DNA of 63,037 bases, the filler included, from Olpidium bornovanus S191 (taxonomy: Eukaryota; Fungi; Olpidiomycota): NCBI GenBank assembly GCA_017911155.1. It is 30 parts of 30 records of this genome, joined end to end, with 100 filler letters (N's around TTAATTAATTAA, not from the genome) between each part and the next. Parts side by side here need not be neighbours in the genome. Positions count along the whole stretch, not along the records: positions 46,201 to 47,563 come from JAEFCI010010892.1; 29 more parts are not named here. One strand, 5' to 3'. The notes beneath the pieces are model-generated. The model saw only the letters and a program-made list of their open reading frames with translations, had not been told where the DNA came from and ran no database searches. Position numbers and translations under genes: made by a program. This document shows positions 1 through 63,037 of this stretch, one piece after another (the stretch's first letter is position 1; each line of letters starts with the position of its first letter).

Positions 1-463
1 CATGGAAGCTTAAGCCGGTCCCGGTACCTCGGGCGTTAAAGATTCAGTTAAAAGAGCTGATGAAGAAGCGTATCGCGGGCCAGAGTACTGGAGCCGTGGC
101 GCGGGCCGTATGCCGGGAACTGTTCAACGTGCGAAATTAGAGCGGGGCCCTGAGGTTTATTCAAATTGTCGACCGTTAAACGCGGTCACGATGTGGAATG
201 CGAGCGTTGGCCCGCACATCGAGGACGTCGTCGATGATTTTGCAAAGTGTGTTATCTAGAGCTTTGCTGACCTTTCCAGTTGATACAACCAGTTCCAATT
301 GGAAGAGAGGAGCCGAGATTTGACCGCCATGCAGATGCCTTTGCGGATGGCTGTTGCCCCTTAAGAAGGAACAAAGTCAGTCAGGCACGTCGTCAACGCC
401 GGGAATGAGATCTTTGCACTGTTTATTCCTCGTGTCACCCTACTTTTCATTGATGATTTTTTT

Positions 464-2285
464 ATGAAGGGTGTGGCAGCAGGCAGCGCGGATGTGACGG
501 AGGTGGCGACGGGCGTCCATGCCTTCGTGAAGAGTCATATCGCGGATGTGGAGAAGATCCGGGAGAGGGCCAAGGAGGCGGGCCTCACGTTTTCGGGCGA
601 AGAATCAGTTTTCGAGAGTCCCTGCTGCCGGCGAGTGGGAAATTCCCGCAGCGGACACCGCCAACACTGGTGTCGTCCCTCGGCAACGCCTTCGGAAATG
701 AAGCGGTCAAGCGGCGGCGCAGGGATGACGGAGGCCGAGGCTTTCTCGGCGATAAGCCCGGTAGCTGACAGTCGGGAGAATGGCGCTGTTTCCTGGGCCA
801 GCAGCAACGTCGCAGTTTCTGGGTCGTCTGCGCGCTCTTTGGAGGCGCCTGAGGACCTGCCCGAGGCGGGGCAGAACGGCGGTACCGCAGCAAGGGCGCC
901 AACTTCGTTGGCCGGCAGGTTAGCCGAGGCAGTCGCTTGGTTCTCCTCGCTCAGCGTTACGGCCTTCGGCGGTCCCTCGGCGCACATCGCCATGCTGCGC
1001 GAAACGTTCGTGGACCGCGGTAAATGGCTCAACGAGCTCGAGTTCTCTGAGTTCTTCGCCATTAGCCAAGCCCTCCCCGGACCCGGCTCCACCGAGATGC
1101 TCTTCTCCATCGCGATACACAGAGGAGGCCTCCTTTACGGGATCGTGGCCTTTCTTTGCTGGAGGTAGATGCCCGCTTCGTACCTGCGTTCGTCGTTCGC
1201 CGAACGGAGCTCACTGCTCGCGCACGCAGTCTACCAGGCATGATCGCCATGACGGCTCTCGGTCTCGGCGTCTTGTATATACCCAATCCTCTTCCGCATT
1301 GGTTTGTGAATATGCAAAATGGCGTCTCAGCAGCAGCGGTCGGGATGGTCGCACAGGCTGGGGTGGCACTATCACGAAAGATAGTCAATGACCAGCTGAC
1401 CAGAGTGATCTGCTTCTGCGTGTCAGCTGTTGCGGTGCTATGGTCTGCACCGTGGCTAGAGCCTGTGACCATCGTCGGCGGCGGTATCACAACAGCTTTA
1501 TGGACGTTTGCGGCCAAACGACTACAGAGGTTCACAGGAGCCGGCATGTACCAAGACGTCGGTATTGGAGATGCCGATGCCACCGCAAAAGAGTTGGGCA
1601 ACAGCGATCTCCAGCAGGAACGCACGGTAAAAAGCAACGAAAACCTGGTATGAATTACATATCTGCATTTCCGCGCGGTTACGAGCCCGCTGTCGGCCGG
1701 GCTCCGGTTTACCTGGAATCCGCGCTGTGTTGCAGGCTACCGGTGGGGCAAACGGTCCCATGTCTTTCAGATCCGGCGTCACTGTTTTCATTGCGTGGCT
1801 GGTCGTTTTTGTGGTCTTCGTTGCCTTGAGGAACGTTACCGCGGACATCAGAGCGCTTGCCGTCTTTATGCAGTTCTGGGTAGCAGGTATTTCGGGGGGG
1901 CGATTATCGTTTCTTGCATTCGTGGACACAGTAAACCAATGTCCGTCTCGCATCTGCTGAACAGGGTCGATTATCTTTGGCGGAGGCCCGGTGGTAATCC
2001 CACTGCTGTACTCGTACGTCGTGGCCAGTGGCTGGATCAGTGAGGCCAACTTCTTGCTGGGAATCGCGTTGATTCAGGCGATGCCGGGCCCTCAGTTCAA
2101 CTTCGCTGCATACTGCGGCGCCCTGGCCCTCGCCGAGACGTGGGGCCCCGGCGCCGGCATCGGCGGTGCCGTACTGGGCTACATCGCCATCTTCGCTCCC
2201 GGGCTTGCCATTAACGCCGCTGCCATTCCCGTGTGGCAGAGAGTGCGTTCCTCCAAGTTGCTGCAGAGGGTCCTACCCGGCATGA
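464..2285 (+). CDS. Long-chain chromate ion transporter (LCHR, two CHR domains), spliced, 3'-truncated at contig end
   Basis: CHR motifs AFGGPSAHIAMLRETFV..W..ELEFSEFFAISQALPGPGSTEM and SIIFGGGPVVIPLL..WISEANFLLGIALIQAMPGPQFNFAAYCG. GT-AG introns 1165-1229, 1648-1735 and 1887-1964 restore the frame (W-S-LPG; G-SIIFGGG). Confidence 0.93.
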
Positions 2286-2385
2286 NNNNNNNNNNNNNNN
2301 NNNNNNNNNNNNNNNNNNNNNNNNNNNNNTTAATTAATTAANNNNNNNNNNNNNNNNNNNNNNNNNNNNNNNNNNNNNNNNNNNN
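2286..2385. other. Artificial contig spacer (44 N + TTAATTAATTAA + 44 N); first of 29 identical copies
   Basis: The same 100-nt pattern recurs at 4771, 7576, 9334, 10787, 12762, 14129, 15793, 18278, 19767, 20910, 22761, 24338, 32141, 33451, 34870, 38504, 40054, 41161, 44378, 46101, 47564, 50110, 51814, 55384, 56767, 58328, 60158 and 61826. TTAATTAATTAA gives stops in all six frames. Confidence 0.99.
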
Positions 2386-3157
2386 CATGGAGAACGATTA
2401 CTGAGCCCCCCCTCCCTCTTCCTCTTTCCCCGCTGAGATAACGGCGCGAGCTCCTCGAAGCGTCCCGCGTTTTGGTCACGCCCCCGTGAGATAAACTTCT
2501 CGTCGGCTCCGGCCTCACAGGGGTGCCTCCGTCCGTGCACGGTTTTCACGCTGTCTTTTTTTTTTTTTTTTCTTTCTTTCTTTCTTTCTTCTTTTTCGGT
2601 TGTACGCGGTCGCGGCGAGATGAGGTCGCTCCGACCCTGACGTCGCGGAAAACGCGCGCCCCAAGTCTCGCGGCTTTCGGATCATGGGGAGCCCCCCCCC
2701 CGCAGCTTGTACTCGCCAACCCGATAATCAGAAGAAGAAAAAACAAAGGAAAAAAAAAAGAATAAAAGAAAAAAGTTTGGTTACAGGGGAAAAACCGCTA
2801 GTTCCACTCTTTGTGCACCCTGCGAATGACCGGAGCCGGGTTGAAGTCCTACGAGGAAGCGGATTTGAGATTGCCAAATGTTTCGAAAAAAAAAATGGGA
2901 TTCTCGACGCAGGCATTTTTGGCAACATCTCCAGGTGACTGCTGATTGGAATCGACGACTGGTGCCGAACTGTTGGTTGTTTCCGCTCTTTCCGGCCCCT
3001 CCCCCATCCCCACACACACACAAACACACCGCCACCCCGCCATTAAGACATCTATTTGTTTCTTAAATATTTTATCTTATCTTATCTTATTTTTATTATA
3101 AAATTTTTTCTTTTTATTTTGTTTTTTTTTTATCTTTTTTTAACTTTTTCAGAAATC

Positions 3158-4640
3158 TTACGGGAAGTCGCACCGGAAAAACGACCGCCCGAAATCCGGC
3201 CTCTTCGAAGCGCACCCCGTGGAGCAGAAGCGCTTGTTTCCGCCGCCGCGCAGGCTCCCCATGTCGTACAGCGTGACGCAGCTCTCGAAGCACGACCGCC
3301 CGCACTCGGAGCACCACCGCGCCGCCGTCAGCTCGCTTTTGAGCTTCGGGGGCAGCGGCAGCCGCTCGATCAAGCCGAGGTCCGGCGGGCGGCCTTCGGC
3401 GCGGGCCGCCGCCGCCGCCCTCGCCGCTCCGCCGCCGTTCTCGCGGTCGGGGGAAGAAGACGGTTCTTCCCCGCCGGCTTCGGCGTCCCCGCTCGTTGAG
3501 ATCTTTTCGCCGCCGCCGCCGCCTCCGCCCCGGCGGCTCAAGCCGTCCGCGACTTGCCGCCGGCACAGCTCCGCCAGCGACGGCAGAGAAGAGGACTGCA
3601 GGTAGGCGGAGCGCGTTTCTGTGGAACCGGGTCGCCCGGTCCCACCCCCCCCCCCCCCCCCCCCCCCCCCCCGCGCCCCCCCCGCCCCCCCCCCCCCCCC
3701 CCACCACCACCCCGCGCGGCAGATCCAGTAACGTCAGCTCTCGCAGGCACGTGGGGGGGGGGAAGGGCGGGGGGGAGAGCGCAAAATATCGGAGCCGTTT
3801 CGCGCTCGGCCTCCTCACCGTTGGAGACGAATTTCCCGAACACGAAGACGACGACGAAGCGCAGGTCGGCAAATTCGGAGACCGCCCGGACTGCCTTGAA
3901 GATGTGGCTCACCCCTCCCCGTTTTATGATCTCCGCTTTGCACTTGGCTGTCCGTTTGTGGGACGGGGGAAGGGCGACCGCGCCCGGCGGTTTCAAATAA
4001 GCAAAGTGTCCAAAAAAAAGAAAATGAGAGAGAGAGAGAAAGACATGGGGAAAAAAAGTCAGCGCGATCGCGGCTTTGCACAAATCCCAACACCCGCGAC
4101 AGAAGAGAGAGAGAGAGAGAAAAAAAAAATTGCAAAAAAACAGTTACGGTTTTCGCCCAGGTTCAACAGGACCACCGATCCGAACATCTGGAGCAGCAGG
4201 AGCTTGGAGAACGCCCTGGGCTTCCCGTTTTCGAAGCGCGCGTAGAGGATCGGTTCTTTGGCCCTGTCGACCTCTCGCGAATCGTCGTCGCCTTGGATTT
4301 ATTTTTTTTTTTTTTTTTTTGCGAAAACGGGAGCTAGGCCGTCAGCGAATCCCTGGCGCCCGGTCGGCCGGCCGTTTCCGAAGAAGCGCCGTTCATCTTC
4401 CCACCCCCGGCTTTCATTGACATTCCCCCCCCCCCACTCCTCCCCTCCCCTTCGTAATTTTTTTTTCTTACCGTTACCGCGAGACCTTGCCACCTTCCGC
4501 ATGCGGCTCATGCTCCGCAGCAATACCGGGATGCCTCCGAGTTCGCGCATCGCGTCGCGGTTTGCGTCTTTCGTGGGCGGGCCGGAGGGGGGTTTATTTT
4601 TTACGGTTGACCACGTTAGAAAGGCGATGCCGTAAAATTA
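3158..4640 (-). CDS. Armadillo-repeat protein with C-terminal BC-box/cullin-box-like and Cys-rich region (5'-partial, frameshift in poly-G tract)
   Basis: Spliced exons give DANRDAMRELGGIPVLLRSM and MFGSVVLLNLGEN|PKCKAEIIKRGGVSHIFKAV (ARM-like), then LPSLAELCRRQV (BC box), LPLPPKLKSEL (cullin box) and CSECGRSCFESC..RFCSTGC. Confidence 0.55.
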
Positions 4641-5336
4641 AAAATAGTAAAAATAAAAAATAATAACCCCTCCCCACAATCCCCCCCCCCCCAAAAAAAA
4701 AAAAAAAAAAAAAAAAAGGGCACAAGCAGAAACACGGTCTTTTACAATTCCCCACCCGCGACCTTTCGCCNNNNNNNNNNNNNNNNNNNNNNNNNNNNNN
4801 NNNNNNNNNNNNNNTTAATTAATTAANNNNNNNNNNNNNNNNNNNNNNNNNNNNNNNNNNNNNNNNNNNNGCATGGGGAGCACGCGTTCCCCGCAGCCGG
4901 CGCCTTGAGAAAGGCTAAGAAAAATCTCTCCGGGCTTGCAAACTGTTCTCGTTCCCTGAGTCTCCGCATAAGCATAAGCGACGAACGGCGAATGCGGCAG
5001 AGGAGGGTTTTGAAACGCACAGAGTCCAAGAAGGAAATGGCCAGGAAAGCTGAGGAGAGGGGATTGATGCTAGCTTGAGATGTGTCCGACATTCGAATGC
5101 AGCAAGTCATTTTCTCGTCGGGTGTAGCGGACAGTTGCCAGTTGATCCGTTGCACCGAAAACAACCCCATGGGCACATTTTACTTGCGGTGTGGACTGTT
5201 TGTCTCTCCACCTGCTGACCGGCCGGCTGAGTTTTCAGTGGAAAAAAAAAAAAAAAAACCCCGCTTTCCGGTCGGCGATCACGAAGCCGGGTTGGAGACG
5301 CCACGGAAGGGAAGACGCGGAAAAGGGCAAGCGGAA

Positions 5337-7153
5337 ATGAGGCTGCGCGTAAGAGACAAGGAGGGCGTCTGCACGCTCACTCTCCCGGGCTCGGCGACCT
5401 TTGCCGACCTCGTCGACAAGTATGCGCAGAGCAAAGGGAGACATATCGCCCCTTCCGACCTGGACTGTAGGTGCCTTTCGTTGCAACATCTCGGCCTTTT
5501 CTTTCTTCGCCTTTCATCTCGCTCCACGACACCCGAACGGCGATCCTTGCCGATCTCGTGCTGACAACGACATATATCTCCGCCTACAACTCCCGGCCGC
5601 CAGTCAAGGCGGGCTATCCTCCGAGAGAGCTTTCCTGGACGCCGCGACAGCCGATGTCCGTCTGCTTGCGCGATGGTGACCAGGTCATCGTGGCAGAGCG
5701 GCAGTCGTCCGCGGCGCTGTCCTCCACTCCAGCGGCTCCGTCGGTCGCTCGTCAGACAACCCCGCCGTCTTGCGACGTTCCGGCAGCAACTCGCGTCGGT
5801 GATGACGTCGACGCAGTGCAGCTACCGGATGGGGTGCTAGTGAGACGGGTGCGAGCGCCGCGTCCTCCAGACGGAGCCTGTTGTCGCCGAAGTTTCAGGG
5901 AATCTGACCTTCCGACGGACGCGGCCACACGTTCGGCTTGACGCTGCAGGAAATGCCAGACGACAATTCTTGCCTGTTCGCGTCCGTCGCGTACACCGTC
6001 GCGAGGAACACCGTGCCGTTGCCTAACCTTCGAGAACGTGAGTATTGGCAAGGACCGACGATCTTCCGACCCACAGGCACCTTTGTCAGTGCGGCCACCT
6101 GGCAGGCGAGTAAAACAATACTCTCGGCCGAGAGGCATAACTTGGCGCGTAGCGAGTTTCGATCTTTTGATGTCCTGACAACCGGGCTGGATCGCGATTC
6201 CCTCAGTGGCCGTCTCGATCATACGGAATGACCCGGATACTTATTCCGAAGTTGTCCTCGGGTGCCCTGTGGCCACGTACTGTGAAAAGCTGCTCCGCCC
6301 ATCGAGCTGGGGCGGAGCCATCGAGCTGAAAGCCTTCTCTGATTATTTCCAAACGGAAATTTGCAGTGTTGACGTCCAGGTATTATGAGCGTAATTGTGT
6401 CGAACAAACTGTAACTCCGAAATGATTTAACCGTATCTGCATCCAGACGACGCGGGTTGATAGATTTGGTATGATGCGGAAGAATTGTCGTCGGCATCGT
6501 TGGGCAAGCGCGAGCTGACCTCCGCATGTTTGGCAATGTAGGCGAAGGGAGATATGACAAGAGAGCATTCGTGTTGTACAGCGGTATACGTGAGTGATAA
6601 AGACCTGCGGCCTCTCGGCCGTGGCGGGAAAGTGCTATACTACATTATCGCTTGCCTCGAGAACGCAATGTTGTCAACCTATGTTTGGGAAAACGACGTG
6701 ACAGTAGTCGTGATGTATATCACTCATAGATTACGACGCAATAGCGCTGACACCAGCGCTAGCGATACCGCAGGACGCCGATCAAACGGTACGACCCGTT
6801 TAAACGATTTCCGAAAATCCCATGATCGTATATATTTCCCCTTGTATTTTTTTAACGCCTCCGGCCATCGACGTCCATGGCAGGTGTTCGACATTGACGA
6901 CGTAACGCTAGTGGGCGCGCTGGAGCTAGCGCGCATGTTGCAGAAGGTAGCCTCTTGTTTGAGCCAATTTTTTTTCCGAAATGACCTTGACCATTTCCTC
7001 ACCGCCTTTATATTTTGCTAGAAACGCCTGTTCACCGATCTTGGCGGATTCTCCCTCCGCTGCGACGTCTGCAAAGCTGGTCTGAAGGGCCAGAAGGAGG
7101 CGCAAGCCCACGCGCAAGCGACAGGCCACACCAGCTTCGTTGAGTACAGCTGA
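5337..7153 (+). CDS. OTU1: OTU1/YOD1 deubiquitinase (UBX-like, OTU and C2H2 zinc finger), multi-exon
   Basis: [11 protein letters not shown]-terminus; KAGYPPREL; catalytic [15 protein letters not shown]; [31 protein letters not shown]; C-terminal [31 protein letters not shown] (stop 7151-7153). Confidence 0.95.
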
Positions 7154-7675
7154 TTTCGCGACGCTGGACGATGCGTGCGGCCTCTGTCACAAGCGGTTCA
7201 AAGCCAGTATCCACAATTTGAGTTAGGTTGTGCTATATCGCAGGTCTTCTCCTCCCCCCCCCACAAACACACACACTCTCTCTCTTTTGGAAAGCCGCCT
7301 GCTGGTCGTTTTTTATCGGAATCACGGCCATCAAAGCATCTGTTAAATGACCCGACCCAAAAGGCAACTGGTGCGCACCACGAATTGTGAGTTCGCGAAC
7401 AATTGGAGTCCGTATAATGGTGATGGGCGTATTTAACGGTGTCCCGGAGCCTTAGCGCGTGATCGTTATTGCAGGGTTGAACATTATCTTCATTCAAGGG
7501 TGCCTCCGCCGCCTGAGGAGGGACTGGCAAACTTTCATTCTGGTTTTTCCTGAACAATTTGTGCTCCATGGAACANNNNNNNNNNNNNNNNNNNNNNNNN
7601 NNNNNNNNNNNNNNNNNNNTTAATTAATTAANNNNNNNNNNNNNNNNNNNNNNNNNNNNNNNNNNNNNNNNNNNN

Positions 7676-8779
<1,104 letters not shown>

Positions 8780-9280
8780 ACGACCTCACCCACGGCCGCA
8801 CGCCTTTCGAGCTCCGCCGACCGCCATCGATGGCCCGGTAGGACTGTCAAAGGAAGGGTTATTTGGCCTTTTCCTCTCTCTCCCCCCCCCCTCCCCGTTT
8901 CTTTTTCACCGGGTATTCCTATGCTGCACCCCCTGTGCCTCGTTTGCCGGCAAACATAATTTCGTTTTCCGGCGATCCGTTTGTTGAACATACTTTTTTG
9001 TTTGTTTTTTTTTCTTTGTTGTCCCGATTGCTTTCGACATATGCACCCGATAACTTCAACCCCGTGATGCACCTTCTCCGCCTCCGCGGCACACCCCTCG
9101 GGCGCAGGTTCGGAGATTTTTTTTTTTTCATTTTTCTTCCGCCCTTTTGACTACGGCTTTTCACCACTCCCTTTCCCCCACTTCTCTGCCCCTTCGAACT
9201 CTGGCCCCTCTTCATCTGCTCATTTTTTTGCTCCTAATTAATGCTGCATCCCTCGCCGCGCCCGTTCGGTCGCGCCCGGC

Positions 9281-9314
<34 letters not shown>

Positions 9315-9433
9315 TTTTTCCCCAAAAACCCCCNNNNNNNNNNNNNNNNNNNNNNNNNNNNNNNNNNNNNNNNNNNNTTAATTAATTAANNNNNNNNNNN
9401 NNNNNNNNNNNNNNNNNNNNNNNNNNNNNNNNN

Positions 9434-9489
<56 letters not shown>

Positions 9490-10337
9490 GCGACGATGGG
9501 ACGGGGTGAAGGAAAGGGTGGTGACATTAGTTGCGAAACTCCGGGAGATTTTTGTTTGGCTTGCCGCGTGCGTGTTTCGCGGTCTGGCCGTCCCGCTTGG
9601 TCGGGGACGTCTTTTTTTTTTGCTTATTTTTCCTTTATCGTTAAAGCTATATATCAACTCGACAAGGCATCTCGACATTTCAAACAAACGGCGCACATTT
9701 TGGCGTAAGTTCTCCCTCCCTCCCCCCCCCCACCAACCTCCCCCTGCCGCCTCTCCTCCGCGGAGGGGTTTCCTGCAGGGTTCCGCCTTTTTTTTTTCTT
9801 TCGTTGTTTCTGCGCAACTGATCGCGTCTGCACGTATCCCAATTCGCACCAGGGACTACGTTCACATTTCATCTTCGCAAGCCTTTTTTCGTTTTGTCCC
9901 CCCCCCCCCCCCCCCGACCGCGCACGCATACACACAGAGAGACACGTCCCCCCTTCCCCCCTTTCCCCCGGGGAAACGACGTTATAGGCTTCATAACGCG
10001 CGCGCAAGTTTTCAGCGTCGGGGGGAGTATGTGTACATATTTTTTTCTCAACGACGCGTTTTTCGCAAGGTCTCCGGCTTTTTTTTTTTGTTTTTCTAAA
10101 ACAGCACACGAAACTGCGGGGGATTGGGGGGGTTGATCGGGCGCCGCGGGTGGGCGGTGGGCGATGGGGAGGAAGAGGAGGCGGGGGGGGGGGGGGGGGG
10201 GGCGGCTCGAGATTTTCTTTATTTTTCACTTTCGCTTTTTACGGAGAAACAGCAACAACAACAACAATAACAACAACAAAAACGGTTAGTTTTTGTTTTG
10301 GGTTTGTCCGTGTCCGCCCACCGAGCGAGAACGCCGC

Positions 10338-10368
<31 letters not shown>

Positions 10369-10706
10369 ACCCCCCCCTCCCCCCCCCCCCCCCCCCCCGC
10401 TCCCCCCCCCCCCCCCGCCCCCGCCCCCCCCCCCCCCCCGCCGCCCGCAGGACACGCGCGGTTCACGGGCCCCGGGGGGAGGAGCGAAACCACGGGAAAA
10501 AAAAAGAAGAAGAAAACAAAAAAAAAACAAAAAACAAACCTTATTGCCGAGTTTAAAGTCTAGCTCCGTCTAATTTCTTTTTTTTTGTCTTTTTCGTCGT
10601 TTTCGTTCGCGACTTGCGGTTTGGCTGTCCGGGCTTTCCCGCCGCCCGAAAAGAGCGGTTTTCGTTCGCGCCGCCTCGCCGAGCGCGTTTGTTTCGGTTC
10701 ACAACA

Positions 10707-10774
<68 letters not shown>

Positions 10775-10980
10775 CCGGGCCCCCCCNNNNNNNNNNNNNN
10801 NNNNNNNNNNNNNNNNNNNNNNNNNNNNNNTTAATTAATTAANNNNNNNNNNNNNNNNNNNNNNNNNNNNNNNNNNNNNNNNNNNNCATGCCGGGGCGGA
10901 AGAATCACCGGCAGCGATGTTCTTGGCTTCAGCAATGATCGGGCAATTGATGGACCGGTTTCAGGGGGCGTCACTGCAGG

Positions 10981-11087
10981 TAGTGCAGACTGGGCCTTCT
11001 CACAAACCATTACTGCGGATAGTGCAGACTGGGTCTTCTCACAAACCATTATTGCGGATAGGGCAAACTGGGCCTTCTCACAAACAT
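10981..11087. repeat. 39-bp tandem repeat, about 2.7 copies
   Basis: Unit TAGTGCAGACTGGGCCTTCTCACAAACCATTACTGCGGA at 10981, 11020 and (partial) 11059. Confidence 0.9.
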
Positions 11088-11281
11088 CTAACAGCCTGTC
11101 GCAGAACTTCCCTGCAGGCCATCCTCAAACCACTTCCCCTCCCCTCTCTCTCCCCCCCACCCTGCCCCGGCCCCTGCAGTCCCGCAACACACATAGCAAA
11201 CCCCGACAATTCCTCGGCATCGTAACCCCGCCGCCCCGTCCATTGTGACAACTTCCCGACGCAAACGTTCCGCAAATGTTT

Positions 11282-11455
11282 TCACCGGACAGCTACGGCT
11301 TGCTCCGCAGCCGTGATCTTGTCGTCCGCTTCAGCCAACAGTTTGTCCCACGTCAAAAAAAATTCGGACAGCAAATGGATCTGCCGTTCAAACCGGGAGA
11401 AAAGAAAAAGCGTGAGCGACGGCTAATTCTCCTCTGGGAAAACAGAGGGGAGGGA

Positions 11456-11497
<42 letters not shown>

Positions 11498-12523
11498 GGA
11501 GGCACGGAATCCCTTACGCTCCGCTGATAATCCGTCAGGAGACGTGAGGCCCTGTCGATCACTTCCGACGCAGCGGCCGTCTGGCCCGCGTGAGCTACCT
11601 CGGCGTCCGCGAGGAGCAAGACGAGAGTTTCCAGCGCTGTGCGTTTTTCGCAGACGGGACATGACGTGTGGCGAAACCGCCTCCCATCACCTCTTCTATC
11701 CCCCTTCTCTTCCCTCCCCCATTCACGCCACCCCGTCACATTCCGGAATCTATTCCCGCCCTAAATCTCCGAAGAACCCCCCACACTTCGGCACCCCTTC
11801 CTCCTTCCCCACCAACGGCGCCCAACAAAGGCAACCCGGTTTCCCCCGGCCGCGCACCTTGAAACTCCCTCGGGTTAACAAACATCGCAAGCCGGTCGAT
11901 CTCGCGCAGCTCTTCGAGGAGAGTCCTCAAGTCCTGCTCAGCCGCGAGCACCAGCTCGCACTTGGCCTCGGCGGGGAGGATCTGGCACTCGAGCGAGGAG
12001 GAGGAGGACGAAAAAGAGGAGGCAAAATCCGACGTGCCAAGCAGGCGGGCGTGGCGCTGATCTGTTCTGGCGGCGGGAGCGGGGAGGGGTGGGGTTTCGA
12101 AGGACAAACGAGCGCTTCCTCGTGTCAAACTTCTTTGCGTAAGGTTGGGGGTTGCATTTTTCAAAAGGGATTGTGGGCGGGTTCAGCCAGATCCCGAAGA
12201 ATCTCGCGGTTTCTGTTACTGCATTTCGTGTTGATCAACGAGATGAACTCCGAAGCAATGGAGGAATGCCGGTACCACCCACACTTTTCGAGCGCCTCCG
12301 CGACCCATTTGCTGTCCCGCACCGCGCGCGCGAAGGCCTTCTCCTGGTCGCGCACGCGGGCCGCCAGGGCCGGTGCAGGGGCCGCCGCTGCGCCCGGGGC
12401 GTCACGGGCCGCGGCGACGAGCGTGTGGCCCACGACGGCCTCCAGACGCGCCGCCCTGGCCTCGAGCTCGGCGAGCGCGGCCTGGAACTCTGCGGCTGCG
12501 GGCGGCGAGGCGGGCTGGCTCAT
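11282..12523 (-). CDS. DCTN3: Dynactin subunit 3 (p22/p24), multi-exon
   Basis: N-terminus LAELEARAARLEAVVG; AKCELVLAAEQDLRTLLEELREIDRL..VNPREFQ; RASRLLTDYQRS|IHLLSEFFLTWDKLLAEADDKI..VR* resembles the p22 family pattern. Confidence 0.8.
11459..11494. repeat. (GA)n microsatellite inside a DCTN3 intron
   Basis: Uninterrupted GA run. Confidence 0.95.
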
Positions 12524-12657
12524 TTCTGCTGCCCTGTGCCGGTGAGCACGCGGAGGCGGCCGGCGGGGAAGCGGTCTTTCCGGCAGAGGCAGCGAGGGGA
12601 CGGAGGAGCGGGAAAAAAGGAACGCGGCTGGAGCGCTCCCTCTCCCGTTGCGGGCCG

Positions 12658-12711
<54 letters not shown>

Positions 12712-14490
12712 GGCGCCCCGACGAGCGGGGGGGCCCCCCCAAAAGAACAACGCCAAACCCCNNNNNNNNNNNNNNNNNNNNNNNNNNNNNNNNNNNNNNN
12801 NNNNNTTAATTAATTAANNNNNNNNNNNNNNNNNNNNNNNNNNNNNNNNNNNNNNNNNNNNCCTGCCGCATTTTGCTTTCTGCGGTGCTACAGGGCCCAG
12901 TAGTAGCCGTTTCCTGCGAGAATCGGGATGCGTTTGGCGAAACAAAGTTGGCAAAGGTCCTTGGGCGTTTAAAGGGCGGCTACGGTCGCGCGCTTGCCCC
13001 ACATAACACTCTTCGGACGCAACCAAATCCCAGCACGGTTTTGCGCAACCGTATCCTCACCACGTCGCATTGCGCGCCGCCCGAGCTTCCGCTGTCCGAC
13101 GTGAAACTTTTTGGCGCGGCTCATGTCTTACCATCGCCGCTCCGTCCGGCGGGCGCGCCGGTCAGCCGGCGGCGTCAAAGAGAAGCGCGCGACAGTGGTG
13201 ATTTCAAGGAGCGCCAGAAGCAAGGTGTGAACACGGCGACGAAATTGAGCAGAACGGACGGTATTCCTTCTTTTCCTACTCCAAGACATCGTGCGCAGGG
13301 CGGCGAGGTGCTCGCCGGGAGAGGACTGCGTGAGAATGAGCGGAGAGTCTCCGTTTTGCTTTGTTTTACTTTTATTTTTTGTTTCCGACGCCGTCGAGCA
13401 AACACGGTGACCGCAACTTTCGGTCTTTTATATCCTGCGGGGGGGAAATGAGGGAGAGGGGGGTTGGGGGGTGGTAAGGGTTCGTTGGGGCCGCCCGAAA
13501 ATCACTGACCGGCGGACCGGGCAGACTGATCGCGCGGCTTTTCCCCCGGGGGGAAGGGAATAGAAAAAGAGGCGGGCGAGGGTGACAACGGTTCAAGAAG
13601 ACGTACCCGGGCGTCGATAATGCACAAAATTTCTCCGGGGCCTACAATGCGCAGAGTTTTTCTGGAGTCTATACAAGACGATACGAGACGGCGATGCCGA
13701 CACCCGTGTTTCCGCTAGCGGCGTCAAGCGTTCAGTGCTAGGAGAAATTAAAAGACACTTCGGGCCCTGTTTTCCGTTCTCGCACTCTAATCGCGCGACG
13801 CACAGTGCGGGGCCCCCGTCGGGTATTACGCTGGTCGCGGCCGCTGTAACTCTCAAACGCTCGGGCGCAGAATGCGGCCGCGGTAGAAAAATGATGTAAA
13901 TTACCCGGCAGCAGCGTGTTATCGCCTTCGGCGGCGGCCAGCGCCGCCTCGTTATGGCAGAAAAGGACAGGCGGGCGCTCGGGCTCGGGAGATTGCGCTT
14001 TGAGCCGCCCGCCGCATGGCGAAAGACATTGCAAAAATTCTCTTGGATCCATTTCGTTTTTCTGAAGAAACAGCGCCGGCTGAAACTGTGGCGCTTGAGT
14101 CGCAAGATCGACGTTGATGGAAAGGAGCNNNNNNNNNNNNNNNNNNNNNNNNNNNNNNNNNNNNNNNNNNNNTTAATTAATTAANNNNNNNNNNNNNNNN
14201 NNNNNNNNNNNNNNNNNNNNNNNNNNNNAAAGTAGAACAAACTGCCTGACCCCCCTCTTCCCTTCCCTCCGCACACACGCGCGCCGGGCAGCCCGATCGT
14301 GAAAAGGCGGCCTGGTATTTTAACTTGACGGGGAGCGGCGGTTGAAGGGTGAGAGGTAAGGGGCGGGAGGGGTGTGGGAGCCGGTCAGCGTGTTCTACTG
14401 AGTAATTGGAATTTGCGACGATGGGCGCTGGGTGTGTTCGAGCGGAGTTCGGCTTGGCTTTTTGTGAAACGGGGATTTCAGAGGCGTTTC

Positions 14491-14532
<42 letters not shown>

Positions 14533-15724
14533 TTTTCCGTGCTCGTGCTCTGCGGACTTGCCAGGAATCACTTCTAACCCCTCCAGGACGCAGTCCGCCA
14601 AAAGCTTCGAACTCTCCTGGAAGATGTACTGGACACGCGCCTGGATATTCTGGACAGCAGCGCGACATGTCCTATAACTGGAGACAAGTCCACGCACGAA
14701 TGGCTTCAAGCCAAACGAAGTAATCTTTCGTGGGTTCTCCGAGTGCAAATGGCGGGGGACCTTGTCCGAGGGACGCCGAGGTCCCGACGGCGCGGCGCAG
14801 GTAGAGAGTCCGACACATTACGTGGGCAGATCTAACAGCCAGTTGGCTAGGCGCCGTGAGATGGCACGGCGGACCCCCCCGGTGGGTCCCCCGGGGCTGT
14901 GCGGGCCCTGGGGCGGTGGCATCCCCGGCTGTGCGGGCTTCGGGGCGCGGTAAGCTTACCTGTGGCGGTCCCCGGGTCGGTGAGGATCTTCCGGCCCTGC
15001 ACGCGGAAGTTCCGCACACCGCGCTCGGCGCAAAAGCACCCCGCCTGAGGACCAGAAGCAGAAATGCCAGCAAAGGATCCGTACCGCTGATGGAGATCTT
15101 GGTGTTCTGCCAGAAAAAAAAAAAAAAGAAAAAAAAAAAGAAAAAGAAAATGGTACTTCCTTTGTTGCTGGGTTTTGATAGGAATAATTTGGTATGCCCC
15201 GTGTGCAAGGTAGAAGGCGACGGCTATTGACGCAGCAAATCACAAGGGCGCAAGGGGAGAGATAGATAGCGGTTATAATTTCCAGATGAAATGTGCCACG
15301 TCCCCGAATCTCATCCCCAAGAGAGACCCTCTGCATAGTTACTGGGGGTAAACTATATGTGGGCGAAATGGCCACCGGACGCCGGCCGGAAGCTGCATCA
15401 CACCCGCGGTAGTAGGACGAGCCCCATCCCCCGCCCCGCCCTTTCCCCCACACCGTCTCCTCCCGCGACGCATCGGAGACGAGAGTTTCGCTCCACAACG
15501 GGGAAGATCGGAAGGAATCTTCTTTTCCCCCCTCCCGCCGCCCCAGCCCCGCCGTAAAAAAAAAAAAAAAAAAACAAGCGGCCCCCAATTTCCCGGAACA
15601 CACACGAGGGCAGGACCCCGGCGAAGAACCCCCCGGCCCGGGGAAAGTGAGGCGGAGGTGTGGATTGGGGAAATTCCTCGAAAGCCGTCTCCGGGCAAGC
15701 AAGCGTGAAAGAAAGGCCCACCCG

Positions 15725-15782
<58 letters not shown>

Positions 15783-16299
15783 ACCCCGCCGCNNNNNNNN
15801 NNNNNNNNNNNNNNNNNNNNNNNNNNNNNNNNNNNNTTAATTAATTAANNNNNNNNNNNNNNNNNNNNNNNNNNNNNNNNNNNNNNNNNNNNCATGCACA
15901 ATGAGCAGCAGAGCGACCCCGAAAACCTGCATCGCGGTATTGTACGGTACAGTGGGGCGGAGGCGAACGCGTGGAGCCGGCGGGGAACGGATCAAACCAA
16001 AAAAAGGGGAAGGCAGACACAAAATAACATCCAGCGAAAATGCGAAAACAGAAGACATACAACAAATACTAAGGGGTTAGATAACCGGTATCTGCAAAAC
16101 GCCTGAAAGCGACTTAACGTTACGTTCCTCGTCCACCTCCAAAGCCAGTATCTGCAAACGCAAGAAAGCAACAGTATCTGCAAACGCAGGAAAGCCACTT
16201 AATGTTACTCGCCCAGTTCCACCTTCATAACATTCCTACCATATTAAGTGACGCCGACAGGAGGACGAAAAAGTATATATAATAGTTTTTTGAAGGCCG

Positions 16300-18277
16300 G
16301 GTGCGACCGTGGTCGACGCGTCAGCCGAAAAATAGCAAGCAGTGTTTGCGGCGGGATCAGGGCCGTCCGACCCTTGTGGTTCAATTCGCGATTTTGTTCG
16401 TGTATCCGAGGTACGGCTCGGCGAACGACGCCGCAGCGCCACTCTGTCTAGTGACGCGCATGGGTCGAGCGGTTCCGAGTTCTTTTGCTTGCAAATACTT
16501 GGAAACACCGAGAGACCGCCGGAAGAAAACACTGTCAGTATTCGACCGGGCCCAAATCAGCAGAGAATACCCTCAGATGCTGTGGAGCGCCATACCTGCG
16601 TCCTCTCCGCCATTGCCGATAAAACGGCTGGCATCACCAACTCCAATGCGTTCCTCAGCGCGAGCTCCCTCTCGCCTTTGGGGTTGAGCCAGTCGTGCAA
16701 ACTTTTGAGCTCCTCAGGTTCCGCGTAGAACCCCCACGACGGGCCCGGCCGCTCCCCAGTCTCGTTTACGGCGGCAGGCGGGCGCCGCGCCCCGCACATG
16801 CCCAGCGGCGGCTCGCCAGGCGCGGCCTCTTGGACAAAAAGGCGGCCTCCGCCGTATGGCAGCCGACCGGCGCCAATGCAGCCCGCTAACGCTCCAACGT
16901 CGTCCAAATACCAGTACTGGGCGTGGTGGCGATCTCGCCCTAGAGACGCCAGGCGGTGGACGGCATACCGGAGTTCTTCCTGCGACTTCTGTTGGATTTG
17001 CCGGACCAGCCGCGCCTCGTCGTCGTCAAATTTGCGGCGATCGGCGGCCCGAGCTCGCGCAGCGTTGGCCGCCTTACGTTCGACGGCGACTTCCCGGGCC
17101 CGCCGCTCCGCCTCCAGCCGCCGGTATTCGGCTTTACGCTTCAGTTTCTCATGCCGAGATAGATTGCCGCTGTAGAGGCGGGAACGAACATGAAACACAG
17201 CCTTTAAGCCAAATATTCGCGCGCAAAGAATGCAGCACGAAGCTCACTCTTCAACCTCTTCCACGGTCAGAGCCTCATCCCTGAGAGTGTCCTTCTGGTT
17301 TTCCTCAGGCTGCTTTGCACCGTCAATCTGCTCCCCAGCCTGGGCCTTGTCAAACTCCGCACGGGCCAGCTGACTGGCCGAAAGTCAGTAACCGGTTCTA
17401 GCTGTTCGTTTGTTCCAAAACAGGGGCCGCTTAACAAGACAGATCAACGTACACCCTCTTAACTTCCCGCTTGAGTTCGGTGATTTCTCTGCGGACATTC
17501 GCCAACGCTTCCACACTCTCATCCATATACTTCCTGAAGTTCCACGACGCGGGAATTAATACCAGCACATCGTCAGCGGCCACCGTCGCCACAGGAACCG
17601 GCCGCCGAATCGTACCGAACGGAAGAAGAGCGGACAACCAGGTCGACGAGGAACATCAGAATTGCGAGTTTGTCCTCCACCGCAAGGCTCCAGAAAGCGT
17701 CCTCAACAGCAGCGCCTAAGAATTCACCCTCCGCGGTGCTCCCGGTAGGCGTACAATTCCCCTGATCCCGCGGCTGGACAAGCTTGACCAAGGGTTCTTC
17801 AACGCTATCCGCGGCCGCCTTGCTTCTAAACTGCTTGATAGAAATAATGAGATACGACATAAACTTTACCCCCTCCTTCTATGAAATCCACTATTGTGCT
17901 GAAGTAACCACAGCTTTGCCATCCATGGCATGAAAATACTAACCAACAAGGAGTCCACGAGGCAGCCGAGGAGTGCCGCGCCCCACCCTTGCCGGTCCGG
18001 AATACTCAGCCGTCGGGTATCCCATCCGCGGCCGAGAACCTCAGCACTCCGCCATGCCAAAAACTCCTGAGTCTGATCCGGCCCCTCGAACCTCTCGCGG
18101 ACGAGGGTGGCGGCAACACCGGCTGGAGGCGACTCGCTGTCGGGTACGTCGGTTGCCATGTCCACGCGTTCTGCGATGACGGCATTGAGCAAGCAAGCGA
18201 CTACCTCGATTATCAGCGCACAGCGCGGGACGGAGGTAGCGTGTAGGAGCGCGCACTCGAAATCGTCCAGCGAGAAA
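16300..18277 (-). CDS. ISWI-complex accessory subunit, Itc1/ACF1/BAZ1-like (DDT, WHIM1, WSD), partial; 3' end approximate
   Basis: DDT FSLDDFECALL..IIEVVACLLNAVI; WHIM1 FWSLAVEDKLAILMFLVDLVVRSSSVR|KYMDES; WSD LGRDRHHAQYWYLD..WGFYAEPEELKSLHDWLNPKGERELALRNAL. Confidence 0.88.
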
Positions 18278-18377
18278 NNNNNNNNNNNNNNNNNNNNNNN
18301 NNNNNNNNNNNNNNNNNNNNNTTAATTAATTAANNNNNNNNNNNNNNNNNNNNNNNNNNNNNNNNNNNNNNNNNNNN

Positions 18378-19727
18378 CATGGTCCTTTCGTTTTCCGCTA
18401 CGGAGACTTCTATGAACTTGTGAATCTCCTCCAAGATGCCTTCGCACATCTTGGCAGACATCTTATAATTTTTTGCCCGGCACGTCGAGTACACCGCGTG
18501 CATCTGCGCCTGAGCAATTTCCCGCACGGGGAGAAAGAGGGCCGCGGGGGGCGGCGTGCAAAAGCAAAAACGCCGCAGGAAAAGACGGGTGGGAAAGAGG
18601 AGGGGGGGAAAAAGTACGGCGGGAAATGTCGGCGGCGGAGGACTCAAGATTTCCCGAAAAAGCCCGTCGCGCCGGATTTGCCCCGGGAGAGGGAAGCCGC
18701 TCAATCCGGTTCCTTTTCTTTTCCCCGGCGAAAAACGTACGATCAACTTTTCTTCGTGGCCAAAAGTCGCGGCGCCCATGGCCGTCGCTCTGAAGCTCGC
18801 CACCGCCTCCCGTTCCCGGGAGAAATACGACTTTTCCAGCTCGGTTTCCTCGACGGGCTCTCTGCTCTCGCTGGCCTCCTTCGCCCACCTGCCCGAAAAC
18901 AGGGGAGAAGGGGGGGGGAAGGGGAGGGGGGGGGGAATTCCGACGGGTTTCCGTCTTCAAAAACAGCATCCATGCGCTCACGCGGGCGAGCGGGGACAAC
19001 ACAGGGAAAAGAAAACGTCTGAAAACGCCGTTCTCCTTGCCCCTCGCCCGCCAAGCGTACCCCTGCTCGAACGCGGCGAAAACTATTTCCAATGTTCTCT
19101 GACACTCTGTCTCGACGACGTTGTCCCACGCGCTGGGTTATGATCGCGCGCCCGCCCCGCCCGGGAGGAGGGGGGAAGGGAGGGGGAGGCGGCGCTTTGG
19201 CTTGGGGACAAACGCATCCGGCCGCTCAGGAAAAGTTTTCCGACACCCCCCCGCTTTTTCACCTCCGGATGACAGGCACTCCGCCTTCGTTTATGGCCTG
19301 TGTTTGCGCCGGGGCCGACCGTCAAACTCGGTGCGTCGATACCGCCGTCGTGTCTATTCCCCTTCCTCTCTCTCTCCTCCTCCCTTTCTCTTTCTCTTTC
19401 TCCCCCTCTCTCCCGCACTGACACACTACCTTACCGCAACGTAAGATTTTGCAAGCTGGGCGAACACTGGGATGTGGGAGCAAAAGAAAAAAAAGTGATG
19501 GCGGTTGTACGCCGTTAGAGGCCCTTGAACTGCAGGCTCCGGGAAACACGTCCACCTCCCCGCCTGCGGGGCCCGGCCCCTATTACGTACTACGCCCGTT
19601 GAGCACCTCGCCGAACAAAGTCTTCTGCTGCAGCGTGGAATACGCCATGCCCAAAAACTCCTGGACGCCTTCAAGAAACTGCGGCCGGAGTTCACTCTCC
19701 TGGATGTCCTCGAGGTGCTGCGCTTAG
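18378..19727 (-). CDS. Guanylate-binding protein (GBP)-like, end of G domain plus helical region, partial at both ends
   Basis: LEDIQESELRPQFLEGVQEF..KTLFGEVLNG|..FAQLAKSYVA|..SAWDNVVETECQRTLE|..EREAVASFRATAMG|..NYKMSAKMCEGILEEIHK follows the GBP_C pattern. Confidence 0.75.
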
Positions 19728-21009
19728 GGGCGAACGCGAGCGATTACGTGATGTGCGGAAGTGAGANNNNNNNNNNNNNNNNNNNNNNNNNNNNNNNNNN
19801 NNNNNNNNNNTTAATTAATTAANNNNNNNNNNNNNNNNNNNNNNNNNNNNNNNNNNNNNNNNNNNNCCCCAACGTTCATTTCATGATCCCCCCAACGTGT
19901 GCCGGACTCTGCGTCGAATTGTATCAGCTGCCCCCTTTCGTGGCGTCAGCCGACGGAGCATAGGTTCTCAGGATGCGTGGGTTTCGTTGATGGTACTTTA
20001 CTTCCTCCTTCTTCACCAGTTGTCCTGGAAAGAACGGGGAACCCTATTAGAACAGAAATGATCGGTTCTCGGCTGACGCGGCGGTTGTTGCGCCAGATAA
20101 CCGGCGGCGCGGTCATCGCCCCTGCACACGGGTTCGCCGGGCTCTTGCCGCGTAATCACCGTCCGCCGACGACGACCGCTCATTTTCCGCCCACGGCCCC
20201 CGTGTAAAAACCGTGCCGAAAAACGAGAACAACCGCCGGTTCAAAACCCTTTGCGTCCGCGCATGCGTTTTTGAGTCGTCCTGCGCACCGCACAACAGTT
20301 CACGTGCCCCATGGGCGGATTTTCGGGGGGAAATGCGCATTTGCACTCCAAGGGGCGTCGCCGTCCGGAGGCGCTGACGTTTGGGCGGGGACTCCACGTG
20401 CGTTTCGCCGAACCGGCGTGTCACACGCAAGCCGCCGACGGGAAAGCGTCCGTATCCCGCCGAACAAACGGCGGAATGTAGGCCAGCTGCAGTTACGGAT
20501 ACCATACGCGGACCGGAAGACATCCGAGGCCGGTCAATCGTTCCGTGAAAGAGGTGGGGTTCGGGAGGGGATGAACAAGAGCCGCCCTCGACATCAATTG
20601 ATAATCTGAATGCCTTCTTCGCAATAACCCTGCCCCGCGTCCCGAGCACATGGTTCACACCGGAGCTCTTTTGCAAAAATATGCTTTTGACCTCGTTGGT
20701 CGGTGGGAGGGGAGGGGAAAAGGGGGGGCATTCCTGCCAAAAGACCAGTTTTTGAGGAATAATGTCTGCTCGACCGCCTTAGCGTTCCCATGCGGCTCGC
20801 CGTGTGCAAGCAGGCCCTTACGTTTACTCTCATTGCTTCGTCCGGAAGAGGACTTGGCGCCGTCTTCGGCTGGCAAGCTGGGGATAACCCGGTGTGCTCC
20901 TACGCCTTANNNNNNNNNNNNNNNNNNNNNNNNNNNNNNNNNNNNNNNNNNNNTTAATTAATTAANNNNNNNNNNNNNNNNNNNNNNNNNNNNNNNNNNN
21001 NNNNNNNNN

Positions 21010-22760
21010 AATTTGCCGCTGGTCGCCAGTCTGTGGTTAGCGGTTTCGATTAAAAGATCGGTGTCGATTGTTGACCACGCACTGTTCCTGGGCTTGTGGC
21101 CCTGGATATTCAGAGTCTTGGCCCCCATGCCTCCCGAATGAAGTGCGGCAACCTCTACAGTGCCGTCGGTGACCTTCTCGCGAATGAAACGATACCTCAC
21201 ATCAAACTGCTTGGTACGAAAATGCGGCACGGGATACAAATGAGGCACTCAGCCCCGCGATTGTCCTCGTGGATGCGGGCTGGTTCGTCATCGGGCTTCC
21301 CGAGTTCGCCGGCGAAGTTGTGCGACCAAGTCTCCTCCGCGGCCGTCTGCTCGATTATATCGTGCTGTCATTGGCTGTCTCTTGCTCTTTCAGTGAAGCG
21401 GGCCCCCGTCGTTGCGCCCCACGTACCCCGTCATCGACTGTCGAGTATCCTGGCATTCGGCGTACTTTCAAAGACTGGCCACAGATTATCCGATCCCGCG
21501 TTTAGATACCAGGGTCCGCCCCTTTGTTTGCTTCAGGTATAAGACCACGCGATTCGCAGCCTCCCAATGGCTACCCTTCGGTGCGGCGAGGTAGCGGCTG
21601 AGCATGACGACAGCGAGCGCGATGTCCGGCCGAATGCATACTGCCGCGTACATTAGGCTCCCTACGAGCTCACGGTATCGGGCGCAGCGACTCATCTCAC
21701 AATGTAAGCTTCATTCCAGCGGCGAGCGGAACGAGCGCACCATTTTCGATGGAGAGGCGAAATTTATCCAGCATGGCGTCAATATAAGTCTCTTTGTCGA
21801 GGGCGATCATTTCGCGCTGATGGTCCCACCGGAAGCGGACACCCACCAGCGAAGTGAGCTCCTTCATATCCGTCATTGTAAAAACGGGCCGTAAATCTGC
21901 ACACGTGCGCGCGATCTCGCCGCGCTCGCACAGCAGATCGTCTACCCACAAAAATCTCTATGAGATATTTGGGTGCAGCCACGCTGGTAAACCCCGTGAT
22001 CGCGGGAGACCCGCGTGAACTTTAGATCGATGAGTCTCGCTCTGCCAGATTGTCGCAGCTTGTAAAATGCCTTCCTGGGCGAAGGACAAGATTGGCGTCT
22101 GCGGCGGCATTGTGGGTCTCCGGCGTTTACGGATGTACACTATCTTGTCTATTTCCGTGTCCAGGTATTCCATATCGACACGCATGCTATGCGTGTACAT
22201 ATACCTCTCCGCGCCATCGCGAGCCCAGCCCAGATGGACGCGAGTTCCACAACGGCGCGTAGGTTTCTCCAAAGTTTACTCCCTCTGCCTTGCGCTAGGG
22301 GCCTGGCCATTGTACCCTTTCACAGACCAATCTGGTCGCGTTGCACCTTGAAGACCCATCGCGTGCCGGCCGCGCGGGCGTGCTGTGGCAAGCTGACCGA
22401 CTCAGGATCCCACGCGCTGTGTGTGCTCAAATTCCTTCTCCTCCGCTTCACGCCAGTGGTCTGCGTCTTGGATGCACAAGACCGCCTTCGCGGTTTGACG
22501 TTCCGGTTCCGCGAACATTCCCACAACAGCGCACAAGTAATTTTTTGCGTAAACGAACTCGTCACCTTCCAGTCCTTTGTCCTTGACTTCAGGGAGGCCG
22601 GCTACTTCGCCGCTATCCGAGTTAAACGCCTGGATGTCGGCATGGGAATCTCCATATCTCTTTCCTTCTCCGCTGGCGTCACCTCTCGCTCTCCGTTGGC
22701 AGTGACGCTGCCCCGGAATCCTGAACGTCGGTGTCGTCGGACGAGTTTCGCAATGCTCAG
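21010..22760 (-). mobile_element. Decayed Ty1/copia pol (reverse transcriptase + RNase H) with stops and frameshifts
   Basis: RWVFKV, WVDDLL, YRELVGSLMYAAVCIRPDIALAV..LSRY, WEAANRVVLYLK and RTKQFDVRYRFIREKV are distributed over several frames. Confidence 0.93.
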
Positions 22761-22860
22761 NNNNNNNNNNNNNNNNNNNNNNNNNNNNNNNNNNNNNNNN
22801 NNNNTTAATTAATTAANNNNNNNNNNNNNNNNNNNNNNNNNNNNNNNNNNNNNNNNNNNN

Positions 22861-24337
22861 CTATCCGCACGAAGACGTCTCTGACTGCTTTGCGCTGCAC
22901 TTCAGCACCATCGAGCAGCCGGACAACGTCGGGGAGGTGCCGGAGGATGTCCTCCTGCAAGTAAAAAAGATCGGCGACATGTTTGAACGAAAATTGAATT
23001 ACCCGCAGAAACAAATGCGGAGAAACACGGACGGGCGGAGTCTCCTGTAGGTGACTCACTCTTTTGAGTCCTGATATTATCGAGATCAAGAACCTGGCGT
23101 TCAAACGCCGCTGGACGTACAGGTCGTGCACTTTGCTGACCAAACTGGGCGACGGCGGCCCTGACAAAGCGGCGACGAACGGGGGGTTGGGAAGGATCAG
23201 AAAGGGGCGGGTGATAGTGGTTTTGGGAAAAGAGGGTGAAGGTGGGGAGAAAGAGTGGCGAACAAACTTCGTCACGGAAGCGGCGGACTCCCCTGGGGGG
23301 CATCCGCGCTCTTTCGTTTTAGGACGTCGCACATACCGTTCTCGGTCAAAATGCCCAGAATCCGGAGGATTAACGCCTCCGCGCCGGGTTCGAAGGTTTC
23401 GATCACGTTAATCAGTTTTGACGAGCCTTGGCCGATGGACTTGATGAGCGGGTATATGTGCTTGCGAATGGCCCGCTGCACCGCAGGTGAGGCAGAGGGA
23501 AACATCGACGCCAGCCTTCGCCGAAGAAACGTGCGCGGTCAGAGCAGGAGATCGCAAACGGCGTTGGCCATTTTTCCCCGCGAAATTTGCGGTGGCGGCG
23601 GCGGCGCCAAAAACGGCAAAAAAAGACATTTCTCGGTAAACTGAAAAACATAAAAAGAAAACGTGCTCGGGCAGAACGCGCGGCCGGCAAAGCCGGCCTC
23701 CCGTCCAAACCACCGGTGTCCGCCACATCTCCCGGGAAACCGCGAGCCCTTCCGAAGCTACTCACTTGCCCAGCAGCTCGTGCTTCTTTGTGCACAGCGC
23801 GAAGAACAGCTCCAGGTGCCTCACGATGTCGGCCTCCGTCCGCTCGCTCTCCGGCCGACCGTTGCCCGCGCCGTCGCCGCCGCTCTGTTCCAAACTTTCG
23901 GCGTCCCCGGCGCCCGGTCCCGCGGGGGGGCCCGCGGCGGCGGCGGCGGGAGGCTCCGCGGTTCTCGGGGACGGCGCGGGCGGCGCGAGCAGTTCGCGGA
24001 CGCACTGTACGGCGAACTGCTCGACCCGCGGGGAAATGTCCGGGTGGTCCGGAAACCATTTTTTCACCGTCACAATAGCAGTCGACCGCGTAACCTTGCC
24101 TGGAAATTCGTGCGAATCACCTCGCCCCGATCAGCCAAAAAGTCCATACGGGCGGGACGAGAGGAAAGAAAAACAAACAAGGGATCCGAAAACGCAACAC
24201 GATAACAAAGGGAAAAAAGAAAAATAACAAAATAAAAGTAAAAAAAAGTAAAAAATAAAAATATGAGAAATGTGAGGGTCGGAAGAGCGAACGAGAGAGA
24301 AAGCCGTACGCTCGTTCAGGCAGTATTCCAGCATGAC
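22861..24337 (-). CDS. SYMPK: Symplekin/Pta1 (CPSF scaffold), internal fragment
   Basis: RSTAIVTVKKWF..VEQFAVQCVRELL; HLELFFALCTKKHELL; VQRAIRKHIYPLIKSIG..LINVIETFEPGAEALILRILGILT; VHDLYVQRRLNARFLISIISGL. Confidence 0.9.
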
Positions 24338-25739
24338 NNNNNNNNNNNNNNNNNNNNNNNNNNNNNNNNNNNNNNNNNNNNTTAATTAATTAANNNNNNN
24401 NNNNNNNNNNNNNNNNNNNNNNNNNNNNNNNNNNNNNCACCGGGGGGGAAGGGGGGGGGGGGGGGGGGGAGGAGGAGAAGGCCGGGTCGCTCACTAAAAT
24501 GCACCAGCCACTTACGTTTCAACACAGGCCGGCACGTCGCATTCGGTATCTCGTTTTTTTTTTTGGAAGTTTTGCGCTCTTGCTGGCCGCGAGCAAGGGC
24601 CGTCGGAAATTTGTCGGTTGGTTGGCCCGCAAATTGAACTACTCCGCGTACGACCACACCCCACTTCCCCTTTCCCGCTGGCGAACACCCCGCAAATCTT
24701 TTTTGTCCTCGCCCAATTCGTTCGCCCGCGAGAACGAAGTCGGGGGGGTGGAATGGTGGGGGCGGGGGGGGGGTGCGAGGGTGCGTTTCGCCGTCCCACT
24801 TGCGGGAAGTGTATATCCGGTGCGCTCCAGTTGCTTTTAAGGGATGCGCAGCTGAATGCTATCGGTCGCATTAAACCGACGGGAACCTGCGAATGCGGCT
24901 CAACACCTCGGCGCCGAGATCGCCGCGCGCGCCGTGAGGAGCTAACGCCATCGCTCACAAGCTATGCGGGCGACCCGGCCCGCGTTCGCGGCGGTCGGCA
25001 GGCCGATTGAGCCGGCGAACTCGGGAACTGCCCGCATCGCTCGAATGACCCCGAATTACAGTATTACGGTTTGCGCACGGCATCGGAAAAACATACCACA
25101 ACTTCCCCGCGGCGCAACCCGTTTCTTTCTTTTTTTCTGGTTTTTTTTTGTTCTTTTCTTTCTTTTTTCTATTTTCTTTTTTTTTTTTTTTTTTTTTGTT
25201 AAAGAAAAAAGTCGCAGAAAGGAGGCACCTGATGACTACGAGGTCGCCCCTTGCCGTACGTGTCGGTAAGCTCCTAATGGTTTGGGCCCTTCGGGATCTT
25301 CTCGCCGCTCAGCGGACGCCCGGAAGGGGTCATCGGCCCGGCAGACGCGCGCGCCGGGCGCCGACGAGTTAGGAGCCGGCCCCGATCGACGGCGTTCGCG
25401 CTCCCGACCAAAAAGGGCCCCAAAAAGGCGGAGCCACGAGGAGTAACCGAACGTGTCGTCCGACCTCCGGACTTGCGGCCGGGACGTGCGTCGTCGGAGG
25501 GTTCACGCTTTGACCCGCAGATGGCAAGGATATACGCGCACCGAATGTTATCCAGACTCTTCCGAGTCGCTTGCTTTGTCGCGAACCACAGCATCCCTCA
25601 GCGAGCATGGAAAAGGCAAGCCGCTGCCAACGGGGCCGTCAAGGGTTTCCCGTTTCCTGTCGCCGCGCGCGAGAAAGCGCCCGCTTGTGCTTCCGAAAAA
25701 CAGGGCCGACCTCGGCGACCCTGGCTGCTTGGACACATC

Positions 25740-28700
25740 TCATCTTTCCCTTATGGATGTTCCCCAGATCCTGTACCGTCTCTGCTTCAAGTTCTCGTCT
25801 CCCGCGGCATCGCGGCCGTCCCGTTCGTCGACGCCGACATCGTACGACTTGATGAGGAAATCATGACACAGCACGAGCTGCTCTCCGGCCAAAGGCGGGG
25901 TGGTCCTGAGTCGTTTCCTCGTGGGCGGAACGAAGTTTTTCTCTTGCACAACCCCGTCCGACTTAGGCGCAACGAGTGGATCTTCTTCCCCTCCTCGTAG
26001 GACGAGGTCTTTGCACGTGATGCGGCAGAGGCGTTCTTGCAACAACCGGCAGGTTTCCCGGTCCTTGTACAAACTGTAGAGACATTAGCTCAGCAATCCG
26101 CATAAACGTAATAACCATCTGTCGCGTGTTTCGTTTTTTTCCTCTAACCGGACGGATTCTCAGCCGGGCACTCCTGACTGACTCACTTAGCGGGAGCAAG
26201 CCCTGAGAGCAAATCAACCTGCGAAAGTATCGCCGCAGGTAAGCGACAATGCCTTGCATCACCGTCGACGAAAAGGGTCTCTAATCAAAGATGCTCCCAC
26301 CGCGTCGTCTCCAAAGACCACTGCCTGCACAATATCATCCAGTCTGTCAACCTCGTCGTCGACGGTTGCATCCTTGTCGAGCAGCATAAGAGAAAACATG
26401 AACGCGAATGATTTGTCGTCCAAGTGTTGTTGACACTCGGGACACGACTGCGGCGTCTCAGGCGTCGGCTTGAAGCTGGTTGCCAGGAATCCGTATGGAG
26501 AGAGAGTGCCGACGTTATTTAGCCATCGGGATCGTGAAATCAAAGTACTATTCTGGTCTAATTTGGCCGTACGTTTTGTCGCACCCTTGGCAGAATGGCC
26601 GGCAGAACTTTTCTACGACGTCCGGCCATATTCCAATTACCCTTGCTCGGATCCGGAACAACCCGATGCCCTACAACCCAAATTCTAAGGGACAACCGCA
26701 TTTGCGCGCTCCTCAACAGAGGAGAACGGCAACTTTGCCGCAATCACAACCCACCGCCTGGGCCTTCATTTGACAAATTGATGAAAGCGGAAGGTCGTCG
26801 TAACTTGTGGAGGTTCCTAGCTCCGCAAATCAAAGTCAAAAATGCGCGTAAGCTCAACACGGCGTTCGCGGAGCGTTGCTTACCGACTTGCAAGACGTCA
26901 AAATGTGGCATAACTTACCGCTGACGATTGCCCTATTCGCACCGAAGTGCTCAAGGGAATCGCTACCGCAAAGTCGTCGGTGATTTCGTGCATTGGACGC
27001 GTCGGCTACCGGCCGGGCGCGTAAGTATGTTAGCAGCGTCCATCCGCAAAGGAAGGTCCAAATTCGACACTCGTCGTCAGCGTACCTGCTTCGCAACTCA
27101 CAACAACATTCAGCTCGGGAGAATTTTCCCGACTTCGTGGCGCTTAAGTAATGATTGGAGTTTCGGGTTCATTCGACATCTGACGCTGGTCCGTCTCCCG
27201 CATGAGGCGCCCCTACTTACCGACAGGAACTACCGGCTCGCCAGCAAACGCCACCATCCTCTTCACATCGTCCGGTACGGGAAGACGGAAGAAGATTTCG
27301 CGCTGGCTGAAACATAGGAAAAGGCAGATCGAGCGGTTGCAGGATACATGTGAAGTTATGAACAAGAGAAGCCACGCCGCCGCTTCGAACTCGGCCACTT
27401 CTTGCTAGAGCGGCTGTGTCCCTGGAGCGCGCGCACCAACCTGCGTAGCGAATCGTGCTCGAGCGAATCCGGACGGACGACGAGAATTTTGTTGCTGACC
27501 AATTTGCCTGGGTCGCCATGCAGATTTAGCTCCAGAGAATTCTCGGCACTAATTTTTGCGAGCACGTTGTTGAAACGGACAACCTGGCCCGCGCAGATTC
27601 CGCCTTGGGCGAAATAGTTTGCATGCTCGTCCCACAGGAAGAGCTGCAGCAACCGCCGACCCCATATCCGAGCTCTCTCGCCGTCGTGACCGCCCCAGCC
27701 CGGGTCGTGTTCGCTGTAGAAGGGGAAGTCCGGATTTGACTGCCTGTATGCAGGAATATAGGAATGAAGTTACGGCGGGCCAAGCTTTCACGCCGAATTT
27801 TGGTCGCGGACCGCAACAGCATGAGGGCGACGTAAAGTTTCTTGAGTAAAACCATGCGGATAAACTCACTTCAGTCGATCGTTCTCAGTGTAGTCGGTAA
27901 CAATGATCTCAGTCGGATTGTTCCGTGCGCCGACCTTGATTACCTGGTGGTGTCATCCACAAGCGCCATGTCGTCAGCGTGAAATTGGCAACAAATAACA
28001 CTCGTAGTCTTGTGCTCCCTCTCCAATGTAGTCCGCAAAAATCTTGGGTTGCAGTTGGCTGGTCTTGTACAAGGGACGCCGCGACGCATGCGTGCCTGCC
28101 GCACTGCTCTGACTTTGATTGACGACGGCTAATCCGTCTTGATTCGTCGTTCTTAGCCACCAGCGGCGCAGGGCAGCGGCAGCTCTCGCGTCCTCGTCCG
28201 TTATCCAATTTCCACAATCCTTCGACGTCCACCGGACCGCGTCTGTTGCGTCCATACCTGTATACGCGAATGTAGCGAAGGTCGACGTGCTCGTTGATAT
28301 AGCCTGCAGATCTCTGTTGAACGTCTGTATCTGGAAACCTCGAAATTAAAATAAAACAACAAAACCGCATCATAGCCGGACGCAAACAACCGGGCATGGC
28401 CTCAAACGATAAAATAGTGGCCACCTTCATGTTGTTAAGGATAACAACAGTACCAGCGTCTTCGACAATTGGCAACTCCTCTTTCTGGCGAAATAGCAGC
28501 GCCCTTAGCGCGCAGTTGTGTCCGATTGAAGCATCCCGCAGCAACAAAGAGCAAACGTAGTCTGACGTTCCAGCAAACAACAAGTTTTGTCAGCGTTGGA
28601 CGTGAAAAAACATATCACCAACCGCCAGCGTGCAATCCCCCCAATGCAGATACCTGTCCCACGAGACTTCGTCACGGCCTTCGCGCTGACCACCACGGCC

Positions 28701-28981
28701 ATGAGGTTTGATCGATATGTGGGGTTAAGCATTCCGAGCTCCGTGTACTTTCGCGGGATCTAGCAGAGACGAACATTCACTAGAGATGCTGGAGCGCGCT
28801 CAAATCAAAACCCAGCACCACCGCCCAACGTAAAGGACGGGCCGCCACCAACCCTCGGGACTTCCGGTCCAAGATCGAACCGGTGTGAAGTGATCGTGGC
28901 GTGCGCTGCGCTCGGCCCGGCACCATTCACGCCGGTGTCGCCGGCCGGCTTTTCGCGCGCTTCCGCGGCGGCGGCGGTCAT
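25740..28981 (-). CDS. POT1: Protection of telomeres 1 (OB1, OB2 and C-terminal OB with Zn site), multi-exon, apparently complete
   Basis: YTELGMLN..NLMAVVVSAKAVTKSRGT|DYVCSLLLRDAS..ALLFRQKEELPIV; OB2 LQLFLWDEHA..GQVVRFNNV..LELNLHGD; FRIRARVIGIWP..FCRPFCQGC; SCPECQ..FAFMFSLMLLD; FLIKSYDV..RRYRIWGTSI. Confidence 0.92.
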
Positions 28982-29934
28982 ACGTATGAAATGCAAGCAG
29001 TTCCTGACGGGGAGCGAGCCCCGAGAGACTGGTAAGCCAGGTCTGCGGCACTCCCGCCAGACGTCGGGCCGGCCCGGCGCGAGCGCAGAGTTCGTCGCCC
29101 GGCGGCGGTTTCAACTGGCCGTCGCCCGGTGGTTTCAACGGAGGGTGCGTTTCGGGCGGGGCGGGCGGGCGGGCGACCGGTGCGGTTCCGCTTAAGTCAA
29201 GCAGGCAAATTAATTTATTTTTTGTGTCTTGTTGGCACGCGCAGGTAAGGCACCTGCCATGCACGCGGGACACAAACAAACAGGGCGTCAAGAAAACGCT
29301 TGCGGAGCTGCGCTGCCACAAACAAGCGAACGAGAGAGATTCAGGGAATTTTGACGGGGGGCGGGATGTGCAAATCCTTTGGAATCCTGCGAGCGCGGAG
29401 GAAACATGGGTGGCACCCGCGCAGCTTTTTGTCCGTCGCACGATAACCAAATGTATCATGGCATCCCCGGCCAAAACAGCCAATTAGGGCTCGATGTGGT
29501 TCGACAGGCTGTTCTCCACTGACGTTCGGAACGGCAAAGTCACGGGGCAGAGCAAACAATCGACTAAGAGATTGTCGAGCAGGAAGTTTTCCCTCATTCC
29601 AGAAACAGCAAAGGTCGGAGGTTTGGCTGGTGAGCCGAGTGGTGTTGCTGGTGCGCAGCGCGGCTTGTGTGGGGGGATGAGAGCGTGCCGGGATGGAAAA
29701 AAAAAAAAAAAAAAAAAAAAACAACCGGCAGAGCTGCCGGCCCGCGGCAGCCGCCACCTCTCTCCAGCCCACCCTCGGCACTCGCCTCCAATGGCCTCGT
29801 TCGCACGGCCGCCTCCACTGGCGCCGCCCCTGCTACCGCCGCGAAGGTCGGACGCGCGCGGGCCACGACGGCGATTCGGTGAGGCGCAGCCCGCAGGGCA
29901 CCGGCGGAGGCCGCCGTCTTCGGCTGCGTCGACG

Positions 29935-32140
29935 ATGTTGTCGCTCCGCGCGGTGCTGCCGCCGCTACTGTTGCTGCTGTCCCCCGGGCCGCTAGGTCCC
30001 GGCGCCGCAGCTGACCAGCAACTGCAGTGCAAGCCGGTATCCTCGCTGCTGTGCCCAGAGGTGGTTTACCCAACCACCGCGCAGAACGTGAGCCTGACAG
30101 ACTCGCTAATGGAAAGTGAGTCCCACCCGGCCGCAACGGGAAGCGTTCTTGATCGCTGCGGGAGCTGGCCGGTAAATTGCTAGGCTTTTCTCATGGAAGC
30201 TCGGCACGCCTGCCCGCGCAGCCCAGGCCAACCGCATAAGCAGTTCCGGCTTTGACAAGAGTGGGAAAGACTGCCACAACGCCCTCCGCATGACGCTCTG
30301 CTACCTGGCTTACCCCCGCTGCGATCCTACAACGGGCCACTTGCCTCCCGTGTGCGACTCTATGAGGCGGTCCGCCCTGCTGGCTTGCACGCCAGCGTTG
30401 GGCGAGTTTAGAGACAAGTCGGTCATCCTGGCGGAGCTTCCTGAAGAAAGGTTCAGTGACAACTCGATTGATTGCTACCCGGACAACAATCCCGTGCCGG
30501 AAAACCCGGTGGTCGGAGGGGAGATCCTGCCGGACGACGAAGTCGCCAACAACACCGGGGTGGAACTTACGCCGGCCCCGGACGCCGTAGCCTTGGCCTC
30601 GAATGATTCCGACAATGCGGAAAATAAAGTTCGCCCTGCGGCTGGTCCGCCGCCCGGCGCACTGACGCCCTCGGCGGTTACCGTGACTGTGACGGAACCC
30701 TTGTCTCCTTTTACTGTCCCGCCTGACATCGGAGGCATTTCACCTGCCGTCGATCCAACAACAAATACATCCTCCGCATCAATCGGCATTCCGTCTACAT
30801 CGAAGAATTCAATCACTCCTGGCAACACCACGCAGGCAGTGACAACCGGCACCGGATCTGGCGAGCGGATTTGCAGCAACTCCGATCTTATCTTTTTTTA
30901 TGGGGACTGCCTGGCAAACGGCACAAGGACCATTGAATGTTCTCTGCGACCTGATGTCCAGTGCAAGGACGTCTGGATGCTGACCAAGAAGGTGCACGTT
31001 GAACAGTGCGGTTAGTGCCTCGCTTTACGTTTTGTTGTCGTTGGTTTTTTCGTTTTTCCTTTTTTTTTTACCTCAGCTGGTGTCGGTCTCGTTGGGAAAG
31101 TGGCTCGGGGGGTCATGCGTTTGTCTGTAAGGGGTAGACGCGGAAGCGGAAAAACCACCTTCGCCATTGATGCCGAAGTAACCAGGTGCCCGATCGGGAC
31201 GTCACCGCACGACGCAAGTTCGTTCTAAACGAAAATAACCTAAAATATAATCTCGCCCCAACCATCACCCTCCGACGCATCGAACCCTGTCAGCCTGCCA
31301 GAACACGACCGTCGCTTCGTTCCTGACGCCGTGCAGCGCCGACGGCGTGCGGAGCAGGATATGGTATTACTCCATTCTGGACTCCCTTCCACTGGGGTGG
31401 AATGGCACCGTCAAGAGGCCGTGGCCGTGTGACCGGCGGCGAGATGTTCCAGCCGTTGAGTCAGGGCTGAGCTGCAACTCGTCTGACACCTCCCACAGTT
31501 CGGCGTGGTCTGACGCCCGCATCGCCCAGCGCCTGCATGAACTCCATTTTGCGAAGCACGTGGATGCGCATAATGTCACAGCGCCGGGGAATCTCCGTAC
31601 CGGAGTGGCGAGCATCCGGTGCGCCAGGCCGCCGTTCTGGGAAAGCGTCCACCATGTCGATGAAGTTGAGAGAAACTCGACGAAATGCGGCGAAGAGCTG
31701 CGTACGCAAGAGTATCAAGGGTGGGGCCAATTCCGTAGTGTACCACGCCCTAAACGGTGAAGATTTCCTTTCTAAATCTTAGCTCTTTAATGGATAATTG
31801 GCTTCAAGCTGGACACCCATCGGCACTGACGTCGCCGTGCAAAGCGATGCCGTCTCGTATACAGACTGGGGACTGTACGAGGGGTTTCCAGGCGGCGTAC
31901 TCGCGTTTCTCGAGATCACAGTGGCGCCTGACGTACGTGCATCGCATTTTTACAAGGTCGCGGGGCCGACATCCTCGTCGATCGGTATTTCCGCTTCTTC
32001 GGTTCCCGGAGGCATCAGCCGCGACCCAATTCCCTTCGAAAGCGCAGAGCTCACCGTCGCGTCATTTCCAGGCCGGCGCCACCGACCCCGCTATCCTGTT
32101 CGCGTTCACGTCGAATTCGGCTCCGCATTACTACGGCATG
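29935..32140 (+). CDS. Secreted or membrane protein: signal peptide, Frizzled-like CRD, S/T/P-rich linker, ELAPOR/KIAA1324-like Cys repeats; 3'-truncated
   Basis: Signal MLSLRAVLPPLLLLLSPGPLGPGAAA; CKPVSSLLCPEVVYPT..DCHNALRMTLCYLAYPRC..PPVCDS..AC; repeats DLIFFYGDCLANGTR..QC and SFLTPCSADGVRSRIWYY..PWPCD..SC. Confidence 0.6.
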
Positions 32141-32240
32141 NNNNNNNNNNNNNNNNNNNNNNNNNNNNNNNNNNNNNNNNNNNNTTAATTAATTAANNNN
32201 NNNNNNNNNNNNNNNNNNNNNNNNNNNNNNNNNNNNNNNN

Positions 32241-32460
32241 AGCGGCGGCGGCCGGAAAGCGGCGGCGGCGAGCCGGAAAGAGGCGGCGGCGGCCGGAAAA
32301 CAGTGGCGGGGGCCGGAAAGCGACGGCGGCTGTGGCGGCTGCAAAGATGCGGCGGCGGTCGGCGACGGCGGCAGCAAAGATGCGGCGGCGGTCGGCGACG
32401 GCGGCCGGAAAAGATGGGGCGGCAGTCGGCGACGGCGGCGGCAAAGAGGCGGCGGTGCTG
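32241..32460. repeat. Degenerate GC-rich tandem repeats (GCGGCGGCGGCCGGAAA / GCAAAGATGCGGCGGCGGTCGGCGACG)
   Basis: Repeated units are visible at the contig start, upstream of the MTase ORF. Confidence 0.75.
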
Positions 32461-33014
32461 CGGGGACGGCCGTTAGAGTCCGTTTGGGCTCATAACCTGT
32501 GCAGTTTTTATGCGCCTAGTTTTTTATTTGGGTGGGAAAAAGCGTTGTTTTCGTTCGGGGGTTTTCTTCCTTTTAAATGCGCTCGTAACTACCGTATTCT
32601 ACGACACTTTCTCGCCTCATCGCCGAGCAGGAGGGGGAGGAGGATGCCGAGGATGCCGCCGCGTCGGATCATTTGGATGCCGCCGCGTTGGATCGTTTGG
32701 ATCGTTTGCTCGACGACGGCGTCGAGGACAAAGTTCTTTGCGGCTTCAACAACAACAGCGCTGCGTTGGATCGTTTGCCCGCGTCGTCATATCGTTTGGC
32801 ATATTGTTTTATGTCAGATCGCTCGCTCGACAACACCTTCGAAGAAGGACGCGGAAACGACGTCAAGGACAAAGTTCTTTTGCCGCTAAGTGATGACATC
32901 GGGGGCGGGCCTCGCCCCCCTGATGGAAGTGTTGTTCCAATGCCGGAGCGTCTTGTCTCTTCAGTGGCCTATTGCCCGCCTCTCCCTGACGACGCTTTGT
33001 TGTTCCTCGCTTCA

Positions 33015-33450
33015 CGTTCGCACACTACAGATTGGAAGCTGCACCCCGCCTGGTTCGCAGCTTTGGATGTCCAGTGGGGTCCACATACTATCGACCTTTT
33101 CGCGTCTGCCCGTAACCGCCAGCTTCCCCGGTACGCCTTGCTCAAGCCGGAGGCCGACGCCGTCGCTACAGACGCCTTCTCTCTCAACTGGTCGGTTGAA
33201 AACGGATGGGCCAACCCTCCTTTCGAGTCTGCCACGTTCTGGCGCATCCTGAACAAGGTCAAGTCTGATGACGCAAAGATCATGCTCCTGATTCCCGTCT
33301 GGACGACGGCAGACTGGTTTCCCGCCGTCGCGGCCCATGCTATTGATCACCCCCTCGCCTTGCCGCGGGATTTCGATTTGTTTCTACCTGGATACACAGA
33401 CAATCGTGTTGCTGTCGGGAGCCCTCGTTGGCCGGTACTTGCGGTCCGAG
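33015..33450 (+). mobile_element. DIRS-type N6-adenine DNA methyltransferase (Dam-like MT) domain, 3'-truncated
   Basis: DWKLHPAWFAALDVQWGPHTIDLFASARNRQLPRY..DAFSLNWSVENGWANPPF..ILNKV..LLIPVWTTADWFP, the typical DIRS pol C-terminal MT with the NPPF catalytic motif. Confidence 0.85.
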
Positions 33451-34773
33451 NNNNNNNNNNNNNNNNNNNNNNNNNNNNNNNNNNNNNNNNNNNNTTAATT
33501 AATTAANNNNNNNNNNNNNNNNNNNNNNNNNNNNNNNNNNNNNNNNNNNNGGAATGAACAAAGTTTCCTTTTTTTTCTTAACTGTTTTGGGTGTTTGCGT
33601 CTGGGACGGAGCGGCGCAGCTACGAATGCGGCGACCCATGAAGCCGGGGCCAGATTGAATCACCTGACTGTAGAGCGCGCGTCCTACAGTATGCAGGGTC
33701 ATCAAAAACACTGGGCCACTTTGAGTGAGTGATAGTGCCTTACGGGCTAACAGCTCTCAATTATATTTTTCGAAAATTCAACCGCTTTCGAAAGTTCCCC
33801 CCCCCCCGCCCCAATCTTTCATCCCACCCTAGGAAAGGCAGCATCTTTTTCGCGGTAGGCCGGGTTTAACGCAAGACTGCTCATTGAATGCTGCGGTCTT
33901 GGAGCGTCGCCTGGAAAACAATTACGAGATGCCCAGAGGTCACATCCGCGATGGTGACTGCGAGAAGGATGCCGGCGGGTGTTGCCTGGGGAATTTCACC
34001 TCATGCGCAAAGTCGCGTTTTAGGTACAACGGGGGGAGGCGGGGGTGGGCCAGAGGTATGATGATGCATCTAATAACTTTTCTGACACTCGGGAGCTCCG
34101 TGCTGTACAATCCGAATACCAATTGCTAGGAGAAATACCTCGGCGTGGTTTTGCCAGGCGGCAGATCATTGCCACATTGATCCTCCTCGGTCGGCGAGGG
34201 CATGGATTGGTCAGGAATGATTGGCGATTCGCCCCGTTGCAAACGGCTTCACCGCATAGCGTTTCCTAACCAACACGGGTAATCTTGTTCTTTCGGAGGT
34301 TCGGCAGATAGATGGAAAAAATAAAAGTTCGAGCCCAGAGTATGGAAAACGGAACATGCCAGTAAGGATTTCCGGGATCGCGCCGAATTGGGTTCCATGG
34401 CAGCAATTGCCTCCGCCAGAGCTTTTTTATCTCGGGATCGGCCAGCGGTTCCGAGCTTCCCATCCAAAGGCTCATACTCCCCCTTCCACCCTCCCCAATG
34501 CGGCCGCCGGGGAAAAAGAAAAGACCCGGGCACCCCGGTGAGCGAGCCCGGAGGGCAGCAAATGGGAGAAAGCCGTTCGCTCGCCGGGAAGCCGTTTCAA
34601 GATCTGGAAATCCGCCCCGGGGGAGGTCCTTCTCCGCCCTGCGTCTCGCCTCTTCCTTCCCCCCCACACCCTTCCTCCCCTTCCTCCCCCCGCAATCCCT
34701 CCCACCCCGTTCTCCTCCTCCTCCCTTTCCTCCTCCCTCCCTCCCCCCTCTCCCTTCGCAACGAAGAGGAAGG

Positions 34774-34869
<96 letters not shown>

Positions 34870-35144
34870 NNNNNNNNNNNNNNNNNNNNNNNNNNNNNNN
34901 NNNNNNNNNNNNNTTAATTAATTAANNNNNNNNNNNNNNNNNNNNNNNNNNNNNNNNNNNNNNNNNNNNAGCAAATGCGTCACGATGTAAAATTGCAAAT
35001 ACCAAAAAATACTCTCGCCAGTGTTCGCACCTTGAAGGTGCCTTTGAATTCAACTTACACAGCAGTGGGCTCTTCCCCCTCGTTCCCCCCATCTTCCCCC
35101 CCCTTCCCCCCCCCACACACACACACACCTCCCTCCATCCTCAA

Positions 35145-36500
35145 AGATTGCACCAGGGTTGCGCCCTTTTCTATGGTTTGACCGATGGACTTAGCGATGG
35201 AAGTGATTCCGTGCTTGACCTGAAACTCGGACCGTGAAGAGTTCTTTCTCTGGCAAGAAGGAAAATCAAAATTGAGGATGTAATGGAACATAGCTGTTTA
35301 GGTGTCGTATGAGCTCACTGGTGCTAAGCGCGCACCTGTGCGTGAACCTTGGACAAAAGCCGGCAGGTTTCTTTTGCACGAGGGTCGCGCCTTCTTTTTA
35401 AGGTTCGATCTGAAGGATTTGTGAGCGTTGAAAGTAGTTCTCGTGCGCGACCTGAAGCTCGGACTGTGCACGGTTTCTTCCCTGGCAAGAAGGAAAAACA
35501 AGATTCAGGATGTAATGAAACATGGGCAGCCGGCGCAGCGATCACGTCGCGTGATTGATTTGACGGTTCGTAGGGAAGAGGTTTGACGGCGCAGCCGCGA
35601 CACCAATCAACCTTGACTACCTTTATATCATCAGAAGCGTCACATATGCTCACATACCAAAGGGCCCACGGGATCCGGGGAATCTCGCACATACGGCCAA
35701 AAAGATGATCATGGTCGGCTACTCGCGAACTAGCAAGGCGTACCTGCTTATGGGACCTGACCACCGTCACAATCGTCGAACGATACGACATCACAGTCGA
35801 GAAATTGCAGCTACTCGCGAACCAGCAAGGCATACCCGCTTATGGGACCCGACCACCGTCACAATCGTCGAACGATACGACTTCACCGCCGATAAATTGC
35901 AAATGTACGAACCAACGATCGACATTACGCACTCGCAGCGATAATTGATTACGAACCAGAGCCACGAACGTACTGAGAAGCAATGATGAGCAACAGAGCA
36001 GAGATGTGGAAGCATGCCATGGAGAAAGAGATTCAGACCTTGCGGAGCCTCCCTGCGTAGGAGCTCGTAACGCGCCCGACCTGCAAGATCCTAAGAGAAA
36101 AATGGGTTCTCAAGCGAAAGCTAAACTCAGACGGAACAATCTCCAAGTCGTCGCATAGGGCTATATGCAACCAAAGGGGGTCGACTACTATGAGACATTC
36201 TCGCCGGTGGTCTTAGCCGCGGCATTGCACGTAGTCATTGCCATCGCGTCAAGAAACAAATGGACCATTCGTCAATTGAGACGTCGTCGCAACGTACCTG
36301 AACGGCGGGTTAGAGGAGGGGTTATACATGGAGCAACCAGGTGGATTTGTCACTAACATCTTAAAAATTTGCACACTGCGTTGAGCCCTCAATGGGCTCG
36401 AACAAAGCGGCCGAGTGTGAAATCACCGATTGCACGCAGAACTAACGCGTTTCGCCTTGCAGCACGGCGAGCATCAGCCGCTGTTACCCCTTTGTAAAAT
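35145..36500 (+). mobile_element. Decayed Ty1/copia (integrase tail to RT start) with internal tandem duplications
   Basis: AKKMIMVGYSRTSKAYLL, WKHAMEKEIQTL, KWVLKRKLNSDGTI and YMQPKGVDYYETFSPVV, with stops and frameshifts. Confidence 0.88.
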
Positions 36501-36712
36501 CCTCAGTTTTCCACCATATAAAGTAGGCGTAGAAGAGATAGCAACGCCGCGCCCCGGGTACAGGTCTTCCTTCGGCTCTCCTCAGGGGCGCGCTGCGGAT
36601 TCTCTTGGTTCTCCTTAATTTGCCTTCCGGCTCTAATCAAAAAAAGGGGGGGGGGGAACCATTGCCTCCCCCGCTCCCTACCTTCCGCCCCCACCTTCGC
36701 CCCCCACTGGGG

Positions 36713-38503
36713 ATGACCATCGCCGCCAACTCTGCTAGCCCCAGCCGCCCGGGAGCGCCAGGAGAGGCCGCCGACGTAGCCGATGCCCCTGATGCCGCGT
36801 CCGCCGCCGCCGGAGACAGGCGGGTCGCGGCAGAAACATCTGGATCCGCGCGGGGATCGCCCGTTGCACCGGTGAATCCGGCGGAGCGTGCAGCGCCTCA
36901 GCGGGTGAAGGAGGAGAAGGAGAAGGACGAAAAGGCGAAAGACGCGAAGGAAGAAAAGGAGAAGGAGGGAAAGAAAAAAACGTATTACGAGCGGAGGAGC
37001 CAGTACAGGCACTGGAGGTTTTCGGAGGAGCAGCTGCGGGACATCCGGCTCGCCACCAACGCGGCAGCGGTGGAGCGCGTGAAGCGGTCCTTTGGCGAAG
37101 AAAACGTCGGTTTCATTCCCCGTCCCCTTCCCCTCCTCCCCTTTTTGATTCTCCGCAGCCGACCCCGTTGTCGCCGCCCCGCAACGGGATCGACACCCCG
37201 TCAAAGTTTTTTTTTTTTTCTCGAGGGCGCTCAACCTCTCCCAACCCCCACCATCGCCCTCTCTCCTCCTCCCACTCAGAAAAGAAGGGTTGAAGAGGAG
37301 CCGACTGCGGCGACGGTCGACGTCTCTAACCTACAGTTTCTCACCGTCCGCGACGAGCTGACCTTGTGCGCGTTTTACGAGGCAAAGGCCATGGAGTTTT
37401 GCAACCACTTCAAGTACCCCGTCCAAGTGAAGGTGCCGTGAGTTCAACGGCGTTCACGCCCCTCGGGCTCCTCCCAACGAACTTTCGCACAGCGCCAGGT
37501 GCTCCAGACTCCTGACCTTCCGACGCCTGCCGCGACGGCCCCGCCGTGTTTCAAAAAAATAAATAAAAGGCGGCGGCGGTGACCTATATCAAGCGCTTCT
37601 TTCTTCACAATAGCGCAATGGATTACCCGCCCAAGAACGTTATGTTCGTGAGCAATAAACGTTCGACGTTCGTTTTTCGCAGTTTTTCTGTTTTCTTTTC
37701 TCATGCTTCTCACAAAAACTTCTCCGAAATCCGCTGCCCGCCCGGCGCGCCGCAAAATATTCGTAGGATCACGTGTCTCTTCTTGGCAACGAAGACAGAG
37801 AACCATTTCATAAGCGCGGAAAAGATGGCGGAGCGGATACCCAAGACAAGTAAGGCGACGGTGCTGGAACTGGAATTCACAATCAGCCAGGCGCTGCGGT
37901 TCGAATACGCGCCCCACCATCCGTACAAGCCCCTGTACGGCCTGTGGCTTGACATGCAGGTATCCCCCTTTCTTGCTTCCTCCGCCTGCGGTTTACGTCT
38001 TGCTCTTCTTGCTATCGAAAAATTTTGCTGAAGCGTTTGTTGGCCGCAACAGACGCATATAGCCCCACCGGACCTGCACGTGATCCACAAGTCCGCGCAG
38101 AAGCATGCCGATACGTTGCTCTTCACCGACGTTGGCCTCATGTATATGCCGTCGCAGATCGCATGGGCGTGCATGCGGCGAGCCTGCAGAGACCACGGAA
38201 AGGGTGACGAATTCCAGGCGTTCCTGGCAGCGCGCGTGACGGAGGCGTCGGCGTCGTCGTTGCTGTCGAGCGTGATGGACCGAATCGACGAACCTCTACG
38301 CTCGTTCGTAAAGCCCAACATCGATAAGGTCAGAGAGATCGACCGGAGGCTCATACTCTGCAGGAACCCCGAAAAAAACCCCGCGAGCCTCATGTGGGTA
38401 GTTCGCTCTCTTTCCGCTTTTCCGGCGGTTCGTGGTTACCAAGCAACCCGAGATGACCATTCGCCTAATGCCCGTTTCCCCTCCCCCCCCACCCCCTTCC
38501 CCC
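36713..38503 (+). CDS. CCNH: Cyclin H (CAK/TFIIK subunit, Ccl1/Mcs2), multi-exon, 3'-truncated
   Basis: YERRSQYRHWRFSEEQL; FLTVRDELTLCAFYE; TYIKRFFLHNSAMDYPPKNVM|ITCLFLATKTEN; LELEFTISQALRFEYAPHHPYKPLYG; LLFTDVGLMYMPSQIA. Confidence 0.95.
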
Positions 38504-39001
38504 NNNNNNNNNNNNNNNNNNNNNNNNNNNNNNNNNNNNNNNNNNNNTTAATTAATTAANNNNNNNNNNNNNNNNNNNNNNNNNNNNNNNNNNNNNNNNN
38601 NNNCATGGCTTTATTTCGGACCCCTCCCAACCTCTTGCCCGTTATATTTAAGAGAAAGAGAGAGTGTGTGAGAGAGTTAGCGAAAAACGCGAAGAACGAA
38701 GTGGCTCCGCCGCGTCCACGGTTGCGCCACCAAGGCCGTACATTGAAGGAGCCGCACGCAAGTTGGCATAAATCACTATTATTCCTGTCAGCTTTGGGGG
38801 GGGGGGGGGTTGTTCGGCGCGGCTGTGTGCGTTTTTATTTTTTATTTTTTTTTGTTTTCGGGAAAGGCTTCCTTTTGAATTTCCGGGCGGTGGCGCGCGC
38901 CGCCCAGACACTCCCGCCAGAGGGCGGGGAAGCCGGCTTCCCAGCGGACGGCGGCGCGCCCGGAAAGCCGGAACGTACTTCCTGCCGAACCCACGGCAAT
39001 C

Positions 39002-40053
39002 ATGAAAGTGGTGGAGCAGAGAGATGCCCTGCTTCGAGACGTGGTGGCCCGGCTGTCCGCCGACCATGTAAGCCCAGGGGCGTTGCCCCAGAGGCGTGCG
39101 CCCGAACCCCCCCCCCCCACGCCCTGCCCGATCGGTGCGAGAGAGGAAGAACGTGTGCGAGCGCGCGGACCGGCGCGTCGCACTCATTTGTCCCTCGTGT
39201 TGCTAGCCGAATTTGGATGTCCCACGAAACCTGCAGCTCGCCAAGAGCCTGATAGAGGCCGACCGGTCACCCTCTACGGACGAAAAAGCAGTTGCTATGA
39301 GGATCGAAGGGTGCGCGAACAACTCGTCCCTTGCCACGCCTACACGGTTGTGTGCGTTGAATCACGCCCGTCTCCGCGACTGATATAGCTTAGCTGCTCG
39401 CCACGTTGTAGACTGGTAGAAAAATTTTCCATTGTCGGACACGCGGAGCGCTCCCGTGTTCTGAAGGGGCGCTACGATGAACTGTCTCAGTACCTCGTCC
39501 TACCGAAGAGCCGGCTTTCGAGCCACCAGCATGTCTTGTTTGACTGCCTTCGTCTTATCGTCGAGCTAGCAAACGTGTCTGTTCAGGATCCTGATTATGC
39601 AGGCAGCCAGGCGCCCCTCGTGCTCGTTAAACCTATGCTGACGTGGTCAGACATAGTGGCAGAGGAGCCACTACAAGGAGAGCACTGGGATGTTCAATCG
39701 GCCAACAGCCAGTCCAGCGATGAGGAGGAAGACGCGAGTGACCGCAATGAAAGCCTACCGGCGGAGAACGTGAGCACCTCGGGCGTCATATTTCCTGCTG
39801 ACAGCCAACGGTGCCAGAGTTTTGTTCGGAACCAGTCGCATCGCCTGTCTACAGGTACGGGAAGCAGATGAACCTCGAAACGACGGTTCCCTTTATAATT
39901 CACACGTAACTGAAGCGACTGAGGACACTGCGCTCGTCGCCCGCTTCCTCGCTGGACGCTACTTCGGTGGCAATCATCTGCAGAGGCCAACCTGTGGTAT
40001 CTCGAAACTCCTTTACTACTTTTATTGCTCGTTCCCTCTCTGATACGCCATGG
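39002..40053 (+). CDS. TUBGCP5: Gamma-tubulin complex component 5, N-terminal part
   Basis: VAMRIE|..LVEKFSIVGHAERSRVLKGRYDEL; HVLFDCLRLIVELANV; LTWSDIVAEEPLQGEHWD followed by an acidic SSDEEED patch, as in GCP5 N-termini. Confidence 0.72.
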
Positions 40054-40153
40054 NNNNNNNNNNNNNNNNNNNNNNNNNNNNNNNNNNNNNNNNNNNNTTA
40101 ATTAATTAANNNNNNNNNNNNNNNNNNNNNNNNNNNNNNNNNNNNNNNNNNNN

Positions 40154-41160
40154 GGACAGACGCAACACTAGAAGGGGTCGCTACAGCCCACGTGATGGTC
40201 ATTCAGCTTACTCGAGACTATACTCGCCGCCCTCTCGTCCGGTCCCGGACTGCTTACATCCACCGAAAGGCATGAGGAGATCTAACGCGCCAGTGCCAGT
40301 CACCACCCAACGAAAGCCCGTTTCCGCATAAAAAAAGAACGTTAGCGACCAATGGGATCGAAAATCCTGCTCTGATGAAAAAAGCTCGGAATCGTTAACC
40401 TACCGCGAACCATCCAGCAGTTCACCCTGCAGACCGTTTTATGTCAGCAGAAGTGTGAATTGCTCTTTCTTGCAGCTAGCATGGCTCGCTGGCCCCCTTA
40501 CCAGACCGTTCCCACATGTAGCTGCTGGGCCACCCTCGTCGCCCTCTTCCCGTTCTCCGTCCATAAGCAGGCAGAAAGCCCATAAGGGGTTCCGTTGGCG
40601 TATTCAATCACTTCGGCCTCAGACTCAAATGGATAGATCGTCACCACCTGAAATGGCAGCCCGAGGGCAAAAAGTGCTCAGTGCCAAACCCCAACGGTTG
40701 TTTTCCCTCTGGCGCCACGGAACAAAAGCCGTCCCGGCAAGATCGCCTCACCGGGCCAAACACCTCCTCCTGCATGATCCGAGACGTTGGGCTGACACTG
40801 CGCGACGCACTGTTGGTTATCATGATACGCCCCAGGGGTGATAAACATGCGGCAGCAATTAGTCGGCTACGTCCGGTGAACAGCATACCCGGTAACGACG
40901 GTCGGCTGCATGAAGTAGCCGCCCTCAAATCCGGCAATGCTCATCCTCTCCCCGCCGCATTCAATCGTCCCCCCTTCTTCCTTGGCGATCTTGACGTAAT
41001 TCATCACCTTCGCAAGATGTTCTTTCGAAACTAGGGCCCCCATGAAAGTGTCCGGGTCCGACGGGTCGCCCACGCGGAGCTCCGATGCGCGCCGGATATA
41101 ATCCTTGAGAAACCGATCGTAGACAGAAGCTTGGACGAAGACCCGGGAGCCGCAAAGACA
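40154..41160 (-). CDS. Aldehyde dehydrogenase, ALDH8A1 (2-aminomuconate semialdehyde dehydrogenase)-like, C-terminal half
   Basis: CLCGSRVFVQ..GDPSDPDTFMGALVSKEHLAKV; IMQEEVFGPV; YANGTPYGLSACLWT; GTVW|VNCWMVR|DLLMPFGGCKQSGTGREGG. The CLCxSR and VNCWxxRD motifs favour ALDH8. Confidence 0.88.
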
Positions 41161-41260
41161 NNNNNNNNNNNNNNNNNNNNNNNNNNNNNNNNNNNNNNNN
41201 NNNNTTAATTAATTAANNNNNNNNNNNNNNNNNNNNNNNNNNNNNNNNNNNNNNNNNNNN

Positions 41261-41306
<46 letters not shown>

Positions 41307-41414
41307 GCAACGCCGCGTGAGAGGAAAACGCCGCTGAACTTCCCGGCCCGGAAAACGGTTTGCAAACCGGCACAAAAAAATAAAATAAAATAAAATAAAA
41401 TAAAATAAAAAGTA

Positions 41415-41990
41415 ATGCCGCCGTCTTTGCCGAGCGCGGCGGCTCTCCGGTCTGGCCTGCACAGGCTGGTCTTCGGGGCGGGAATCGGACGTTATCCGCG
41501 GACTTGCCAGTCGGCCCGGTCCGCCGTTTCTGCGTCTGCGGCCGCGCCGCACCCCGTCCCGCCGCGGCCGGCGGCGACCGTGCCGCACCCCGTCCCGCCG
41601 CTGCCGGCGGAGGCCGTCCTGAAACCTTCGCCGGCTTGCGACGAGGTCGAGTCCGACCGCACCGACGACGCCAAGGCGCGGATTCTCATTGGCTTCACGT
41701 GCACGGTACCGCAGCCCTCTTTCGCGTTCACCTGCGTTCTCGCTCTCACAAGTTAGTGGAAACCACCTAAAAAAAACCTCGTTCTCCTGCCATCTCCCGT
41801 GTCCATGACAGGTGTGCCAAACGCGGCAGCACAAGACCATGTCCAAGCTTGCGTACACCAAGGGCGTGGTGCTGATCCAATGCGAAGGCTGCTCGAACAG
41901 GCACCTCATCGCTGACAACCTCGGCTGGTTCCGAGATAAAAAAGTCAATGTCGAGGACCTCGTCCGCGAGAACGGCGAGGTCATTCGCAA
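41415..41990 (+). CDS. ZIM17: Mitochondrial DNL-type zinc-finger chaperone Zim17/Tim15/Hep1 (last exon unresolved)
   Basis: ILIGFTCT|VCQTRQHKTMSKLAYTKGVVLIQCEGCSNRHLIADNLGWF (intron about 41707-41811), preceded by an Arg/Ser/Ala-rich presequence-like N-terminus. Confidence 0.95.
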
Positions 41991-42414
41991 GTCTGCACTT
42001 TGTGCTTCTCGTGCTTCAGTTCGGGACGGGGAAGAGTAGTTTGATGAGGCGAAATATGTAGAAGAAGACAGCGCGATGCGTGTTTATACAGGGGAAGAGA
42101 AACGCCGGAGGTCGCCGCAGATAAGCGCGCACACCTGCGTGGTCTTCGTGAACGCTTCTGCCACGACGTCTCCTGCGTGGCATCGGCGGGGAAGCAACAT
42201 AACATATCTGTGCAGCACTGAACGGCCGACCGGGCTTTTTGCATCGAAATGCGACCCTCGGAAGACGGGTGCCGGCGTCCTGCGCGCGGTCGTCCATTGA
42301 CGTGTAGAGTCGGCCGTGACGGAAGAACCCGGCAATAGTTCCGTTTCGGATCTGCGGATGTAAATAATAAGAAGCGGGGCTTTTCAACCGGCAACCTTTC
42401 ATGCCTGTGTCAGC

Positions 42415-44377
42415 TCAATCCGCGGTCGCGTCGTTTGCGGTAGCGACGGTGGGCCCTCGGCGGTTTCTCGCGGAGTATGTCGGGCTATCCCCGGCGGCCG
42501 GGTCGGCAGGCGACAGAGCTGGCAGTAGTTTGGGGCCTCGTCGTCGCGTTTCCACTCGCGACAGCCGACGGGATGGACGTCGGTGGGATTGATGGTAGCG
42601 ATCTGGGTCCGTTGCGCCCTTCATCGAACAGCGAGTCTGTACGTAGTCAGTGTCGGTCTTGCCGGAATTAGCAGCCCACTTGGAGTCCGCAAAAAGGAAT
42701 GGCCAAGAAACCGTCTGCGTCCCGCATTTGGTGGCATACGCACCTGACGTTTCGAATCTGGGCCCCGCTGTCCTGGCCCTGCGCCCGACGTGAGTGATGA
42801 CCCTCCGATCTCCGCCTACGGAATCCGGCCGGTTCTCCTCCGAAACGGCGACGAACGGTTCCTCGCCAGGGTAGCGCCCGTAGACCTGGTAAGACTTCAT
42901 CTTCCTCCTGCGGGTCTCGAAGGCCGCGATGCGACCGAGACGCTCTTCGATTCGTCCAGTTATCACCTGTCGGCGGCACTGGGCGGCCTGTTGGCGTCGG
43001 ACGGCGTCGAGCGTCTGCAGGTAACAGACCTTCGAGGCAGCAAGCTTAACGTGAGTTTTTTCCTCCCATAGAGAAGGCCGAGATGCAAGCAAGGCCGTGG
43101 AATGCGACTCACGTTCACCAACGTTCCGATGTTGATCTCGGACGAACTCCGAACGATGCTCCTCTCGATCCTCGAAAGCTGCAACTCTTCGTCGACGATT
43201 AGTCTTGGGGGGTCGCCTCGAGGACCGCAGATCTTCCTTCGCCACGCATCTTCAACCTGCTGCCTGTCCCTCTGCTCTTCAATCCGCTCGCAGGTGGCCT
43301 GCGCTTTTTCCTTTATCTCCGCCTTCATCCGTTCAGCCTCCTCGGCCGTCCGGCGCCGCCCCTCCTCCTCCTTTTCCGCCGCGACGGCCATCTCGTACGC
43401 CGCATCGTGCGCGATCGCTAGCTCGGCAGCCTTGCGCTCCTCATCTTCCCGTTTCAGTCGCTCCTCTTGGAGTCGCCGGCGTTTCTGCTCTTGCTGTTCC
43501 TCTATCAGCTTCCGGGCCTTTTCTTCCTCCTCCTGCCGCCGCGCCTCCTCTTCCGCATCCCGCTGCCGCGCCTCCTTGTCCTCCTCCCGCTGCCGCGCCT
43601 CATCCCGTTGCCGGGCCTCCTCTTCCTCCGTCCGCTGCCGGGCATCAATACTATCCTCTTCCTCCATCCGGTTCTTTCCGAGCTCAGCGACCAGGTCAGG
43701 AGGCTGTTTTGCCGCCAGGAGAAACGCGGTTTCCACCGGCAGCGGCAAAGGCGGCTGCGATTCCTGCGATCGAACAATTTCCGCCGTAGTCCCTGGGCCT
43801 TGTGCTGGTACCACGGTATCAGAGACCGCGCACACTTCGTGGGGCGTTCCCAATCAGCGGAGGTGGCGGCGTTACCTTGGGATTCAGGTAAATCATCCAC
43901 CGAATTCTGCCGCACTTCTTCCGCTGACACGAAACAAAACAAGAACCAGGTCGGATGCGAGATTCTGACCATCGAGATGAACCGCCCCTGCCGGAGTTTC
44001 GCATACCTTTGGCAGTTTGCTCCGGCCCGCTTTCTACTACGGAGTCAGGGGTCGATGGCCTAGTCAGCACTTCGATTTCGCCGTCCGGAGTCGGCGGTAA
44101 GCGCGGCAGATTCTGCAGCGGCACGGCCGCGCCACTGTCGCTCGGTTCGTCCGGCTGCAGGACGCTTTTTTCGGTTGTGCCAGTCACCGAAAATACCTCC
44201 GGATGCTCTACCACCTTTGATGGCTTGCTAAACGCCGGTTCCACAATCCCATCCCAGGTACGAACGTCTTTTGTCGACGCCAGCGTGACGCTCCGGTTCT
44301 TCGCCATCTCCTTGTACGCGAGGACTTCGGCCATATCAAACATTTCGCCTGTCCCTCCGCGGAAGCCGGAAAACATG
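42415..44377 (-). CDS. Hypothetical protein with Glu/Arg-rich coiled coil (EEEARQR repeats), spliced, 5'-partial
   Basis: Long open frames 43819-44376, 42963-43853 and 42415-43245 with strong E/R/Q heptad-like composition. No family recognised. Confidence 0.55.
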
Positions 44378-44477
44378 NNNNNNNNNNNNNNNNNNNNNNN
44401 NNNNNNNNNNNNNNNNNNNNNTTAATTAATTAANNNNNNNNNNNNNNNNNNNNNNNNNNNNNNNNNNNNNNNNNNNN

Positions 44478-45645
44478 CAGACGATGGTTGATGTTTGCCC
44501 CCTGTCCATCTCCCAACCCGGCAGACATTTTTGACGGTCGATACGCCAAAACCGGCGACACCCCCGCCGCGTCCGCCGGCCCGTGCCCGCCGGACGACCT
44601 CGCTGCCGGGTATTTCCGCGCGAAGAAACTTCACTCTCCGAAACCAACCCCAGAGCCGGCGTACGCGCTGCCGCGGATCGCTGGATACGGCGGCGTCCTG
44701 GACGATTCAGAGAGGCAGAAGATGGTGGAGAAGATGCGGAAGCAGCAACGCAGGCTAGAGGAGTACGCCGGCGAACACCTCGGCCTTGGGAAGGAGGAGG
44801 GCCAGGACGCTCTCCGCAGGAAGCGAAGGTGAAGGAATCTCTGACGAGTGCGCTTTCTGGACACTTGATATGTAGCGGGTGACTCCATCCTTGGCAAGCG
44901 GGGATATTGCCCATCCGCCTGACCGCGCAAGATCCCGTTTTTTGTCCCAAAGCCAACGGAAATTGTGGAGCGCGGCCGACGGAAGGGACACGTTGAAGCC
45001 AATATTTCCGGTACGTTCTTTCCAGGAGTGAGCAGGAGCGAGGATCGGGCGGGCCAAGCGGTCGAACTGCAAACTTATACCGCCGGAAATTTAACGCCTC
45101 TGGGAAGCAGGACGGCCTTTTGGGATCCAACAGTTGCCTCGTTTCGCTGGACGACGACGACCCTGAACGGTGGGTCCCACAGAAGTGTGCTGGGCGGACG
45201 AGAAATGGGACGCGGAAACGTGATTCTTACGGAGGGGGCGTGTCACGCCGTTTGCGGAATGATGCAGCCTGGATAAGCGAGGCGTCGCGCGCTCGGGATT
45301 TTCCACGCGGCCCGCCTCGTCGCTGAGCCGCGCGGAGATAGCGGTGTCAGATGACGCCCTCGGCGACGGCCTCGGCCGGCCGGCGAAGCGGTACGCGATG
45401 CCCGATACCCCCCTCCCCGACCAAAAGTCCAGAATGCTCGCGCGTCTGACTTCGCTTTCTCTTCCGATTTTCGGTCTGCGGTCCTTGCGGTTCATAAAAC
45501 ACAAAAAAAAACCAAAAAAAGAGGTGGGAAATCAACGGGAACCCGGCGCGCGTTATGCCCGCAGACTTTCGCGTCTCGCGCTCACAGTGCTCTTTTTCTT
45601 CCCGAATGGCGGGCGTGTGTGTTTGTGGGGGCGGGGGGGGGGGGG

Positions 45646-45685
<40 letters not shown>

Positions 45686-45944
45686 GGGGGGGTGGTCAGG
45701 GCCGTTTGCAGAACCGACGGGAACCGCGGCCGTGAGACGGCCGCCGTCAGGGACGTCGACGATTGACTTGGACGCCGTCGAGCGGCTGAACGACGAGCGG
45801 CTGAAGAAGCTGGAGGTAAATTTTTTTTTTTTCGGATTTTTCCGACTTGCCCATGAGATCGGAATTTTGGGATTATTACTCTCGACTGCTCACTCGAATG
45901 CCTGGCTTTTTGTTTTTCTTCCTTTTTTTTTCCGGCCCGCCTCG

Positions 45945-45977
<33 letters not shown>

Positions 45978-46060
45978 GGCATGCTCAGCTCCTCGAGCAC
46001 AGCGACACCCCGTCGTCGGACCTCCTCAAGGAGTTCGTTTCTGATGTGAGGGCAACAACT
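44478..46060 (+). CDS. Hypothetical spliced protein fragment
   Basis: Exons with canonical sites join in frame: ..ERQKMVEKMRKQQRRLEEYA..LRRKR|RSRFLSQSQRKLW.. and IDLDAVERLNDERLKKLE|LLEHSDTPSSDLLKEFVSD. Family not recognised. Confidence 0.4.
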
Positions 46061-46219
46061 TTCTCTCCTCGCCGCGTCTGCGCCGCCGGGTCCTGTCTCA
46101 NNNNNNNNNNNNNNNNNNNNNNNNNNNNNNNNNNNNNNNNNNNNTTAATTAATTAANNNNNNNNNNNNNNNNNNNNNNNNNNNNNNNNNNNNNNNNNNNN
46201 CATGCGCATTACAACGCAC

Positions 46220-47117
46220 TAAACCGGCAAAATGCCACCAAATTTCTCCTTGTTCGCTTGTATCGCAGCCTGGAAGACGCTCCGGTACAATTCAATGGGA
46301 CACTTCTCTGGCTAAATATCGGGAAAACCTCGGTTAGACCAGTACGCAACGTACTCTCGAAGGCTCGGCCGCGCACATACCGTGATCTGTAGATGTGATT
46401 AGCCGTCGAGTAGAACGGAGGGACAGCAGTGGGCAGCAGGGAACACCATGGTCAAAAAACACTCCAAAACTGAACACAAAGAACAGCTGAAGGGACGTGG
46501 CTGACCGAAATGCTACAAAAGGGAAAACAGTGAAGCGGTCAAAGGCCAAACGTCAGAATATGACTTCCGGTATCAAACAATCCGTCATAATATAAACTAG
46601 CGCATAATACAACCATAAACGAGGGCCGATGGGCACGGAGATGTGGCGGCGCAAATACGCGCCGCGCACCGTCACGCAGGGGACAAACAGATGAGCGGGA
46701 ACGTGTTTCGCAGCGATACGCGTTCGGCGGAACGGGCAACGCGAAGAAAGCATGCGCTCAATGAGAAAGAGGCGGTGAGGGGGAAAGTGGGAACAAACGT
46801 GGAGAGGAAGGAAACAACCGGGAAGTGCGGTCGCCCTGCCGCGAACGCGTATTGCTGGCAGCCGCCCAAAAGGAAAAGCCGGCAAAATGCAACACAAACA
46901 GCAAAAAAAAAAAAAAAAAAAAAAAAGGAAAGGAAAGGCGCGCAAGCAAAAAAAAGGCGGAGGAAAAGCAGACTCACTCATAGTGGTGCACGTTCTGGCT
47001 GGGCAGCTTGGTCAGGGCAAAGTAGTTGGTTCGGACACGCATCTGCTTCCCCTCTCTGCCGAGCCCGGGCCGCCGCAGGAAGGTCGCAGCCTTGTACGCC
47101 TCTGTAGCGACCTCCAT
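46220..47117 (-). CDS. AGO: Argonaute N-terminal region, four exons including two microexons; 3'-truncated
   Basis: Exons 47117-46978, 46512-46506, 46386-46381 and 46311-46220 give FLRRPGLGREGKQMRVRTNYFALTKLPSQNVHHY-D-IS-IT-PEKCPIELYRSVF..FGGILPVY. The start Met could lie further upstream. Confidence 0.9.
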
Positions 47118-47416
47118 GGCTGCGTCGCTGCGTGCTGGCAAGGATTCTCGGAGCGGGGGAGCAAGCCGGTTTGCGCGGGAGAAGAGGGGAGGGGCGGAGG
47201 AGGAGGTTGGCTGGAGGGAACGGGGAGGGGGGTTGGTGGTTGTGTAGGAAAGTGGCATAAAGCAAGGGGGGGGGGGGGCGCAAGGATGGCACTGCGCACA
47301 TCCAACACCTCGACCCAGAATTTTCCCCTGAATCCCTCTACAGTATAAAACCGGGTAGAATAGAGGAATAGAAGAGCTCCCGCAGCTCCTTTTCCAACCC
47401 AAAAAGTCAACAGTTG

Positions 47417-47458
<42 letters not shown>

Positions 47459-47487
47459 AGGGGGGGGGGGGGGGGGGGGGGACGGGG

Positions 47488-47553
<66 letters not shown>

Positions 47554-47715
47554 TTGCATTGGANNNNNNNNNNNNNNNNNNNNNNNNNNNNNNNNNNNNN
47601 NNNNNNNTTAATTAATTAANNNNNNNNNNNNNNNNNNNNNNNNNNNNNNNNNNNNNNNNNNNNCATGCCAACATTAATGCAAAATGCGCCCTGCAACTTG
47701 GCCCGTCCCCTTGCT

Positions 47716-49048
47716 TTAAACGGGTAGTGCCCGCTCTCTCGCGGAAATTGACCGCGTTCTCGCATCGTATTCTTCAGCGCTCACGCACCCGGCAAGGCAT
47801 ACGTCCGGGCTTGCCGTCTTGGATTTTATGATGGCGACGAAGCCTTCGGAGTGGTGCTTGAAACGGAGTACGCGTTTTTTGCGCAAGGGGAGGAGGCGCG
47901 CCGGCGTCAGCGAACCAGACGGTTTGCAAAAGGAGCCTAAGTGCGGCCTGCATTTGGGAGGGGAGGGGGGGGTGGGGGGGGGGCCAAAACCCGCGTCCAA
48001 ACGGAACCCCACCTTGCGTTTCAACAGATCCCACATCTCGACGGGAACGCGCCCCTCCGCGTCGGCAGCGGCAGCGGTCTCGCGAACGATCAGCCTGGAG
48101 TTCAGTTCCAGAAGCTCCCCCGCGACAGGCGACAACAGGCGGTACTTCTTGCCGCGGCAGTCGACTATCTCGCCGAGCAGAGTGCCGACTTTGATCTTCG
48201 CGGCACCCCGCTTCCGCTTCCCGCTGATCTTCGTCTCGAGCAGGTCCGGGCGGAACTCGATCGAACGCGCAGGCTCTGACTCAGACAGCAGCGGGTGGAC
48301 CGGGGCTAGGCCGACCACGCAGAGGCTGGAAGATGGGCGGGGGTGGGGCGGTCGCGCGGTCATGGAGAAGCGGTTTTGTCAACAAAACGTTATTGTCCGT
48401 GGGCCGCATTGTTTTTTAAGCCCGGGCAGCGGGAGGAAAATTGCGGGCGAGGAGCACTTTTTTTTACCAGTTGGGCGCTTGGAGTACGTAAAAGTCTTCA
48501 CCTGAATTGTCTGGACGCAAAACGCCGGGTGCGGGTTGCGACGAACGGACGGAAAGAGAACGCCGGAAAAGCCGCGAGCGCGCGGAACGGGCGGCGCCGG
48601 AAGGAAGAGGGGCGGGGGCGGGAAGCCGGGCGTTTTTATTTTTATTTTTATTTTTTTTTTTTGGTTTTTTTTCCGAGCAAATCGTCAGCGGAAAAGTTCT
48701 TATTTCCGGCAACTTTGTCCCTCCTTCGCACGCAGGATCCTTATGAAATTTTCCCCCGGGCGGGGGGCTGAAGGGGATGGAAGGGGGGAAAACGCGTGCA
48801 CCTTCGGCCGGCCGGTAGACCCTCGTGAAGTACCGGTCCAGGTAAAGGCGCGGCCCTCTGCTGCCGTCCGCCCACGCGCGCACCACGTCTCGGTACCGCG
48901 GCATGTCGCCGTACGCGGCGGCCGCGCGCGCCGACGCCTCGGCGGTGCTCGCTTCGTCGAGCGTCACCTCTTCCGCGAGGTTTCCGGGGCCGACGCCGCC
49001 GGCACCCGCGGTCGGCGGTTGCGGCTGCGGCGGCGGGGCGACGGACAT
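47716..49048 (-). CDS. ABITRAM: ABITRAM/FAM206A (GCV-H-like fold), multi-exon, apparently complete
   Basis: YLDRYFTRVYRP|..EDFYVLQAPNW|LCVVGLAPVHPLL; KISGKRKRGAAKI; YRLLSPVAGELLELNSRL; EGFVAIIK. Confidence 0.88.
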
Positions 49049-50812
49049 ACGTGCGCACCCGTAAGGGGGGGGGGAGGACCTCGGACGTGGGGCAGAGCGA
49101 GAAGCGGAGGGCAAGAAGCGCCTGCGTCTGGGGGAGAGCGACGGGATTTCTCGTTCCACGAACCGCGGTTTTCCGGGCGGGGCTGGGCCGCGCGTTAAAC
49201 CCGGAAGGAAGACGGGGCAAAGCGCCGCGAGTTCCGCGGGCGGGCGAGCAGGCTGCGACCCGAAGTCGTTCTCGTTGAGGGTTTTTTTTTTTTTTTTTTT
49301 TGTTTTTTTTTTTTTGTACGGCGGGAAACTGCCAGGGAAGCGCGCGCAGTGCGTGGGTTACTCAGCCAGAAACGCCCGCCCCGCGGCGCATGAACTCGGG
49401 GGAAAGACCACCGGCGGAGGAGGAGGCGCACACGCAGCGTTCCCGTGCCAGGCAGGGCAGCAGCGCGGGCTTTCTCTTCTTCGCGCACCTGTGAGGGTGC
49501 GGTGCCTCCCCTCCCGTACACGCTGCCCCGTCCACATACCAGGTGTAAGGTCGAAAAAAGAACCGAGGACGGCCCTGGTGTGGCCCGGTTTGCCGTCGCT
49601 ACAGCCGTCGGCTTTCTCAAGGGAGAACCTCGTTCTCCGGCCGCCCTGTTGCCCCGAGATCGAAAGGAGGATTCGTCCGTTATCTGCAGGGAACAGCAAA
49701 TCACGGAAATCTCGCTGCCCATCGCAAGCTCGCGCTCGCGGGGGAGAATTTTTATTTTATTTATTTATCTAATTTTTTTCTTTAGCGGAAAGTTGCGAGT
49801 TGGAGATGAACCTCGGCAAAGCACTGAAGCCTACCAGGCCCCAATGACAGAAATATAACCTCTGCTGAACCTGATCTCACCCGATCAGGTGAGATCGTCA
49901 AAACATCCCAATTTAGAGTTGTGCGTCTCGCCAATCAAACCGCACCCTGTACCATGTATATACATCGCAGCGAGCTTCCAGTTCAAGATTGCGAATTACT
50001 TCATTTTCACGTGGATGTCGGTGATTCCCCGCTTTCGGCCAGTGCTCGCACGTCAGAAGTGGAGTCGTACCGGCCGAGAGCCGTGGCCTGCATGGCGGAC
50101 CCAGAGAGGNNNNNNNNNNNNNNNNNNNNNNNNNNNNNNNNNNNNNNNNNNNNTTAATTAATTAANNNNNNNNNNNNNNNNNNNNNNNNNNNNNNNNNNN
50201 NNNNNNNNNGAAACACGCGCGCAATAGGCCAAGATTCGTCGAGTTCCTGACGGGACAAAGTCGCCCCCCCCCTTCCGTTAAAGCTCGTCCAAGGCTCTCG
50301 GGGGGTTGTCACCTATACAAATTCCTCATGTCTTTTGACCCTGGGGCGCAAAAAAAAAAAAAAAAAAAAACGCTCGGGAGGGAAACCCCCCACCCACCCC
50401 AGGGTTGAACACCCCGCACTTGGCGCCCGCGGTAACGACAGCAGAGGGAAAGGACTCCCCACTTCCTCCCCCCCCCGGGAGCAGCCGCACATTCCCCGGA
50501 GCGCGTGAGCGGCGTGTTTTGAGAGAGGGTGGTTACTGGACGGTTTAAAAGAGGGGGGGGGGGAACACAAGTCTTGGCGCAAGGCCGGGACGGTGGTGGT
50601 GGTGGTGAGGGCGAGGGGGTTTTGTATAAATAGATGCGATGTACATAACGCGGCTTTTGCGATCACCGGGGAAAACGGGGATCTCGAAAAAAACAACAAC
50701 TACAACAACGACAACAAACAAAACGACAAAAAAAAAAACGTCGCGGGAAACAACCTAGGTGGCAGAAAAAAACAACAAAAACAAAAACAAAAAAAAGGTG
50801 GCCCGGAAGCGC

Positions 50813-51813
50813 CTAGACGGCGGTCTTGCACGTCGCGGCGCCCTTCTCGGCCTCGCCCGCTCTTTTCTCGGAGGCGGCGCTCTTCTCGGCGGGGTTGGTT
50901 TTCTTTGCCCCGTCGACCTCCGTTCGGTCGGTTTCGACTTCCGGGTCGCGGACGGTCTCTTCGTCGATGGCCTTGGGGTTGAGGGCGAACGACCCCCGCG
51001 GGATGAAAGTGGCCAGGAAAATGACGACGCCGCAGGTCGTCATGAAGACGCCGGCGGTGTAGACCATGGCGGTCCGCACGGCCTCCAGCCGCGGCCCGTC
51101 CGGGATCATGTCCGCGCCGCCGTGCTCCGCGGCGAGGTCGCGCAGGTGGGCGTCCATGACCTTGCCCATCAGGGGCGACAGGACGGCGAACATGACGATG
51201 TACAGGACGTACAGGAACGCCATCACGGCGCCGAGGGGCGACGTGTGGCGGTCGACGTGGTTGATCTTGGCGAGCCGGGCCTGGATGTACGCGACGAGCG
51301 AGACGTCGCCGGCGGCCCACCCGAAGGACACGAAGGCCATGACGCCGAACAGAACCCAGACCCAGGTGTCGGCGCCGCCGACGGGACGGACGCACGGGAA
51401 GACCCAGACGATCGCGACGGTGAGGGCGTCGACGCGCAGCCAGGGGAGAGGCGTCGCCACGGCCCGCGTGAACAGGAGGACGAAGAGCGCGCCGAGGAGC
51501 TCCCCGAAGTTGGAGCCGGCCACGAGCCTCTGCTGGAAGGAGCCGCGGCCGAGGCCGACGTTCGCGTACTGGGCGAAGAGGACGCTCTCGAGGTAGCGGT
51601 GGAGAACCAGCGGCAGGGAGTACGCCGGGACCAGCCAGACCAGCGACCGCTTCGTCAGGACCAGGTTGGCGCCGACGCCGACGGAGTGGAAGAAGGCTCC
51701 GAGGATCGACCTCGCCTCCTGCGCGAGCGGGAGCCTGTCGTCGACGGCCTCCAGGCCGTTCTCCCCGTCCAGCCTGATCCGGTACCACACGACGGCGGCG
51801 GCCGTGAACATGA
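50813..51813 (-). CDS. MFS-like multi-pass membrane protein of an uncharacterised family, C-terminal about 330 aa, 5'-truncated
   Basis: Uninterrupted ORF with several hydrophobic segments; HRYLES, GSNFGELLGAL, TPLPWLRVDAL, SFGWAAGDVSLVAYIQ and LGAVMAFLY. Confidence 0.8.
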
Positions 51814-51969
51814 NNNNNNNNNNNNNNNNNNNNNNNNNNNNNNNNNNNNNNNNNNNNTTAATTAATTAANNNNNNNNNNNNNNNNNNNNNNNNNNNNNNN
51901 NNNNNNNNNNNNNCATGCATATCACTGGCCCGGACACAGCTGTCATCGCGGCTGCTTAGGAGACATTGC

Positions 51970-52475
51970 TGGGTGCAGAAATCAGAGTCTTTCCTCGGCA
52001 CCCGGCTCACCCAGCACGCGGACGGCATATCACCTGATCAGAATCATTACATCGACCAGATTCTTCATCATTTTGGCTACGCGACCGCCAACGCCTCGCC
52101 AATCCCGATGGATGGCAACCGGAACCTCCGTGCTCGCACAAAGGGTGAACAACCACACGAAAAAGGGCGCCTACAAGGAGCATTCGGACGTTGACGTACA
52201 TCGCCGGCGCCACCAGACCGGATATCACTTCTGCGGCACATCGACTGGCGTATCTGATCTTAGCAATACCCATCGGAGCGCAACGAAGAAAGTCCTTTGC
52301 TGTTCTAACTACGCCATCCGCTACTCACGCGTCGTTAGTGAGTATGCTGCCAACCAACGTCTCCTCTACACAGACAAGGACCGGTTGATTCTTGACGCAT
52401 TCGCGGACAGTGGCTGGGCCGGTAACCTCGACAATCGGAAAAGCACCACCGGGTATGTGTTTTGGCTCGCCGGGT
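51970..52475 (+). mobile_element. Decayed Ty1/copia RT thumb and RNase H start
   Basis: FLGTRLTQ..DQNHYIDQILHHFG; TRPDITSAAHRLA; LDAFADSGWAGNLDNRKSTTGYVFWLAG. Confidence 0.9.
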
Positions 52476-52870
52476 CCGTGCCGTCGTCTGGGATCATATC
52501 CGTGACGTGGAAAAGGCCCTGCAACGAGCAGAGAAGGTCAACCCGACGTTCTCAGGGAGTAAGTCACGTTTCGGCGTGGGCGAAATTCCGCCGCTCGGGT
52601 TTTGTTGCGGACGGTATGGGAAGCGCGTTCGAAGAGAGGGAGGGTGCCCTGCATCCGATCGATTGGGTGCCGCCTGTGCGCGAAGTGCGGAGGTTCCTTG
52701 GGGCGGTGGGAGTCTACCGCCGTTTCATCTCCCATTATGGAGAGCTCCCTTGTACGCGCCCTGCTTCGGAAAGGAGGAGAGGTGCCGTGGGGCGAAACCG
52801 CGAACACCCGTCGCAACCCGGCCCGGCCCCCATCGAGCGCTGGATGCCTGGCGGTTGGCAACTACAACAA
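52476..52870 (+). mobile_element. Decayed Ty3/gypsy RT C-terminus and connection, abutting the copia fragment; 3' end approximate
   Basis: VRAVVWDHIRDVEKALQR..TFSGSKSRFGVGEI..LGF.CG and (frameshifted) VREVRRFLGAVGVYRRFISHY. Confidence 0.8.
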
Positions 52871-53244
52871 AAGCACCATCCCGCCTCCGCCGCTTGCCGC
52901 GCCGCCACGTGTCCCATTTATTCTACCCGCTGCTCGGTTACAATTGGAAGGTACAGAAAGAGGAGTCGACGCCGCTGTGTCGCCCTCTATATATTCACAA
53001 AAGAACAAATGCAGCAACGTGTAATGAAGGGGGCCGGCGCAGGAGGGGGCCCGGGTGGGGTGTTCTCAGGAATCTCTTGGCTTCCTTACAAAATAGAACG
53101 GCTCGGGCAACAAAAAAGAAAAAGAAAAAGAAAAAAAATCATCGTGCCCGAAATACGGGCGCCTTTTAGACGGGAAGAAGGCGGGGGGGGGGGGGGGGGG
53201 GGAGGGGGAGGGGGGAAGGAAGGATGGGAAGAGGAGTAAAGGGT

Positions 53245-55383
53245 TCACTCCCCCTCTCCCATTTCCAACGCGTCTTCCCAGCTGTCCAGAACGTTTTCTT
53301 GCTCCGCAGCGGGACCGGTCGCGGCAGGGACTGCACCGGCGGGAGCGGCGCCGGCGGGCGGCGCCGGCGGCGCGGCCAACCCTTTCATGGCGGAGAAGGC
53401 GTTGAGCGATACCATCGCGCTCTTCGGTTTTGCCGCGGGCGCCGCCGGCGAAGTTGGCAGGGCGAGAGCGCCTCTGGAGTCGACTGATTTCCGCGAAATA
53501 GGGCAGATTAGTGGGGTACGGTCCCGGACCCGTCCGGTCGAGAACACGACAACCGACTCTTTCGAGCTCAAAGGAAAAGCCGGTCCAAGACCCACCGTAG
53601 ACGCACTCGACCGCTTTCAGCATCCCGGTGGACCCCAGCTTCGACTTCAGCGTCCGCTGGGCGCTGTAGATAACGTTCTCGATCTCCTCCTGCGGCAAGC
53701 TGCTTTCCATCGGCGTGACCAGGACCGCATCAGTTCCTCCGGACGGCTCAATGCCGTCCGGCGGGGTGACGTTCCAGGTGAGGGAGTACCTCAGCCGCCC
53801 GAGGGCGGCGGCGAGGTCCGGGACAAGGTCGCCGGCCGCGGCGCCAAAGCGGAGCCCGATCAGACACAGGGCATTGACGGCGGGCCGGGGGCGCAGTCGC
53901 GGAACCGCGGGCAGATCCCGACTTGCGGCGGCTGCTGATGCGGCGGCCGCCGCCGCCGCGGTCGACTTCCGCAATGCGGCCGCGGCGGTCACGGTCACGG
54001 CCGGAATCCTCGCGACGCCCAGGCGCTCCTTGCGCACTACGACGCTCCGGTACGGCTCCACGTCGACGCTCTCGGAGGCGAGCCCGTAGTGACCACACAG
54101 CTCGTGGATGAACGCGCGGTGCGGCGCCTTCATTGGAGGGAAATTGAGCGTCGTCCTGCGCGGCGGAGGGCTGGCCGTGTCCGCGGGCGGAGGCGGGGCG
54201 GTCACCTCCGCCACGAACGTTGCAAACTGCTGCTCGATGCCTTTGGCCCAGGAAAAGTTCGCCTGGGCGTGCCGCAAAAGCGTGTCCGAGTACTCCTCGA
54301 ACTCAGATGCGTCCGGTGCGGTGGTAGACCGGTCGATCCCCAAAGCCTCGGCGACCCTCTTGTTGCGGTCGGCGACTGAGCAGAAGTCCGTGCAGGAAAG
54401 GCTCTGCCGGCCCGCAGAGCAAGCAACCATCTGGCTCAGGTGGCCGCATGGACAGCAGATCTTCACACGCTGGAGGCATGGTCGCCCTTCCAGGCATGCG
54501 GCGGGGGCGTGGCACTCCGCCGTGCACGGGTGACCGCACCCAGCGAGCAGCTTCCCGCACGGCTGTGTGCATCTCGCAGGTTTTCCATCTTTTTCAACTA
54601 AGCAGTCTCCGCTATGGCACGTTCGCTACGTTCAAATAAGGCGACAAACTGATCAGAATTACACTTATTCAGGAGAGGCCGAAAACACGCGATAGCCTAA
54701 CAAAACGCTGCTGGTTACCTGACAGGAGTGTCCGCCGCACGGCAGCTTCCTTCCGCATACAGCTCCGCAGCTGACGGTCGTTCTGTGGCACGGGACGTTA
54801 CTGATGTTCGCTTTGCCGCACACGCACTTTTTGGTAACAAGCTGCACGCAAGGCGGGCAGCTCTCATCGTCACCGTGGCAGTTGTGCGGACCGAGCGGGT
54901 GGCCGCAGAGCGGCCGACGTCTGCACGGGTAGCTGCACTTGGGAATCGACGTTCCGCAGGGTATCGGAAAGGTCGTGATCCTGGTCCGGCCGCAGTTGCA
55001 CGCCAGCTCTTCGAAACCGGCTTCCAGGCATGGCGGGCAGTGGCCCTTGTGGCACAAGTTTGCGCACTTGTGGACACCGCAGCGCAACTTCTTCCCACAC
55101 AACAGCTTGCAGTCGTCAGGGTCGTCGTCCAGCAGAGCTGGGCCGGCATGCTGCTCTTGGAACTTGCTTTTCGCTGCCGGGGACTGGTGCGCCGGCGAAG
55201 GGCAGCACTTCACCCCGCACTGGTGCCTCCGACAGTTCCGCAGAGATTTGCAAATCCTGTCGCAAATTGGCGGCAGGATCTTCTTGCCCGCCCATTTGAA
55301 ACACGGTCCCTCAACGTCCGCCGACCCGCAACGGCAAAGGCGAGTCACAACTTGCGTGCAACTGCAACAATTGATGGAACATG
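53245..55383 (-). CDS. NFX1: NF-X1/FAP1/shuttle craft (NF-X1 zinc fingers + R3H), C-terminal part
   Basis: Repeated CGxHxC..CHxGxCxPC fingers; R3H FPPMKAPHRAFIHELCGHYGLASESVDVEPYRSVVVRK; ends DSWEDALEMGEGE*. Confidence 0.95.
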
Positions 55384-55483
55384 NNNNNNNNNNNNNNNNN
55401 NNNNNNNNNNNNNNNNNNNNNNNNNNNTTAATTAATTAANNNNNNNNNNNNNNNNNNNNNNNNNNNNNNNNNNNNNNNNNNNN

Positions 55484-56766
55484 CATGATTTGATGCGGAG
55501 GCCAACCTGACCGCGGCACGTTTCGCAGCGTTGACCGGTGAGCCACGCCCTGATCAGCGGCTCGAAAAGAGTTACCGGAAGCGAAGTGGCCAGCGCGCGC
55601 ACCCACCGAACGGGTAATCCCATTGACGATTAGGCCTGTCGAGCGAAATCTTTCCCCTGGAATGTTCGGTGCCGCACACGAGACCGCCGACGACTTCGAA
55701 TAATCGCAACCCCACGTCGCTGAATTTGGCGAGGGCCCGAAAACGCCGCGTCAACCCTCCTGCCTTCCCACACCCTGCGGACGACAAACTCCCGTCCCGC
55801 CAAGAGCAAGGAAACCGCGCGCCGCCAAACTTACAGGAGTCTCGCGGCCTGGGCTTCGCTCGCGCATCCGGCCCAGAGGGCCCAGAAAGCGGTGACGGAC
55901 TCGTACACGCTCTGCTCCTCGAGCCGGGTGTCGTAATCAAAGTACATTCCCTTTTCCTCGTTCCAGCAGTACTTATCGATAAGGGCCTTTCTGCGGCGTG
56001 CGCGCTCGAACCACGGCTCGGGCGTTTCCACGTCCGGCGTCGCGGAGCCGCTCTTCTTTTTCTTTCTGGCAGGCGGCATCTCGAACCTGCCGCCGAAGAT
56101 GTCGCGGATCGCCGTACCGATGTCCACCTCGTACTTGTACAGCAGGCACTGCAGGTCGATGGTGGCCATGTCGGCGCACTTCTTCTCGAGCCGGTAGGTC
56201 GTGTCGTGTCCGGACTCGCGCACGGCTCGGTCGTGTATAAAGTAGGTGTCGAGGTGCGGCTCCTTGGCACGGCCGTCGTTGTACATAGCCTGGTAGGTCT
56301 TGACGTCCACCCCGAGCGCCTTGGCGTACGGCTCGACCACGTGGTCAAAGTGGGAGGCCTCCGTCTCCGGAGGCATGCCGATGCCGGTCGGGTGGTAGCG
56401 CGACAGCCCCGTCTTGGGATCTAACCTCGGTGGAGACATCCACACCTCGTAGTACTCCCGGATCGCCGCCGCAAAAGCCTCGTGCAGCCAGGCGACGTTC
56501 TCTTTTTCGCGGTCCGCCGGCAGCCGCTCAAAGACTCGCAGCGACATCTCCGTCAAAAACGGCGGCTGGGAGCGGGTGAGGGAGTACGAACGGTTCGCGT
56601 TGAGTATCTTGCCGTAATGCTTGATCTCGTACACGAAGTTGTCCACCATGTTCTTGGCAAGGTCCAGCCTCCCGTCGATCATCAGGCCCAGCGCCTCGAA
56701 GTACGAGTCCCAACCGTACATCTCGTTGAAGCGCCCTCCCGGGACGACAAACTCTACTCCCTTGTA
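55484..56766 (-). CDS. NTH1: Neutral trehalase (GH37, Nth1 type), internal fragment
   Basis: [16 protein letters not shown]; [16 protein letters not shown]; [11 protein letters not shown]; [12 protein letters not shown]; GTEHSRG..RQWDYPF|GWPPHQIM. Confidence 0.97.
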
Positions 56767-57374
56767 NNNNNNNNNNNNNNNNNNNNNNNNNNNNNNNNNN
56801 NNNNNNNNNNTTAATTAATTAANNNNNNNNNNNNNNNNNNNNNNNNNNNNNNNNNNNNNNNNNNNNAAGTCCCGCCTCGTTTGGTCATGTAAGGCAAAAG
56901 AGTGAGAGCTGACCTCAAGATAGATGCAACCACTTGAAATAATCGATTCGGCCCCGCCAGCGGGAGACGTTTCCATTTGAGCATGGCATTCTTCATCGCT
57001 GCTGCCCTAGCGAGTGGAAGGAAAGCCACACGAGGCTTAAGAAAAGGTTGGTGATCGCAATGTGTAACACGCGAAAAGCGAGAAGCGTTGAGGCAAACAA
57101 CTTTTTATTGCGTGTTCGGGGTCGTTGTACTTCAGCTTTTGAAGCTGTTGGAAGTACAAGGGAAAAATTTGCTTTGAAGTCGAACTACGGAGCTGAAGGG
57201 ACGCTATTTATGCCCGTCGACGTCGAGCAGAGGGCTGGTCGACGGCCAGCTTCGTTCTTCGACATTGCGTCTGTCGACGCGGTGCGTCTGGTCCGTTCCC
57301 GCGCGGTCGCGGTTACCACGCGGGGCTCCGAGCTTTCGTGCGCGTGCGGGCAGTGTCGTTTACCCAGGGGGGGG

Positions 57375-57675
57375 GACGATGGTTGGCGGGGGGCTCCCGT
57401 GTGTGGCGCTGAGGGGGAAGGGGAGAGAGCTCTTCGATTGGCGGGCTTTGAAGGAGATTATTCTATTGGTCGGCCCCCGGGTTCGGGGGCCGTCTTGCCC
57501 TCAATCCTGCTTCTGTTCTCCGCCTCCTTGCCCGCCTCTCGCCCCTTCGTCCGCCTCCGCCTCTCGACCGCTGCCGCCTGTCGACCGCTGCCGCCTGTCG
57601 ACCGCTGCCGCCTGTCGCGCTGCCGCCTGTCGACCGCTGCCGCCTGTCGACCACTGCCGCCTTCCGTGGCGTCGG
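57375..57675 (+). repeat. Dispersed repeat copy A, containing a 17-bp tandem array (CGACCGCTGCCGCCTGT, about 6 copies, 57565-57662)
   Basis: Shares GTGTGGCGCTG..GCTCTTC(G/A)ATTGGCGGGCTT..ATTCTATTGGTCGG and GCCGCCTTCCGTGGCG with the reverse complement of 61598-61780. Confidence 0.85.
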
Positions 57676-58446
57676 TCGGTGGGCGGTTCGAAGGCCGTTC
57701 CACGGCACTGCGCGGTTCGAAGGCCGTGCCATAGCGCCGCGCGGTTCGAAGGCCGTGCCACAGCATAGCGTGCTTGTCATACAATGGGACTTAGATGCTT
57801 TACAAGAAAATTCATGCTTTGATCAATCCTCTGCCTTGGCATCGCACATTGAATTCACAAAAGGAGGCACATCACGATATAGGTTTTTACCATCACCCAT
57901 CCAAGCTCGAGTCCCATGAGTACTCCGAGAAACCCACCTGTCTTCAACCACGTGTCTATCTCCCTAGGTAAGGTCCATCCCCCAAAAAAGAGGATCACCG
58001 TCGCCAGACACCAAGAGAAATAACTGTAAAATGTTTAAACTGATAAAGGCACAAGACACCTCCCGACAAGGGCCGGAGCTCATTGCAACTCAATCGGAGA
58101 CTCAAGGAATGCCCCGCCCATGGAGAAACCCCAAGCGCAATCAGTCCACCGATCAGAAAAGTTAAGGAATGAACTCCTAAAAACACATTTCTAAAGGCAA
58201 GCCAATACCATGGAAAAAAACCCTGAGACCGAGAGACCTCTTCCCAATGAAGCGAACCAACAGCCAAAACGACTGAAAAGAGCGAAATAAGGATAGGGAA
58301 CCAGGCTACACAGGCTTGGGCTAAAAANNNNNNNNNNNNNNNNNNNNNNNNNNNNNNNNNNNNNNNNNNNNTTAATTAATTAANNNNNNNNNNNNNNNNN
58401 NNNNNNNNNNNNNNNNNNNNNNNNNNNCATGTCTTCCAGTCGTTTT

Positions 58447-58900
58447 TGGCCCGTTTCGAGAGCTTTTTTTCGAGGAAAGTACCTCCAACAGGCCAAAGTT
58501 GCCTGGATTAGCAAAACACCAAAACTTTCATCGTCGAATCCCCTAGTTTTTCCCAGGTTTTGTGACACATTTCAGGCTGCGTTTCACACACGGGACCGCT
58601 AGCTTTTTGGGGGATTTGTAGATTTTGGTTCAACAGGATAGGAATCGCGCCACACATTTTAGCGCTTCTGTACCTCCTAGCGTCATTTCGACGGCGAACT
58701 CACGAGAACTCTTCGTCTCCTTAAGCAAGTCGCGGTTGAGATGGTCCTTCGCGACAGCTAGCGGCGTTGAGTTCGTCAGACCATTTCGGCCCGTTTCAAG
58801 AGTTTTTCTCGGGGAAAATACCCCGTGGCGGCCAAAGTGGCCTGGATTGAACGAAGCTCACCCGGCTTTTGACAAATTTTAGAGTTTTGTGGAAAACCGT
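58447..58900. repeat. Imperfect direct repeat, period about 340 bp
   Basis: GGCCCGTTTC(G/A)AGAG..GGCCAAAGT(T/G)GCCTGGATT at about 58448 and about 58788. Confidence 0.75.
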
Positions 58901-59074
58901 TTTTGGCAATGTCTCAGACACAACGCCGGTAACTTTTTCAGAAAATGTTCCGCCGGACAGTAAGGGCGGACCCCTTTATGTCCGGCGGAACATTTGGTGG
59001 AAAGTTACCGCTGTTGTGTCTGAGACACTGTCAGAAAGTTTTTCCACACTCTAAATTTGTCCAAGAAACCCGGG
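58861..59074. repeat. Imperfect ~210-bp palindrome (foldback hairpin), possible MITE
   Basis: Left arm CCCGG..GACAAATTT..TGTCTCAGACACAAC..GGTAACTTT..AATGTTCCGCCGGACA..AAGGG pairs with right arm CCCTT..TGTCCGGCGGAACATT..AAAGTTACC..GTTGTGTCTGAGACA..AAATTTGTC..CCGGG. Loop is about 5 nt (58967-58971). Confidence 0.9.
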
Positions 59075-60076
59075 CATCGATCACAAGGCTCTCCTGCATC
59101 ACAAACAACAACAACAACAAACCCAAAAATTAGGACGATGACGCTAGCGTCACTAGGCGACTTCAATGACTTCAGGCCGTCATCGCACCGGAACCTACCC
59201 CGTACTCGACCTTGACCTCTAACGACGGCCACCGTGTACGCACAATGCCGGAACTGGCCTCCCGCAGTTCCCATAAACACGTGCCTGGGATGCTCCCGGG
59301 CGAGATGCCACGTAGCCACTAGACAAAAAGCAAAGACAGCAATGAGAGTGGCATCAATTTCCTTATTGAACGGCGCGAATTATCGGACACGGCCCTGTCG
59401 CCGCTGGTATGGCTGGACATACCCCGCGTTGGCAAACGGGTTGTCACGCACATGGGCAGTGGAGTCGCCGGCGCCGCCAACCGGCCGCGCCCGGTGTCGA
59501 GAGTTTAGGCCGCTCTCCTTTGTTAAGCGTGTTGGCACTGCAGGTTGATTACCATTCTCATGATCGTTGTGTGTTCGGTTATGGTAGCTTACAACACGCT
59601 AAACGAGGTCTATTAACTGTTCTCGTTCGGAGCCTCTTATCTGCCATGGCAAATCAAAGGTTTGACTTTTTGCCTGTTGAATTCGGCAGTCCTCTTTGCC
59701 ATGGCGTGACATCTACCATATCAGACGAGCATTTTCACTGGCTCGTGGATGGGAAATCTCGGTGGGGTGCTGCGTATTATCCATCGTGTGCGATGGGAAC
59801 ACATACACCAACCTAGTTCCACCGCGTCTTGGTTGATCTGGTTTGTCTACATCGCCCGCGGCGACTCGGCGAACCGTCAAGACCGTACTCAGGGCGTAGC
59901 GAACGCCATGTGCTCCCGGCCTGTTTTGTATGACGGGGAACTAGCAATTCCCACAAGAGCCATGAATTCAGGGTGTGAGGGGGGCGGGGTGTGTGGCGTA
60001 CCCCACACCCCGCCCTCCTTCCCCAAACCGCCCGCCCGTTCACTCGGCTCCCCCCCCCACCCCCCCCCCCCCCCCC

Positions 60077-60152
<76 letters not shown>

Positions 60153-61336
60153 ACTGCNNNNNNNNNNNNNNNNNNNNNNNNNNNNNNNNNNNNNNNNNNN
60201 NTTAATTAATTAANNNNNNNNNNNNNNNNNNNNNNNNNNNNNNNNNNNNNNNNNNNNCATGCCGAGATGTTGATATCGTGTTGTATCGCGTTGGGACACA
60301 ATGCTGTCGAGAGAAAAAGCCCTTTTCGGAAGGGATAGCAGGCTGAATCGGATGGCTTGGGCCCTTGCTGCACAGTGGTGCTTGGACGGCGCCGTGGAAC
60401 TCCGGCGAGAGCTGTTCTTCTTGTAACACGCTGTCGTTCCCTACCCCGCCTTTGCCTGCGATGCTCGCGTCAATGTCCCCGTCGATAGCCGTGGTGGTGA
60501 ATACTCAAGGGCCGAAATACCCGTTCTCCTGTTCTGTCCCGAGGAGCGCGCCAACAGCTCCGTCGCGGGCTGCTGCGGCCGCAAGGTGTCCGGTGCAGAA
60601 GGGGGGGAGATCCTATCCTTTGTTTATTGTTTCTTGCACACGTGCGTTGGCTAGGGGGGCGTTCTTCTCCCCTTACAAGCGATCAATGGGGTAGTTGACA
60701 TATTGGGAGGGGGGAAAAATTCTCCGACAACACGCGCAGCGATGTCGAACGATGTCACAACGTGACGGGAGGTTGATATCGCGTTGCATCGCGTCAGGAT
60801 ACAAAGCATGCAGAGAAGTCGCAAAATGTCACGACGCGATGTGATCCAACACAAGGCGGGGGCGAGATTGCAAGGCATTGCGATCGATAGTTGCTTTATG
60901 CCCCAAAGTCATGTTATGCTGCTCATATGCACCACATGCACAGCCACAATGTTTATTATCATCAAAACTATCATCCCTGCCCCCACGTCGTCGTTTCATT
61001 GTCGTTCCATTGTCCCTCCCTAGCTAATAGATTTATTTGGTTTCATTCGGATGCCCTCGGCACCTTTGAGGCCGTGCGAGTGATGACCTGACTCACTTGC
61101 GTGGGCGCAATCCTCTTCTGTGGTGGCTTTGGAGCCGAGCTGGCGGAGGAACTCGCCGCTGCGGCAGGCGACGAGGTGGTGGTGAGCAGAGCCACGCGAG
61201 GGAACCAGACTCACCAGCATAGGCGCAATCCTCTTCTGTGTTGGCTTTGGAACCGAAGACGGCCCGGTGGTGCCGGTGGATCCGGTCGGGCCGGGCCTGT
61301 GTGCATGTCGCACAGGAATTTCCAGGGGGGGCACGC

Positions 61337-61410
61337 ACCGGCTACACCGGCCACACCAGCGACATCGGCGACACCAGCCACATCAGCCACACCGGCTACG
61401 TCGGCCGCCG
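61337..61410. repeat. 9-bp-unit degenerate tandem repeat (PAT/SAT coding on +, ADVAGV on -)
   Basis: CCGGCTACA-CCGGCCACA-CCAGCGACA-TCGGCGACA-CCAGCCACA-TCAGCCACA-CCGGCTACG. Confidence 0.8.
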
Positions 61411-61597
61411 TGTGTCCGTCAACACACTCTTGTGTGTGCGCGCCTGTCTAACAAGTGAAGTACCTAATCTGCGCACTTGCATGATCTGGAGATTGTATTT
61501 CACGAGTCTAGCTCTGGAGTCTGCATCTGGATCTAGAGTTCTGGAGTTGTGCTGCGGCACGCTCCTCGTCCCGACTGAACCGTCGACTTACGCCAAG

Positions 61598-61780
61598 GAG
61601 GGCGCCACGGAAGGCGGCGGCGGGCAAGAAAGTGATGGAGGCGAAGGCGGGACAAGGCGGCCCCCGGACTCGGGGCCCGACCAATAGAATAGTCCCCCTC
61701 GAAGCCCGCCAATTGAAGAGCTTCCCCCTTACCCCCCCTTTTTTCCCCCAGCGCCACACGCGGGAACTCCCCGCCAACCA
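61598..61780 (-). repeat. Dispersed repeat copy B (inverted relative to 57375-57675)
   Basis: The ORF track shows near-identical translations (LAGFEGDYSIGR; ILLVGPRVRGP) from both copies. Confidence 0.85.
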
Positions 61781-61825
<45 letters not shown>

Positions 61826-62334
61826 NNNNNNNNNNNNNNNNNNNNNNNNNNNNNNNNNNNNNNNNNNNNTTAATTAATTAANNNNNNNNNNNNNNNNNNN
61901 NNNNNNNNNNNNNNNNNNNNNNNNNGATCTGGGATAAACGATATTTCCTGCGGTAACCGGATTTGTGATCACGTGACTTTTTTTTTTTGCGCCGAACACC
62001 TCGCTGCTGTTCTGCCGCCCCGCCCCTCCGCGCGGCTGCTTCCATGAGAAGAAGTGCTCGGCAACAACGCACACCACCCGCACGCACGCGCGCGCCCGCG
62101 CGTGAACGACGAGCGCGGGCCCCTTCCCCTTTTTTTCGGCGAGCGCCCGCTGGCGTTCGCCCGAGGCGTTTCTCGCGGGACGCCTTCTTTTTTTTTCTTT
62201 TTTTTTTTAATCCCGCCCGGCCGCCGGTCTCCATCGCACCTCGCGACCGCCGACGCGTTCTAAGAGAAACGGGACGACGAGCCCACCCCCTTCCCTCTGC
62301 GCGCGGTCGTCCATAACAAACCGCGAGTGGCATC

Positions 62335-63037
62335 ATGCCTCCGACAAGGGCCCCTTGTCCGAACCCGCTCTTCGTGCTGTGGCTGGGCGAGTGGAAGAGG
62401 CAGGCAAAGGACAAGCTAAAGGCCGACCTGGCTCCTCCGTCGGCGAAAAACGTCTACATAAACTTGAAGAAGGTCTGTCTTCCAAAAAAAAAATAAAAAA
62501 CGCACACTCTTTCGTCACGCGCACGCGAGAGTTCTCACTCCCCGTCTCTTCGACGGCAAGTGAAACCCAGGCCGGCTTTTGACACGTTCCCCGTACGTGT
62601 GCCTCGTCTTAGGCGCACACAGCAATGCAAGCCTATCCTTACCCCTTGGCCACCGGATTGGACGCCCGGTTCGTGCCGTCGATCGGCGACACTATTGCGT
62701 CCCGACTGCAAAAGAGGCTGGAAATGCACCACCGCGTGAATCAGGCCTCAACATCCTCGCCAGAGTCGCCCAATCGTCTTGTGACGAGTCCGGGGTTCGC
62801 CCGGGGGCCCCGTGGCGGTGCGGATCAGAAGGCAAAAAGGCCCGGATACCAGCCGAGACAGGGCTCACCCCAGTACGCCATCCTCCTCGCGCTCCGAGAG
62901 GGAAAGCAGCCGATGACAAAGGCCAGCTTAGTCAAAAGCGCGGAAAAATTTCAGCACGCATCCGCCACGACCGAAGCACGGTTTGTCGGGTGGAGCGCGA
63001 GCGCGTTTCTGTTGCGCGAAGGCCTGATTCGCATGGA
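62335..63037 (+). CDS. MUS81: MUS81 structure-specific endonuclease, N-terminal HhH and winged helix; 3'-truncated
   Basis: MPPTRAPCPNPLFVLWLGEWKRQA..VYINLKK|AHTAMQAYPYPLATGLDARFVPSIGDTIASRLQKRL; GYQPRQGSPQYAILLAL..MTKASLV. Confidence 0.93.

Follow-up and report, generated by a model that had tools for sequence, protein, structure and literature searches.

Two adjacent microexons predicted within the N-domain motif of an Argonaute gene from the Olpidium lineage

Layout of the locus

The window, that is, the whole stretch of DNA under consideration, comprises 63,037 nucleotides, and the piece analysed here covers its positions 46201-47563. We read this piece as carrying the 5' end of a minus-strand Argonaute gene, of the AGO clade, from an Olpidium-like zoosporic fungus. 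The predicted features, listed in the direction of transcription, are the following (slashes in sequences mark exon borders throughout).

46978-47117, minus strand: exon 1, 140 nt, ATG at 47117, ending CAC TAT GA in phase 2; product MEVATEAYKAATFLRRPGLGREGKQMRVRTNYFALTKLPSQNVHHY and bases 1 and 2 of the Asp codon
46978, minus strand: end of exon 1, ...CACTATGA, then donor GTGAGT
46513-46977, minus strand: intron 1, 465 nt, donor GTGAGT, acceptor TTTTGTAG
46556-46552 and 46542-46538, minus strand: branch-like motifs CTGAC and TTGAC of intron 1, 40 and 26 nt from the acceptor
46506-46512, minus strand: microexon A, 7 nt, CATTTCG, between TTTTGTAG and donor GTCAGC
46387-46505, minus strand: intron 2, 119 nt, donor GTCAGC, acceptor CTACAG
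46402-46398, minus strand: branch-like motif CTAAT of intron 2, 12 nt from the acceptor
46381-46386, minus strand: microexon B, 6 nt, ATCACG (Ile-Thr), between CTACAG and donor GTATGT
46312-46380, minus strand: intron 3, 69 nt, donor GTATGT, acceptor TTTAG
46337-46333, minus strand: branch-like motif CTAAC of intron 3, 22 nt from the acceptor
46220-46311, minus strand: exon 4, 92 nt, starting in phase 0 and ending in phase 2 before GTGCGT; product PEKCPIELYRSVFQAAIQANKEKFGGILPV plus the first two bases of Tyr
46201-46219, minus strand: start of intron 4, donor GTGCGT, the rest lying beyond the edge of the piece

Introns 1-3 are all of the GT-AG type, and both microexons are directly flanked by a canonical acceptor and donor with a plausible branch motif upstream, the donor GTCAGC of microexon A being weak. 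Microexon A finishes the Asp codon, adds Ile-Ser and puts the frame back. The phase-2 end of exon 1 does not fit the phase-0 start of exon 4, which is why the 7-nt exon is required for the frame; moreover, because an in-frame TAG directly upstream of 46311 blocks the upstream extension of exon 4, the residues that precede PEKCP must come from elsewhere. These coordinates, splice signals and intron lengths (465, 119 and 69 nt) had been proposed in a previous sequence-only reading and all proved correct on the minus strand. Translation of the alternative routes also agreed with its statement that skipping of the 7-nt exon shifts the frame, whereas skipping of the 6-nt exon only removes Ile-Thr. 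The predicted spliced junctions are given below.

Inclusion of both microexons: TATGACATTTCGATCACGCCAGAG
Skipping of the 7-nt exon: TATGAATCACGCCAGAG
Skipping of the 6-nt exon: TATGACATTTCGCCAGAG
TTTTGGA (the competing 7-nt candidate, see below) in place of microexon A: TATGATTTTGGAATCACG

Some other traits of the piece are worth recording. Intron 1 is much longer than the neighbouring introns and carries at 46903-46938, on the gene strand, a T24 run and, after it, (CCTTT)3; an Rfam scan of the piece, including this intron, gave zero family matches, with no snoRNA or other RNA. About 300 nt upstream of the ATG lies a 134-nt tract (47418-47551) of near-pure poly(C) in the sense of the gene strand, with further C-rich and CT-rich runs between it and the ATG. 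Similar G/C runs are found upstream in the O. bornovanus homologue described below, and the tract could be a promoter feature or mere composition of the lineage. At 47301 an upstream ATG starts a frame of 107 codons (46978-47301, minus strand), which runs across the start codon in a different frame and would be an upstream ORF only if the leader extends to 47301; the leader of a related mRNA (L002, see below) has only 77 nt.

Spliced product and competing splice routes

The predicted spliced product, MEVATEAYKAATFLRRPGLGREGKQMRVRTNYFALTKLPSQNVHHYDISITPEKCPIELYRSVFQAAIQANKEKFGGILPVY, has 82 aa; its microexon region reads ...VHHYDISITPEKCP...PVY, and the translation around the junctions is ...HHYDISITPEKCPIELYRSVFQAAIQANKEKFGGILPV(Y). 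The proposal that the microexons build the Argonaute N-domain motif HYDVxIxP was examined with the Pfam profile ArgoN (PF16486), which the spliced peptide matches with 47.3 bits (cut-off 30.9, E 3.8e-12) over profile positions 1-60 of 142. The alignment with human AGO1 is gapless through both junctions (vhhydisitpekcp vs VYHYEVDIKPDKCP), and the match to human AGO1 chains has an E value of 8.5e-10. In the N domain of human AGO1 and AGO2 (PDB 4kre, 4ola) the strand V(Y/H)HY-(D/E)-(V/L/I)-x-I-x-P-(E/D)-KCP matches residue for residue, within a comparison that is limited to the first 82 residues of the locus product. The spacing of the family, HY followed by 5 residues and P, and the pattern D-[VI]-x-[VI]-T are thus reproduced as in fungal and human Argonautes. 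The closest relatives have ArgoL1, PAZ and ArgoL2 domains downstream, and the piece ends at 46201 within intron 4. When about 5.8 billion protein clusters were searched by word index with the 82-aa peptide, none had three 5-residue words in common with it, and exact look-ups in the collection retrieved neither the exon 1 ORF nor the downstream ORF of L002.

Enumeration gave 45 candidates of the form AG/x/GT in the 666 nt that separate exon 1 from exon 4. Exactly 13 nt are added by five two-exon GT-AG routes, which read DISIT, DFGIT, DHILT (twice) and DHPSR, both DHILT routes needing a 1-nt exon; GC-donor routes and single 13-nt exons were enumerated as well and yielded no competitive candidate. 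DISIT, the reading with microexons A and B, obtains the top ArgoN score of the 13-nt routes, 47.3 bits as against 39.9-43.9 bits for the 13-nt alternatives tested; taken over all lengths, the other routes give 43.9, 43.3, 43.0, 41.1, 40.2, 39.9 and 32.8 bits. The score is 41.1 bits without the 6-nt exon and 32.8 bits with HY joined straight to PEKCP, and frameshifted products reach 26-28 bits.

The amino-acid pattern alone is weak evidence, since 19% of dinucleotide shuffles give a 13-nt AG/../GT route reading [DE][VIL]x[VIL]x when signal quality is ignored. Under a signal filter whose criteria were picked after the sequence was seen (YAG acceptor, YTRAY 5-50 nt upstream, GTNNG donor), DISIT is the sole surviving route in the real sequence and 0.28% of shuffles yield any. 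As strict YTRAY motifs are absent from the introns of the O. bornovanus homologue, the branch-motif criterion is soft in the Olpidium lineage. For the 6-nt exon, ATCACG is the sole AG/6 nt/GT candidate within the 194 nt that separate the 7-nt exon from exon 4, and an AG/[IV]T/GT hexamer arises by chance in 0.34% of shuffles.

The only serious competitor for microexon A is another 7-nt candidate.

46463-46469, minus strand: competing 7-nt candidate TTTTGGA, acceptor GTGTTCAG, donor GTGTTT, product HHYDFGITPEKCP; judged unlikely

The frame might be restored by TTTTGGA (46469-46463) together with the same 6-nt exon, giving HHYDFGITPEKCP, or the two 7-nt exons might be mutually exclusive. TTTTGGA has AG and GT flanks and a good pyrimidine tract (tgttctttgtgttcag), its route (DFGIT) adds the right 13 nt and passes ArgoN with 43.9 bits, and the 3.4-bit lead of DISIT over it is modest. 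Its donor GTGTTT, however, has no G at +5, the YTRAY motif is absent in the 60 nt upstream, and Phe at this position occurs in none of the inspected fungal and animal homologues, all of which have V, I or L; the O. bornovanus microexon gives Val where TTTTGGA gives Phe. We therefore regard the use of TTTTGGA, alone or in alternation, as improbable and retain microexon A as the 7-nt exon. The strongest support for the microexons comes from the comparative evidence.

Homologues from the Olpidium lineage

A full-library HMMER search with exon 1 as query returned many fungal Argonautes that are distant, besides two relatives that are close. The first close relative is KAG5462199.1 (P0002) of Olpidium bornovanus S191, encoded on contig JAEFCI010002494.1 (assembly JAEFCI; L001 from here on). 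Its exon 1 (3363-3502) has 140 nt, as at the locus, starts with MEV and ends CATTACGA/GTAGGT. A 7-nt exon, ctcttgcag/CGTTGAT/gtgagt (3879-3885), follows 376 nt past exon 1 in the position and phase of microexon A, with by far the best signals among three 7-nt candidates in L001, and 93 nt further cggcag/GTTACGCCGGAGAAATGCCCG opens a 98-nt exon (3979-4076) that ends, like exon 4 of the locus, at a phase-2 intron. The predicted spliced sequence across the homologous 7-nt exon is CATTACGACGTTGATGTTACGCCGGAG, and the predicted product, HHYDVDVTPEKCP, scores 45.5 bits with ArgoN. Comparison of intron positions with related fungal Ago genes, a check that had been suggested for the microexons, thus revealed in L001 a counterpart of the 7-nt exon at the same position and phase.

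The two genes share the 140-nt exon 1 with its MEV start and HHY+GA end, the 7-nt microexon, and the PEKCP exon running to a phase-2 intron; intron 4 of the locus has the same position and phase in L001. They differ in the microexon itself, which is CGTTGAT (Val-Asp) with the strong donor GTGAGT in L001, in contrast to the weak GTCAGC at the locus. The aligned N-terminal peptides are only 56% identical, so the L001 gene is a paralogue or belongs to another species. Intron 3 is absent in L001, the one close relative compared at the level of genomic DNA, where the VT codons are fused to the PEKCP exon, and thus the 6-nt exon is separate at the locus only. The exon lengths agree exactly, 140, 7 and 98 nt in L001 and 140, 7 and 6+92 (= 98) nt at the locus, which indicates that the 7-nt exon is conserved and that the 6-nt exon is the product of one additional intron.

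This comparison bears on a second alternative, in which the 7-nt exon would be spliced straight to exon 4 (HHYDISPEKCP), ATCACG being intronic. Such a product is in frame and passes ArgoN with 41.1 bits, and the L001 gene does have a single microexon. On the other hand, it loses 6 bits and shortens the spacing of HY, 5 residues and P that is constant in all homologues seen, the exon lengths equal those of O. bornovanus only with the 6 nt counted, ATCAC(N) encodes IT exactly there in the L002 mRNA and in Glomeromycota genes, and the chance level of the hexamer (0.34%) is low. A purely intronic ATCACG is, in our view, very improbable, and the reading with both microexons is kept.

The second close relative, P0001, is encoded by L002, which is a Logan contig from run SRR20046439; a literature search on this run found nothing. 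L002 consists of a 77-nt leader followed by exon 1 (78-217), with the MEV start and the same length of 140 nt, and its exon 1 protein is 83% identical to that of L001. The junction reads CACTACGA/ATCACA/CCGGAGAAATGCCCG (TACGA/ATCACA/CCGGAG); the skipped junction is thus CACTACGA/ATCACACC. ATCACA (Ile-Thr) lies directly before CCGGAGAAATGCCC, in the exact place predicted for ATCACG at the locus. Downstream, the Argonaute frame (224-1168) stays open for 315 further codons and crosses several intron positions of L001, from which it follows that L002 is a spliced mRNA, and the hexamer ATCAC(A/G) is therefore present in mature mRNA at the predicted place. Without the 7 nt, the exon 1 frame of L002 stops after 122 codons (78-446), leaving a truncated product of 122 aa, and within exon 1 the Argonaute frame is interrupted by a stop. 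We take L002 to be the skipped, frameshifted isoform, an analogue, in a relative only, of the product that the sequence-only reading had foreseen for skipping of the 7-nt exon. The sole related mRNA that was found hence displays skipping of the 7-nt exon and not its inclusion, which suggests that the skipped form is not rare in the SRR20046439 sample, a suggestion that rests on how the assembler handles small bubbles.

Exon 1 is under purifying selection in the three genes (pN 0.10-0.27 vs pS 0.65-0.78). Taken together, exon 1 and the ITPEKCP exon are each under purifying selection in their own, different frame in 3/3 genes (pS 0.65-0.80, pN 0.10-0.28). Because both exons are selected in different frames, each of the three genes must have an insert of 1 mod 3 nt that restores the frame, and L002 would be an unproductive isoform of a functional gene.

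The same data allow weighing a third alternative, namely that the locus is a decaying or non-productively expressed copy whose mature mRNA is frameshifted as in L002, with no full-length Argonaute being made. The truncated 122-aa product of L002 is consistent with it, and the piece stops before the PAZ, MID and PIWI domains. Nevertheless, exons 1 and 4 are intact and each is under purifying selection in its own frame, all the splice signals are present, and conservation with O. bornovanus extends to the start codon and to the lengths of the exons. We give this possibility very little weight. Altogether, it is highly probable that both microexons are used as proposed, and that the start of the Argonaute gene is read correctly only with them.

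The motif in other fungi

The distant fungal Argonautes retrieved with exon 1 read HHYDVTITP or HHYDITITP. In Diversispora, Funneliformis and a glomeromycete-like locus (L011) the stretch CAT TAT GAC GTx ACx ATC ACx CC is uninterrupted; an intron at the microexon site was sought in these three and none was found. Glomeromycota genes carry ATC AC(T/A) at the position of microexon B. The three N-termini were also aligned and used to scan metagenomes, which gave five loci, all of them distant fungal Argonautes in which HYDVxIxP is unbroken; for two metagenomic fungal loci the nucleotide stretch given above is likewise uninterrupted. Among the sampled genomes, the introns are confined to the Olpidium lineage.

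Several loci met in this survey deserve separate mention. The Argonaute model of Cunninghamella echinulata (L010 1100-1135) drops about 30 residues (NFFEV...PPA) at an apparent 1-nt frameshift, CAACATTTCATGTAAC; the probable cause is a mistake in the assembly, across which the predictor placed a false intron. This model was considered as a case of exon skipping and rejected, there being no intron. Beside the complete Argonaute gene of L011 there is a second copy (3001-6642), annotated as four small genes (ArgoN, PAZ, Piwi and Piwi). This is a tandem duplicate that has degenerated or, alternatively, one model broken into fragments. In the metagenomic contig L012 (108-290) an Argonaute-like N-terminus breaks off after ...IIHY into unrelated sequence without a GT donor, perhaps because the contig is chimeric or the copy has decayed; it is uninformative for the intron question.

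Splicing order and a possible switch

We infer, in part from general principles of splicing, which sites are used at the locus, in which order the introns leave and what regulatory role there may be. Three closely spaced spliceosomal introns would split the conserved N-domain stretch HHY-D-I-S-I-T-PEKCP and thereby give two coding microexons, the 6-nt exon contributing the conserved Ile-Thr. As each short intron has its own donor, branch-like motif and acceptor, recognition probably proceeds by intron definition. An acceptor and a donor merely 6-7 nt apart can hardly be bound simultaneously. Given this crowding, the introns are probably removed in sequence; if the two short downstream introns leave first, intron 1 would then face a normal-sized exon of 105 nt. 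Should the donor of exon 1 be joined to the acceptor of intron 2 instead, the 7-nt exon would leave within a 591-nt lariat and the mRNA would be frameshifted; the weak donor GTCAGC (GTGAGT in O. bornovanus) should favour this skipping.

Fungi of the Olpidium lineage are plant-root dwellers and carriers of plant viruses. Because the assembled mRNA of L002 is the skipped form and the weak GTCAGC would make inclusion tunable, it can be suggested that 7-nt skipping is a conserved, regulated unproductive-splicing switch for Argonaute dosage, and hence for RNA-silencing capacity, in these fungi. We think that this is unlikely, but, if true, skipping would set the RNA-silencing capacity of these fungi. 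In any case, the skipped mRNA of L002 makes the question of whether skipping limits Argonaute output a concrete one.

Gene annotation and comparison with known microexons

The annotation of O. bornovanus S191 was produced with MAKER, drawing on transcript evidence and on Rhizopus-trained ab initio predictors (PMC7865070). In its model KAG5462199.1 (L001 3363-4320; 'PAZ domain-containing protein, partial'), exon 1 is spliced to an AG that lies within an exon further downstream (HHYE/LPFDSQ), so that the microexon and the 98-nt exon are dropped together with part of the exon after them; the model also begins at an upstream pseudo-exon and seems to read through another probable intron (QTFQVRGNSHAGLAALVVA). 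The pseudo-exon start, the HHYE/LPFDSQ splice and the apparent intron read-through mean that the model is wrong at several points. The expectation that gene predictors would miss such exons is borne out by this mis-spliced model and by the fact that the correct N-terminus is without a match in the approximately 5.8 billion clusters. Without the 7-nt exon the correct Argonaute protein cannot be predicted from the gene, and inventories of RNA-silencing genes in the Olpidium lineage will under-count or truncate Argonautes unless they are microexon-aware. The lineage is pivotal for reconstructing flagellum loss in fungi (PMC7865070).

We consider the locus an annotation catch of a known kind and not a new mechanism, microexons being common in intron-rich fungi. 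In Coprinopsis cinerea about 9% of gene models have a microexon of ≤15 nt, whose omission leads to a premature stop in about 6% (PMC12230235). In rice, adjacent microexons of 5 and 12 nt have been validated, and misannotation of microexons is pervasive in plants (PMC8831610). A literature search for work that connects microexons with Argonautes of fungi found nothing. The omission of a microexon is comparable, in general, with unproductive splicing that leads to nonsense-mediated decay.

A microexon inclusion switch has been described for Xlr2 of Trichoderma virens (PMC11121469). The likeness is that inclusion of the microexon decides on the functional protein and that a skipped mRNA of a related Argonaute exists (L002); at the Argonaute locus, as opposed to Xlr2, a ratio that depends on conditions, the presence of both isoforms in one sample and decay of the skipped form are hypotheses. 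With the fungal and plant microexons in general, the exons proposed here share their being tiny coding exons with GT-AG introns on both sides, placed inside a conserved motif at a position kept in relatives, overlooked by annotation pipelines, and shifting the frame when omitted. They differ from those of Coprinopsis and plants in belonging to an Argonaute gene of an early-diverging zoosporic lineage, and in that the 7- and 6-nt exons stand back to back, the second of them through an intron absent from the O. bornovanus homologue. The locus is, thus, a clean example of how closely spaced introns would give rise to microexons, one extra intron being enough to split off a 6-nt exon.
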